Assembly (NCBI GenBank): GCA_963924565.1
Contig: OZ004611.1
Span: 20,336,001 to 20,400,000 of the forward strand
Source of the DNA: Ascidiella aspersa
Lineage: Eukaryota
DNA: 64,000 nucleotides
Reading direction: 5' to 3'
The stretch's first letter is position 1. Each line of letters starts with the position of its first letter. Below are positions 1 through 64,000 of this stretch, piece by piece. The notes under the pieces were generated by a model that was not told the DNA's origin, did no database searches, and saw only the letters and a program-made list of their open reading frames with translations. Made by a program: the position numbers and the translations under genes.

Positions 1-1236
1 ATTGGCACAAAGACTGACATACAAATATACACAGAAAATAAACCTTTAAACTTTGTGGGACAGGTTCTCTTAAATATTTAATAATAAGCAAGAATAACAT
101 ACCAATAAAACGCGCTAAAACACTGGAAAGGACGAATAAATATTATTCTGTATCATAGAATAGACAAACTTTACATCAAATCTAAAGTTTAATTCAGATA
201 TTACGGTCTTTAGAGTTAACATGTGATTTCTAAAGGTAAGTGTTTTGTTTAAGATCATAAACAATTAAATCATAGTTAAATTTATATTTAAATTGTTACA
301 AATGACGTTAACTTTTGAACTGTTACAAACGACGTAAGAGTTATTTGGTGTTAAACATTGAAACACATGTTAAACGTACAGATTTGTTCGCCATTATATT
401 TTGTCAATTAAATAAATTAGTTAAACGAACAAATAATCTAATTCACCAAGTAGAGCAGTTTGTGTGGTTCACAAAGAAACAAAGTAAAGGTCAATAAAAA
501 TAACAACGATAGAAAAACATTTCATTTTATTTTTAAATTTTATAGGAAAAAGAAGGTTAGCAAAAATAACGTTATGTGGAGACTATATTGGCATTTCCGT
601 TCAATTATGTACAAAGCTTTGTTGCTTATCTGCGATTTTTGTCGCTATGGCTACTTAGAGGATAGAGTAGGGTTTTGTACACATTTCTGTAATGAATACC
701 GTCGCATGTACCTCTTTTGACGGCTCACAGTATAATAGCGGGACGTGAAGCTATATCCAACAGAATTGCACTTGCAAAAATAAAGCCTTAATTACTTCGC
801 GCGGCTGGAAGGTGGCAAAGACGTAACTAAATAACAAGCAAGTCTGAAAGCTGCCATCTCAAGGATGTGCACACTTCCACACAGACTCACCCAACACTAG
901 GTCTTTGAACCAAAACGTCGGTAAAAATGTTGCAGCCTTAATACTTATGGGTATTGTTGTTTGTGGCTTTGCTTTGGTTTATAAAGAAATCACGTTAAGA
1001 TTTGCGTTTGGTTTGACTTGAATATAGATAGACCAGTTCTTATCAGCTGTCAGTACCGCCTTGTGACGATAATAACGCTCCCGACTGGGACTCAACCTGT
1101 CCAGAACCTAAAAAGAGCGGCGAAAAAGGTCCATAGCGTTTACTCTACAAATAAATAACAGCGAAGTTGTGAGCGCGCGCAGTAGCCCCACCGCCCGGTA
1201 AAGCGATCGTTTCCGATTCACCCGCAAGGTAGCGCG

Positions 1237-4200
1237 CTAGAGCGGGTCGAGGCCCTTCTTCTTTTTCTTCTTGGACGTTTTGCCGGAGAGAGGCGAAATG
1301 GCTTCGAGTTTATGGGGCCTTCTGACCAAGTCATCGACGCCGGAAAATGCGCCCCCGTTACCCAGGGCCCCGAGACTGCCGGCGGAAAAGGGGTGGTGGT
1401 GGTTTAGGGCGGCGCCGTTCGGCGGGCCACGCTCTCCCCCGTTCTGGGGGTATCCGTTGGCTGATGACGTCAGCGGCGAGCTGGGGCTGTTGGTGTGGTA
1501 CCGACCTGTAAATCAAGCGGTGGATGGATGATTTTTTTTTAGTTAACGAAGGATCTGCTTCATCAGATCAAAAATCGAAAGCACATTAATCCCTTGACTA
1601 ATGCGAATTTTCGAAGGATCACGGGCATAATGCGAAAAATGACGCCATTCTAACAATAACAACACATTCACCAAAAAATATATTAAAAATGAATGTTGAA
1701 GTCAAATAGGTTGAGTAAATCGACATCGTCTCATTAAATTCGTTTTGATACCACATGTATCATCATCAGTTGATATGTATCACCATAAGCACATTAATTG
1801 ATAATGATACCAGTGCGCAGCAAAACGTCATTATTAAGATGATGTTGAATTGCGTGACCTATTTGGCTTTGACATTGATTTTAAAGCTACAATATCAGAC
1901 AAAGTATAAACTGTGTATTAATGCCCGCCCGTTTACACTACAGCTGCACTGAGCTGACCAAAGCGTAATTTACATGTAAATTCTATTGTTTTAAGCTGTT
2001 AACGCTTTGCTAAGCTCAAGCCAAGTGCAGTTAACGAAAAACGTTATGATTTGGAGCGATTTTTACGCCCAGCTCAGCTCAGCTCAGCTCAGCTGTAGTA
2101 AAACAATTTCACGCTCAGCTCAGTTCAGCGCAGCTGTTAGTGTAAACGGGCCGCTACAAAACTAAAGTTCAACTACGCGATTTTTCGCAAACGATCTCAA
2201 AATATAACGCACATTGTGCCGGTCTTTAAAGCAACCTTTTCATTTGATTGTTTTAAATCTAAAAAAAAACAGGCATAGTTGACATCCTCGGAGGCTCTGT
2301 CTATGAGTAAACAGATCTAACATTGCCACAAAACATGCAAGTGCGCCAAGCCAGCGCTCACCTCGGACTTGGGGCTCAGAGTGGGTCGACGAAATGATCT
2401 GCTTCACCTGTCGCTTGGGCATAAAGTAGCTGGAGGCGAGCTGTTCGTTGCTGCTGCGATTCAGCCGCGCGTAGTACTTGTCCTCGTCGCTACGCTAAAG
2501 GCAGGATAATCAAAGGTTATAGCCCAGTGGTTCTCAACAATGGTGCCACGGCACTCTAAGGCAGGGGTCCGGAAATACGGGCTCGCGACCCTAATTTGGG
2601 TCGCGGGACCATTCAGTTTGGGTCGCGAAAGCCTTATTAATAGAGTCCTGTATTTTGTGCTTGTTAATAGAGGCCTATATTTTAAGTTTTCTAATTGTTT
2701 CCATTCGTACACTGAATTGTATACAAGATAGCCGCCTTACTTTGAGCGCGACTAAAATTGTCACGCGAAATATATACACTAAGCCCTGTAAAAAGTCGTG
2801 AGTGTTCGTTCGATCCAGGTGATGGCAAAGAGCGCTTGCAATCCAACGCTATTTTGACCATTACCAACCAAACTGATCTGCTTACCGCAATCTGGTTTAC
2901 TTCTTGGTATATGTTTTTTTAAAAAACTCTCTTTCATTTTTTTATTCCGTTTCTGTAACCAAAGCGTCGTAAGCACGTTGTTCTCTTCGTTACATCGTGT
3001 CCCAAAATCCTTAGATGCGAGCCCTATAATGTTGAGTTTCCTAAATCGATTGCGATGAGACGCCGGGCATTTTTAGTGATTCGCGCAAAAAAATCATTAC
3101 ACACCTTGCCAGTAATTATTGCACTAAGAAAGCGCAATAGCGGACGTGTGTTGAAGGGGTTATGGCGGGGAATTGATGGGGCTGCAAGCCTGCAGCCCAT
3201 ATTGGTTGCGAAATCATATTTGTCATCCGAATGACATATCAAAAGTAGTAAAACTCAAGGCTTCTTTTCAGTAATGTTACAGAACCCTTTCTCTTTAACA
3301 ACGCATAACATATAGATGTGTCTTAATGAACAAAAACCACAATAAATTACTGTGTGTTTTTAGCAAAGCTATTGCATTAAAAACAACTCGAAGTATTTGG
3401 GTCGCGAGACCTCGGTACTAGCAATTTTGGGTCGCGCCAAAAAGTATTTGCGGACCCCTGCTCTAAGGTGTCATTTGTAACGCTCAAGGGTGCCGAGATA
3501 TATTTTAAATCTTTAGGATTCCAATTTTGCTCTATTGGTTAGCTTCTTGATGCTTTTTTTGTGTACGATATAAAGTGCCAAGAATTAAAAAGTTTTTTTC
3601 AACCTTGTTGCACAGTAAATGTGCTTTTTTAATCTCGATTATTGTAACGTTACAGTTAACTACAAAAATGTGAGCAAGGGGGCTGCGAACTATTTATTTT
3701 TGCTGTAGCTTAGATCAGGCAAAGGCATAGAACGGCGCTTGAAATTTTTTTGTTAAACTCGATTTGCGCTTGCAAAACCTTTCGGTCGGTTACCTTGACT
3801 TGGCTCTGATCAGGGGCCGATCCAGGAGAAGGGGGCGCGTGGCCATGTCCCCTCCCCAAACTGTATTTTCCCCCTATCTTAACTTCGAAACTGGAAAAAT
3901 GCTGCCAGTGTTATTAAGATTACTTCTTTGTTGCTTACGTCTTTTGGACCAAAGATTTGGGTTGAAACGAGGTGTTTTGTTTGAGCAATTTTTTCATAAA
4001 ATTGAGCTATCTATCCTAATTTTTGCATAAAAAACAATATACTTTACTTTCCTTTCTATATGTTGCGTAATTATTATTTTTTAGTTTAGTTATTGCTTAT
4101 ATTCAGACGATTATACCAATTTTATTAGTTTAACGTTTTATTTATATGACAAGGATTTGTTTAAAGTTGACTTGCTCTAATTATAACTCGACTTGGCAAC

Positions 4201-7200
4201 TGATGACTTGAATTTGGACATGAGATGTTATTTATTTTAAAAGACTTGACTTGGACTTAAGTTATTTATTTTAAAAGACTTAAATTGGACTTAACTGAGA
4301 TTTAAGTCATTTGAAATTGATTTGTTTATAACACTGATTTATACTAAAGAGTAACTTGTTCAGAAGTATGATATTTTGACCTGTTTAACAACGGCCCAAA
4401 ACAACTTTTAATGAACACATCTCACCTGCGAGTAGCTTTCAATCGAACTTGAGGACTGCGGCGGGGAATACCCGAGAGAGTTGGATCGGTCGATGTATTG
4501 GCCCCTGACCCCGTTTTGGGGACCTGCCGAACGAAATTTGTGCAATAAGACCAAGTAACGTATGAAATACTAGACATTTCTTTAGTTTAGTACAACATAT
4601 CAGTCGCTTTCTATTACAGAGAGGCTATGTCAGTTGTTTTAAAGCGTTCGACTAATAACACAACTTTTCGTTGAAAACCAAAGATGAACGTCAGTTAGTC
4701 CCATATCGAAAAGTAAGCGCTAATTAATGCCTCGAAGTTTGGAGAAGTTGTTTTGAGAGGCAGATCAAACCTTTAGGCAGCCGCTAGCAACTGTTTTCAA
4801 TGACAGGCAACGACGCTATGCTGATAACAATCCTACCGTGAGATTTTCGATTAAGCGTTGTTATTTTTACGCAATCAGACATATAGCAATTTGCTCGTAC
4901 AAACGAGTTTGATTTAGTTTACTTTCCATGCAAGCTAATGTAATGAGTAGATAAGTGATATGATTTAAAATGCTTCGCGGCACAGCACCAGTAGTGCACA
5001 ACTGTACAACAGAACTTTTTGTAATTTCGTAAAATTTCCTATTTAAATTAGAAATCGTCCCACGAAAAAAGGAATAATCCTTTAATTCAAAGCAAGCAGG
5101 CGAAATATTGATGCACATTATTTTTTGTTCTCATACAACTATTTATCATGTTCTACACCTATATTCAGGGTTGCCATGCCGTGCTTATTTCTACGATTTG
5201 TGCTTATTTTTGGGTGCAGTGTCTTAGAAAACACAATTGTGCTTATTTCTAAGAAACCTGCTTATTTTAGAGGTGTGTGCTTAGTTTGTCTTATTTTAGT
5301 TTTAAAAGTGTTCTTTATCAATTCTTTTACATTAACGGGGGAGTGAGAGACTTTTTTAGGATATTTGCCAGGTTCTTTGACCCAGATTATAACAACAATG
5401 CATTAAATTACATAATACCAATGGATTTTTTTGCTTTAGTAATCAAGTAAACTTTCGGTTTGACGTGAGGACTGACATTTTAGGTTTAGGCATGCCACAC
5501 GTGTGACAGTAAAGACAAAATATTATTAAGAAAATGAGTCAGCATAAGCACGTTTTTTGTGATAAACATGAAAATGAATTTTCTAATGTCCAACGAATTT
5601 GAAAGGGAAAGAGCTACGATCATTGCTGTTATTGTGATTGCGAAATCAGCCCAGAGGCTATGGAAAACACAATGTTACAACAACAACAAAAATTGCTATA
5701 AGCAAATTTTTATTTTATTACAAGCCAAACTCCGCCAAGTGAACTAAACTTGACTACCAGGTAGCGTCGACTGCAGGCGTTCCATGCTGCTATGCACCAC
5801 GTTTTTAAAAGGTGTACATGTGCGCTCTGACACAAAAAAGTTAACAAAGCTTGCATTAAATAAGGGTGGGAATCTTGCCAATTTCGAGCAAATAAACGTA
5901 TTTTTTCGTGCTTCGCGCGATGGAGCTACGTTTTGCGCATACAAAAATAGGTGTTTTTAACTTTTTATTTGATGACATTATTCCTAAAAGCTTGGATTTC
6001 ACCCCCGCAATCCTGGATCTCCTGCTGGTCTTCAGTAGTGCGCTTAGCGTGCTCATTTGTTTGAGTAGCGTGCTTATTTTTTGGTTTGAGCAGATGGTAA
6101 CCCTGCCTATATTGCATAGCCATGTGTTAGGCAATAAAAAATGCAATGCAGACGAAATGAAAAAGCAATAATTGTTTCATGTTTTGTTTTGTTTTAGTGC
6201 GCTGCAAGTTGGAAAAAGTCGATAACGGCTGTTCTGGCAAGACTGATCGGCACTTACCTGGACTGGGCAACGAGGTCTTGATAATCTGTAGATCGGGTAG
6301 GATCCAGCGCTGTTGGTCCTCGTCATAGCGCGTCTCCGATCGGATTCGATCCAGGTTGCTGTAGTTACAGTCGCGTCGGATGGTCGGCTGCACCTTGGAC
6401 ATGATGCTCTGCCGAACCAGAAAATAACTATAGTTTTTGCTACAGTTCAATGAAAGATACACATGCATATGTGTTCAACAACTGTGATCTAGTCTAGCCC
6501 TTCTGAAGCTGCTTTTTGACCAACGATTATGGCTTACCTATCATTAGTACACCGAAAGCCATCGTAGCCGACACTGCGTTTCTCGACTTGCTCCTCTCTG
6601 AGCCTGTGTAGCTCAGTTGGTAGACCGACGGTCCCGGTATTGACCGGAGGTCGTGTCGTGAGTTCGAACCTCACTGCAGCCCAGTTTTTTTCTAGCCTGC
6701 CTTGCTTGCACCGTTGATCGACAGATTCAGTGAGTCTAAGATGGCTTGTTGTGTACTAGTGATACGTATCACAGAAGGCTGGTTGTTTTTCTAGCCTGCC
6801 TTGCTTGCAGTTTTGCTAGAGATTAAAGATGTTCGATATTATGCCATGTGGTAGCATCGGTACTTGTCCGATCCTAGGGCAGTATCGGTGCCGTTCCGAT
6901 ACCAAACTAATATAAAAAAAAAAGTATAGTCAGTAACCATTTGCGATCAAACGCAGCTATTTTATATTGAAGTGTGATTTTATCAAAAAAGTTGGTTAAC
7001 CACTTGATGTAACTAAATTTCCTTGCGCTGAAGATATATTTGTCCTAACAACCTGGCAGGTCGACCTGTAGGAAAATTTCAGTTTCATCTATTTTGCTTG
7101 TTTGAGCTATGAGCATAGTGACCACATTTGGTATGGGATCAGATCGCAATACTTTTTTACAATATTTTCGGGGGCTGGTATCGGAATAAAATGTCAGGTA

Positions 7201-10200
7201 TCTGATGTCCCCACTAGGAATTTTCGATAATTTTGAAGATTATATGCATGGCAGTATCTTTCTGCATAACTTTCAGTTGAACAAACACGGTACAAGGAAA
7301 ACGTTTAGGCTAAATATGTTAAGCACGCTTCTGGCATTTTACATAAGGAAATAAAAAGTTGAATTGAACAATCACCTCTTTTTGCCTTTTCAAAGAAATG
7401 AATAGTAGGACAAAGTTATGTCAACGACACTAACTCCAAGGCTAAAAGCATTAAATTAAGAAGCACAAAGAGGCACACAGATAAAACAACATATGTGACC
7501 TTACATCATTGTTTTACACATAAACACACGAGGTCGTAAGCCTTACGTTAAGAAGTTCCAACTCTCGTTCTTGCCTCCTAATAGTTGCGAGGTACTCGGT
7601 TCGATCCCGCTCAAACTCGTAGTTCAAATCTTCGATTTCCATTTTAAGGCCTTCAAGCTGAAAATAATTTACTTTAAAAAGCGCATAGCTTGTGTATCAT
7701 GCCATTGCTCAAGAAAATGGGGCGTTTTTACATTGGTGTTGTAATGACTTAAGACATTCACCTGACTGAAGTGTATTTAAGTAACTGTTTTTATAAGTCT
7801 TAACTTATGTTGAGTATTTCCTTCAAAATGACTTCAGTTAACTTAAGTTTTTGGACAAATAACTTGGTTTGGACTTTGGTCATTTAGGGAAAAGACTTAA
7901 TCATAGGTGTTTTAATTGAAAACATCCGTGAAAAAGGTTATTATTAACCTCACTTTTAGACGTTAGCAAATTGCTTGCTATTATCTTGCTTTGGTGTTTG
8001 GTATGCTAAATATTGCTTGAAATGCAATAATAGGCAATTTTGATAGTTAACATTTATTTTCATGCCAATGGCCCCAAAATTGACTTGCTACGGCAATGGC
8101 TTGGACAGGGAGTTAAGTCCAAGGATTTTTCACTTATACAAAACAACAGAAAATTACTGCTCATGCGTACCAGCTTTTCAGGTTTAGATTAGCTTAGCAC
8201 AGTGTTTGTTAATCAGGTGAATGGTTCAACCCAGGGTAAATAAAATTTTTGCAGGGGTGAACCAACCAAAAGGGGTGAATAAGGGTGGGTAAATCGTCAG
8301 AAAGGGATGATAGCTTGGGAAACAACCTAAGTCATTTTGTGCTTTTGTATATAGACAAGATAGTTTTATCATATCATGAGACAAGGGTGAATGAAATCGG
8401 GAGATGCTAGATGCTAGGGGTGAACAAAACTAAAAATAGTTTAAGAAGTACTGGCTTAAAAAAGCACAGTCCAGTCATATACCTTATTGTCAATTTCAGT
8501 CATATACCTTCTTGTCAATTTCTTGCGAGTGATTTTATTATTATCACAAACATATAAGTTAAGTTTTATCTTTAAGCATATCATTTTTTTATGTTTGACG
8601 TTTTCACGTTTATAATATTTGAATCACAATTAAATGTAAATTTTTCAGTTTATTTTCGAGGTTTTTGAAAGAATCCTGTACAGGTGTGAGTAACTGGCTC
8701 GGATGTCACGTGAATAATAGCCAATCCTGCCATACCTTCTTGTCCTTCCTGACCAGCAAGCGATCGCGCGCCTTCACTTCGTCCTGTATGCTGTCGTACA
8801 CGTCCAGAATGGTCTCGTCGTCGTCTCGCACGTGAGCCTCGGCCAGTCGTCGCTTCCGTTCGTCGACGTGCTTCCGTCGCACCTGCTTGCGCTTCTTGGC
8901 CTCCTCGTCGCGCGATCGCTCGCCGCCCACCATGTTCTGCTGCAGCATCTGGAGTCTGCGCGACACGAGATACCATACAGCAGTGATTCCCAAACTGTGT
9001 GCCTCGAGAGATTGCCATGTGTGCCGCGAAACTTTTTGTAATTTTGGAAAATAGAGTATTTGTATTACCAGTAGGCAGACACTCAAGATTTTTAAAATAC
9101 GCACTACACTTACAAAATAAATCATATTGAGACATCCACTTATAGTTTGTCGTGTGTTAAAGGCGATTGTAAAATGACTCTATTGTTGGTCCATTAAAAC
9201 TGTGCTGCGAACTATTTAATATATTTTTAGTGTGCCGCGAGCCAAACAAGTTTGGGAACTACTGCCATACAGTGTTGTAAACCGGGCGTTTTGAAACGAT
9301 TCAAGTATCGGTCAAGCCATTTGCGAAATCACCAAAGTTCAAATGCGGTCTTTTCAATAAATAAAAGTCAAATCCTGGTCCAAGTCATCGGTTGCTATAG
9401 TCAACTTCCAGTCAATTCATTACTAGAAAAAGTCAACCACAAGTCAAGTTCTTGTCGTAAAAATAAAACGATAAACTCTTAAAATTGGCAAACTCGTCCG
9501 ATTTAGACCAATAACTCAACCACCATGTTCTGCTGCAGCATTTGGAGTCTGCGCGACACAGGATACAATACAGTGTTGTAGACCGGGCGTTTTGAAATGA
9601 TTAAAGTCCCGGTCAAGTCATTTGCGAAATATCACTAAAGTCCAAATGCGATCTTTTCAAAAAATAAAAGTCAAATCCTGGTCCAAAGCATCAGTTGCTC
9701 TAGTCTAGTCAGATTCCAGTCAAGTCATTATTAGAGCAAGTCAACTCAAATCAAGCTCTTGTCATGAAATTAAAACGTGACAAACTCGTCCGATTTAGAG
9801 AATAGCTTAACCTTAAAAATAAGTAAAACCCAAACATTATGCAGTCTAAACGTTTTACGTGCGAAATTGAGATAAATATCCCATTTTAAACCCAAGTCAT
9901 TTGACTCAAAGACTCAAGTAATATATTTATTATGGAGATAAGTTTTAAACTATTTTTTTAACTTTACCTCCTTAGCGCCTCCTCGTGTTGCATCATGACG
10001 TCATCCTCGTTATACTTCTCGTCTTCGTCCAAGACGGCGTTGAGGGTGTCTTTCTCCCCCGGTCCCGACACCCCCGACGCCGGCTTGCTGCCAATGTACT
10101 GGGCGACTTGGTGCTGGGAAAATAAAGGAAGATAAATTCGATATATCAGAATTTTCAATAGACCAGATATAAAATTGCAAGATTTTCTAGTCCATATTTT

Positions 10201-13200
10201 CCATAAATTCGCTATGCTTTTATAGATAAAGCTGTTACAACATTTTACGGTATAACAACCACTAAATTCAAGTATAACTTCGCGTATGATTCTCACTTGA
10301 CCTTGTGACTTGTTTTATAGGTTGCCACAATTAAATTAACTCAGGTTTATCTTGACAAAATTAAAAATAATAATCCAATAAAAAATGTGTTGGAAAACAT
10401 ATTCCCAAATTTTTAGTAAACAATTTGGCTAAATATTTCTAGAGTTGTTACTGTTTTTTGTCCGATTAATTTACCATGGACATAGTCATACGTATTACAA
10501 TCAAAACGTGTATTTAACCTCAAAACTTATACCGCGAGCCGGCTACAAGACGTTAGCTGTTTTCAACGCCAGGGCAATAATTGATAAAAACCAAATGTGG
10601 CCACGCGTATGTATACATGTACAGATTATAATAAGAACTGCTGAGTACCGAAATGATACCGAGTATAGGAAGTTGTAGGATTTTACAAATTTGACAACAC
10701 GCCACTTACATAATGGATTCTATAAAACATTACGTGTTTTTAAATTAATAGATTAACTAGAAGTTTTATTCGTCAAAATGTGTGTCGGAGCGCTAATAAC
10801 ACATCTGCGCAGTTTGGCCTAAAACATATATTCGGAAACGAAAACAGAAAATCACTGACCAACTGCACTGCAACATGCGCGCCAACGCAAAATCGGCCTT
10901 CAATAATTTAACGCGCGATTCGTAGGTCACCTGTTGGTCTTGCAGCTGCAGTTGCTGCAGTTGTTGCTGTTGTTGTGACGAAATCAAGGTTGCTTCGCTT
11001 CCTACTTCAGCGCTCTAAACAAAACGGAGACAAAAATCGTTAGCGTATGCCTGTTTTGCTGTGGTTCTTACTATATACTGGGTGCAGACTTTACGAATCT
11101 TAATATAACACCGAAACGACTGGTAATCAGGGATAAAAGTAGGGTGTTTTGCAGTTGAGATGGCTCTAATTACATGCTACACTCGATGCACGAAAACCCT
11201 TTGGTTTTATGTAGTTGAAATAGGCAAAAAATATGAGGAATTGCCTCGTGTCTAGTATGTAAAATAGGTCGCGGGCCGGACGATTTGTACTGGCGGTCCA
11301 GAACTGCCTCGTGCCGTAGGTTGCCCACCACTGCTTGGTCGACTAAACGTTCAATTATTTGTAGGGACATTGTATGGACACAAAGCATTGTGTGTCCCGC
11401 TCGCTAAAGCGACCCGTGACAGTTTTTGAACTACAGTACACACTATTGACATTTTCTGCTTTGAACAAATTTGTTTAAATTAATAACATTTTTGGGCAAC
11501 TTGATTTTTTATTGGTCCAATGTCTTATACCATTACTTTGCCGACGAGAAAATTCCCAGTTGTTCAAATAGGAACCATAACTTATAATAACTGAAGCCTA
11601 GTAGGGAAGTCGTGCGGTGTTTTTTATAACAACAGTTTAAAAGGAGATTTTAATTATAAATATCAGGCTTAGGATAGTATATCGCCTGTATCGTTCTACC
11701 GAAAAATAAATCTAAAACATTAAACTAAGTAATGTAGATACTCAAACAGTGATTTGAAAGTAAAACCAGGAAAAACAAATTATCAACCCAGCCAGATAGT
11801 ACACGTTAATTTCAACAATTTGTAAAATCCACAAGGATCTCAAAATAATACGCGCCAGAAGTTGCCATATCAACGCAAACGAGCGACCATATCCTATTTT
11901 TTATTCTCTGTTTTCGAACCAAAACAACAACTGCGTGACGTCATCGTTACCTCGAAGGAAGATTCGTAAAATCCGACGTCGGAAGTGTTGGAGGGACTTG
12001 CGGCGGCCAGCACCTTGTAATTAACATTGAAGACTTGCGTAAATGTATACGGGTGGTAAATATCAGACAATGAGCGACACCAAATAACATGCGACGAAGC
12101 ACGGTTCGCGCTTTTAGTTTATATAGAGCTTGTATTTTTTAACAAACACCGTAACACCAGTCTGCCAACATTCACTGTCCTTCAATTCAGCAGGCCCGTA
12201 GTCGAAATACGATAAGAATTTGATTGGCAAGATTATGCTGCATACAAACATAACCAGTACAACGTAATAACCAGTACAACGTACCACCCGATAGTGGATA
12301 TTCATTGGACAACAATTCCCATAAACAAACAGTTGCAAACGTTGGAGTTCCAACGTTACGGCAATTCAAAACACCCGTTTCGTATAAATGCATGCATCAC
12401 TTTATCTGAATATTGCAAATTTTTCTCCTGAAAGATTGACAACATTGCTGTGATTTTTTTTAAATTGTACGATCTGCAGAAAACATTTTACGTAATGGGT
12501 TGACTAATTATCACACAGTATACAAACCGTCTGTGGAGATAGACACTGAAATTCTGGTGGGTATGCTAATATCTTTTTTTCGGAAACCTGGATTTATGTT
12601 ACATATCCTAATTTTAAAAATCGGGAAAAATGTATTCCTCAAGCAACATGCAGCGATACCACGCATCGAGCCCTGCCATACACTTCTTAAAATCCATGAG
12701 GGAGGCAACCAAGAAAAAACAAACAACGACCACAACACAAATCCGGCAGCAGGAGAACCGTCGCCAGCACAACGAGAAAGAACCGGTCGAAACCGGTTCG
12801 GGGTGCGCCTTACTCCGAACGCGTCGGCGGCAGCCACCGCGTCCATAACGCCGGAGATGCGGTCGTGAATGGAGCGCTTCACAGACACTTCTAAGGCGTG
12901 ATTGTAGATCAGCTCGGACAGCTTGAGCATCAGGTTGGCAGACTGTCTGTACACCAGCACGTCGGTGTCCTCCTGGGGGCCGCGCTGCTCCAGCTCTGAC
13001 GAGCTGGTGACGTCATCACTTGCGCAGCAGCTGCTCACGTCACTTCCGGTGACGCTCGAGCCGCTTTCGAGGTCGCGGTCCGGGTAGGGCGAAATGTGCG
13101 AGAGCTTTTCGGCAAGCGAAGGGCAGTGTTGTAATGACTTATGTCAATGACTTGACTTAACTTAAGTCAGGGTTTTCAAATGACTTGACATAAGTCTTTT

Positions 13201-16200
13201 GGAGAAAATTACTTACTTGACTTGACTTAAATTTTTTGGACAAATGACTTGGGTGAAACAAAGTGTTTTCATTAAGCGTTTTCATTATAAAATTTATTTA
13301 TTTATCTTAATTTTTTTGCTCGTACAACGCTTAGCTTGAAATATGTTAGGTTTTGGTTATTTTTAGTAGAGAGCGTTGCTCATAATAATCGGACTAATTT
13401 ACCAATTTTAATAGTTTAACGTTTGGTTTTTAGGACAAGAATTTGACTTGACTGGGACTTTAATTATTTAAAAAATTACTTGCTCACAACACTGGAATGT
13501 GGATTTTCGGGATGACAAATTTCGATGTTTTGGGCACGATTATCTGTAGCGTGATGATTTATCTAACTTCGAGGGTCAGTGTTATCCTAGTTGGCTGTTT
13601 ACGTGTAACATGAACTGGTAAAATGCCCTACTAATGTTAATCGGTGAGGTCATGCGTTAAAAGGACAACAGTTAAATCCGAAGGTCTGGCGTGAGCAAAA
13701 ATTTCCACAGAAATTGGTACTAAACGATTAGATCCGAAAACGTTATTAGCCAAACTGGCACCGCTTACCTCGTGGTTAAGTCTTTCCATGGTTAGGTTTC
13801 CCTGCACCGCAAGACCTGCATAAAAGAAAAAAAATTAAAGCCAGTAGATGCGCAGAGTTTACAGGTTGGGCGTATGCGATTAACAACTATTTTCTAACAA
13901 AAACAAAGGAATAAACCCCTACATGTTTACGGAGGCATTTGAGCTGAACGTCAGGAGTGGTTCTAGGTTTTACACTACCTATGGGTCGGATGCTTAACGA
14001 TTAGATTGCTACACGTAAAATTGTTCACCTTTTTTAACTTAGATGTGGTTCGCTGTACTCTGTTTTACGCTAATTTCTATCTTTACTGACAAAACTTTAC
14101 TGAAAAAAGAGAATTCGCAAAAAAATCAGCATAACCTGTTTAACAACCAGGGCTCAGAGTCGGAGTTGGCCTCGACGGAGTTGCTTAATTTTTCTGGAGT
14201 CGGACTCGGAACTTGAGCAAGACAACGTAAGACGACCCGAGTCCCGAGTCCTGAGTCCGACGTGCGAATGCGCAGTACCAAATTTGAGAACTGATAACAC
14301 TGCTAACTGTAAATTGTAAAGCTTGGATGGCAAGTGGAATATTTTCCAATCATGTGTTTTTTGTGGATGAATTAAATAACACTCCTATAATTGTATTGCC
14401 AAATATCCAGCTTTTTGTGTTACATAAATGGGTGAAATACAGGCTGTATTGTCGGAGCCGACTCGGTAATCAACAAAATCGAACATTTTGCAGGAGTCGG
14501 ACTCGAGTTATTTTACCGACTCCTCATCCTCGTTAACAACTCATGATAACAGCAGCTAAAAATCAAACATACCTGCTTGCGAGATGTGCTGGTCGTATTG
14601 GGTCTTGAGCTTGTTCATGTCTTCCTGTAGCTTGGCGTTGCTCATCTGCTCGGCTTCGTAGCGCTGTTTTAGCTCGTTAATCTTGTCCTCGTATTCCTGT
14701 CAGTAGAAAAAAGGTACTGCAAAGCCTTCAAATCAATGTACGCCTTGCGTTAGGCGTAATAAAATCGATAACCTTGAAAGAAGTCAAGGAAGTCGCCCGT
14801 ATAATTAAACAGGTTAGTTCGACTTTAAGATCATTGGTCAGGGTGCTTTGATTTGGAAGTTATTTCGAAAAATATGCCTAATCAGGTTTTAGTTTGTTTT
14901 TATAGATGTGATCGGCTCACCATAGATATGTTAATATCTGTTTTTGAAAACACAAAAATAGGTTTAAACTTTTTCGGTTTAAAACTGGGTTCTTTGAACC
15001 AATGACTTGACTTTGCTAGTCATTAAGTTGGTTTCAAAACGGATATATTTTGTTAAGTGATATCACACCTAAGTATTCCTTAGAAATATATATAGGTCTG
15101 TCAAGTAATACCAAAAAAGTAAACTTAATATGTATTCAGCTTACCAATCTTGTTTGTTTGTCCTTAACAACAAAAGCGCCCTTACTATAGTTCGGGCGTT
15201 ACGCGATGTTAATGACATGTTTAACTTTCCAAAAACACACAAGTGATCAACGTAATGAGAATATCAAAGCCCATTCAGAAGTATCATTTTGAACGTTTCG
15301 AATAACTCTTTATTCATTTTCAACATAAATAGAGGGAAGGCATTGAATATGAGTTATTTCGAAACGTTCAAAATGATACCTATACTTCTGTATGGTCATT
15401 GATATTCTTATTACATCTTACTACAACCTCCAGCCATTATGCTCCAAAATAATCAACGGTTTTGGCTTTCGGGACTTACCCTTTTCATCTGTTCGGATTC
15501 CTCGTCATCCAGTGTTTGTCTTTCCTCGTCTGGCTCTGTCTGTGTGTCCGACCTTGATCGCTGTGAAGGTGACTGGCCCTCCAGGAGCGCTGCCAAACCA
15601 CGTTTCAAGTTAGGTTCAAAATAATCCAATTTTACGAGCTTTACGTTTGCCAACATGTTAAAATTATGTGTGCCGCGAAGTACGTCTGTAGCACTTTTTG
15701 GTGTCTCGATAAAGCACCTGTGAAATCTATATTTTGCAGTTTGGCACAATAATTTGTAACTTATTTGAAACCATAAAGCAATATAATTTCAACATTGTAT
15801 GTCGTGACGCAATTATTGCAAGTCGACTAATAAAATCTTTAAATTTGCTAAACGGAACACTCAGCCATAGTAAAGGTTCACAAATGTCAGTTACTGAAGT
15901 CGAACTAACGGCGGTTAAAATGATCTTACAACATACATTTTCTCAACACATCGTTCTGAATTTATGTTTTGAAAGATACGCAAAATAGCTCTTGTGGCTA
16001 CAGTTATGCAAACTCCTTGTGCATTATGGAAACATATCACAATTGACTGAACCGCTAATATTAAAATATGTATGCCTATTGCCTTAGTAATTCAAAAAAA
16101 TTACTAATGTGAGTGGTAGCAACTATAGTATAAGCTAAACGTTCTACTTGATATATTTGCGAACATTGAGTTAACACACCGCTCTTACTTAACCAAGCCG

Positions 16201-19200
16201 TAATTTAAGACAAGTATAGCGAGTTTAGTCAGACACGCATTAACGTCAGCAAATGTTCAGAGTATAGCTGCAGCAAATATTATAAGCGAAGATCGTCAAT
16301 TGCATATAGCGGGTAGCAGTATAAGCCTATTTCCAACATGAAACTAAACAGAAAATCAGATGACATAGGGAATACATGCCATCGTGTTGCCACAAAACAT
16401 AATTACAACGTCTAAATTTGAAGAAGTCTAAAAACGATCGTTCAGGGTACAACGAATCCGGTTGAAAACACCATATATTACTTCTTGAAGCTTGCTTCAC
16501 TTTTCGTGATTCGAAATTCAATATTGATATAACAGTTCAAGATTAGGATTTCTAAAACAAGTGCCCTAATTTATTCCATTTATGTTCGTAAAAGCTTTAA
16601 AAAACAATAATTTCTGCTCAGTTTGTGACAAAACGTAAAACTTGACTAAACTTTTAAAGCGGAAAACTATTTTATTTTCATTGTTTTATTAGCAATTATT
16701 CTAAAAATTCCTATTAAATACTTCAAACAAAGAGTCCACGGCTCTTGCATGAATAGTGAATACACGCGATATACATTTTTGTAGCTTATTTCCGCCTCTA
16801 AATCTGTAAATCTAAAGCAATCAATCATTGCAGTTTACTGTACATAAATCTGAGCATCTAACATTTACAGCGGATAAACTGCACAAAGCTGGAAATAAAA
16901 ATTGTCTGGCGCTTACGCCTTCCTTGTTTGGCCCGGGAAATTGGTAAAAAAGGAGAGGATCTTATTAATATTTAAAATCGGATGCCATGTGGCATGCTAA
17001 CACGAGAAGCATGAAAAGTAAACATACTATCAAAGAGATGATGTACTAGGAATTCCCCAGTAACCCAGTTTACTATATTTTAAGGAAACAAGCATTTCTG
17101 GTAACTGCACGCGATAGAACTAAAAGTTTAATATTTAAAGCCTAAGAATAATTGGTTTATTACAAATAATTCTGTGGCAAAGAGTGTAAATAAAAAAACT
17201 GTATTACCGTTAAAACTGTATTACCTAATATTATCTATAACTTTGACAGAAAGCACCAAAATTCTGTATAATATTTTATCAGTTATCACCCTATATTTCT
17301 TAGGTATTTTTGAATACACTAGCAAGGCGGAAATTCACCAAAAGTAAAGGAATAATTGTTATGTAAGCATTAGGCGACATAGGGTTTTTATCAATTTTCG
17401 GAAATGTTGTACAGTATACACCATGGTATTGCATGATGCGCTACATGAAGTTCAATAAGCCTGTTTCGTGGCCACAAAATTGCGGTACAATTTTGTAAAT
17501 TAGCATGCGTGAAATTATCCTGGGCATAGAGTTGGCAAATTGTTCTACAGTTTTCCGAAAATACGGATGTTTTGTGATTAATGGACTTAATCTGTGACCG
17601 CGCGCGTAACACTTTTTTCGCGAAGCATTTAAACCCAAATCCCCACCGATAAAGCGTGAACTAGCGACAGGTATTTCCAAAGGAAATCACCCACTCTGAT
17701 GCTCAACAAAAGTACGAAACAAACCGCTGGTGAAATTGGGGTCCGACGCCATCTCGTCTCCGAACATGGCTGCGACACGAGGCACAAAAAGACGGATTAA
17801 AGTTTAATGGAGTTGGGTTGTAAAAACTAAGATCAGATCTTTGTTGTATCAAGCACTAAGTTATCCCGGTATTTTATATGGCTAACATAAAGTGTATGCC
17901 ACATATTACACAGGGTTGCCACACAATTTTTTTGAAAATAATTCAAAGACATTTAAAGACTAAGAAAATTTGCAGGTTTTTAAAGAACTGTAATTAATAT
18001 AATTCACGAACAAAACAGTATAGATGTCATGGTTAACACAATTAAAAAATATTTTTTATGTTTTTTTTAACGGCACTTTTAAAACACATACATAACAAGC
18101 TGGACATAAAATAATTTCAAAGAATATTCAAAGGAAGATAAATTTACTGCTGTATTTTAAGATTGAAATATATATTATTTTTGTTGTTTTACATTTTTTT
18201 ATTCTAAAGCTCAAAACCAAGACATTTTCTGTTTGCGCATTGCATTCGTTTGGTTTTGTGTCGAACGAACAATAAAAATCAAACTTTCGCCTAAAAACTT
18301 TAGAGGTTCTAGCTAACAAGCACGATGAAATACTACATGCCAAAGAACCAGCTAATTATAAAGGAAATGTGCTGCTTATTATCAAGTAAAGTGTCTTAGG
18401 AAAAACAGATGTGTCTATTTCTGTGTTTGCTGGGTTTGTTTTAGTTTATTTCTAAAAGTGATTTTCTTAAATTTTGTCATTCTGAACGAGGAAAAAAACT
18501 CATCCATTCATTTATTCATTTTACAGAGATGTTTGACCAAAATGCGAATATAGTGTATTACCAATGGAATGGACATTATCTCCAAAAGTACACTGTAACC
18601 TACAGAAGTCTAGTAGCTTGTTTCCTACAGGGATGTCCGGTGCTAACTGATATGATCCCACACCAAATGGCGTGATTACTGTGCTTTTATATAATACAGG
18701 AAAGAAGTCTGATCAGACACGTAAAGTAGCCTAATGTATTTTTTTTAATGTATTTTAATAGGACAAAATTTTGTAAAAAAAATATATTTTTCGGTCAAAA
18801 TTTTAAATTGTTAGGTCAAAATGTCTTATCTTTTATTTTATTTTTTTCTTTTAGGTCAAAAATTAATCGCCCTACTGACACGAAAGAAGTTTGATAATAG
18901 AGTGCAGCAACGCTTTTACCTTTGATGCCGTCGGGTCCAAGCTGTCCGGCCAGCAGTCCTCTCAACTTCTTGATCTCCTCCTGGTATTCCCGCAAGAGGG
19001 CGTCCTTCGGATCCTCGTTGATGTGGGGTTTGTTCTTGATGTTCTTGGCGCGGTTCGCGTACCTAAAACAAGCAAAACACCCGGGTTTGGGCTCGCTAAT
19101 TTTGAGTTGCGTTTTAGTATTATTTAGGACCAACACAACTTGTTATAAATAGGTTCTCTCCTTTTTTGTTCTATCTTCGCGTTAGTTTTTTCAGTGTTTA

Positions 19201-22200
19201 GGCAAGGACTAGTGCTCTTACCGTTTCTGTCTTTAAACAAATCGTATTTTCAAGTGTTTTTAGGGTCATTAATATTCATTTCAATAGTTTTAACACCTTT
19301 CTTTCTAATTTTTTGTAAAAAAGTGACAATGACTTTTATGAAATCATGTTTTGTGAGTGCGCTTTTTAATATTTTGTTACTTTGTTCGAGGTCGAATTCC
19401 ATTGTCGGTAAATTTTAAAGCTTACTTGTCATTTACGGTCTAGTCATGGACCGAATATTTGTCGAAACTCCACATTTTGACATAAAAATCATACACACAA
19501 TTCAAAATAAATTCTACAAATACCAAAACCTTTGGTGAGCAAAGTCGTTTTGGAAACGTCGGGAAATTCGTTTTTGCAGCGAACAACATAGAACAAGTAT
19601 TTTTTAAACAGTCGACAAAGCCATAATACCGTGATAAACCATGTAATTCCAAAATTTGGTTGCAAGTATGTTAAATCGTTATTATAAAACAGTAAATTTA
19701 GCTAGCAAAGTATCCAGGAGCCTTCGAACTACAAATCCGCGTAAAAGTCCGTATACCTGAGCGTACTCAGCGTTTCGTCGTAGTTGTTGTCAGCGGGCGA
19801 GAGGCAGGCCACCATCAGGGTCTTGGTGTTGCCGCCGAGCGAGTCCTGCAGCAGGCGCGTAAGTTTGGAGTCGCGGTAGGGAATGTGCCTCGACTTGCCG
19901 TCCACCAGAGCCGAAATCACGTTGCCTGTGGAATTAGATAGGAGTAAGTTGAAGACATGTTCTAGTAGCGAAAACTGCTGTTTCGATCCTAAGCTTTCTG
20001 TTTTATAACTGCTCTGGGTAAAAAAGGGTTAGTCTCGTTTTCAGTTTTTTGAAACGTATTATGTGGCAAGAATGTTCTCAACCGCCAGGGCATGACCTGT
20101 TGGCTGTGAGTGTTCTGCAAATAACGCGGTCCATAGCTACATGATAAAGCTGAAATGGCAATAAATTGTACAAACGGCCCACAGTGCCGACTATTGTGCT
20201 TCACTCTATACCAGCGGTCTCTAAACAGGGGTCCGCGGACCAACTGGGGTCCGTACAGCAGTTTCAGATAGTCCGCAATGAGAATTAGTCTTAAAGTTTT
20301 TAAAAATATAAACATTAGTCATGTTTTAAACACTATCTGTCTTCGTTCTTAGTCTTTAGTTATGGTTTATTTTTCGATGACATAGCGTGTTTCATGATGT
20401 TTCTTGTGACATCATAAAGCATCTATTATGCTGTACTATACCTGCTATAAGCGAATCGTTCGCATTAGTTAGAAAGTTGTAACATTAGAAAAAATCCTGA
20501 CTGCACTAGTTGTACTACAACAAACACGGGTTAACTTACCCTTGGATTTTTATAGGGCCGCGAAGTTTCAAAATAATTGCAACGGGTCCACCAGGCAAAA
20601 TTTTTAGAAAAGTTTAGGAACCGCTGCTCTACATGGAGGTTTAAGATTTCAAGACCCAAAAGTAGACAAACCAATTTTCACTGAGTGTAGCTTACCAAGC
20701 GCGGACAAAGACAGATTGATCTTGGTGGCTTCCTTCAGTCGGTCTCCGGTGGCGCCGGTTTTCGATTGACGCTCGCTGCCGGCCAGATCGACCAGGTTCA
20801 ACTTTCCCGCACGAATGTGGTCGCCGCCGTCGATGCCTATCATTGGTCATGGCAGGTTTGAAAATAAACAAACACGTAATAAACGCCCAAAAAACGTTAG
20901 GCAACGGTGTTTTAGACCCCAAGGCAATAAAACATGATAAATCTAAACAAGTTGAACAGAACCACTTCAGTTTTACGAAAACAAAACAGGTCTAACATCA
21001 AGGCGATCAATTTCCGAACCAAAAAAGCAATGTGTCTTTGCAAAATACCACAAGGATTTTATTAAACAATTGTTTTAATAAAAAGGATAAATTTTAAACC
21101 CCATAAAGATTTTATCAAATGTGCCAAATAAGGATAAACAAATTGTTGATTTTAAAGCGAACTTTTTTAGAAACTATATGGAACAAATTTGAAATCGGAC
21201 TTTTGAAATTGTTATACAGTTTTAAAGTTCTAAATTTTTCATTCTTCAAACTACCTGTTTGGTAGTTTCAGTATTGATACCGCATTCTTTTACACAACAA
21301 AAAATATAGCTGCTTTGTTTTACTAATATCCGAACAACGATTATATGGAATTTGCTTTAGCAACACCTTGTTTACTGATTACAACATATGAACACAACAC
21401 ACAAAGACGAAAAACGTACCTCTAAGAAAATCCCCTGTATGCGTTCAACATATAGAATATTAATTATTTATTAGACAACTGAGAAACAGTAACACGTATT
21501 TCTGGTTTAATCCAAAATGCATCTTGTAAAAGTAAAACATATGCGTTTTGGAATACTGGTCAAATTGGGTTAACATGCAATATTATTTTTTCCTAAAGAC
21601 TAATTTATCGAAAAAGACTAATCGAAAATACTAATTTCCGTTTGAAAAAGGAATGATGTTCACACCACTGCGGGGTTTCTTAAAATTCGGTAAAATTTAA
21701 CAAAATAATGAAAAAAAATACAGGGAGTGGAGACAAAGCCGGACTCGGGACTCGACAAAGTCGCAAATTTGGCCGTAGTCGGACTCGGGCACAATGGTTT
21801 GCCCGGCTTGATAGTTTGGAGAAATAAGCCCCACACTCTATGCGAGGATTGGGGCAAATCCAAATTCACTTTACGCTACAATAGTGGAAAATTACTTGTC
21901 CCGTCATATCTTGTTAAACCAGTGGTTCCCAACATTTTTGTTGTCGCGACCCCCTTGCCAGTTCTTGCCAGAGAGTAGGCTAAAGGTGACTCAAAAACAC
22001 GACTAGTTCACTCAAGCAAATTCGTTAACGTAGTTCTTAGACTGGCACATTATTTTACTCCTTACAATGCCAATTTGTTTGCATTGTTTTGTTTCTTGTT
22101 CGGCAAGTAGTACACGGCGACTCCCCTGACAACCTATTGCGACCACCTTGTTGGTCGCGACCCCTAGGTAGGGAACCACTGTGTTAAACAGACAAAGGAG

Positions 22201-25200
22201 TAATACCCATGTCGCACGCCTCCAGGTAAATGGTGAAGATTGAGTGAGACCGCGACGAGTCGGCATTCATCAGAGTCGATCCAACCGTCCTGTTCTGCCA
22301 CCCAGTGGCCATGACGCGCTCGCATTCGGTCACGTTTCCCACACGTTGCATGTAAAGGTCCTTGACGTAGACGCCCCGGTCCGGGTGTTCTTTCAGCTTA
22401 AATAAGTTTAATTTTTTAGAAGGTTTATTTTTTTTTAAACAGGGGAAGTGAAGCTTTTCTTCTCCTATGACCTTTCCCAATAAAGCTCTAAAACTGTAAT
22501 GACTTTGTCACTGTTTTCAAATCACCTGACTTGTCTTTGTGCAAAAATATTTAACTTTACTTTCAATTGGTTTATGGTGTTTATTCTGCGGAATACTGTT
22601 TCGAATATAATGAATTTAATATTTTTATTATTTCAACAATTATTTTTGATGCCAATAACTTGACTTGCTATGGCAATTACTGGGACTCGACTTGTTATTT
22701 ATTGAAAATGATTTGACTCAGACTTGAGGTATTTTGCAAATGACGTGGCTGGAACTTAAATCATTTCAAAATGACTTAATTACAACTCTGCTTCTTGCTG
22801 ACATCTTAACAATTAAAAACACAACAAGAAACATTTGCTTTTAAATGTTAACCTAAAAATCCTGTTTAAAGAGAGTTAAATATAATTTGCCATATAAATC
22901 GTTATGGGCATCGTCCCGCCATAAACATAGAAAAACACATTTAAACACAAATTAAAACCAACTATAAATATTTACAAAACTGAATAAGAATTCTTTATCA
23001 GTGTTATTTTTTACGGTGACTTTCCGAAAATAAGACGTCTTAAATTGGGCAAATAACTTGCTAAGCTTGGCAATTTGTATTGAAGTTGATAAAAGAACGG
23101 TAGTAATTTTTTTTTAATTTTCCCCTTGCTTGTATATCTGGTTCCCTAGATGTGTTACACTTTACCACTACTGTATAGTAATGACAAGAGTGGTGTATAA
23201 AAAAGATATACAAGCAGAATATACATTTACGTTTTACCTCTAGCTTGTCTTTGATATTTTTGCTAAGCAAATCACGGACATCTTCATTGTAGATTTCTAA
23301 GTAACTGGCATGGACAAGGTATTTTGTGTTCTCCGCAATCTGTAGGAGTAAAACAAACAATTCGCATATTTTTAAAACAAAATACATTCTGGACCAGTGA
23401 TACTCAAACTTGGTGTAGCAGCACAGCAGTGTGCCTCATGAGATTCTCAAGTGTGCCAGGACAACTAATTTTGTAATTTAGGAAAGAAACTATTCACCTG
23501 AATGCACACTACTTTTTACTAAACTGATAACTATGATATTAACTTATTGCCTCGTGTATTAAATGTGATTGCCAAATTACAAAACTCGTTTTTGTAGAAG
23601 GTATGCCTTTTCATTTTATTAGTTTATGGGAAGCTAAAAAAGTTGGCGAATCACTATTTTAGGCAAGTATTCTCAACTTTTGGGAGTGAAAGCTTTATAA
23701 ATGAGAAAAACTATTTCTTAAAATACTATTTGACAAAAAAGACAGGATATTACAAAATGACTCACAGGCCAGTCAGCGTTATTACACATATACAAAGGAA
23801 CTACATTGTTGATGGGTAAACTGAATTGGCCCTAATTATACTCATATCAGATTACAAACGTCTGTCAGTGATGTAACTTTAGTTTTACATACTGATATTC
23901 TCAATCAAAGAACTGCTTCATGAGTGAACAGAAAATTAAAAAAACAAAGACCAAACGTTTCTGTCAACATTATTAGACTGATTAAGTATCATAAAAGATT
24001 AGCAAACTGTGTTAAAAATAATATAGAAAACCAAATAGTTTTAATGTCAATCATCAAAAAACAGAAAAAATATGTATAATTATGGGCCTACACTTATTTC
24101 ATCTTCATATCAAAAGAACTGTTTATTAGCAGCTAATATATAAAATATACTATTATTAACAACAACAGTTTCATATCTTAAATATCCCAATCCAAATGTT
24201 TAGCTATAAAAAGTTTCAATCAAAATAAATCAGTAAAACATTATCTCACTTCTATGCTCTCAAAAATATGCTGAAAAGCTCTCGGAATGACGCCACGCTG
24301 GGTTGGAGGGTCATCGACCCCTTGCATGCTGAACGACTTGCCACATCCAGTCTGACCATAAGCAAACACTGTCCCATTGTAACCTTCCACAACACCCTGA
24401 ATAAAACAAACTAATTAGGGAGGAATAAATACAAAAACATGAAATATTGTTTGGTAAGTTATAAAGGCTCTCACTTCACCCATTTTTGACAGCAAACTGC
24501 TAGTATATCGATTTAGGAACAGCTAATTGGGTAATAGAAAGGAAGCACTGATTGAATTATGTAACCAACATTTAATCATAAACCACACTGATCCAGTGTC
24601 TTAATGAAATTCCGGATAAATGATGACTACAAAGCTAACTTTTGTGCTAGCTACGGATGTCCGCAATTGCTAAAAAGTAGTGCCATAATTTTCATCCTGC
24701 TACTTCAATCTACACATACTAATAAACGACTTTATATTTATTTATAGATAAAGCCTTACAAAATGTATTAACACAAAAATATTTTTGTCTCTAAAAATTT
24801 TTATTTAAAAATGCATTATTTCCCCCCAAAATAATAAAAATCTTCTAAAGGCACAGGATATGGTTTAAACATTTACAAAGCAGATTTTTTTGTTTTTGTG
24901 CACAATTTTAATGACCAAAATAAATCTCAAAGTCTTCCTAATTCACCACCAAGTTATAGAATGAAAATAAATTGGTACTTGGAACCTTTTCAATTATCTC
25001 CTGTAGTGGACTTGACAGGATTTGGCAGGAAGCACAACGAACATACTTGTGCAGGATTGACCGCAAGTGTTTTTATCTGTTAGGATAGCATTGGGCCTTG
25101 ATTGTGCCAAAGTACCTGGCTTACTATTGTCGGACGTTTAAGGGCTTTCAAAAAGGGAGTGAGCTCTTAAAGTTTAAATTAGGAACTTAATTTGGTATAT

Positions 25201-26281
25201 CTAGAGATAAATTCTTACCTACAAAATATTTATAAAAAGAATACAAATACTTATAAAAATAAATTTGGAATAGGCATCTATGGTTTCAGATGTTATGAAA
25301 TATGTCCACACAATACAGCCATATGAGCATTTCAGATTATGCCTTTTTTCTCACATTTCTAGATTACCAAAGTGTCAACTTTCACACTACATACAGAAGG
25401 ATCTAGGTAGAAATAACAGACTATGAATTATTCATTCAACATTGTTAGCAAACCTATAGAACCAGATTTTGCACAAAGGGGGAAGAAAATTGAACAATAA
25501 ACAAGCATAGCAACACAGCACCAATGTAGTGTATTTTGTTAAATGAATTTATAATATTTATTTGTAAACAGCCTATGAATAACAATATTTGATTCATACC
25601 AGTTTTCAAGCAATTGATTTTGGAAAAGGTTTGAATGATTCAGATATGAATATAACTATTTTTTACACCTTTATATTTATACTACACAAAAACTTTTTTA
25701 CCATTTTTTTTATATTTTAGTAAGATTTGATGTCATTTAAATTCAAAGCAAAGAAAAAATACATCTACCCAAAGGAAATATTTATTTTCATATAGTACAT
25801 TTGCTATATACACAAAATGTGTTTTTTTTAACTGAAAGTGAGTTGAGCATTATCACCAACCTCCACAAGCGGATATGCAATGTCATTGTAAATTTGCTCT
25901 GTTGTTGAGTCAACATAGTAAGCACCGTCAAAAGTAAATTCCTTTGGATTCTGCTCAGAACCTGGCTTTCTGATGGAACACTTTCCCATATCTTCAAGCA
26001 TGTCAACAATAGTCTGTTTAGAAAGAAATGAAGAACTTAAAATTAAAGGTGATTTGGGAAACATAATTTCATCTTATTTTTGGATTTCAATAAAAAGCAC
26101 ACATTAAAAAAAACGAAAGTTAAAATAGTTTTTTGATTAAATAGAGATGAAATTGATTAAAGACGCAATAAATAACAGTTGAATCTAAAAAGAATAAACA
26201 TGACAATACCGTGCAGTTCAACTTTTTCTCTCTCTGGTTTAGAGGCCGGCATCTTACTATCACCTTTACTGCCTCGGCCAT
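1237..26281 (-). CDS. KIF17: Kinesin-2 family homodimeric motor KIF17/OSM-3, spliced, 22 coding exons, about 1002 aa
   Basis: Hand-assembled exons, all GT-AG and phase-consistent: 26281-26210, 26013-25861, 24396-24250, 23339-23238, 22396-22207, 20836-20696, 19925-19757, 19062-18920, 17769-17725, 15589-15480, 14696-14573, 13815-13769, 13104-12814, 12013-11951, 11014-10931, 10113-9968, 8955-8736, 7657-7547, 6408-6258, 4523-4426, 2494-2362, 1505-1237 (sum 3009 nt). Motor motifs: [21 protein letters not shown]-loop [75 protein letters not shown]. Tail motifs like KIF17: [24 protein letters not shown], ending [27 protein letters not shown]. Stalk exons (17.7-10.9 kb) are less certain than motor and tail exons. 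Confidence 0.95.
1927..2151. mobile_element. MITE with GCCCGTTTACACT termini (PIF/Harbinger-like) and (CAGCT)n repeats
   Basis: 13-bp perfect TIR extended by imperfect arms; AGCTC pentamer run at about 2070-2095. Confidence 0.65.
2562..3460. mobile_element. Non-autonomous hAT transposon (899 bp) nested in another hAT MITE
   Basis: TIR CAGGGGTCCG(G/C)AAATAC; perfect 8-bp TSD CTCTAAGG (2554-2561, 3461-3468). Host element starts CAGTGGTTCTCAAC at 2525 and resumes at 3469. Confidence 0.85.
5166..6105. mobile_element. Non-autonomous DNA transposon with 8-bp TSD (hAT-like, 940 bp)
   Basis: TIR CAGGGTT(G/A)CCA; perfect TSD CCTATATT (5158-5165, 6106-6113); subterminal GTGCTTATTT repeats at both ends. 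Confidence 0.85.
6536..6809 (+). mobile_element. tRNA-derived Pol III cassette (SINE-like) enclosed by ~40-bp imperfect inverted repeats
   Basis: A box TAGCTCAGTTGG, perfect T-arm GTGAG-TTCGAAC-CTCAC, T7 run at 6685-6691. Inverted repeats 6536-6576 and 6728-6767. 24-bp direct repeat at 6687-6710 and 6786-6809. Confidence 0.7.
8200..8453. mobile_element. Degenerate hAT MITE
   Basis: CAGTGTTT...AAGTACTG ends; TSD GCTTAGCA/GCTTAAAA; internal GGGTGAA repeats. Confidence 0.6.
8981..9264. mobile_element. hAT (Charlie-like) MITE
   Basis: TIR CAGTGATTCCCAAACT / AGTTTGGGAACTACTG; perfect TSD CCATACAG (8973-8980, 9265-9272). Confidence 0.85.
13124..13494. mobile_element. MITE of a GACTT-rich family (CAGTGTTGT...ACAACACTG)
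   Basis: Terminal inverted repeat plus many GACTTGACTT motifs. Related pieces near 4.15-4.33, 7.73-8.13, 9.27-9.93, 22.5-22.8 and 45.1 kb. Confidence 0.7.
14148..14532. mobile_element. hAT-like MITE with GGAGTCGG/CCGACTCC subterminal repeats
   Basis: Perfect TSD TTAACAAC (14140-14147, 14533-14540); same family as 51867-52182. Confidence 0.75.
15252..15415. repeat. Imperfect palindrome (~57-bp arms)
   Basis: GTAATGAGAATATCAA...GTATCATTTTGAACGTTTCGAATAACTC mirrored at 15351-15415. Confidence 0.75.
20212..20626. mobile_element. hAT MITE
   Basis: TIR CAGCGGT..CTAAAC; TSD CTCTATAC/CTCTACAT; GGGGTCCGCG subterminal motif shared with 61146-61695. Confidence 0.7.
21920..22181. mobile_element. hAT (Charlie-like) MITE
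   Basis: TIR CAGTGGTTCCC; perfect TSD TGTTAAAC (21912-21919, 22182-22189); GTCGCGACC motifs. Confidence 0.85.
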
Positions 26282-28328
26282 CTTGCCGGAGAAAAACTTT
26301 GATGCCTTCTGTAAATCAAAAATATTTTATGACACACTAGTTACAGGAATTACAATGAGACTCAAATCTAAAAGGGAGAAATATATTTTCTAATTGGACA
26401 TGTTTTTTATCTTTGGGTTGTTGCCTCCCTTTCACTGAGCCTAATTGGGTTGTTGGTATGATACCATTTATAATACATTTGGACATCTGCATATTGCGTT
26501 CAACTATAATACTTTTTATGGTGTTTCTCTTTACTGAAATATTTGAACAAAATGGGCAAAAGCACAGAAAATGTACAGGATATTAATCAGTATTTACCTC
26601 AGATGGTTGGATTTTTAAAGACATGGCAACGGCTATTTTGTAAAGCTTTTCAAGTTCACAATATATCTTTGACAAATTTTCAGGTTCATATACACCTTTA
26701 TCAAGCTTACAACTAATGAAAATAACACAATACCGCTGCCTCAAAGTGTACAGTTGTTATCCATACTACCACAGCATATAGGTCCACTGAACAATACTGC
26801 AATAGGGTTAATATTAAACCTTCAATAGGTTGCTAGAAAATTTTCATGGTCCAATTAGCGAGCACAACAGATAGATCACAAAGGAGTCATAAAATTTTTA
26901 TCAAAATACAAATGACCATAAACAGTTACATGTCTTTGTTACATACTGAACCTCTTTTATGCTAGGAAATGAGCTATTAAAAGATTAGGCTGGGCATCAA
27001 CATACTGCTGTTGAAAATATTATAATGAAATCAGACAGACACTGGTTTTGTATTTGAGTATATCAAAAGGTACTTGAGGCAATTGTTAAATCATTGATTA
27101 ATATAGTTCATAGGAGACAAGTGCCTTTGCTGTCATGACAGCAGTGTTTGGCAAACTTTGTCCTGATGGCAAGCAATTAAATGTGTTTGGGTAAAGTATT
27201 TAATTAGTAGTGCTATATTGGTTTGTTTTTGATTTAATTAGGCGTAAAAAAGGTGTTTACAGACAGCCAATATAATAGATTTTTTTACTACTAATGATCA
27301 AAGTATTAATCTAACTTTTGTATTGAACTCAATGGTATGTGAACATTTCATTTTTGTTATTTTTTTTTCACTAGACATTTAACAATAAGATTGACTACAA
27401 TTCATTAAATTGAAATCTACTTTTTTATACTTCTAATTACTGCTAGTTTGCTAACAGTAGATATTAAAAATCAGTTCTAAAACCATAAAAAAGTGTTATT
27501 TTAGTATTTGGAAAATAGTTTTGAGATAAATGATATTAATCAGCATACTGCATATTGTAGTGTTTTTCACAATATGTTGTCTTAACATTAACGAGAGTGT
27601 CTTGCAGAAGATATTTGTAATTAAAGTTCTGTTTACTGGAAAATCATATTCGGTATTATTAGAAATTCTCAGAAAAACCAAAAAGCTGCAAGTATTAGTA
27701 CGTTTTACATCAAGAGTAAAGGGGGTATCTTCAAAAATATCAAAAATTCAGAAAACCAATGAGTTGGCGGTAACAGGTAAGAAAAGTCATTTATTATTTA
27801 TATGACAGTTGTACACATGTTGCAATGTTTATAAACATAGGTTTTGCAAATAAACAGAAAATTAATAGCACTTTATGGCCAGCTATTCATACCTGATTTA
27901 GATGTTTTCTTAAAAAGTCTGTTATCTTCTTAAAAATGTGTATACACAAAGTCAGCTATAAATCATCAAAACTCGTAAATCGTACTGAAACAAAAATATA
28001 AAGAAATATTTAAAGGCTATCAAAAGGAATAAAAGATGTAAAAACATCAACAAATCACTACTGTCTACATTATAGAAACCCCCCCCCCCGCAAAAATATA
28101 TATATATGGCGTTCTTGTAACCAAGGATACTTTTTTATGTGAAACTAAAACTGCTTTGTCAACCTGTATTTAATGAAATACTTAAATGTTATCCACTAAA
28201 ATGGTTATGTTATAGTGGTAATTCAATTTATTACTGATAGGTATCAGTCACAAACAAGTTGCAAAATTAATATGCATATTGAAATTCAAAAGTAGTAATT
28301 TAATCTATAAAACTATTTCATTTTACTA

Positions 28329-28504
28329 GAATCCCTACCACAACGCACATTATTTTGGTGCGGGTTAGCGCTTTGGGTTAGGGTGGGTCAAGTATTATTA
28401 TTGAATACTGAATTTAATAATACTTGACCCACCCACACCCAAACGCTAACTCGCACAATTACCTAAATCTTGTGCGTTGATTTAATAATAGTGGTAGGGA
28501 CTAG
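28329..28504. repeat. Long imperfect palindrome (~80-bp arms)
   Basis: TCCCTACCAC...GGGTGGGTCAAGTATTATTA / TAATAATACTTGACCCACCC...GTGGTAGGGA. Confidence 0.8.
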
Positions 28505-29043
28505 ACCAGCGCCTATTTATCTCCTTACAAAGAAAACAACAAAATAATAAGTCCAATAAATAACATTCCTTCTTTTGAAAATATATAACTTCCTGTGATA
28601 ATAATCTGAATTAATCTAAACAACACTGATAGGTAAAAGCTCTAAACAACACTGATAGGCAAAGCTATAAGCACTGTGTTGCTTTAAAATTCAAATAAAT
28701 GCAAGATTTAACGTTTGTAAAGAAGTTGAACTAGGGGTTTTATAAACTAGAGTTTTTATCTAAAGATGTTACACTGGTAGGAGAGACTTCTTTGCAAAAA
28801 TTAGTCCATTTAAAAAAAAAACAAATTCTGTTAGCATTAATTTTCTTGAAATTTAGACAATCAATTATGATGTAAATTATTATTTAATTTGCTTTCCTAT
28901 CTGCTTGGCGAACACTTTTAAATGTTAACCTGCCTTTTAAGTTCAATTTAAGATAATTTTCTTGAAAACAGATCGACTTTAAATAGTTTTACAGTTGTTT
29001 ATTCAGCAGAGGAATGACTGCGTAACGACACAAAACGCTTGTG

Positions 29044-29073
29044 GTTCCCAGCAACCTGTGGAGTGACGTCACT
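29044..29073. promoter_or_regulatory. Candidate shared promoter elements: X-box-like GTTCCCAGCAAC and palindromic CRE AGTGACGTCACT
   Basis: Motifs lie between the divergent KIF17 and kringle genes, where CpGs reappear. A candidate KIF17 first-exon donor (GCAG|GTTAAC) lies at 28930. Confidence 0.45.
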
Positions 29074-29431
29074 GGAATTCAAACGTTGTAACCCCACCTA
29101 ACGGTAACAAGTCTTCCGACAAATCTAGTTTATCATTTCGTTTTTAAAATAAATTTTGCCACGCAAACAAATCACACTGTACAATCAAAGTTGATTCATG
29201 GAAAACAGAAAAATTCATTGTAAATTGGATAAGTGGTACGTGACATACATTTGGATGTAAGAGAAGCCCGCGTTGCAGTAGCTTAAAAAAACAACATAGA
29301 TTTTGAGAAGCACTCGACCAACTGTAACTGAGATCGTGTCACTGTTACATACGATAGTGTTGAATTGGTATGGCAAGATCCATTATGACAAAGCTTCGAT
29401 GTCTGTAAATTACAAAGTGTAGCCATCATTT

Positions 29432-32400
29432 ATGGATTTCCACAAAATGAATTGGTTTATTGTCTTGATATTCATTATTCAGGTATTTGAGGTTTTCTGA
29501 AATTGTAAAAGGTAGATTTGTTAAATTTTGCTCCCATTACGGTGGCGTAATAATTTTTTAACAACTTATTCCGTTGTCAGTGCTATTAGCCTACCTTTAA
29601 AAACAATGGGAGAGTATGGGACAGTTTATCTAGCGTAAAAATACGTACTATAGAACTGATTGTTTTATGGCATTTTGGTAGTCGCAGTCCAGCGTTCATG
29701 CATTAAAATATGGCTTTTTACATCAGGGTGCATACGCCTGTCGACCACAATGGCGCCTGCAGGCGCGCGCTGTGCTACAAGAAATTTTCAACCTGGAGCC
29801 GGAAAGAATGGTGAACTTGCACGAGAGTGATGGTCGACAGCAACAGTCGATGTCGCTTGAAAACGTGCTGGTCAACCAACGGCCGCCCGACGATGATCCT
29901 ATTCACCCTTTCTTTGAACCGTTTTTGTTTTACACTGATCACGGCGGCTGTTACGAGGACGGTAAGCACAAGTGTCAATCATGACGGTTACCAATGCCAT
30001 AAGGTACAGTCAAATTTAAAGCAAGCGGAACCTTATAGATCTGCTAATTCAACTTAACTAATATTCCTCACAGGTTAGAAACGCACTTGGGCAACAGTAA
30101 AACAATAAGTAATAATTTAATCAACAAAAATATTGAACAGAAATCTGTTTGATTTCGAAAGGCATATGACGTCACAATTAAGCCATACCGTTACGTAAAA
30201 ATTTAATAAGCTTAAGAAGCATGTTGTTATCGAGCGAACTGCTATATGTAGGCCTACGTAAAGTTAATCGAATAAAGCAATTATTCGCGGCGTTCTGCAT
30301 CATGCCAACCTAATTTGCAAAATAGGAGTTGTATGACTCAAACAGATCGGTATCGGCATAGCTTGCATTGCAATATGTATGTTAACAGCGGCACAATGTT
30401 ATAATACTAGAAATCACGCATGCGTACATATGACCGGTGAGATTTTGCAGTGCTGATGTGAGGAAAATCTTGTCACAATGCATAACGCATTACAACCACA
30501 GGTGACGCGCAAAGTTACACGGGCGAGATCTCCAATACTGAATCCGGTCTTCCCTGTGCAAAGTGGAGCCGATTCACTCACCTACTGCACCAGCGTCTGC
30601 TAGCCGCTCAGGAGAGAAAGAAGGTCAAAATCACGGAAAACCTATGGAACCTGCGGCCAGTAGATAGCGGTAAAGAGGAAGCCGAGATCTTCGGACTGAA
30701 TTTCACTATTCGGGAAATGCGCGACAGAGGTAGGCAGGGTGCGATATAAACCTTTTCAGCGTTACCAAGACTTCTCTTGATGATCTGAGTTCAATGTGAA
30801 ATAATGTATGAGCATAAATAAAACACTTTTAAATATTATTGCAATTGAAATGTCTACAAAGGCTGTGGCCTTTGATAACGGACTGGTATTCCGACAAAAC
30901 TTTAGTTTTTTGGCAAACCACCATTTCTAGAATAATGTTTTAGACTGCACCTAAATGGATGGTATTTAAATGTTCTTTTGTGTTTCCAGTGAAAACAGAT
31001 CTAGCAGTATGTTTCGTTGCAAATATATTGAAAAATAGATTTAGTAGTTTTTCGTTACAAATATATTGACAAATAGATTTAGCAGTGGTTCTTTACAAAT
31101 ATATTGAAAAATAGATTTAACAGTTTTTCGTTACAAATATATTGACAAATAGATTTAGCAGTGGTTCTTTACAAATATATTGAAAAATAGATTTAACAGT
31201 TTTTCGTTACAAATATATTGAAAAATAGATTAAGCAGTGTTTCGTTACAAATATATTGAAAAATAGATTAAGCAGTGTTTCGCTACAAATATATTGCAGT
31301 TGACATAAATCGAAGATGCTTTGACGATCGTTGGCGAATAGCCGTTATCGGTCGAGTTTGTTTTGTCATGCGCTTGTGATTCAGGCCTTCTTGACCACAA
31401 TTTCTGTCGAGACCCCGATAGAAGCGGCAAACCCTGGTGCTACGTGGAGACGAAGAGTTTCATGATCTGGCAGGCTTGCAGCATTCCCAAATGCGTGAGT
31501 CGGAAAAGAAGAGAACGTCCCGCGGGCCAGTTGCGGCCCTGAACCCACCTATCCGCGGCATATTGCCCTTTAATGAAGATATTACAGTATACAGTTGAAA
31601 TGTTGTTGGATACAATAGCAAACTAAATTTCGGCAAACCTACAAACAATAATTAAGTTAGTAAAATTCGACCCAAGTTTTATATCCGGCCTGCAATCGTC
31701 AACCCCTACAGTTAACCGGCCCTTTATAAAATACAATTTAGTGACCCCAGGGTTACAACAATGGCCTGTATAGTGTATATACAGTGCACACTTAAAAGTG
31801 CTCGTTAAACGTTTTACGATACAGGAGTTCTACTGATATTTGAAAGTTAAACACTGTAATTTTGATTCCCGCCATGAGTCAGCTGCTTGTCATCCTAATA
31901 TCTAATATCCTGTATGAATGTAACAAAATTGTCTATAGGCTGCACGACGTGTAGGGCCATTATTTACGAGCCATGGTAGGGGAGCTTCTATGAAAGCGTT
32001 GCCACCCCTATACTTTCCCATACAACTTTTTTATACAATTGATGCGTGGCGATTAGGTTATAAAAAAACTGATTTCCTAATAAAATTTTTTATATCACTA
32101 GCAACATGCTTACAGTATATCCGCGATGTGTTAATGTGTAACCTTTTATGGGTGACTCCAATAGACTCCATGTTGGCGAATGCGACAGAAAACCAAGCGA
32201 TATCTGCTTGTGCCACCTTTGCTGGACGAAATGTGGATTCCCGAATGCACCTTAGAAGGCTTATTCGGCCATTTGCAGGTTTTTAAACAACTGAAAAAAA
32301 AAATGCTGTAATATTGTTATTGAATAGAGATATGACATTATGCAAAAATAGTGTTTTAATCCAATTAAAGCGGTCGTTAACCGAGACATATCAGGCCGAT

Positions 32401-33316
32401 GTTGGTCTAAAAGTGATAATAAGTCAATTGGTTGATAAACATATTGTCTATTTTTCTTTAAAAGCGCGTAATCTGCAATAAAAACAATTTTACAACTATG
32501 CTATACAAATCTAACCGTCAAGGATCCCTTTTCACACCCAATATAATATTTTTATGTTCAGTGCTGGAAATCGTATTGCTGGTGTTCAGAAAAAAGCGGT
32601 CGGCTTATTCCTGGCACCTTAACGCGAAAGTCTGATGGGGAGCCAATTTGCGGTTTGTATTCCAAAGTGAATATTAGATTTAAATATTGCAAATAAAACT
32701 AAGAAAACAAAACAAACTATTTGTGTTTTGGCTGGCTTATAGTTGGTTTATTTAGTGGCTAACCTTGAGCCTCATTCCTTTTTCCGAATAACATGTTTTA
32801 AGTACACATAAACCCATGTGCTTTCACTTTTATTTTTATTGTAGAATGACCTGCAATATACAGCCAGGCTTTCACAATAATATAAACAGCGCACGGCAGA
32901 CGGTGCACAACATGCTGGTAGGCTAAACCATTTTACCTGATGGGTAAATGTCAATGCATGCAAAATAGTTGACTTAATTAAGATTATTTTCTTTTCTTAG
33001 AATCCGAGGGTAATCATAACAAAGGACAGCCAAAGTTGCGGAAAAAGAAGCGTCGATTATCTGCAAATAAGCCGGTAAGAGGCAAGGCCACCTTCAATTC
33101 GTCTGCTGCGACAGAAAAGCCTGCAGTCAAGCCAAAAGCACACACAAGTCACGAAAACGAGCCTCGCAAAACCAACGAGAAAACCGTCAACATGGACGAA
33201 TGGATGTGGCGAGTATTTCATGGGATTCGTCGGCCGAAAAGAGTTGTGGAGTCACAAAATACCCGCGCCGAGCAAACAGCAAAGTTCGGGCCCAAAAATA
33301 GAAATTCCGACGAAAG
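29432..33316 (+). CDS. Secreted kringle + thyroglobulin type-1 domain protein, exons 1-7 (confident 5' part)
   Basis: Phase-consistent exons 29432-29482, 29727-29961, 30502-30729, 31385-31494, 32165-32278, 32562-32652, 33001-~33316/33320. Signal peptide MDFHKMNWFIVLIFIIQGAYA. Six-Cys kringle CYEDGDAQSYTGEISNTESGLPCAKW...GLLDHNFCRDPDRSGKPWCYVETKSFMIWQACSIPKC. Thyroglobulin-1 domain PCWRMRQ...WIPECTLEGLFGHLQCWKSYCWCSEKSGRLIPGT...PIC. Basic linker with RKKKRR and RRPKR. Confidence 0.85.
30995..31296. repeat. 38-bp minisatellite, about 8 copies, intronic
   Basis: CAAATATATTG recurs at 31020, 31058, 31096, 31134, 31172, 31210, 31248 and 31286; no unique spacers. Confidence 0.95.
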
Positions 33317-33814
33317 GCAAGTAAAACAGTGTAAGCGTTAAAAAAAAAATCCGGATGAAAAACTGATAAATTTAATTAACAAGCCAGCAAAAACAAACTT
33401 CTTAGTTTTTGGTGTATGGGCCCAACATTTAAACCTAAAGTGGTTTGTTTTGACACTTTTTGTTGATATGAGTATATGAATTTTATCTCAAACATGAATT
33501 TAGAATTTTCTAGGTCAAAGCGAAATCCAATTATTTGGCTGTTGTTTCATTCTATGTTATTCTCTATAATTTAAGCCTTTATACTTAAGTTACCAGAAAA
33601 ATTTTGTATGTTTAAAATCTAAATGTAATTAAAAAAAGTAAATTACAAACTGTTTGCTGGATTTGTGTTGCATTATTACGTTTGTAAGAATAAAACTACT
33701 CTTATATGTCATAACCGGCACGGCATCTTTTCGCTTATAGACCAATATGTACCAACCTTATTAACCCCTTCAGATTATGAAACCTTGTCGACACACTTTA
33801 CATTTATGTTATAG

Positions 33815-35412
33815 TCATAAAGAGCCTGGCGACTACCAGTCGTCAACCAGCACTGAAAACATCACAATAGTCACCGAAGGTCAACAACCACGCACCTACA
33901 AATGTCAGGTACGCTACGTCACAATCAACAGCCTGCGATGCGTGACGCCGACTACGAACGAATCCGGGAAAAGCCACCGGTGCTTCATCGACGAACGCTT
34001 GCGCGTGATTGGTTGGAATTGCACACGTGACTTGGATGACGGAGCCTGGTTAGTTGGGTTGGATAAAAAAGTTCCTTAGTTGGATTTTGTAAGGAACTTC
34101 TTATTAAATTGGTTTTTATGATATTTTAAACTTGTAGAGGCTAAAATAGTTCTTAGGTGCGCGCATTTGTTTTCTACGCGCACTGTTTTCTAAACGAAAT
34201 GAAACTTGCGTTTAGCATTTTGTCACGAAATCGTGAACACTATGATACGCTCCGGAAACCGTTCGTTGGTTCAGGTTGGCATGTTTTGTAGATAATCAAT
34301 AAGATCCAACATATTGCAACCCTTTTAAATAAGTGTTTCAAGACCTGTTTAATCCGTTGTAGCTATGTCATGAAATTCGCAAGAACCCCTGCAACAGTGA
34401 CATCGGACGGTGAGCTTCTATCCACCTTTCAAGGATACAGCTACGTTTGTCTTTCAACTTTAGGCAAAGTCGTCCCAAATACAGACGTGTGAGTATGTAT
34501 ATAGTAAGTAATCAAATATTATTACTAATTGGCACGTTTCCGATGGTTTGTAAGATTGCGCCCGTGTTTTTGACCACTAAATTGATCTATTTTGAATTTG
34601 CATTAAAGTCACACGTGGTGTTCAAATCGGAATAAACAGCAACAAACTATGATAAACAGAATTTTCCCATTTTAAATCGTGCGTATACTGTCTGAACTGC
34701 GTGAGTAAGTGCGGCTGAGCTTACCAGTTTAAACCATCGGAAGTAAATCGGGAATTAATGAGATATTAGGCGTGAACGTTTTTCCTGATGAATTTTCTAT
34801 TTTGGTAAACTCATTTGGTATAAGTTCGTGCCTTGAATCATACTTGTCACGGATCAACTGAAAGAAGTCGAGTACTTTCTTCACACTTGAATTAAGATTG
34901 AAATAACAGGTTTACTAGGTTGTTTCAGATAACAGACGCGAATTCTTAACACTGAACACCATGTATGGTTGAGCAAAATCCACTAATTTTCAATATTTCG
35001 CGAATAAAAACTTGGTATAGATGTAACTATCTGACATCACATTTTGACGTCACGTTATGAGGTAACTTTGTGATGTCATCTCTTAAAATAATTATCATGC
35101 CCCCCAAACAAAATTCCTAGATCCACGCTTGTTTATGATTACTGATTTTAAACATGCTTACTGATTTATTGCAAAAAACATCAATATGGCGGCCTCTTTT
35201 ACAAAAAGAAAAATCAACGGCAAAATACCATGTTTACTAAAGTGGTAATTTATAATGCTCGCAGGTGTCGGAGATCAGATACCATACTTACGACGATATC
35301 AATGAAGCTTTTCGGCGGCGAAAAATACATTTGCGTCAAGTCGTGGAAAAACTGGCGTCTCGTCAAGGCGAATTGCGTCAAATTGACACAACAAAGAAAA
35401 TCTGAAGTTTGA
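33815..35412 (+). CDS. Probable 3' exons of the kringle/thyroglobulin gene, cysteine-rich C-terminal module (splice path ambiguous)
   Basis: GC-richer, AG/GT-bounded blocks at 33815 (or 33774) to 34011/34048 (TYKCQVRYVTINSLRC...HRCFIDERLRVIGWNC), 34216-34274, 34363-34409 and 35265-35412 (CRRSDTIL...YICVKSWKNWRLVKANCVKL...*). Several alternative in-frame joins exist. Confidence 0.55.
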
Positions 35413-36052
35413 GCATCCCAAAAGAAACGGAATATTATTATTTTACCAAAGTTTAGAGCCATAATTTATGCGTTATTGCGTGGAAATTGTTTTTGTCATA
35501 CTTTCCGAAAGATTTCCGCAAAATCTTGTAATTGATTTAAAACATTTTTTTCTCCATTTTCTCTTTGGCCCAAATTTGTTACAGTGACGTTTGCTACAGT
35601 TTTGTTCTGCATTAATTTTGCAATTTGCACATCGAATGGAGGTGAACGAAAAATTAATATGAAAAATCAGTTTATTTAAAATCGACGTAGACTTTTTGGC
35701 GACGCCTAAAACGCCACTGTACTCTTCAGGGTCGCGACCCCCAGTTTGGAAAGCCCTGGTCTACTTGAAAATGGTCTATTGCAATGGTCTCCAATCTTTC
35801 GGTCCTCGCCACGAAAACTTACGCGGCCATCAATTCGTCGAATCCAATTAAATTTAGAATTGTATTAAAATTTCCATCAAGTCGCTTTTTCTGTGTGAAT
35901 AGTTTTACAACTTGGAACCTTTAGAATTGCTTAAAAATAAGGCAATGTTTAGGTTACATAGAAGTCATGTGGACGAGTGACGCAATTTTTGTAATCCACT
36001 TGTTTCACTGGTCGGCGCTTCAAAATAATACATACCGAACCCTTTTCTGCAA

Positions 36053-36298
36053 CAGGGGACGTGGCGTTATTTTGCACAATGTGCGCAAAAATGTGCACGC
36101 CAAAATGTGCAAAAATGTTATAGTTAGAGTTTAAAAAGGTGCGCACATTTTTGAAGGCTGTTCAAAATGTGCGCACATTGTTAAAAAAAGTGCGCACATT
36201 TTTGAAGCCCTTTTAAAATGTGCGCACAATTTTTGCACATTTTGGCGTGCTTATTTTTGCGCACATTGTGCAAAAAATGTTCGCATCCCCGTCCCCTT
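36053..36298. mobile_element. Palindromic MITE with TGTGCGCACA repeats
   Basis: AGGGGACG...CGTCCCCT termini with ~65-bp imperfect inverted arms. Confidence 0.7.
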
Positions 36299-39200
36299 TT
36301 CTGGGGTCATTGTAATATAGGGAGAAGAACAGTTTTGTCACTTATTTGCTTGAGTTTTATTGAACGGTGTCTTTAGGTTTTATTTCTCGCTATACATGCC
36401 AAAAAAGCTGGATGCTTCGCTGTCTTTCTTTTGCTTTCACTGTCCCGAAAGGTGACAAAGTATTTCATCGTTTGGATAGGATAGACCACAGGGGTGACAG
36501 GGCAATAACATTGTTTACGCACGCTTTCACTTTCCGTAACTATGAAGCAAACAATCAAAAGTTCTTCATTAAAAATTCATTACACACCAACCCATTGGAT
36601 CACGATAATCGACAAAATGTTGTGTGTCACGCGGTGAAAGACGCCAAAAGGCGAAACGGGGTGTGTTTTCTACAGGGCTTTGACTATGGGTGTGCCTTGG
36701 TCCTGGTTATATAGTCTATAAAAGAAATCAAATCTAATTTTATCTTACCAAGGTGGCAGCTTCAGTAATTACTAGTAAGTTGTAACGGCTATTCAACCCC
36801 CGAGGGTTGGTACCACTTAAATGCTTTGTGGACACTTAAGCAATCGATTTCTTGGTTGCCTTTCCTTTTTAGAAAGGAGCATCCCAAAGGTTGTCATACA
36901 GAACACTGAGGTTTAAACAACCAAAGAATGTACGTATAGCTTACCCAGAAATACACAAGAAATTTCACAGTTAATGGTCTACGACTAAGTATAGGACAAA
37001 ACTCGTGTATTGTATATTAACTCACTTAACATGATCTGTCTTACAACATTCAACATGGCCAATAAAGCGATTTTATCCTACAAAGCTATTTCTATTGTTG
37101 TTTTGTTGCCGGGAGACAAATGCAATTAGCACGTTTTCGAAAACTGATTGTAGCGAATGTCATTTAGTCTACGCGAGTAAATTTCGGCGCGCACTTTATT
37201 TACATTCGAATATAAAATCAAATAACGCTTTATCGAACACGGCGGATGCGTTCCAAAGGCCGACCGACCGAAATAGGCTTTTCATATAGGTTATATGGAA
37301 TCGAGCCCAAGTAGAAGGCAAATATCGTCAGTGTGTGGGCAGACTTTGAATCGAACGCCTGACTGACTGTATGGGAAAACAGGCAATGGGCACCCGTACT
37401 GCTGGTTGTCGGTTAGGTTGTGTGTATTTTTCTTCTGCCAAAAGCGTTCATTCAGCCGGGACGAAATTCGATAGCAGGTGATTGTTCGCTTTTCGTAACA
37501 GTGCGACAGTCAGTGTGCCTAATGAAGTTGACTTGTGTAATTGGAACTGGCAAACTTCGGCCTAAAAAGTGTTGACAAACAGTTTTTGATTGCACTTTCT
37601 TGAAAGGAGCCACTTACTATTTTGAAAAGTAAAAAGTTAGAAACCTTTGAATCGGACAAATTCGTTTTAAGAAATCAGTAAAACACAGATAAGAAAAGCA
37701 TTGTTCTAAAGTTCTATTGTGGTAAGTCTTTGAATTATTAGTTTTGGCTAATATTTTGTTTAAATAAGATTGCACTAGACAAGGGTATGTTATAAATTTG
37801 CAGATTATAGTTTGTTGCCGCGTTCCAACGTGATGCTTAAGTTGTCATACCGCGACCTTGTTGTCTCGTGCTACCGCCTAAATGAAGGCAAACGTAATCC
37901 AGGCCAGAAACTGGTAATTTTATACGACTGGTAATCACGTCTGAGAGGTAGGCAACTGGAGTTACGGAAAATAATTCTAAAAGTGTTTCACGTACTTGTA
38001 AATGGTACTTTTCCTATTAAATAAAAGACAAGGTAACCTAAAGTAGCTTCACGTTATACTGAAACTATCGGCTGTCGAAAGAAGCGAAACCGCCTTAGGC
38101 TGTACCAATTCATTTCAAACGGTAACCCCAGTAGTTGGCAATAGACAGAACATTAGGAGAAAATGACTTAGTTTTGGATTTAGTTTATTATGATGTTTTT
38201 AAATGCGAAGGCTTAAACACCATAATGTGAAGACTTAAATGCCACATATTAAACCCTGTAAATGTAAACGTTTGTTTGTCTTAGTTGTGAGTTAGATGGT
38301 CATGTAATAATAAAAGCGTCCACGACAGCAAAACAACCCGCCAAGGCCCCACTAATTGAAAAATCTGGTTTCGCTGCTTAATTCGGCCGAGGCCTAAACT
38401 CTGCACGTCACGGCGAAATTAGAACTGCGGATTGTTTTCAAGTGCGCGCCTTAGAAGGCTGACTCGGACCAGTCGAGGGCCCTCTATTGCTGCCGGTTAT
38501 GGTGGCGCGCCAAACCCCCGCGACGCCGCATCGGGCTTAACAGCTTTTAAACGCTGCAGCGGCGAGGATCATTTACTGCGACAGCGGTTGCGCTGTATTT
38601 GTGTCAGCTGCCCAACGATCAGGGGTCCTTCTAAAACGCCGCTCTTTCTCTAAAGGCGAACAGGCGCGTGCGCGTATCTCGTCTGAACCACGGCTGCTGT
38701 CCGCCGTTGCAACCCGCCTTCCAAATGTCTGGTTTACATATTAATTGCGCGTTCGCGCGCCGCGTTTAACGACAAGCGAACAAGCTGTCCGCTTGTATCT
38801 GTCGTGTTTTCGAAACTAAGCAGCCCTCTTTGCGAGGCAACCGGCGACTTGGCGACGACGTTGGGTTCCCTCACCCCGAAGTTTACGAAGGAACACAGCG
38901 ATCATCACGTTAGCAAGCTAAAACGTTTATCAGGAAAGCTTTTTAAGATTCGCTGTCGGTTGTAAACCTATCCGATGCACAGCCGTTTTTTGGATGCAAT
39001 GATAGTTTAGCACATAATTAAGGAGTGAGTCTGAGCTGGTTTCTTGTTTGATGAAGTTAGGCAGTTTGATCTTGTCATATAATTTGCTACTAACGAGTAC
39101 AATGCCCTAAAGTTTCGGGTTGTTAAAGAACACGTATGACGTATGTTGATAAGGGCAGTACGAGTACATGTATAAGGCAATTACATCGCGATATTGTTCT

Positions 39201-42200
39201 TTTCAACTTTCAAGTTCATTATTTTAGCATTGTTACGTAACAGTTGATATCACGAAGCGGGAGTAGTACGTAAAAATGAGGCAGAAAACGACAACCTTGC
39301 CTCATTTAGCAGCGAACGGTTCTCCAGACATAAAAACGTAAATGAATGGTTCTGAAGGATTCTTAGTAGCTATTTCATTTCGGATGTAGCAAACGTTCAA
39401 GTACTTTTCGCATAATGATCCAACTCTTATGGATTTATAAGTAGGAATTATTTGAAATTCCTACGAATAATTACTCCTGGGTCACATATTTTGCCAGGGA
39501 TGGTTGGCAATGTTTTATGCCTAAATCTGTAATCATTCACCAGTATTCGTTAATATACCAACAAAAATGTGTGGAAAAGATAACTTCATTTGTGTTCAAG
39601 TTGACTTGTAAAAATTCTTAACCGAGATGCCGCGGCGCCCTGGTGTGCCATTTCTAATGCTCAAGGGTGCCGATAGGTGTTTGAGAATTTGTAAGAATCC
39701 TATTTTTGCTCAATTACTTTTTAATACAACTACTGGTGTACCGTGTACGATTAGAGACTAAGAGAACAATATATAAACAGACATTTTACAACATGTTTAA
39801 GTTGGTTGTTTTTTAGTGACATTTCAGTAAAATAATCAACGAAATTCCAGTCGGGGTGCCGAAAGTCTATTTATTATATTTTTAAGGGGTACCGTTAGCC
39901 ATAAAAGGCTGAGAATTACTGACCTAACTATTAAGAAGTGATTTCCCGGTTTCTGACATTTAATCTCTATTTCCCTTACATTAACAACTGATCAACTCAG
40001 GTTGAACATTTTTCGAACGGCACATGACCCTCGTTCAGGCGCAAATGCGTCGAAACCGGGCGTGACATTTTCAAAAGGTGCTTGGTTCACGGACTAAATA
40101 GCGGCATGGCAATGTATTTCTACTGTTTTCTGGGCAGTTCCGTATAAAATACCATGAGTCGATCGATACAGATACAAACATGTATAGCATCATTTTGAGA
40201 TATTTTGATAAGTGAGCGGGATTAAAAGGGTTCTAAAAGTTCACCACGGTGTTTTAAATTGCGTTTGAACTTAGATTTCTTGCAACGCTTTAGCAAGATT
40301 ATTGGATCTGCTATTAAAAAAATAAGCAGCGATGACCTACACCTGCTTTAAACAAAAGGCTGTGATAATTTGTATGCAAATCAAATCGGTTCAGTTGTTT
40401 GTGAAACACAGCAAAATGTTTTTTCTATTTTTGACTTGTTTTTAATGTTTTTACAAAATCGGACAGTTGGTATTTCAAATCAGGTATGCTGGGTATTGTT
40501 TTCATCCTAGAAAAACCAACGACGACTTACATCAGTCTTTTAGGCAAGCAACAACCTTTTTGATTTTGTCACGGGGCGTAAAATGTCCTCGAAACGTTTA
40601 TGCGCATGATTGCACATCAGGCATCTATGGCGGCATTTCGACTTTGTATTCTAACTTTAGGGCGCTTTGCAGTACTTGTAAAATATCTTTATAGAGTTGT
40701 ATTTGCTATTTATATTTTGTGATTAGCAATCTAACGGACGCGATTCAGTTAAAAAAACTAGTGCCTTTTAATGAGGCGAACATTTTGCTTTCTGAACACG
40801 CCCATGAAATTCCAGTGCAATGTAAACAAAATAAAGTGTTTTTTATTTTATTAGAAAATCCGTTTTTTTATTGCTTTTTAGTTTATATAGATGACCGTCT
40901 TACCGTCATTTACTTTCGCCCTAAAATTGTGCAATAACTCATGAAAGCCTTTAAGGTCTTTTTCGGTTTAACTCTGTTGGAAAGTTTTTACCATACTATA
41001 AATATAAAATGAATCTAGACAGGTGCTAGAAAAGACGTTTCATGTGGAGGAACAATAAATGATAAATTGGTTAACGTAATCGACTAGTAAACGTGGAAAA
41101 AAGGGTCATAGATGCATTACCAAACATAGTTCTCAAATAGAGCGAGCTACTTAACTAAATATTACGACTAAACCCTTTTTTATTTTTATTTATTTGCGTT
41201 AGGGCTCTGCTTTTTACCAGTTTTGCGAGGTTTCACGATTTCGTCATGGGACTTATCCAAACTAAGGAATGTCGAAGCACAAAGCGACCGATGATGAAAT
41301 ACAAAAAGGTTTTCGCCTAACGAGCTCGGATTACTATAAATATAAAGTTTATGAGTTTGAACAGGTACTAGCCTTAGGGGTTCTCCAATCAATTCGTAAA
41401 CAATGACAATAATTTTACCCAGCCTCGCGACTGAGAAACTAAAAGTTTTTTAGCGACAAAACTACCCATTATTTTGGCCCAAATAACTTTGAGAACTGTT
41501 AAAACAAATATATTACAAAAATTAAAGGTTCTCTAAGAATAAGGAGTTTGGCTCGGATCTTATCAATTGTCTTTTATAAAATGACGTGATTTAAACTGAT
41601 ACGGCGTGCGGAACAAAACTTAATGCGACAACTTTCGTACCAAAAGTGCGATAACATTTAATTCCTTATTTAAAACGCCCCGTTGGCGTCATAAATAACA
41701 CAATTTCGCCCGACGCGCCTCGCACTCTGACAGCAACTTTCTAACCAGTGGCGGCGAATCATAATTACTTACCGGGGCTTGTGGGCTTGTTGTGCTAGAA
41801 ACAGGCACCCGGCGTTTAATTTGCAGGACCACGGCAAACAAAACAAAGGGCACTACATTCGCTCGACTGAAGTGCAATCGGTGTTAACTACGTGGACTGT
41901 AACACGAATGCAGGTGGGAGAACGGACGATTTTAAGTTTTGACGCACTTACGGTGTGAAGTTAGACATTACGGGGGCCATTGTTTTTTTAATGACTTACT
42001 TTAACTCTTGACAAGTTGTCATATTACCTCGAACGCCTAAAAGCGTCTTTATAGGACAAAATACCACTGGTTACAGCAGGACTTAATTCGTACCCCGACG
42101 AAAATTGCTTGCGGTTAATAAAATATAAAGGAAACAAGGTAAATGTTATTTGGTCCTATCATTAGCAATACGTTCTGCGCTCTATTTATAACACATCTAA

Positions 42201-44536
42201 ACACAACTTGAGGCAACTTTTAAATCAAAAACGTCACAGTCTTTACCGTCCGCGCATCACAAAATTATAGCCCGGCGAAGTTGTTATCTGGTATAGTGGT
42301 TTGGTGACAAAAGGTTACCATCGAAGTGGTTCGCGAAATTAAGTTCGGGCATCAAATACTTTCGGGCGTCCGGGTTAAGATGCTGAAATCGATTAACGTT
42401 TCGCAGTCGCTGTCTTACATAGTCGACACCACGAACTTCGACTATTGAAGCTGTGACAAAATGGTAGCGTGTCACCAACGCTTTCCATCCGTAGCATTGT
42501 ACGACAATATCGTAAAGAAGCCCAGAAAACGATAAAACGACAATAGGTCATGGTATTTGTACCAATACGAAACCTAAACGATTATACGTAGCTTCCAACT
42601 ATTTTTTTTAATATTATGTGCCGTACTTAAAATTTCATTTGGATGATTACACTCTTACAAGATGGTAATATATGCAACTGACTGACAAATCTGATATCGG
42701 TTTATGTATTGTAAAGATAGATTTAACAGAATGGGTACATTTGAGACATGTTAAGGTGATGTTAGCAATATTTCTAGAATATTTTTTATGTTGCGAGTAA
42801 AATTCTGCACTTATACGGTATTATCCAGCGAAACTATCCTTGTGCAGCCATTTAAATCTAAACGCTATTATCATTTATCACTGTTTAAATTTTCCATCAA
42901 CAGTTGCGTGCGACTGAACCTGCGTTGCAAGCAACACCCAGATTTGGCGATTTTGTGGAAGGTTGCAGCGCGCGGGCACACAGAAATTTGCCGCGACATA
43001 CGGCGCACCTATAAAACTACTCAGCCAATCTTTTGTCCCAGACCTGGTACACAGCGGGACCGATTTTAAATGTAAAGTCTCCAGCGGTGCACCGCATATA
43101 GACGAAAACACACTGTCGCCTGTTGTTATTTCAACGCGTTTGCCGCTGCGGCGTGCTTTTCCGCGACTGTCCAAGCGTGGCCGTATTATTACGTCACAGT
43201 GGGATGGCGTGTTTGAACAACGCAGGCCTGAGCCAACAATGACAGACGCGAACCAAGCCTTAAACCTTTAATGGTACGCGCTGGGGTAGAAGACAACGAT
43301 TGAATCTTCAATAGGCGAGAGTAACACACGCCCCGGTATGCGAGAGCAAGGTTTCGTTGAACTGACAGATCTATGGATTATAGCAAAACCGCCAATTAAC
43401 TCTCTACTCAGTTGAAATAGCTTAAGTCATTGAGAGAAAGGCCCACTTAAGTCACTTTTTTCTAAATTCTTTCGATTAGGTTAAAATGTCTTACCATGGT
43501 TCAGGTTTCGGTTTTAGTCGATCTTAAATCACTTGGAAGTAATACTTTGTCAGGATTAAAGTTAAGATTAGCTAATCTAAATAACTTCATGGATAGTAAA
43601 ACTGTTTTCTGATAATATTTTTAAATTCGGGTATTTAAAAATGTTATTTAAAGAAGAAATTAGCCGTGTTGAGACAGGAAAAATACGGAATCCAATAGAA
43701 ATACATATTTAGCATATATTTAGGTTAGGCGTCTGGCTATTGTCTTTTCGCATAGCTCATTCACAAAACATTTATTTAATTACATCATAGCACCAGAATA
43801 GCAAGCTGTTGCGCGCCAAGCAGTAACTTTAATTCAGTTATATCATGAAATTCCTTACTTAAACAAGTGCCCTAGTTTCATTTAAGAATATGGAGTTGCG
43901 AGAGAAGTGTATATTCTTCGTGTTTGCGATTACCATGTTTGGCTGGCTTAAAGAGTTGCTTAAAAGACTTGCTTGTGGGAGTTAAGTTGACAGGAGTTAA
44001 CAACTAGGAGTGTACTGGAAGATTGATTCAGAAATAGCTTTTTGCTGCTGAAACATTCTTCTGAAGCGCTTGTTTTACCTAAAATAAATCGGTAATCTAA
44101 AAGCTCAAAGATATGTAAAAATGTCTCTCCATGCAGTAACGTAGTCTCTTAAACTCCCGAAAGTAAGAGAAGGCTAACCAACCACCAAGGCAAACATGTT
44201 TTTAAAAAAGGTAGGCAAGTTATTTACACCCATTTTGTAAAACTTGAACTTTCTTTACAGTTCCAAGTGTACTGTTGATTCGCACATACTGAAAGCGCTT
44301 CGTGGTATTTTGGTAGGCTATACCATTGTGTTGTGGTCAAAAAGAAGCTAAACAGTCCCCAAAAATCTATGCTACCTTCAGTTTCCTGATATCTTAGTTA
44401 TTTCCATCACATTACGTTGGTGAACTCTTTCTTTTAGCTGCGATCAGTGACATGTGTTTTTATCTCCGAAGGTCGGAAATACATAGTTAGCATTTAAAGT
44501 CATAAGCAATAATAAATAGGCATCGGCGTGCAAGAG

Positions 44537-46764
44537 ATGAGCGACAGCAGCTACTACAGCCAGCACCGCGCCTCGGCCGACCGGCACCATCACTCGGGCG
44601 GCGGACGCTATTCTCGCGAACGCGACTACTACGACAGTCACCACCACAGCCACCGCGACGACAGCTACAGGCGTGAACGTCGAGTACCCGGCCACGTAAC
44701 GGATCCGACTCGCAACTCGGACGCCGAGATTCGACGCGGCCAGCAGGAGGCCATGGAGCGGTACAAGACCGACAGCTACTACAAACCTGAAACGCAGCGC
44801 AGCGCCAAGACTAAGGACACCATGTCGTCGCCGCCGCCCTACAACATAACCTCGACGCAGCCGCCCTACTACGTGAGAACCAATCAGAAGACGTCGGGCT
44901 ACTACAGCAGCAGCAGCAGCAGAGGCGGAAGGAGGCGACTGCCCTTAAATCCGTCGTTTCTTGCAGCTTTCACCGGTCTGGTCGGCTTCGGCGTCTTGAT
45001 CGCTGCCATCGTCATTGTCGACTGGCTGGTCACCGTGACCACCGAAAATGGCACCGCCACGACCAGCGGCACCAGTAAAGTAAGTCGGTATAAAAATGAC
45101 TTGACTTCACTAAAATATTTTTAAGTCGATCATATTGAGTGACTTGGCTTGAGTAAAGTTGTTTAAATAACTGTGACTTGGAGATCTTATTGATGGATAA
45201 AGTTTTCCTAATGTTCACGATTCCCACAATTTCATAAATGTTTCCAATTTGTGTTTTCATTTTAGTATTACGTTTTTTCTGAGCGAAATATTGCCCGGAA
45301 TCCAAATTATCAAGTATTCCAGCTAAGGGCTCGTCAATTATTTTTGACAGGGGCCGCTTAAAATACAGAAAATGTATCGTTTTCCTAAAACTTTCTTTTG
45401 GAAGTTCTTAAGCTGTAGCATAGAGTTCTTTTTAATTGTAGCTTTATATTTGCTACAACATGGTTACTATCCTGGAACTCGTCATTTTAAGGTCTACGAA
45501 ACTCCGACTTTTAAGACTAAAACGCAATGCTATAAATACATACCTGAAAAGGCGATCTTCAATCCACTCTGCGATGCATAAAAGTCGACTGTCGACAGTT
45601 AAGCACTAAAACGAAAAATTGGCCCATTTTAGAAGCGGCGGCTTTAGCTTAGGTATAAATAAGTACTTGAAGGCCTCAAGTTTGCGTCACAAAAGAAAAT
45701 TCCAAGGAGCATCATGTAACAGCAGCTTTTTGTTTGATTGCAGGTCACACACACGGGCCTGTTTCAGTTTTGCATCTACGAAAACAAGGTTTTGGATTCT
45801 TGCAGTAGCGTGGAAAGCCTGAGCGGAATCGGTGCAGGTATAATATAAATCGATAACATAAAATTGAAATTTAAACTTATACATCTGATTTTCGGTTAAC
45901 GTAGTTGACTTTTTAGTGTATACGACTATACGTATATGTAAATGAATATAGCAAGCTTCGTTTTTGTCAGTACTTCAGCAATTATAAACCATTATATCCT
46001 ATTTTCAAATTGCAGGGTCTCAGAAGCAATGTTATCGCTTGTTGAGTAATTGCATCAAACTTGAGACATAGTCATAAACAAGAACACGTAGTTTGATATA
46101 ACAGTGTGCCGAAAACTTAGAAATAATAAAGTTAAAAAACCATCCCTATAGAATGAAGAGAACTATCGATTCCGTGCTTTTTGTTGAGGTGTGAAAACCT
46201 GCCTTTCATTTTTGTTTTTCTTTTTTGCCTTCCAGCCCTGGGCGAACTTGAGCAGGCGACTAGAGGACTCGTCATTATTGCCGCCATTTTTGGTCTCGCC
46301 GGAGTCGTGGTCGGCATCATTTATGGTCTACACAAGTTCGAACGAGCTAAAGGAGCTTACTACAGTGGCGCGATTTATTTGTTTGCTGGTAAGTTAGAGG
46401 TTTCAAAGTTATTCAGTCAACAATTCTCTGGCCTGTCATTTCACTGGTAGTTTAAACCTGTCAATTGTAAAGTAATACAGCTCAAATAGTTTTTTTGTTG
46501 AAATCCAACAGTAGACCGTTCTCGCATTTATCTTCTCAAGCAAATAGTCATTCTGAGCTCTGCTTGTTGTTCGCAGGCTGCTGTGGCGTGGCTGCCATGG
46601 GCTGCTACTCGTCCGTGCTTGACACCAAGATCAGCGAGACGATAAATGGCAGTGTGGTAATCCCGGGCCTCTCCTTCTTCCTCGGTTGGTTCGGCACGAG
46701 CCTCTTCCTTATTGCAGCGGTCACGTGCTTCTTCTCTAACGCCACCACGTGGTCGAAAAAGTAG
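44537..46764 (+). CDS. Claudin/PMP22/EMP/MP20-superfamily tetraspan membrane protein, about 325 aa, long N-terminal cytoplasmic tail
   Basis: Exons 44537-45079, 45744-45837, 46236-46388, 46577-46764 (978 nt, GT-AG, phases 0/1/1). Four hydrophobic segments. Extracellular loop 1 signature W...GLFQFC-x8-C (cf. W-GLW-C-C), QATR before TM2, GLSFFLGW before TM4. Confidence 0.88.
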
Positions 46765-48382
46765 AAGCTGTGCGACCTTTGACCGTCCGTAGGCTTTGAG
46801 AACCCTTACTGGGCCTTTTGCTAGTGCCCACACGTTTGCGCCGCCAAAGCGCCTGTACTTGTTTTTTTTTTCATCTTTTACCGCGCTTCTTCAAGTATAC
46901 AACGGCGTAGGTACGTGCGGTCAACGAACTGCCAATTTGCGTGCTTATGTTTTTTTTCTACCTGTTTGTGCTTTCCTCCTAACTCGTGGTTGAATGATTG
47001 CGCCCGAAATTGTATAGTACAGGTATATAACAATCGAACAAATAAGTAATTACTGTTTTTAGGGCTTAGTTTAACGGGAACTATCATCAGATCATCAGAC
47101 GAGTCCTACAATATATTTTTACTATTCAACGTCGCGAACACAAGAAAAATAACTACATTAAACTAGTTTGGATTTATTTTTTATTTTGCTAGGGCCTCTG
47201 TAAAAGACCCAGGAACCACAAATCTTGCGTTGTACTTTTTTTTATAAGTGACGATGTTACAGTAATTTAAAAAGTGAAAACGTAAACTTGCGAGTCAACA
47301 GTGTCTTATGTTGTGAAAATCACGTAGCGGACACCAATTCGTGTTGAAATGTTGTATAAAAGCATGTACATTTTTCCTGCATTCAAATGTTAGGCTTTGT
47401 ATTAAAAATGTCTTATAAATCTTGTGACCCAGTCGTTGGTCTCTGTTACAACAGCCGCCCTTTTATTCTTCGAAATATGAAAATTATTTCGTAAAGTTGG
47501 TAGCGCTGGCGAAAAAAAGGCAACGTTTGAAAAACGCAGTATAACTGTATTTTTTCTTTTTTTCTGTGAGGTCATTTGTCATTTTTAAGCTGTATCAACG
47601 ATTTTTGGCGTGAAAATAATTTATCGCTAGAGTAACAATAAATGTATTAGACATTGTTTTCACTTCTGCGCATTGCCTGTCTCTACATTGTGCTTTACAA
47701 TCATGCAAGTTTTCAAGAGTTTTTGCCGCTTTGTCTTTTCGGATTTTCACCGTGGTTTATTTCCGGTGCTCTGTACATCCCGTTGTGACGTTTTTTCATA
47801 CGTTTTTAGTTTGTGTTTGTTGTACACAAGCTTTGGGCGACGATAGGTCCCCACACCACTAAGCAGTTGAAATATATATTCTTCTTCTCGATAAAAAGCT
47901 GTCTTATTCGTCTCTGTACGCGCCCTGGCGATTTCAATAAACAATGTGCGCTTACAACACTGCTGATTGAGGCCAAGCAAAACGCACAATACAACATTAG
48001 CCTAGATTTAACTTAAAAGCTCATTTATCCGAACAAATGACGTTACAAGCTGAAACAAGCCGTTTGAGTTCAGTATAAGAAGCGGGGTGCACTTTATGAA
48101 CAGCACAGAAGTAAAAGTTGACTTTTTTGTTATAATGATGATATGACTTTAGGCAAACATATCGTTCAGATTGGGTGTAGACAGAAGAACATCGATTCCA
48201 AAAAAGCGCCGAAATCTTGAAAGATTGAGTCAATTGCAGCTTGATCATGGTATTTAAACCTGAATAACATTGTAGATCTTCACATCCCAATATGTGCAAC
48301 GCCCAACGACCTGGGCTCAGAATTTTTTTTTGTCCTTATGTACCAACCTCTACATGAACTTTAACATTTTTTGTACGGTAAC

Positions 48383-48848
48383 TCATATTTCATATAGGCC
48401 TACACCAATAATATCCATTAGTTGTTGGTATAAAGAAGTTGTTCACAATTATTTTAGTGTGGCCCTTTTAATCGTTTGGCTGAAGGCGTGGACCCCCAAC
48501 GAAACCAGTTAAACTAGAGGGGTGGAACAAGCGTTTTGTTTCAGAGAGGCCAAAAACATTTTTATGATGACGTCACTAAGTTACGTCATACCATGTCATT
48601 AAGCAAGAACTTAAGAAAAGCTCCTGTTGTCGGTAAACCGCGTTGCAAATATTTAACAAATTTAAGTTTACAGTTAGCGCGAGGCGCAAACAAATGCGTT
48701 CATTTGGTTTAATAAGGCAAATCGCTTCTAGGGCCGTTGACTGTAAACCAGTGTTTCGCAACCTTTTTTGGGTTGCGGCACCCTACAGAAATTCTAAATA
48801 ATTCGCGGCACACTTGTTCGTATTGCTTGCTGAGTGGCTAACTGTAAC
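48383..48848 (+). repeat. ~467-bp direct repeat, copy 1
   Basis: Nearly identical to 52215-52683. Confidence 0.95.
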
Positions 48849-48990
48849 GTTATACAATAAACGAGAATAATACAGCACATAAACTGTGCCACAAGGTTGA
48901 AAAAACCTTTTTAATAATTTGCATTTTCGTCGTACACCAAAAATTGTATAAAGAAGTTTAATGCCGCGGTACGTCGGTTGAGAACCACTG
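48749..48990. mobile_element. hAT MITE
   Basis: CAGTGTTTCGCAACC...GGTTGAGAACCACTG; TSD CTGTAAAC/CTATAAAC. Confidence 0.75.
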
Positions 48991-50175
48991 CTATAAACTA
49001 ACACAAACGAACAGCAATTGTAAATACAGCCGAGCAGATTTTATGTTTATATTCAGAAGACAGAAAATAACATAAAAATGGCAGTTATATATAGATTTAG
49101 TATTTTAAACTTGAGAATACTATCATACGCATTAGCTTTGTGATAATAAAATAAAAAAAAACTTTTTAAAGATAGTGCAAAAGTAACGAATCCAGTACTG
49201 CAAAAACATATTTTTATGTTTTAAAATAATAATTAAAGTGATCTGCAGAGCTAAAATCCTAAGCCTTTTGTTTTGAATAGCAAGTTAAGTCCCTTGCATG
49301 AAACAGAAAATTAGTTGTAAGTGTGATCCGTGCCTATAATTGTAGTTTGATCGATGAAAAATACCAAACAAACTAATAAAAGTAGTTTTGGCTGGCTGAC
49401 AAGCACCTCTTAAACTTCAAGATTGAAAATTTTATTGCGTTTATACATAGCACAACAGGGATAAAAGCTGGACATCAAATGCCTCCTTGAACTTTTTAGG
49501 ATTTGAAGAAATTAGCATGATAAAACAAAAGCAGACGATTTTTTTTTCAAACTTAAAGTAATATCACAACAATACATGGAATGTTAAATTAATTAAAATG
49601 TATAAAAAACGAATTGAATTTTCAATGAATGGTTGAACTAAAACACGCGACTAAAGACAAACAGCGCAAAAGCAAAATTCGCTAGAAAACAGGCAATAAC
49701 GACCTAAGCTCGAATTTTTTTTCTTTTATATATGGGCAAACGATAATAATCAGTGCGAACCTTAAGTCGTTATTGACGGAAAAAACTAGCGATTAAAAAA
49801 AGGCAAGCGAAACGTTCTATATTATACAGCAAAAACTATTCTACATTATACAAAGGGGTTTCACAGACTTAAAAAAACGTTTGATAAATTTACAAGGGGC
49901 AAAATCCGCCACTAAAAGATAACTAGAAATTCAACTTGGTATGGTGGTATAAAAACGGTGTTTCGTTTAAAAAAAATTAATTAAACCACACTATGCTAAA
50001 GGACGGCCAATGATTTTAAACAAATCAAACTGTTTATTTTAGCAAAGCATAATTTGGCAAACTATTTGATGAAATTTTTTTTCGATTGCTTGCCTTAAAG
50101 TGGTTTAAAAGCACAATTTACGGGGACCTGTCAAAAACAAAATTCTCCAGTGATACAGGTTTACTGACAACTGCC

Positions 50176-50480
50176 TTAAGGAGGTTGTCCCCTACAGTGC
50201 CTGCCTCTGTAGCACGCGCAAGGCTCGGGACACTGGTGATCCTCCCAGTTGCAGAGCAGACAGATAGGAGCGTTGCAACGAGGGCAGGTCCACCTCCAGC
50301 GAGTGTTGTCGCGAAGGTGCCTGCACATGGCGCAAACGAAGGCTCGACAGCGGTGACGCTGGTCGTCATCCGCTTCTTCGGCGCTCAGAATCTCTCGGCA
50401 GCGGAGACAACGTTCCTCGTGCCAATGCGAGGGAGAGCCGCGCTGCGCCTGCGCGAACGGGAAGCGTTTGTGTAAAGCGC
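50176..50480 (-). pseudogene. Cys/His-rich zinc-finger coding fragment (RING/PHD-like or piggyBac-type C-terminal cysteine-rich domain)
   Basis: GC-rich island in AT-rich DNA. Translation CLRC...HRCRAFVCAMC...WTCPRCNAPICLLC...HQC. No ATG start or transposase core seen. Confidence 0.45.
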
Positions 50481-51352
50481 CAAAAAATGTTGCCACACTA
50501 CATGCCTTATTTTGTTGCAAAGGATGTATATTGGTCTTACCTTGTCCATCAAGTTTTACAATCTTTCCTAAACCACATTTTTTCAATGTAGCCACATTGA
50601 TTCCTTTTTTTGCGTGTAGGATGCATATTAGCCATACTGTGCCCGAACAAGTTTTACGGTCGTTCGTACTGTGTTAAACAGCACTTTGTCAAAATATTTT
50701 GTAATACCTGGTTTTGAGTTACGACAGATCCCGTTTTTTTAGTGTAGTCACATTGCCTTTTTTGCGCAGGATGTATTTTGGCCTTACTTTTTCCCACCAG
50801 TTTAACAATCTTTACTGTGTTAAACAGCCCGTTTGGTTAGGTTTGTAATACCTGGTTATGGGTCAAAGGAGGCCCAGATTTTTTCGTTGTTTTATTTTTA
50901 TGGACAATTACAAATAAACTTGTCTCTCCCCCAATTAGGTTAAAATTGTGGAATGCGTGAAAACAAGAAATTTAAATAAATTACGAGATGAACCTGAGAT
51001 ATAAACGTAACCATAGTGCAGATCACAATCGCAGCTTGTTTTGTTGCGTTTTTTTTCCATGAGGCGAGATCTTGTATTCACTGAAAAACGGCATTCAACT
51101 AATTAGTAGCTTTGGCACAACAATGAACCAAACTAAACTCAATTGAAAACATTTTTTTTTGCAAAATGTATTAGAACTTTCGACATTTCAGTCTAATTTG
51201 TCGAAAGTTAATAAACAGTAATTTTGTCTTGACCCCATTTTTTCCTAGCGATAAGTTTAAAAATATTGGCGAGTGCCGAGTTTCGTTGCGCAATACAACG
51301 ACTGTTGTTGCAATGGTCAAATGTTTCTGCCTAAGATTCACACAGCACAAGG

Positions 51353-51667
51353 GTATTGTGTATTTGTGTTCCACAATTTAAAAAGGACTTGAGTATTCGT
51401 GTAACACTACACAAAAACCCGAATATTGCGTTTCACTTTTTAACAAAGGTTATTGTTTAACACTGGACTAAATTGACTTGTGAGGTGTCACGTTTTATTA
51501 TGCTTGCATAAGAGTATTGTGCATTCGTGTTCCACAATTTGAAAGGAAATTGGGTATTTGGTAACACTACACAAAAACCCGAATATTGCGTTTCACTTTT
51601 TAACAAAGGTTATTGTTTAACACTGGACTAAATTGACTCGAGGTGTCACTTTTTATCATGCTTGCAT
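51353..51667. repeat. Tandem duplication of ~158 bp
   Basis: GTAACACTACACAAAAACCCGAATATTGCG...ATGCTTGCAT occurs twice (51353-51509, 51514-51667). Confidence 0.9.
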
Positions 51668-51866
51668 TTCACTGTAATTATTGGGAAAAAAATAAACAGG
51701 CGATTTTTTAAACCTTTTTTGTAATTCACACTTGTTATTGCGCAACCATGTCAAGTAGATTAAATAAAAAAAATTCAACTTGAGGTTTGTCCGGTATTGA
51801 GCTCATCTAAAAACGTGTTCTTTAATAAAAAATTGGGATTTTTCAAGTATGTTTATGACTCTCGAG

Positions 51867-52182
51867 CAGGGCTGCGGAGTCGGTTGAAAATATCCCGAGT
51901 CCGACTCCGGCCAAATATGCGATTTTGTCAAGTCCTGAGTCTGGCTCAGACTTTACAGCCTGGATTCCGCCAATTAACGTAACTAAATACGGTAGATATT
52001 TAGCAACGCACTTCTAGGGGTGTCATATAACTCATCCAGTTACAATACTTGGTTGCAAACTATTCACCATACGCTATTACACCTTCACAGTTTACAGTTT
52101 GCGGTAGTATCAGTTTCAAAAGTCGGACTCAGGAAGTTTTACGTGGTCTTACTCGAGTCCCGAGTCTGACTCCGCAGCGCTG
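51867..52182. mobile_element. hAT-like MITE with GGAGTCGG repeats
   Basis: TIR CAG(G/C)GCTGCGGAGTC; imperfect TSD CTCTCGAG/ATTTCGAG. Confidence 0.7.
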
Positions 52183-52214
52183 ATTTCGAGTACTGGATTT
52201 ACAAGTAGCGTGAA

Positions 52215-52683
52215 TCATATTTCATATAGGCCTACACCAATAATATCCATTAGTTGTTGGTATAGAGAAGTTGTTCACAATTATTTTAGTGTGTCCCTTT
52301 TAATCGTTTGGCTGAAGGCGTGGGCCCCCAACGAAACCAGTTAAACTAGAGGGGTGGAACAAGCGTTTTGTTTCAGAGAGGCCAAAAACATTTTTTTTAT
52401 GATGACGTCACTAAGTTACGTCATACCATGACATTAAGCAAGAACTTAAGAAAAGCTCCTGTTGTCGGTAAACCGCGTTGCAAATATTTAACAAATTTAA
52501 GTCTACAGTTTGCGCGAGGCGCAAACAAATGCGTTTATTTGGTTTAATAAGGCAAATCGCTTCTAGGGCCGTTGACTGTAAACCAGTGTTTCGCAACCTT
52601 TTTTGGGTGGCGGCACCCTACAGAAATTCTAAATAATTCGCGGCACACTTGTTCGTATTGCTTGCTGAGTGGCTAACTGTAAC
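52215..52683 (+). repeat. ~467-bp direct repeat, copy 2
   Basis: Nearly identical to 48383-48848; contains only the left part of the 48749 MITE. Confidence 0.95.
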
Positions 52684-53472
52684 TCACACAGGGCAATCCA
52701 TCCTTACCTCTCTTATCCCATAGCGGCGCCTTCGCGGTGGAACAACATTGAGGGGCGCTCTGCTGAAAAAAACAACAACATTCGTTTACAAACTGAAGAA
52801 AGCTGCAGTTATATAAAAAATAACAAACCCATAGTTTCTATTAAAGGGTTTACCAAAACAAATGACGTTACCAAAAACGACATTCGACAGTAAAGTCGCC
52901 GAGAAAATATCAGCGTTAAAAAGTGCACCATAAAAAACAGCCTTAGTGATTCTGACGATGGCAATAAAAAGAAAAAAAATAATTATATAGTGATACCCTG
53001 TGGCATGTGAACCAGCGAAAAGCGTCGTAAGCAATCGAAGGCGGTCTTGCTGAAGCCGATCTTGGGTGGTGGTCAACAACCTTGGTGGACTATCATCTAT
53101 TAAAACAATTGCATACTTTAATAAAAAGGCTGGCATAGTTTCGAACTTGTCAGTTGAAACATGAACCTTCGTAATCGCAAGTAGCCTACTCGGTCTCGAT
53201 GCGAGTTACGCAAGTAGTTTAGGTGATAGGACTAGGTAGTGTTAACACCAATGTTACAAGTATGAAAAACATATCGTAGTCGGAGATGATAGAATGTTTT
53301 CGGAGAGTTTGTGAATATCATTATATTTTCGCAAGGTAAGTTTTCGTCCAGTTAGAGTAGCAACGTTAAACAATGACTTGCTAAAACGAAACAACATATA
53401 TGACTATCGCGCAGTTAAGTTACGCTGTCGAATATACGGAGTGTTTATAACATCAATGTTTTTCCAATGCTG

Positions 53473-56400
53473 CTATACAACATAACACGAATTACCACCC
53501 ATATCCGTGTCGAAAGTACGATCTCTTTGGCGATTGGAAGATACTCCAGGGTCGAAGCTGTCTTGGTGCACTGTCCAAAAAAAAAAATACCAAAATAAAT
53601 TATCTTTTAAATATTTATATGTTGTCCGAACTGACAAGGTTACTTTTTCATTTGAAAAAACGTTAGTTTATACACAAAAAGTGTAAAATAAAATACATGC
53701 CCAAACATAAACTGTAAAAGTAATAAAGCTTGTTACAGTTAGGTCGTACTTCAAACTTGCAATTTGCTATCAATTTTACAAAACAAATTTGCATAGATAT
53801 CTTGGCTAATTTAATAGCGATTTTTGCAACAAATTTTAAGTCGTACCATCAGAAGTTGGCTGATTCGGTGACTGGTTGGGTGTTAGACAAGCAGAGCCGT
53901 TGTTCTGCACAACCTAGTAGTGTATCTTTAGTTTAATTAAGTACTTTGTAAAAAAGGCAAATAATCAAAATGGACATTTCAACAGTTGTCAGATTTCCAT
54001 TGAGAATATTATTGAATGTATTGCACAACAAAGAAAAAGCTTGTTTAAGAAATTCAAAAACCACCAAACCCAAAGAATTAAGCTTTTACCAAGGGTAGGG
54101 GTGAGGAATACTTAGTATTGCGGGCGGTAGGAATTGCACAGCATTTCATTTTATATTTTTCGTTTTTATTACCCTAAACCAACTTAAACGGGACAGAACA
54201 AACGTGGAAACGGGCCCCTTTAGAATCTTAAAAATTAAAGAAACAAACCAGACTTGGACAACTAGATAATTCTAGTTCTAATTCAATAAATTAGAGCAAA
54301 ATGCGGCTAATTCCACTTCTAATCTAATTTGTGAATTGCTTGTTTGCTTTAATTCTAGTTGTAATCTAATTCGGATTTTACCAAAAATCCTAGTTTGTCC
54401 AACGACATTTTTAGTCTCTTAGTGAAAACAAAGAATTTGAATTTAAACTCTTTGGTTAAAACGTAATTTTCACGGACTAAAAATCATATGCTATGCTAAA
54501 ATGCTTAAAAATTAGCACACACATAATTGAAATGCACATTCCTATCAAAATGCTACTCGATTTAAATGTAATTGATTGTGAATAATAAAATGTAATTTTA
54601 GTTTAAATTCGTTTTTTTAAGAATTCGGTAATTCTAATTCCAATCTAAATTGAGAAAACTCAAAATGATCTAAATCTAATTCTAATCTAATTTGGAAAAA
54701 CTAAAATGCTCGTACAGGGTCAACATAAAAACAACCAAAACTAGAATTGGTTCGTAATGATTTATACAAAGTCATGTTGAGCTGTGGCATATACAGTATG
54801 CGGTTATTAAATAGCGATTGCGCACAAGTTCAAAACCTAAAAAAAAGTTCTCAAACACAGCATTTCAGGTGGTGAGAAACGTAAAAGTAAAACCAAAATG
54901 CAATAAATTAAGACTGGACTTAATTTTAAGCTACATTCATCATCCTCGCAAATCCGTTATTTGTGAGTTTTTAGAGAAACATACCGCAGGAGGAATTACT
55001 GCAGGCTGAGCTTGCTCTTCTTGTTCGTCCTGCAAAATTTGAGCAACATAAAACAACCATGGCATTTGAACAAATATACAAGTAGTTACGTGCATTTATA
55101 TTCAGAATATTTCGTATATTAATATTTTTATTTCGACATAACAGTACTCACTTTGAGGTAAAATATATGCGATTCTAGCAAAGGCCCTTTATTACCAACA
55201 TCAAACTTTATACAAACTATTAAGAAGTGGTGATTAAATATATTTTTAAATTAAAACCCACTTGACCACCGTGACAAGCTCATTTTAAGCGTCGTTTTTG
55301 TTTATAGATAATATTTTTTTTAGAGTTAACATGTTAAATAGATTAGTTACATAATAAACTGAGAGTTTTTAGATGCACGATTAATTGTTTGATATAACAT
55401 AGCGGAGAAAAATATCACCCTGTCACTTGAAGCTTCAACTGAATCTCTTGTAGCTTTGTTTCTTAAAACAAAATTTTATAAATGCCTTTAACATATTTTT
55501 AAAAAAAGATACAATTTACTCTATTACCAAACCAAATAAGTTTATTCACAATCTTGTAGTTTTGAATTTTCAATGGTGTTAAATCGATTGTAAAAGTAAC
55601 CAAAAAAAAAACGAAAGCAACTTACTTCACATCAGGCATTCCAGTAACGACGCCATCTGTCAAAATGAAAAGACTATCTAAGTTTGGCAATTTTTCACAC
55701 AAACCAAAATTAATGATTTTTACTCCTATAATACCATTTTAAGTTGCAAATTATCACCAATTAATAAGTAATTAGTGTATAAAATAGGGATTCAGTTCAC
55801 TATTAAATAATATTGGGTCAACTAATGCAAACTTAGCTAACAGAAGCTAAATAAAAGTATTACTTTAACATAATTTTATATTAAGGTAATTTACCGAAAA
55901 ATGGATCTGTACCACTCAGACGTTTTGTTGGAATTCTAAACAACACGTAAACTTGGTTAATTAAAGTACAAAACAAGAAAAATATATATTTAAAAAAATA
56001 ATGTATAAATGCTTAAAAACACAATTTCGCACTTCGATGATGCTAACTAAAATAAATAAATTTATGGTAATAGATATGGGTTTCAGGATTTTAAAATGAA
56101 AATATATTGAATTTCTTGCAGCAACTAAAACACTATATTCTACCACAAATAAATTTTAGCTGGTGGCAAGCATTTAACAGTATTCAAGTTATTATAGGGC
56201 AATAGAATACATAAAATCGCAAGAAACAATTGCAAAATTCGAATAAAAGATTTGGTAATTTTTTAAAGATATGTTGATCATAAATGGCTTCCAGGCCAAT
56301 GCTATAACCTAGTGTTCAAGGCAATTTTGGCTGTCAATAACAACTTATTCTTACGTGAGTGGCACTTCTTTTTTAACATCAACAAAGATTTCAGTCTTTC

Positions 56401-59400
56401 CCCCTGAAAACATGAGAACCAGATTAAAAATGTACAAAGAGAAAAAACAAGAAAATATAATTTAAATACAGTGTTAACAGCAAAGAGTAGGACAAAATGT
56501 TTATTGTATGCTTATAGAAATTGTATGGATAGTTAAATCATGTTCTTTTAAACAAAAATTAAACAAATTGTAAACCAATATTTAAATTAAATGAACATAG
56601 GTAGGTTGCCTTAGATCTGTGGTTCTTAACCTAGGGGGTACCAACCAATTATTATGGGGTTGTACGCTCTACTATACTATTTAACTTACAAATACTGATC
56701 TTAATGATCCTATATCCGCAAGCTGGAGAGTAAGTCTGCTTTTTTGCTGTTCTATGCTTACTTAAAAATTTCATGAGTAATTTAGGTAACTGAAAAAAAA
56801 AAACGTTTCATGCCTTTGCTGTAATTAAGTATGGGGCTACAAATTTTGACAGCTTTTGTTTTTTGGCTGGACTTCATTTTGTTTTTTGGCTACATTTTTA
56901 TTTTATATGCGACAACAGGTTAGCGCAAGTATGGCTCAAGTTGTTTTTATTTGTGCAAATTTAAAATGTTTTCGCAGTATGGCCATTTCGTTATCACAAC
57001 TGCTTTATGTGGTTTCTATACAGCCTTCTGGCAGTGTCAATGTCCCCCAGAACATATTGTCAAAAAGACATTAAATGCCATTTAAAAAAATATATACAAA
57101 TATTTTTTGTGTTGCAATGTATTATGCTCATATATTAAAAGGTTTTCCACTTAAAACCGAAAAAATGATTTTTTTATGTGTTTCGCATAATAAGATTAAA
57201 CTTCAGTTGCAGATTTGTGCAAAGTTTCAAATTTAGCCCTTTAAAGTTTAGTCCTATAGATTAGCGCTGGTTGTGTAATTTATGAAATTAAAACTTTACT
57301 AAAAAAAACTAAGAGCAATTACAATTATTTTAGTATATGGAATTAACAAGACCAGAATTGCTTTTGTTGATGAAATGTTATTATTATGATTTTTGATTTT
57401 GGTAATATCAGTATCTAAGCCTGCTCCGACATTTCTAGTTGTTGATCTATTTTCCATATTGTAAGATTTGCTTTTGGTATAACATTTATTAAATATCTTG
57501 AAGGGGGTACAAAGGACAGGACAATTTTCAAAAGGGGACATAATAGAAAGAAGGTTAAGAACCACAACCTTATAAAGAAACACTGTAAAAAAAGTATCCC
57601 ATGAGATACATTTCAAGGTTGGATTTTTTTTACTTACATTTCAGTTGACTTTTTAGCAGAAAACGGTCCAGAAGTTTCTTTTGGAATAAAGCCTAAATAC
57701 ACCATACCAATTAAATTCATAAAATAAAGTTGATACTAACCAGGATAAGAATGTTAAGGCTCACACTTAGAGCAGAATTTTGAACACCAGTTTCGCTCTG
57801 TGATTAATTATTCCTAACTAAAGCACACAGCCAAACAGCTGCTTTATATATAGGTAAATCAAAATCTTTTTTCTTGGCAAATAGAAAACTAAGACAGAGA
57901 ACAATTTACAACTAACCTTGTCTTTTGGTTGTTGTTGTATCCGAATGGGCAAATCTTCTTCTACAAAAATGTACACACGGTTTAATGTAATAATAGCACA
58001 AAACAATGAATTAATAAACATAAACTTGTTTTTAAAAACCAAGCGTATAGTTTAATGACAAGTAGGCAAAAATAATTATTATATTCAGTTTTTGGAATGG
58101 ACAGGCAGACAGGACATTTTATATTTGGTCTATGTTGATACAATTGTACAATGCACATGTTAGCAGCACAATGAAAATTAAAATTGTTTGCATATTGACT
58201 TCCTAATTTTTTTGTTACATTAACTACCAATTTTTACCAATTTTAATTCATACCTGCCATCACTTGACTATCCTCCGTGAAGGCTTTTGGATCATAGTGT
58301 GAATAGTTCTCTTCTTCACTTGCAGGGATAGGAAAATCGTCATCTGGTTCAGCTTTCAACAAAAAATGATACATATATATAATTATAAATGTTAAGTTTT
58401 TTTTTAAGAATGGTTAACTTTCTATTTATTCTTTTGTCCTGTTTTTATTATTTCTCAGTCATGGCGTGGCTTATCTGATTTATTAGTATGTGACATTATT
58501 TGTATGATGTCCATAGGTCAGAGGAGAAAAAAAAACAAAGCTGATTTTGAGTTTTCTAAATTTCAAACTTAGTTTGACTTTAATGGTACTAAAGGTTTTC
58601 ACCTTTAGTTGCAATTATATTGCCCTGAAGAAGATTGCCCAAATAAGTGGCCGAAACATTGACACTTTAATAAATTTTTGCCAGAAGAACAATTGTACCA
58701 TTGAAACAATGCCTGGCAGCAACAGCATATTCATTATTTTGGCTTTTGTTAGGACATGAGTCTTTTAAAAGTTCGTGAATAAATTACCTTCAGTTTCTGG
58801 GGCAACAAATGCCTTTGGAGATTCAGCAGAAAACTCAGCTTGTATTTGTCCATCACTTCGTTCATCATGAATAGGTCCAACAGGTCTTTCAAATACTTCC
58901 ATTTTGTTTGATATAGGAAAAACTTCAACAATATCTGTATTGCAAATAAAATTATAGTGTAACACCACATGTAAGTATGTGTTTACAAAATTTTAACGTT
59001 TTTTCTGACAAAACAAAAGAACTCTAATGAATATGGCTGAACCCTTTTATTACAATTGAAAAAAGGCAAATAAAAGTACAGATAACGCATCACAAAATAT
59101 TTTTCTTGCTCATTGAAATTCAAAGACTTATATATAACATATTTGTGTTTTATTTTCCTGAACTACATTTATACCCACATGCAAACTGTACACTAAGCCG
59201 AGTTCTTTGTTGCAAACTTGGGTTGCAAGCTCACTAAAATAACATTTAGGGTATTCAGGAATTAATTTAACAACAAATGTTGTTGAAGATTCAGGAGAAA
59301 ACATTGCCTGTATTTGACTGTCACTTAGATCGTTATTAATAGGTTCAAAAGGCATTTCACATACTTCTCTTTTGTGTGATAAAGAAGCTTCAATAATGCC

Positions 59401-62240
59401 TGCTTTGTAAATAAAATAGGTATTCTAAAGTTTTGCAAAAATCCTATTCAAAGAAGTTGCTTGTAACTCAATTCAAAAGTTAAAAACCAAAAAAGAAAGG
59501 GGAAGTTTAATAAAATATTAAAATTGATTTTAGTAAGTTTACTTGATTGCTTTTAGCTTTTCTTCAAATCTCAGCTCAGATTACCAAGCTTCTAACGGCA
59601 AAAAAAAAATAGTGTTGCAAACACTGTTTTACTTTGGTATCACTAAACAACAAAAACTGCAAAAAAAGTCTTCCGACAGTATGGCATGTAAGTTTTTTGA
59701 CATATTTAAAAAATTATACTTGTTTGGCCTAAATATGCACTTAATTATTTTATTATTATTACAATAATAAACTATAATATAGGTTTCACAGATATCAAAA
59801 TTGGATTACAGTGTTATGGTATTTTTTATGCTACTTCTTAATTACCTCCTGAGCACAAATTACCTTCACATTAACAAACAATGCTGCAATCCAAATTGTA
59901 CACTTAATTTAGTTACACGCTAATTAGCAGGATTTAAAGGTTATAGATAGTGGAAACTTTATCTAGCCAATATAACCATTCAAAAAAAAAAACAGTGGAC
60001 AGTGGAGAAACATGACCTAAAGTATAAAGTTACAGTTTTTCGTGAAACCTGAAATATAAACCATTCTTATCGCCTTTACTTGCGCCTGTGCTTTTACGTG
60101 CATTTTAATTGTTTTCATTTCTACTTTGACCTGATGAAGCACGGTTGTGCGAAAGCTTGTCGAGAATCAAATACAATTTGTCTTTATACAGTGCCACCTG
60201 ATTTCTCTATTTAGAATTAGGACAAATACGGCCATATACAAAGATTACTGAAATATAAAATGTGTGTACCTGTTTTGTTCGGAGAGCAATTCCGTCTGTC
60301 GCTCTGTGGCTTCGGAGTGCTCAGATCATAATTTGGGTGAGCATGAATATCAGCTTGATCAAGAATGTGTTTGCTGTGTAACACAACAAACACTACATTT
60401 TTAAGTAAAACTGATTTATTTAAACTTTAATAACATAATTCAATTGATACAAATTGCATACATTTTTTGACATTAAAGATTGAGCTATTTTTTTGTTCGG
60501 AAAGCAATCTTTAAAAGTAATACATGCTATGTTCATGTCTTGTTTGTCAAAGGCAAACTATTCCACTCAAAACAAACTTTACTTATTTCAATATATTTGC
60601 AAGTAATTTTTAACTAACCTGGAGTGAGGCACAGGCCTATCAGGAAAGCAGGCGGAAATATCACTATAAATTAAGAAAAAGATTAACCAAAAAATATATT
60701 TAGTTAAATATGAGTTTTCTTCAGAAACTTACGTAGTAGAAAACATAATGAAACAGGGTTTAACATAAGACTGATGTCCTTAAACATTGCTAATTAAAAG
60801 CTTCTTAAGAACAAGAAAGCATTTATTATGAATCATTCAATATTTTATAGGCAAAGTTACTTCCTTTTTATGATAATTTAGTACATACCAAGCTTATTAA
60901 TACTTTAAATTACCTCTGTTCGGAGTTTTTGATTAATGGGCCATCAATCTGCATTTAAAACTTTGTTTAAAAAATACTCATCCAAGTTACTTTAAAATCA
61001 TAATTTTTACCATAAATCATTAGCAAAAATCTTACAGGCTATTTTATCTTTTGGTGGAACCCAAATTCCAATAATTACCTAATATGCTAATTATGGGATA
61101 TTGACTCATTAAATTTTAAATTAGTAAAGCAGTCACATGCTAAACCAGTGGTTCTCAAACTGGGGTCCGCGGGACAATTTTCTCGGACCGCTAAGCACAG
61201 GAGAATATTTTTTGTGCAACAAAAAAAGAAAAAAAAAAGAAAGAAAAGTCAAACTCAGGCTCTACCTATACATGCAAAATGACATTACGCTAACGTACTT
61301 GTGCTCGTCATCACAAGCTACAATTAGTTGTTTATTCATGTGATTGCATGTTAAGTTGAATTGTGCCTTGTGACGACATAATCTTGCGTTGAATTACGTT
61401 TTTACAGCTTGGTGCACTACCACTGTGGGCGTACTATGGTCACGGTTTTAAAACTGTTTGTGATTGCTTTACTCAAACAAAGTGATTTCTTAAGGAGTTT
61501 TCACATTTTCATGGAGATTTTGACCACGGTCAGTCTTATACCATAAAAACAGCTCTAGACGCAGTTAGGAACTTAGCCAATTTACATAACAGGCTGCGCT
61601 ACAATACTAAATACAGTATTAATAAATCTGTTATTTTGTGTATATTTTTTAGTGGACCATTGCATATTTTTTATAAAAAAGTTTGAGCACCCCTGCTTTA
61701 AACCGTTACAAAGATGTCACAAGTGTTTATTTCTGCAGAAAGTACATAAATAATGAAATAGCTTTGGTTGAAAAAATTGGAAACTAAGCAATATTAATCA
61801 AATAACATCACTAACCCTTAAAAAACATTACATACATACAACTAGAAATACCTGCTGGGTAACCTGTATATCATGTCCCGTGGAGCTGCTGCAATAAGCA
61901 GAACTGTAAAAATTAAATTTAGAAGTCAAGTTTTGTGCAATATTGATAACATCTCCTGTCAATGAAAGACACACAGTAAGTACACACACATAAGGGCCGA
62001 ACTAAGTGCACATCTGAGCGTTTTTAGATGCCACGAATTTCTGGCAGGGTGCAAAACGCTCTGGAATTAGACCAAGTTGCACTTGCAATTAGTGTGTGAC
62101 TTACACTTCTAGAAAAACTTTAAAAAAGGATAAAGATACACTGTCAATTGCTCAGTTTAGGTTTACTATAATATTATTTTTGTTGGGGTAATTTTGTTGA
62201 GAGAAACTCTCCTGTGGTCAATTATTCTGCATAAACCCAT
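53473..62240 (-). CDS. Uncharacterised gene made of many short exons, low-complexity or disordered product; may extend beyond the window
   Basis: GT-AG exons that mostly chain in phase: 62240-62167(?), 61903-61852, 60948-60914, 60663-60619, 60373-60270, 59399-59175, 58934-58788, 58352-58254, 57960-57917, 57692-57638, 56403-56355, 55935-55895, 55656-55626, 55174-55152(?), 55029-54985, 53570-53473. No family motif recognised. Frame of the 57.6-kb exon and both termini are uncertain. Confidence 0.6.
58621..58674 (+). ncRNA. Degenerate hammerhead-like motif (Penelope-like remnant)
   Basis: TGCC-CTGAAGA-AG...GGCC-GAAA-CATT-GACA followed by AATAAA; stems I-III are mismatched. Confidence 0.4.
60061..60247 (+). 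mobile_element. Short Penelope-like/retrozyme-type insert carrying the hammerhead
   Basis: 187 bp flanked by a perfect 12-bp direct repeat CTGAAATATAAA (60049-60060 and 60248-60259). Confidence 0.65.
60125..60164 (+). ncRNA. Minimal type-I hammerhead ribozyme (Penelope-like element type)
   Basis: TTTGAC-CTGATGA-A-GCAC(GGTT)GTGC-GAAA-GCT-T-GTCGAG: core CUGAUGA/GAAA, 4-bp stem II, palindromic AGCU in place of stem III, stem I GAC/GTC extended by G-U and A-U pairs. Confidence 0.75.
61146..61695. mobile_element. hAT MITE
   Basis: CAGTGGTTCTCAAACT...AGTTTGAGCACCCCTG; flanks both end in TAAAC. Confidence 0.7.
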
Positions 62241-64000
62241 TAACTTAGTCTGAAATAAACAGAAATGTCAACCTGTTTTTTTCTAACCCTAAATCGCCAT
62301 TTTACACACTGCTTCGTGCAACATAACAATTCCTAAATCTTGAAACATGCTGTGACGTTTGGTCGCTAACTAGGAAAAGAAAACAGCGATACAAAGCAAA
62401 TAAGCTTCCATTTGCAACAACATAAAACAAATTTATTTAACGATATGTAAAAATAAAACTGCAAGCAATTAAAAAATATGAATTGTATGCCACAAAAAAT
62501 TCCGCACACGCTTTGCTGTCAAAGTCTTCAGGTATGCAACTTTGTCAGCAAGTATAACTTAAATGCTTTATCATTTAGTATTGTGAATAAATAATCATAT
62601 ATCGCTGGAGTATTATATTGTGTACCGACAGCCTTAGATCATTTCTTTGTGAAGAGAGGAGTAGTTCGCCATTATATGTTGTCATTTACTGTTTAAGAGC
62701 GCGCATTTGCAATTAGGGATCTTCAAAGTAGAATCCCAGGGGATTCTAAAACATTAGGTTTTAAATATAGAATAACAAATTCAGAATATTGAATCCTAGT
62801 ATAGTTTTATTAATTAACCTCAAATTTGTGTGAGGGATTAATCTTAATATACCCTACAGTGCCCACAGTAACATGTGTATTTTGTAATAAAAAAATAATC
62901 TCCGAAATGTTTAACATTGTTAACAAAAACTGTTATACGTGCAAAATTACACAATGAAATCGTTTCAGCTCTTCAGCAATTTGGTCCCGTTTTTCAAATC
63001 ATTGTTTTCAACGTTTTTTGTCTTACTTGATGTGTTATGCAGTCAATAAATGTACTGCAAAGAATACAAAGTTATTATTGAAATAACCAGTACTTGGACG
63101 ATTACGCTGTGCATAACCTCGATAAATATTGGCCAAAAAAAAATTTACCTAAGTAACCCTGTAGGACATTTTGTCCAGGGCCAGAAAGTTTTATGAGGGA
63201 ATATTACTTTTGCAATTTAACTCAGTTAAGGAAATTGTGGACTCTGACCAGGCATTACATGTTTGTCGATCACCCAATAACGCTTGATTAATACTTAATT
63301 ATTAGGGCGAAGGTTATTGGGGCATGAAGTAATTGGTCCCCGAAAAAAGCTGACACTGCACTATACAAGGCTACATTAAAACCAAGCCCTATAAATGTGT
63401 CTCCTCAGCGACAGGCCTCTATCTAAACTTGCCACTCGCGTATGTACAATTAGGCGCAAGTGTCGGCCTTAAAACATTGACTTATATTGGTTTCAATTAC
63501 CTGAAATTAATGAAAGAATTGGATACAAAGCCAATTTGGAGCTGACAAAATGTTCACCTTAAAGAATACTTGACGAATTGTTGCATAAAAAGATCAGTAT
63601 TAACTCCACACCTGAATGGGTGCACCAAAATCATGCAAAAAATGTGCATGACTGCCAAACAACATACATTGCGTGAGTTTCAAAAGTTGTTTCAAAAAAT
63701 GGATAGGTGTTACTCACAATACAAAATACATTTCACAAACTGTATAAAAAAATTCCTTAATAATTTGAAATAAAAAAGAAAATGCAGCTATGTTTGGCCA
63801 GTTGATTTTATCAAATGCAAATAGAAAATAACTATATTTACTTTTATTGATGGCCTAATAAAATTAGATAGCGGGGCAATGAAAAGAGTTTATCATTCAT
63901 TGCCTGGGAAATGTTAGCTTCGATTTATCGATGCACATAGAACATATTGCACATATTTGCACATTAAACATCTTTATATAAGAATTAGTGAAATACCGAA

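Follow-up and report, generated by a model that had tools for sequence, protein, structure and literature searches.

A ten-exon gene with counterparts in two further species

The window, a 64,000-nucleotide stretch of the Ascidiella aspersa genome, carries a gene of ten exons between positions 29432 and 35412 of its plus strand (Table 1). Every acceptor is AG and every donor is GT when the borders are re-derived from the sequence, and the reading frame stays open through exons 1 to 7, with compatible phases and without stops, as a sequence-only reading of this DNA had proposed. Exon 7 has alternative ends, of which donor 33328 goes with acceptor 33815, and donor 33320 with 33774 or 33825, so that three in-frame paths lead from exon 7 to exon 8, giving 554, 565 or 548 codons. 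The earlier count of 7-10 cysteines in the C-terminal part, depending on the splice path, is correct, and six of these are conserved between species. The gene is single copy within its own genome. The same genome, that of a tunicate, contains the Ciona spliced leader (SL) 573 times, arranged in 584-bp arrays, and uses SL trans-splicing.

Table 1. Exons predicted, and linker motifs read, from the sequence of the window
Feature	Position	Strand	Description
Exon 1	29432-29482	+	ATG and signal-peptide-like N-terminus; GT donor
Exon 2	29727-29961	+	Weakly conserved N-terminal region; first kringle Cys at its end (C-Y-E-D, phase 1); in phase with exons 1 and 3
Exon 3	30502-30729	+	Middle of kringle and family-specific insert of ~30 aa; N-F-T sequon at 30699-30707
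Exon 4	31385-31494	+	C-terminal third of kringle: N-F-C-R-D-P-D ... P-W-C-Y ... C ... C
Exon 5	32165-32278	+	Piece of TY domain, Pfam Thyroglobulin_1 profile 3-37
Exon 6	32562-32652	+	Second half of TY: C-W-x-x-Y-C-W-C ... G ... C; donor phase 1
Exon 7	33001-33328 (or -33320)	+	Basic linker, probably disordered; 3' end uncertain
Basic cluster	33039-33056	+	R-K-K-K-R-R (furin-type R-X-K/R-R)
Linker motif	33201-33224	+	W-x-x-R-x-F-x-G, predicted helical; kept in all three species; directly 5' of the second basic site
Second basic site	33228-33242	+	R-R-P-K-R
Exon 8	33815-34048 (or from 33774 or 33825)	+	Start of C-terminal module; N-x-T sequon at 33858-33866; short strand, then two-strand long β-ribbon with 4 invariant Cys
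Exon 9	34363-34488	+	Middle of module: V-x-K-F-x-R-x-P ... F-Q/N-G-x-S-Y; donor phase 2
Exon 10	35265-35412	+	End of module G-G-x-x-Y/F-x-C-x-K-S-W-x-x-W-R-L-x-K-x-x-C-V, basic tail, TGA stop

An in-frame stop lies three codons before the ATG of exon 1. The N-terminus consists of a short charged start, a hydrophobic core of about 11 residues (maximum Kyte-Doolittle mean over ten residues, 2.77) and Q-G-A-Y-A across the junction of exons 1 and 2, and this core together with the A-x-A is consistent with the putative signal peptide claimed earlier. Further secretory indications are the disulfide-rich extracellular domain types and the N-x-T sequons of the kringle insert and of the beginning of the C-terminal module, which are kept in all three species compared. 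The encoded protein is probably secreted, and we infer its entry into the secretory pathway from these features.

Two further species carry the same exons, one on a Logan contig and the other in three JGI metagenomes. The matches (tblastn, E 1e-12 to 1e-26) are collinear and on one strand, covering exons 3 to 9 in one species (L003) and exons 3 to 10 in the other (L004), and judged from the alignments they go far beyond chance. Intron phases are identical at the 3/4, 4/5, 5/6, 6/7 and 9/10 boundaries, with a donor phase common to the three species of 1 for exon 6 and 2 for exon 9. Across these fairly divergent species, identity per exon ranges from about 23% in the linker to 78% in kringle exon 4. 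In both relatives, the linker and the counterparts of exons 8 and 9 form one uninterrupted open reading frame; two introns are confined to the window species, a small case of intron gain or loss. Exon 10 matches L004:11926-12036 (46% identity, E 5.6e-13), in the species whose contig extends to the last exon, and there too a basic tail and a conserved stop are found. Upstream, a phase-1 donor at L004:418 is preceded by a short candidate counterpart of exon 2 that ends in C-F-T-Q-K. Based on these sequence comparisons, the kringle, the thyroglobulin type-1 (TY) domain, the linker and the module are one gene, as had been claimed earlier.

The kringle and thyroglobulin type-1 domains

The kringle is recognized by Pfam PF00051 in two pieces, in exon 3 (profile 7-49, 23.1 bits) and exon 4 (profile 46-79, 44.4 bits against a cut-off of 34.3), that complement each other along the profile, and do likewise in both relatives. 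Its six cysteines, read from the translation, are distributed as one at the end of exon 2, one in exon 3 and four in exon 4, and the kringle motifs N-F-C-R-D-P-D and P-W-C-Y are kept in all three species. Exon 3, including the insert and its sequon, is 49% identical to L003:102-326 and 45% identical to L004:1261-1485; for exon 4 the values are 78% and 72%. Among PDB sequences, the exon 4 piece matches plasminogen (E 5e-26) as well as HGF, tPA and Kremen chains. The TY domain is likewise split, with PF00086 matching the exon 5 piece over profile 3-37 (11.9 bits) and the exon 6 piece over profile 38-66 (22.8 bits against a cut-off of 20.6). It has six cysteines, and its Q-C and C-W-C motifs are kept in all three species, with identities to L003 and L004 of 47% and 55% for exon 5 and of 63% and 73% for exon 6, the latter piece also matching thyroglobulin (1e-7) and saxiphilin chains in the PDB. 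The profile matches, cysteine patterns and motifs bear out the earlier description of a complete six-cysteine kringle adjoining a complete TY domain. They also agree with its statement that a trypsin-like protease domain is lacking: no exon piece matches Pfam Trypsin, and the catalytic motifs G-D-S-G-G-P and T-A-A-H-C are absent from all six frames of the 26-46 kb region.

The basic linker and the C-terminal module

The linker comprises about 105 residues, of which 26% are lysine or arginine (28 of 108 for exon 7 as a whole), and this basicity is 26-27% in all three species. Both basic sites lie exactly where the sequence-only reading had placed them. The motif W-x-x-R-x-F-x-G corresponds to helix 47-56 in the structural model of P0001, a protein that matches exon 8 (see below), the one helix in a linker counterpart whose pLDDT is otherwise below 50. 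L003 carries K-K-K-R-K at the first cluster, which ends in K, and R-K-T-R at the column of the second site; L004 carries R-I-R-R and R-S-K-R near the first cluster and none at the second-site column. Each of the three species thus has one or more sites of dibasic or furin type between the domains and in a region of low pLDDT, at positions that are not strictly conserved. DNA contigs of run X1 show a C>A change at 33235 that replaces P by Q inside R-R-P-K-R and retains R-X-K-R; this change is allelic.

The module of about 190 residues has six cysteines conserved between species, spaced 11, 13-22, 12, about 80 and 14. Exon 8 has 17 invariant columns across the three species, and in the window the module exons are unbroken, with the invariant residues retained. 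By phmmer, exon 8 matches P0001 (5.7e-9) and P0005 (1.5e-4). Its AlphaFold model (mean pLDDT 79), with strands at 2-5, 13-30 and 42-59, takes the form of a long, disulfide-stapled β-ribbon, and the P0001 model repeats the strand pattern. These models, built on a three-sequence alignment with exons 9 and 10 left out, suggest cross-strand staples within one ribbon, not a knot.

Neither the linker nor the module found a relative among 1.84 billion representatives and 5.8 billion clusters, or in Pfam and the PDB. At E up to 10, the module matched neither PDB sequences nor, in any of the three species, a Pfam family (NGF, Spaetzle or any other), and there was no fold match (Foldseek E above 0.5, VIA Z at most 4.2 and 2.3). 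The motifs C-x-C and C-x-G-x-C are absent from the module. A TIG/IPT assignment found no support: the ESM Atlas gave TIG clusters at 0.92, yet with sub-threshold recognition and only 149-156 shared features, the homologous part of P0001 had no usable Atlas match and Pfam TIG did not match; a reading of the module as an internal repeat found no support. Of the Cys-rich C-terminal ligand proposed earlier, the cysteine-containing module stands, whereas the idea of a cystine-rich ligand is weak because only six cysteines are conserved and there is no cystine-knot signature, Pfam match or fold match.

Interpretation and comparison with known systems

We consider it fairly probable that this single-copy, ten-exon tunicate gene encodes a mosaic protein, secreted and N-glycosylated and some 550 residues long, in the order signal peptide, variable stretch of about 55 residues, kringle with insert, TY domain, disordered hinge and β-rich module, with the hinge most likely cut by a convertase. 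The kringle and TY domain would act as protein-binding or protease-modulating modules, and the exposed basic hinge as a functional joint. A furin-type convertase would cut the hinge at its dibasic or R-X-K/R-R sites, so that the C-terminal module comes apart from the kringle-TY half, and the same basic residues would also anchor the protein to sulfated glycans in matrix or tunic. Convertase release of a C-terminal ligand is a plausible proposal, and the basicity of the linker would fit glycosaminoglycan binding equally well. A bolder version, which we hold only tentatively, is a tunicate-restricted signalling precursor from which a convertase frees a ligand of about 190 residues with an unseen, disulfide-stapled β-ribbon fold, the kringle-TY part being a prodomain for latency or targeting, much as in PDGF-C/D or HGF but made from different parts, and the gene missing from current annotations.

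The protein may instead remain unprocessed and act whole, as a matricellular or tunic-matrix adaptor whose basic hinge and tail bind sulfated glycans and whose kringle, TY domain and module each bind partners. We rate this the less likely course. In its favour, the basicity of the hinge is uniform among the three species while the R-X-K/R-R positions drift, and the C-terminal tails are basic in the window and L004, the two species for which the last exon is available. Furthermore, matricellular proteins with a TY domain, SMOC among them, bind heparan-sulfate proteoglycans (PMC10464977). Against the adaptor stands the retention, in each species, of one or more dibasic or furin-type sites within a predicted disordered, accessible region. 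The adaptor and the cleaved hinge are not mutually exclusive, and both can hold.

A short kringle-TY or kringle-only protein as the main product, with exons 8 to 10 separate or rarely included, is improbable. Such a product could arise from the strongest-looking donor of exon 7 (exon end 33330), which puts exon 8 out of frame and would leave the product without the module; from read-through of the exon 4 donor at 31494, which reaches a stop at 31540-31542; or from separate SL trans-splicing as in tunicate operons, in a genome that employs this process. The 12 RNA reads at the locus, mostly on exon 2, include no junction-spanning read. Yet the linker and module share one reading frame in two other species, the exon 6-to-7 phase is conserved and the module exons are intact; nor does exon 8 have a signal-peptide start of its own, the sole in-frame ATG, at 33777, giving a non-hydrophobic one. 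Reading the module as a divergent cystine-knot ligand, of neurotrophin or Spätzle (or IL-17) kind, is still more improbable. Six conserved cysteines, long paired β-strands and a putative basic processing region upstream would fit such a ligand, the fold search lists an IL-17A chain at a Z of only 2.0, and W-R-L-x-K-x-x-C-V bears a local resemblance to the C-terminal strand of neurotrophins, which serves as a lead only. The missing Pfam, PDB and fold matches, the absent knot motifs and the ribbon staples of the models argue against it, and the cysteine spacing does not appear to fit that known for neurotrophins.

No living animals are closer to vertebrates than tunicates, yet the secreted factors specific to the tunicate lineage have been poorly catalogued. 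The gene described here seems to be missing from protein databases and is therefore probably overlooked by gene finders. Should the module be a released ligand, the gene would represent a new chordate extracellular signalling or matrix system; should it not be, it would still illustrate cleanly how shuffled domains are combined with one that is de novo or fast-evolving.

In the databases and literature searched, the architecture of kringle, TY domain and module occurs in no family with a name, in no protein entry and in no paper, in agreement with the earlier view that it lies outside named families, and full-text literature searches returned no kringle-TY pairing. No TY family (IGFBPs, SMOC, testican, nidogen, thyropins) is known to pair this domain with a kringle. 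The likeness to plasminogen, HGF and tPA lies in a clear member of the kringle family within a mosaic protein predicted to be secreted, the PDB matches of the kringle being, strongest first, plasminogen, angiostatin, HGF, tPA, prothrombin and Kremen. HGF-type proteins are activated through cleavage at a basic site. In contrast to these proteins, there is a single kringle here, with a conserved insert of about 30 residues bearing an N-glycosylation sequon, and no PAN/apple or serine-protease(-like) domain; where the lysine-binding site would carry D-x-D, the sequence appears to read D-R-S. Kremen and ROR receptors also use a single kringle as an extracellular binding module, whereas a transmembrane segment was not found in the exons described here, nor were WSC, CUB, Frizzled, Ig or kinase domains. 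A complete six-cysteine TY domain in a predicted extracellular setting is shared with IGFBPs, SMOC, testican, nidogen, equistatin and the p41 fragment, without the IGFBP, EF-hand/EC, Kazal or nidogen modules. PDGF-C and PDGF-D, whose hinge holds a protease site and whose C-terminal module is active after cleavage, offer a functional analogy only: the layout of structured N-terminal binding domain, basic hinge and C-terminal β-rich, disulfide-bonded module is alike, but no CUB domain, PDGF/VEGF cystine-knot signature, or sequence or fold similarity was detected here. The gene pairs two extracellular binding domains that are each well understood, in an arrangement that our searches met nowhere else, and it is a new architecture made from known parts and an orphan domain.

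A ten-exon gene and its counterparts in two relatives

The kringle, the thyroglobulin type-1 (TY) domain, the basic linker and the C-terminal module very probably belong to one gene, as judged from the sequences of the window and of two related species. Exon boundaries were re-derived by script after reading 29300-35600, and all ten exons have AG acceptors and GT donors on the + strand. Masked or N stretches played no part in the analysis. Exons 1-7 join in phase and are free of stops. At the exon 7-8 junction, three combinations stay in frame (33328/33815, 33320/33774 and 33320/33825), yielding 554, 565 or 548 codons, respectively. After exon 7, the donor with the best-looking consensus (exon end 33330) does not keep the frame, and its use would cut the protein short just past the linker.

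Exons of the kringle-TY gene, in window positions
Exon	Position	Strand	Content
1	29432-29482	+	ATG, signal-peptide-like start
2	29727-29961	+	first kringle Cys at its end
3	30502-30729	+	kringle piece
4	31385-31494	+	kringle piece
5	32165-32278	+	TY piece
6	32562-32652	+	TY piece
7	33001-33328 (or -33320)	+	basic linker
8	33815-34048 (or from 33774 or 33825)	+	module
9	34363-34488	+	module
10	35265-35412	+	module end, basic tail, stop

The ATG of exon 1 lies three codons downstream of an in-frame stop, and is followed by a short charged start, a hydrophobic core of approximately 11 residues and Q-G-A-Y-A across the exon 1/2 junction. With 10-residue Kyte-Doolittle means of up to 2.77 at the N-terminus, the predicted product of exon 1 has the shape of a signal peptide. 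Exon 2 is weakly conserved and finds only a short candidate counterpart in L004, the metagenome contig described below. In one same-species RNA run of unknown strandedness, 12 reads fell on the 6-kb stretch, none of them with a junction.

A phmmer search with exon 8 against 1.84 billion representatives returned two true relatives and four repeat artefacts. The first relative, P0001, is encoded on the 2.3-kb Logan contig L003, and the second, P0005, on L004, a 29-kb eukaryotic contig from a JGI metagenome. The database entry for P0005 (L004:10001-11194) carries a gene-calling artefact in that TGA was translated as Trp; with four TGA codons in its interior, the initial 104 residues and the final 14 residues of the entry are spurious. 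When the exon pieces of the window were searched by tblastn, they found collinear matches on the same strand of both contigs, covering exons 3-9 at positions 102-2043 of L003, and exons 3-10 at positions 1261-12036 of L004 (E = 1e-12 to 1e-26 for exons 3-6, 8 and 10). Splice sites are canonical in both relatives, and intron phases equal those of the window (1, 0, 0, 1 and 2 for exons 3/4, 4/5, 5/6, 6/7 and 9/10). Like exon 10 of the window, its L004 counterpart finishes with a basic tail followed by a stop. All parts tested occur only once in the genome of the window.

In both relatives, the sequence corresponding to exons 7-9 is a single exon with one unbroken open reading frame, at L003:1474-2100 and at L004:10313-11149, the latter being the true reading frame at the P0005 locus. 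This places the linker in direct continuity with the C-terminal module. In the window, this part is interrupted by intron 7 (33329-33814) and intron 8 (34049-34362), both of which are absent from the two relatives, indicating either a lineage-specific gain in the window species or a loss in the relatives. The idea that they are copies of a mobile “introner” was rejected, as both are unique in the genome.

A different way of dividing the locus was considered on account of the spliced leader found in this genome. The 16-nt leader reported for Ciona intestinalis (PMC1488885), followed by GT, has 573 matches in the 308-Mb assembly versus 0-1 for a reversed control, and most copies lie in tandem arrays with a 584-bp period. 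This marks the genome of the window as that of an ascidian-type tunicate. Trans-splicing of this leader, or an operon, could split the locus into separate units, but the continuous reading frames of the relatives argue against this. The same collinear exons, matching phases and continuous frames uphold the single-gene view of the sequence-only reading that was followed up here. Outside the window, G000:C3:5218799-5450447 holds hundreds of leader + GT copies on both strands in 584-bp tandem arrays.

Several other elements were seen in and around the gene. Intron 3 contains a 38-bp tandem repeat of 8 copies with 88% matches (30992-31296), where the depth of DNA contigs rises. In intron 9, a short, very high-copy element (35045-35100) reaches a DNA contig depth of ~1200 for its bin (>6000 at 35061) versus ~52 in neighbouring bins; numerous contigs are broken or joined in other ways at this element, and a few RNA reads terminate at it. 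Upstream, kinesin motor-domain exons lie on the - strand at 22187-26064 (Pfam PF00225, E as low as 1.8e-16), and the 5' end of the kinesin gene is head to head with the kringle-TY gene at a distance of ~3.4 kb. Downstream, a 198-amino acid open reading frame without a Pfam match (44528-45121, + strand) starts with a part rich in Ser, Tyr and Arg and has a hydrophobic stretch resembling a transmembrane segment close to its end; it may represent an exon of the adjacent downstream gene.

Kringle, TY domain and basic hinge

Pfam, PDB and homologue searches were run exon by exon, and they place both N-terminal domains in known families. The Pfam Kringle profile matches the exon 3 piece over profile positions 7-49 and the exon 4 piece over positions 46-79, the latter with 44.4 bits (cut-off 34.3). 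Similarly, Thyroglobulin_1 matches exon 5 over positions 3-37 and exon 6 over positions 38-66, with 22.8 bits for exon 6 (cut-off 20.6). In the PDB, the exon 4 piece finds chains of plasminogen (5e-26), HGF, tPA, prothrombin and Kremen, and the exon 6 piece finds thyroglobulin and saxiphilin. The trypsin-type catalytic motif is absent from every frame between 26 and 46 kb, and the gene is not placed among the kringle proteases. The position of the canonical lysine-binding D-x-D reads D-R-S in this kringle, making classical lysine binding doubtful.

Lys and Arg make up 26-27% of the hinge encoded by exon 7 and its counterparts in each of the three species. In the AlphaFold model of P0001, the linker region has a pLDDT below 50, except for a helix at residues 47-56 that corresponds to a conserved W-x-x-R-x-F-x-G motif. 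Dibasic or furin-type sites occur in the hinge of every one of the three species, at only loosely conserved positions: R-K-K-K-R-R and R-R-P-K-R in the window, R-I-R-R and R-S-K-R in L004, and K-K-K-R-K and R-K-T-R in L003. The composition and sites of the hinge fit convertase processing and glycosaminoglycan binding equally well.

DNA contigs from another individual (run X1) differ from the assembly at five exonic positions (29951, 30590, 33235, 33294 and 34437). Two of the five are third-base changes, and the other three change the amino acid at variable positions: P to Q in R-R-P-K-R, K to E in the linker and Y to S in exon 9. The first of these replacements, 33235 C>A, keeps R-X-K-R intact. 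Two indels, of 12 and 17 bases, both lie in intron 8.

The sequence-only reading had described in-phase exons encoding a kringle and a TY domain, had placed two basic sites in the linker, and had noted that a protease domain was lacking. The exon bounds and Pfam matches bear out the first description, the coordinates of both basic sites proved exact, and the motif scan agrees on the protease.

An orphan β-rich C-terminal module

The C-terminal module, encoded by exons 8-10, starts with an N-x-T sequon common to the three species. Exon 8 carries four invariant Cys, arranged as Y-x-C, 11 residues and C, then R-C-F, 11 more residues and W-x-C. Conserved motifs follow in exon 9 (V-x-K-F-x-R-x-P and F-Q/N-G-x-S-Y) and exon 10 (G-G-x-x-Y/F-x-C-x-K-S-W-x-x-W-R-L-x-K-x-x-C-V). 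Six Cys of the module are conserved, and the three to four others of the window are not. Structures were predicted for exon 8 of the window and for exons 7-9 as they occur uninterrupted in L003. The exon 8 model, built from the three-sequence alignment (mean pLDDT 79), has a short strand and two 18-residue strands, and the P0001 model repeats this pattern (pLDDT 66-77). From the nearly equal spacing of the two Cys pairs, we infer that they would staple one long antiparallel ribbon.

Searches for relatives of the module beyond the three species returned nothing further. Pfam gave no match to the linker and module of any of the three species at E values up to 10, and a PDB sequence search gave none to the module or to exon 10. 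Fold searches on the two models had no significant match (Foldseek E > 0.5, VIA Z at most 4.2 and 2.3). A linker-plus-module profile, an exon 3 profile and P0005 residues 125-345 recovered only the L003 and L004 species from 5.8 billion clusters. Furthermore, a metagenome scan with the exon 8 profile yielded no species besides that of L004, seen in three samples (99.9% alike).

Three proposals for the identity or origin of the module were weighed. A TIG/IPT lead from the ESM Atlas was not reproduced and was rejected, and the module is not assigned to the TIG family. A neurotrophin/Spätzle-type module fails every test applied and is unlikely, with structure models that cover exon 8 of the window and exons 7-9 of L003. 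An internal β-hairpin repeat is not supported, with exon 8 scoring no better against exon 10 than shuffles; the first hairpin gave only a weak signal against exon 9 (25/2000 shuffles), in a test that scored exon 8 and exon 9 pieces placed end to end. The module is an orphan, and the gene is a conserved mosaic of kringle, TY domain, basic hinge and orphan β-rich module.

Proposed function and known analogues

The protein would be secreted and glycosylated, as suggested by the types of domain it contains, its conserved sequons and its N-terminus. The hinge, judged by its own features, would serve as a functional joint at which a furin-type convertase cuts and/or by which the protein is anchored to sulfated glycans. 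The cut itself is the leading proposal but a tentative one, with odds a little short of even. Other kringle and TY proteins suggest, by analogy, that these two domains may serve in binding or in modulating proteases. The earlier mechanistic reading, in which a kringle-TY prodomain tethers or chaperones a convertase-released C-terminal ligand, is hypothetical.

The sequence-only reading did not recognize the architecture from any named family, and this impression holds: no report pairing a kringle with a TY domain in one protein was found in the literature searched, and no protein in the databases searched carries the module. The accessions of the run and the sample likewise turned up in no paper. 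The kringle and TY domain are themselves known families, and what is new in this putatively secreted mosaic protein is their architecture and the orphan domain. The closest functional analogy is to PDGF-C/D or HGF, in which a domain for binding is followed by a basic hinge that can be cleaved and by a C-terminal part that is active. Homology to these proteins does not extend beyond the kringle.
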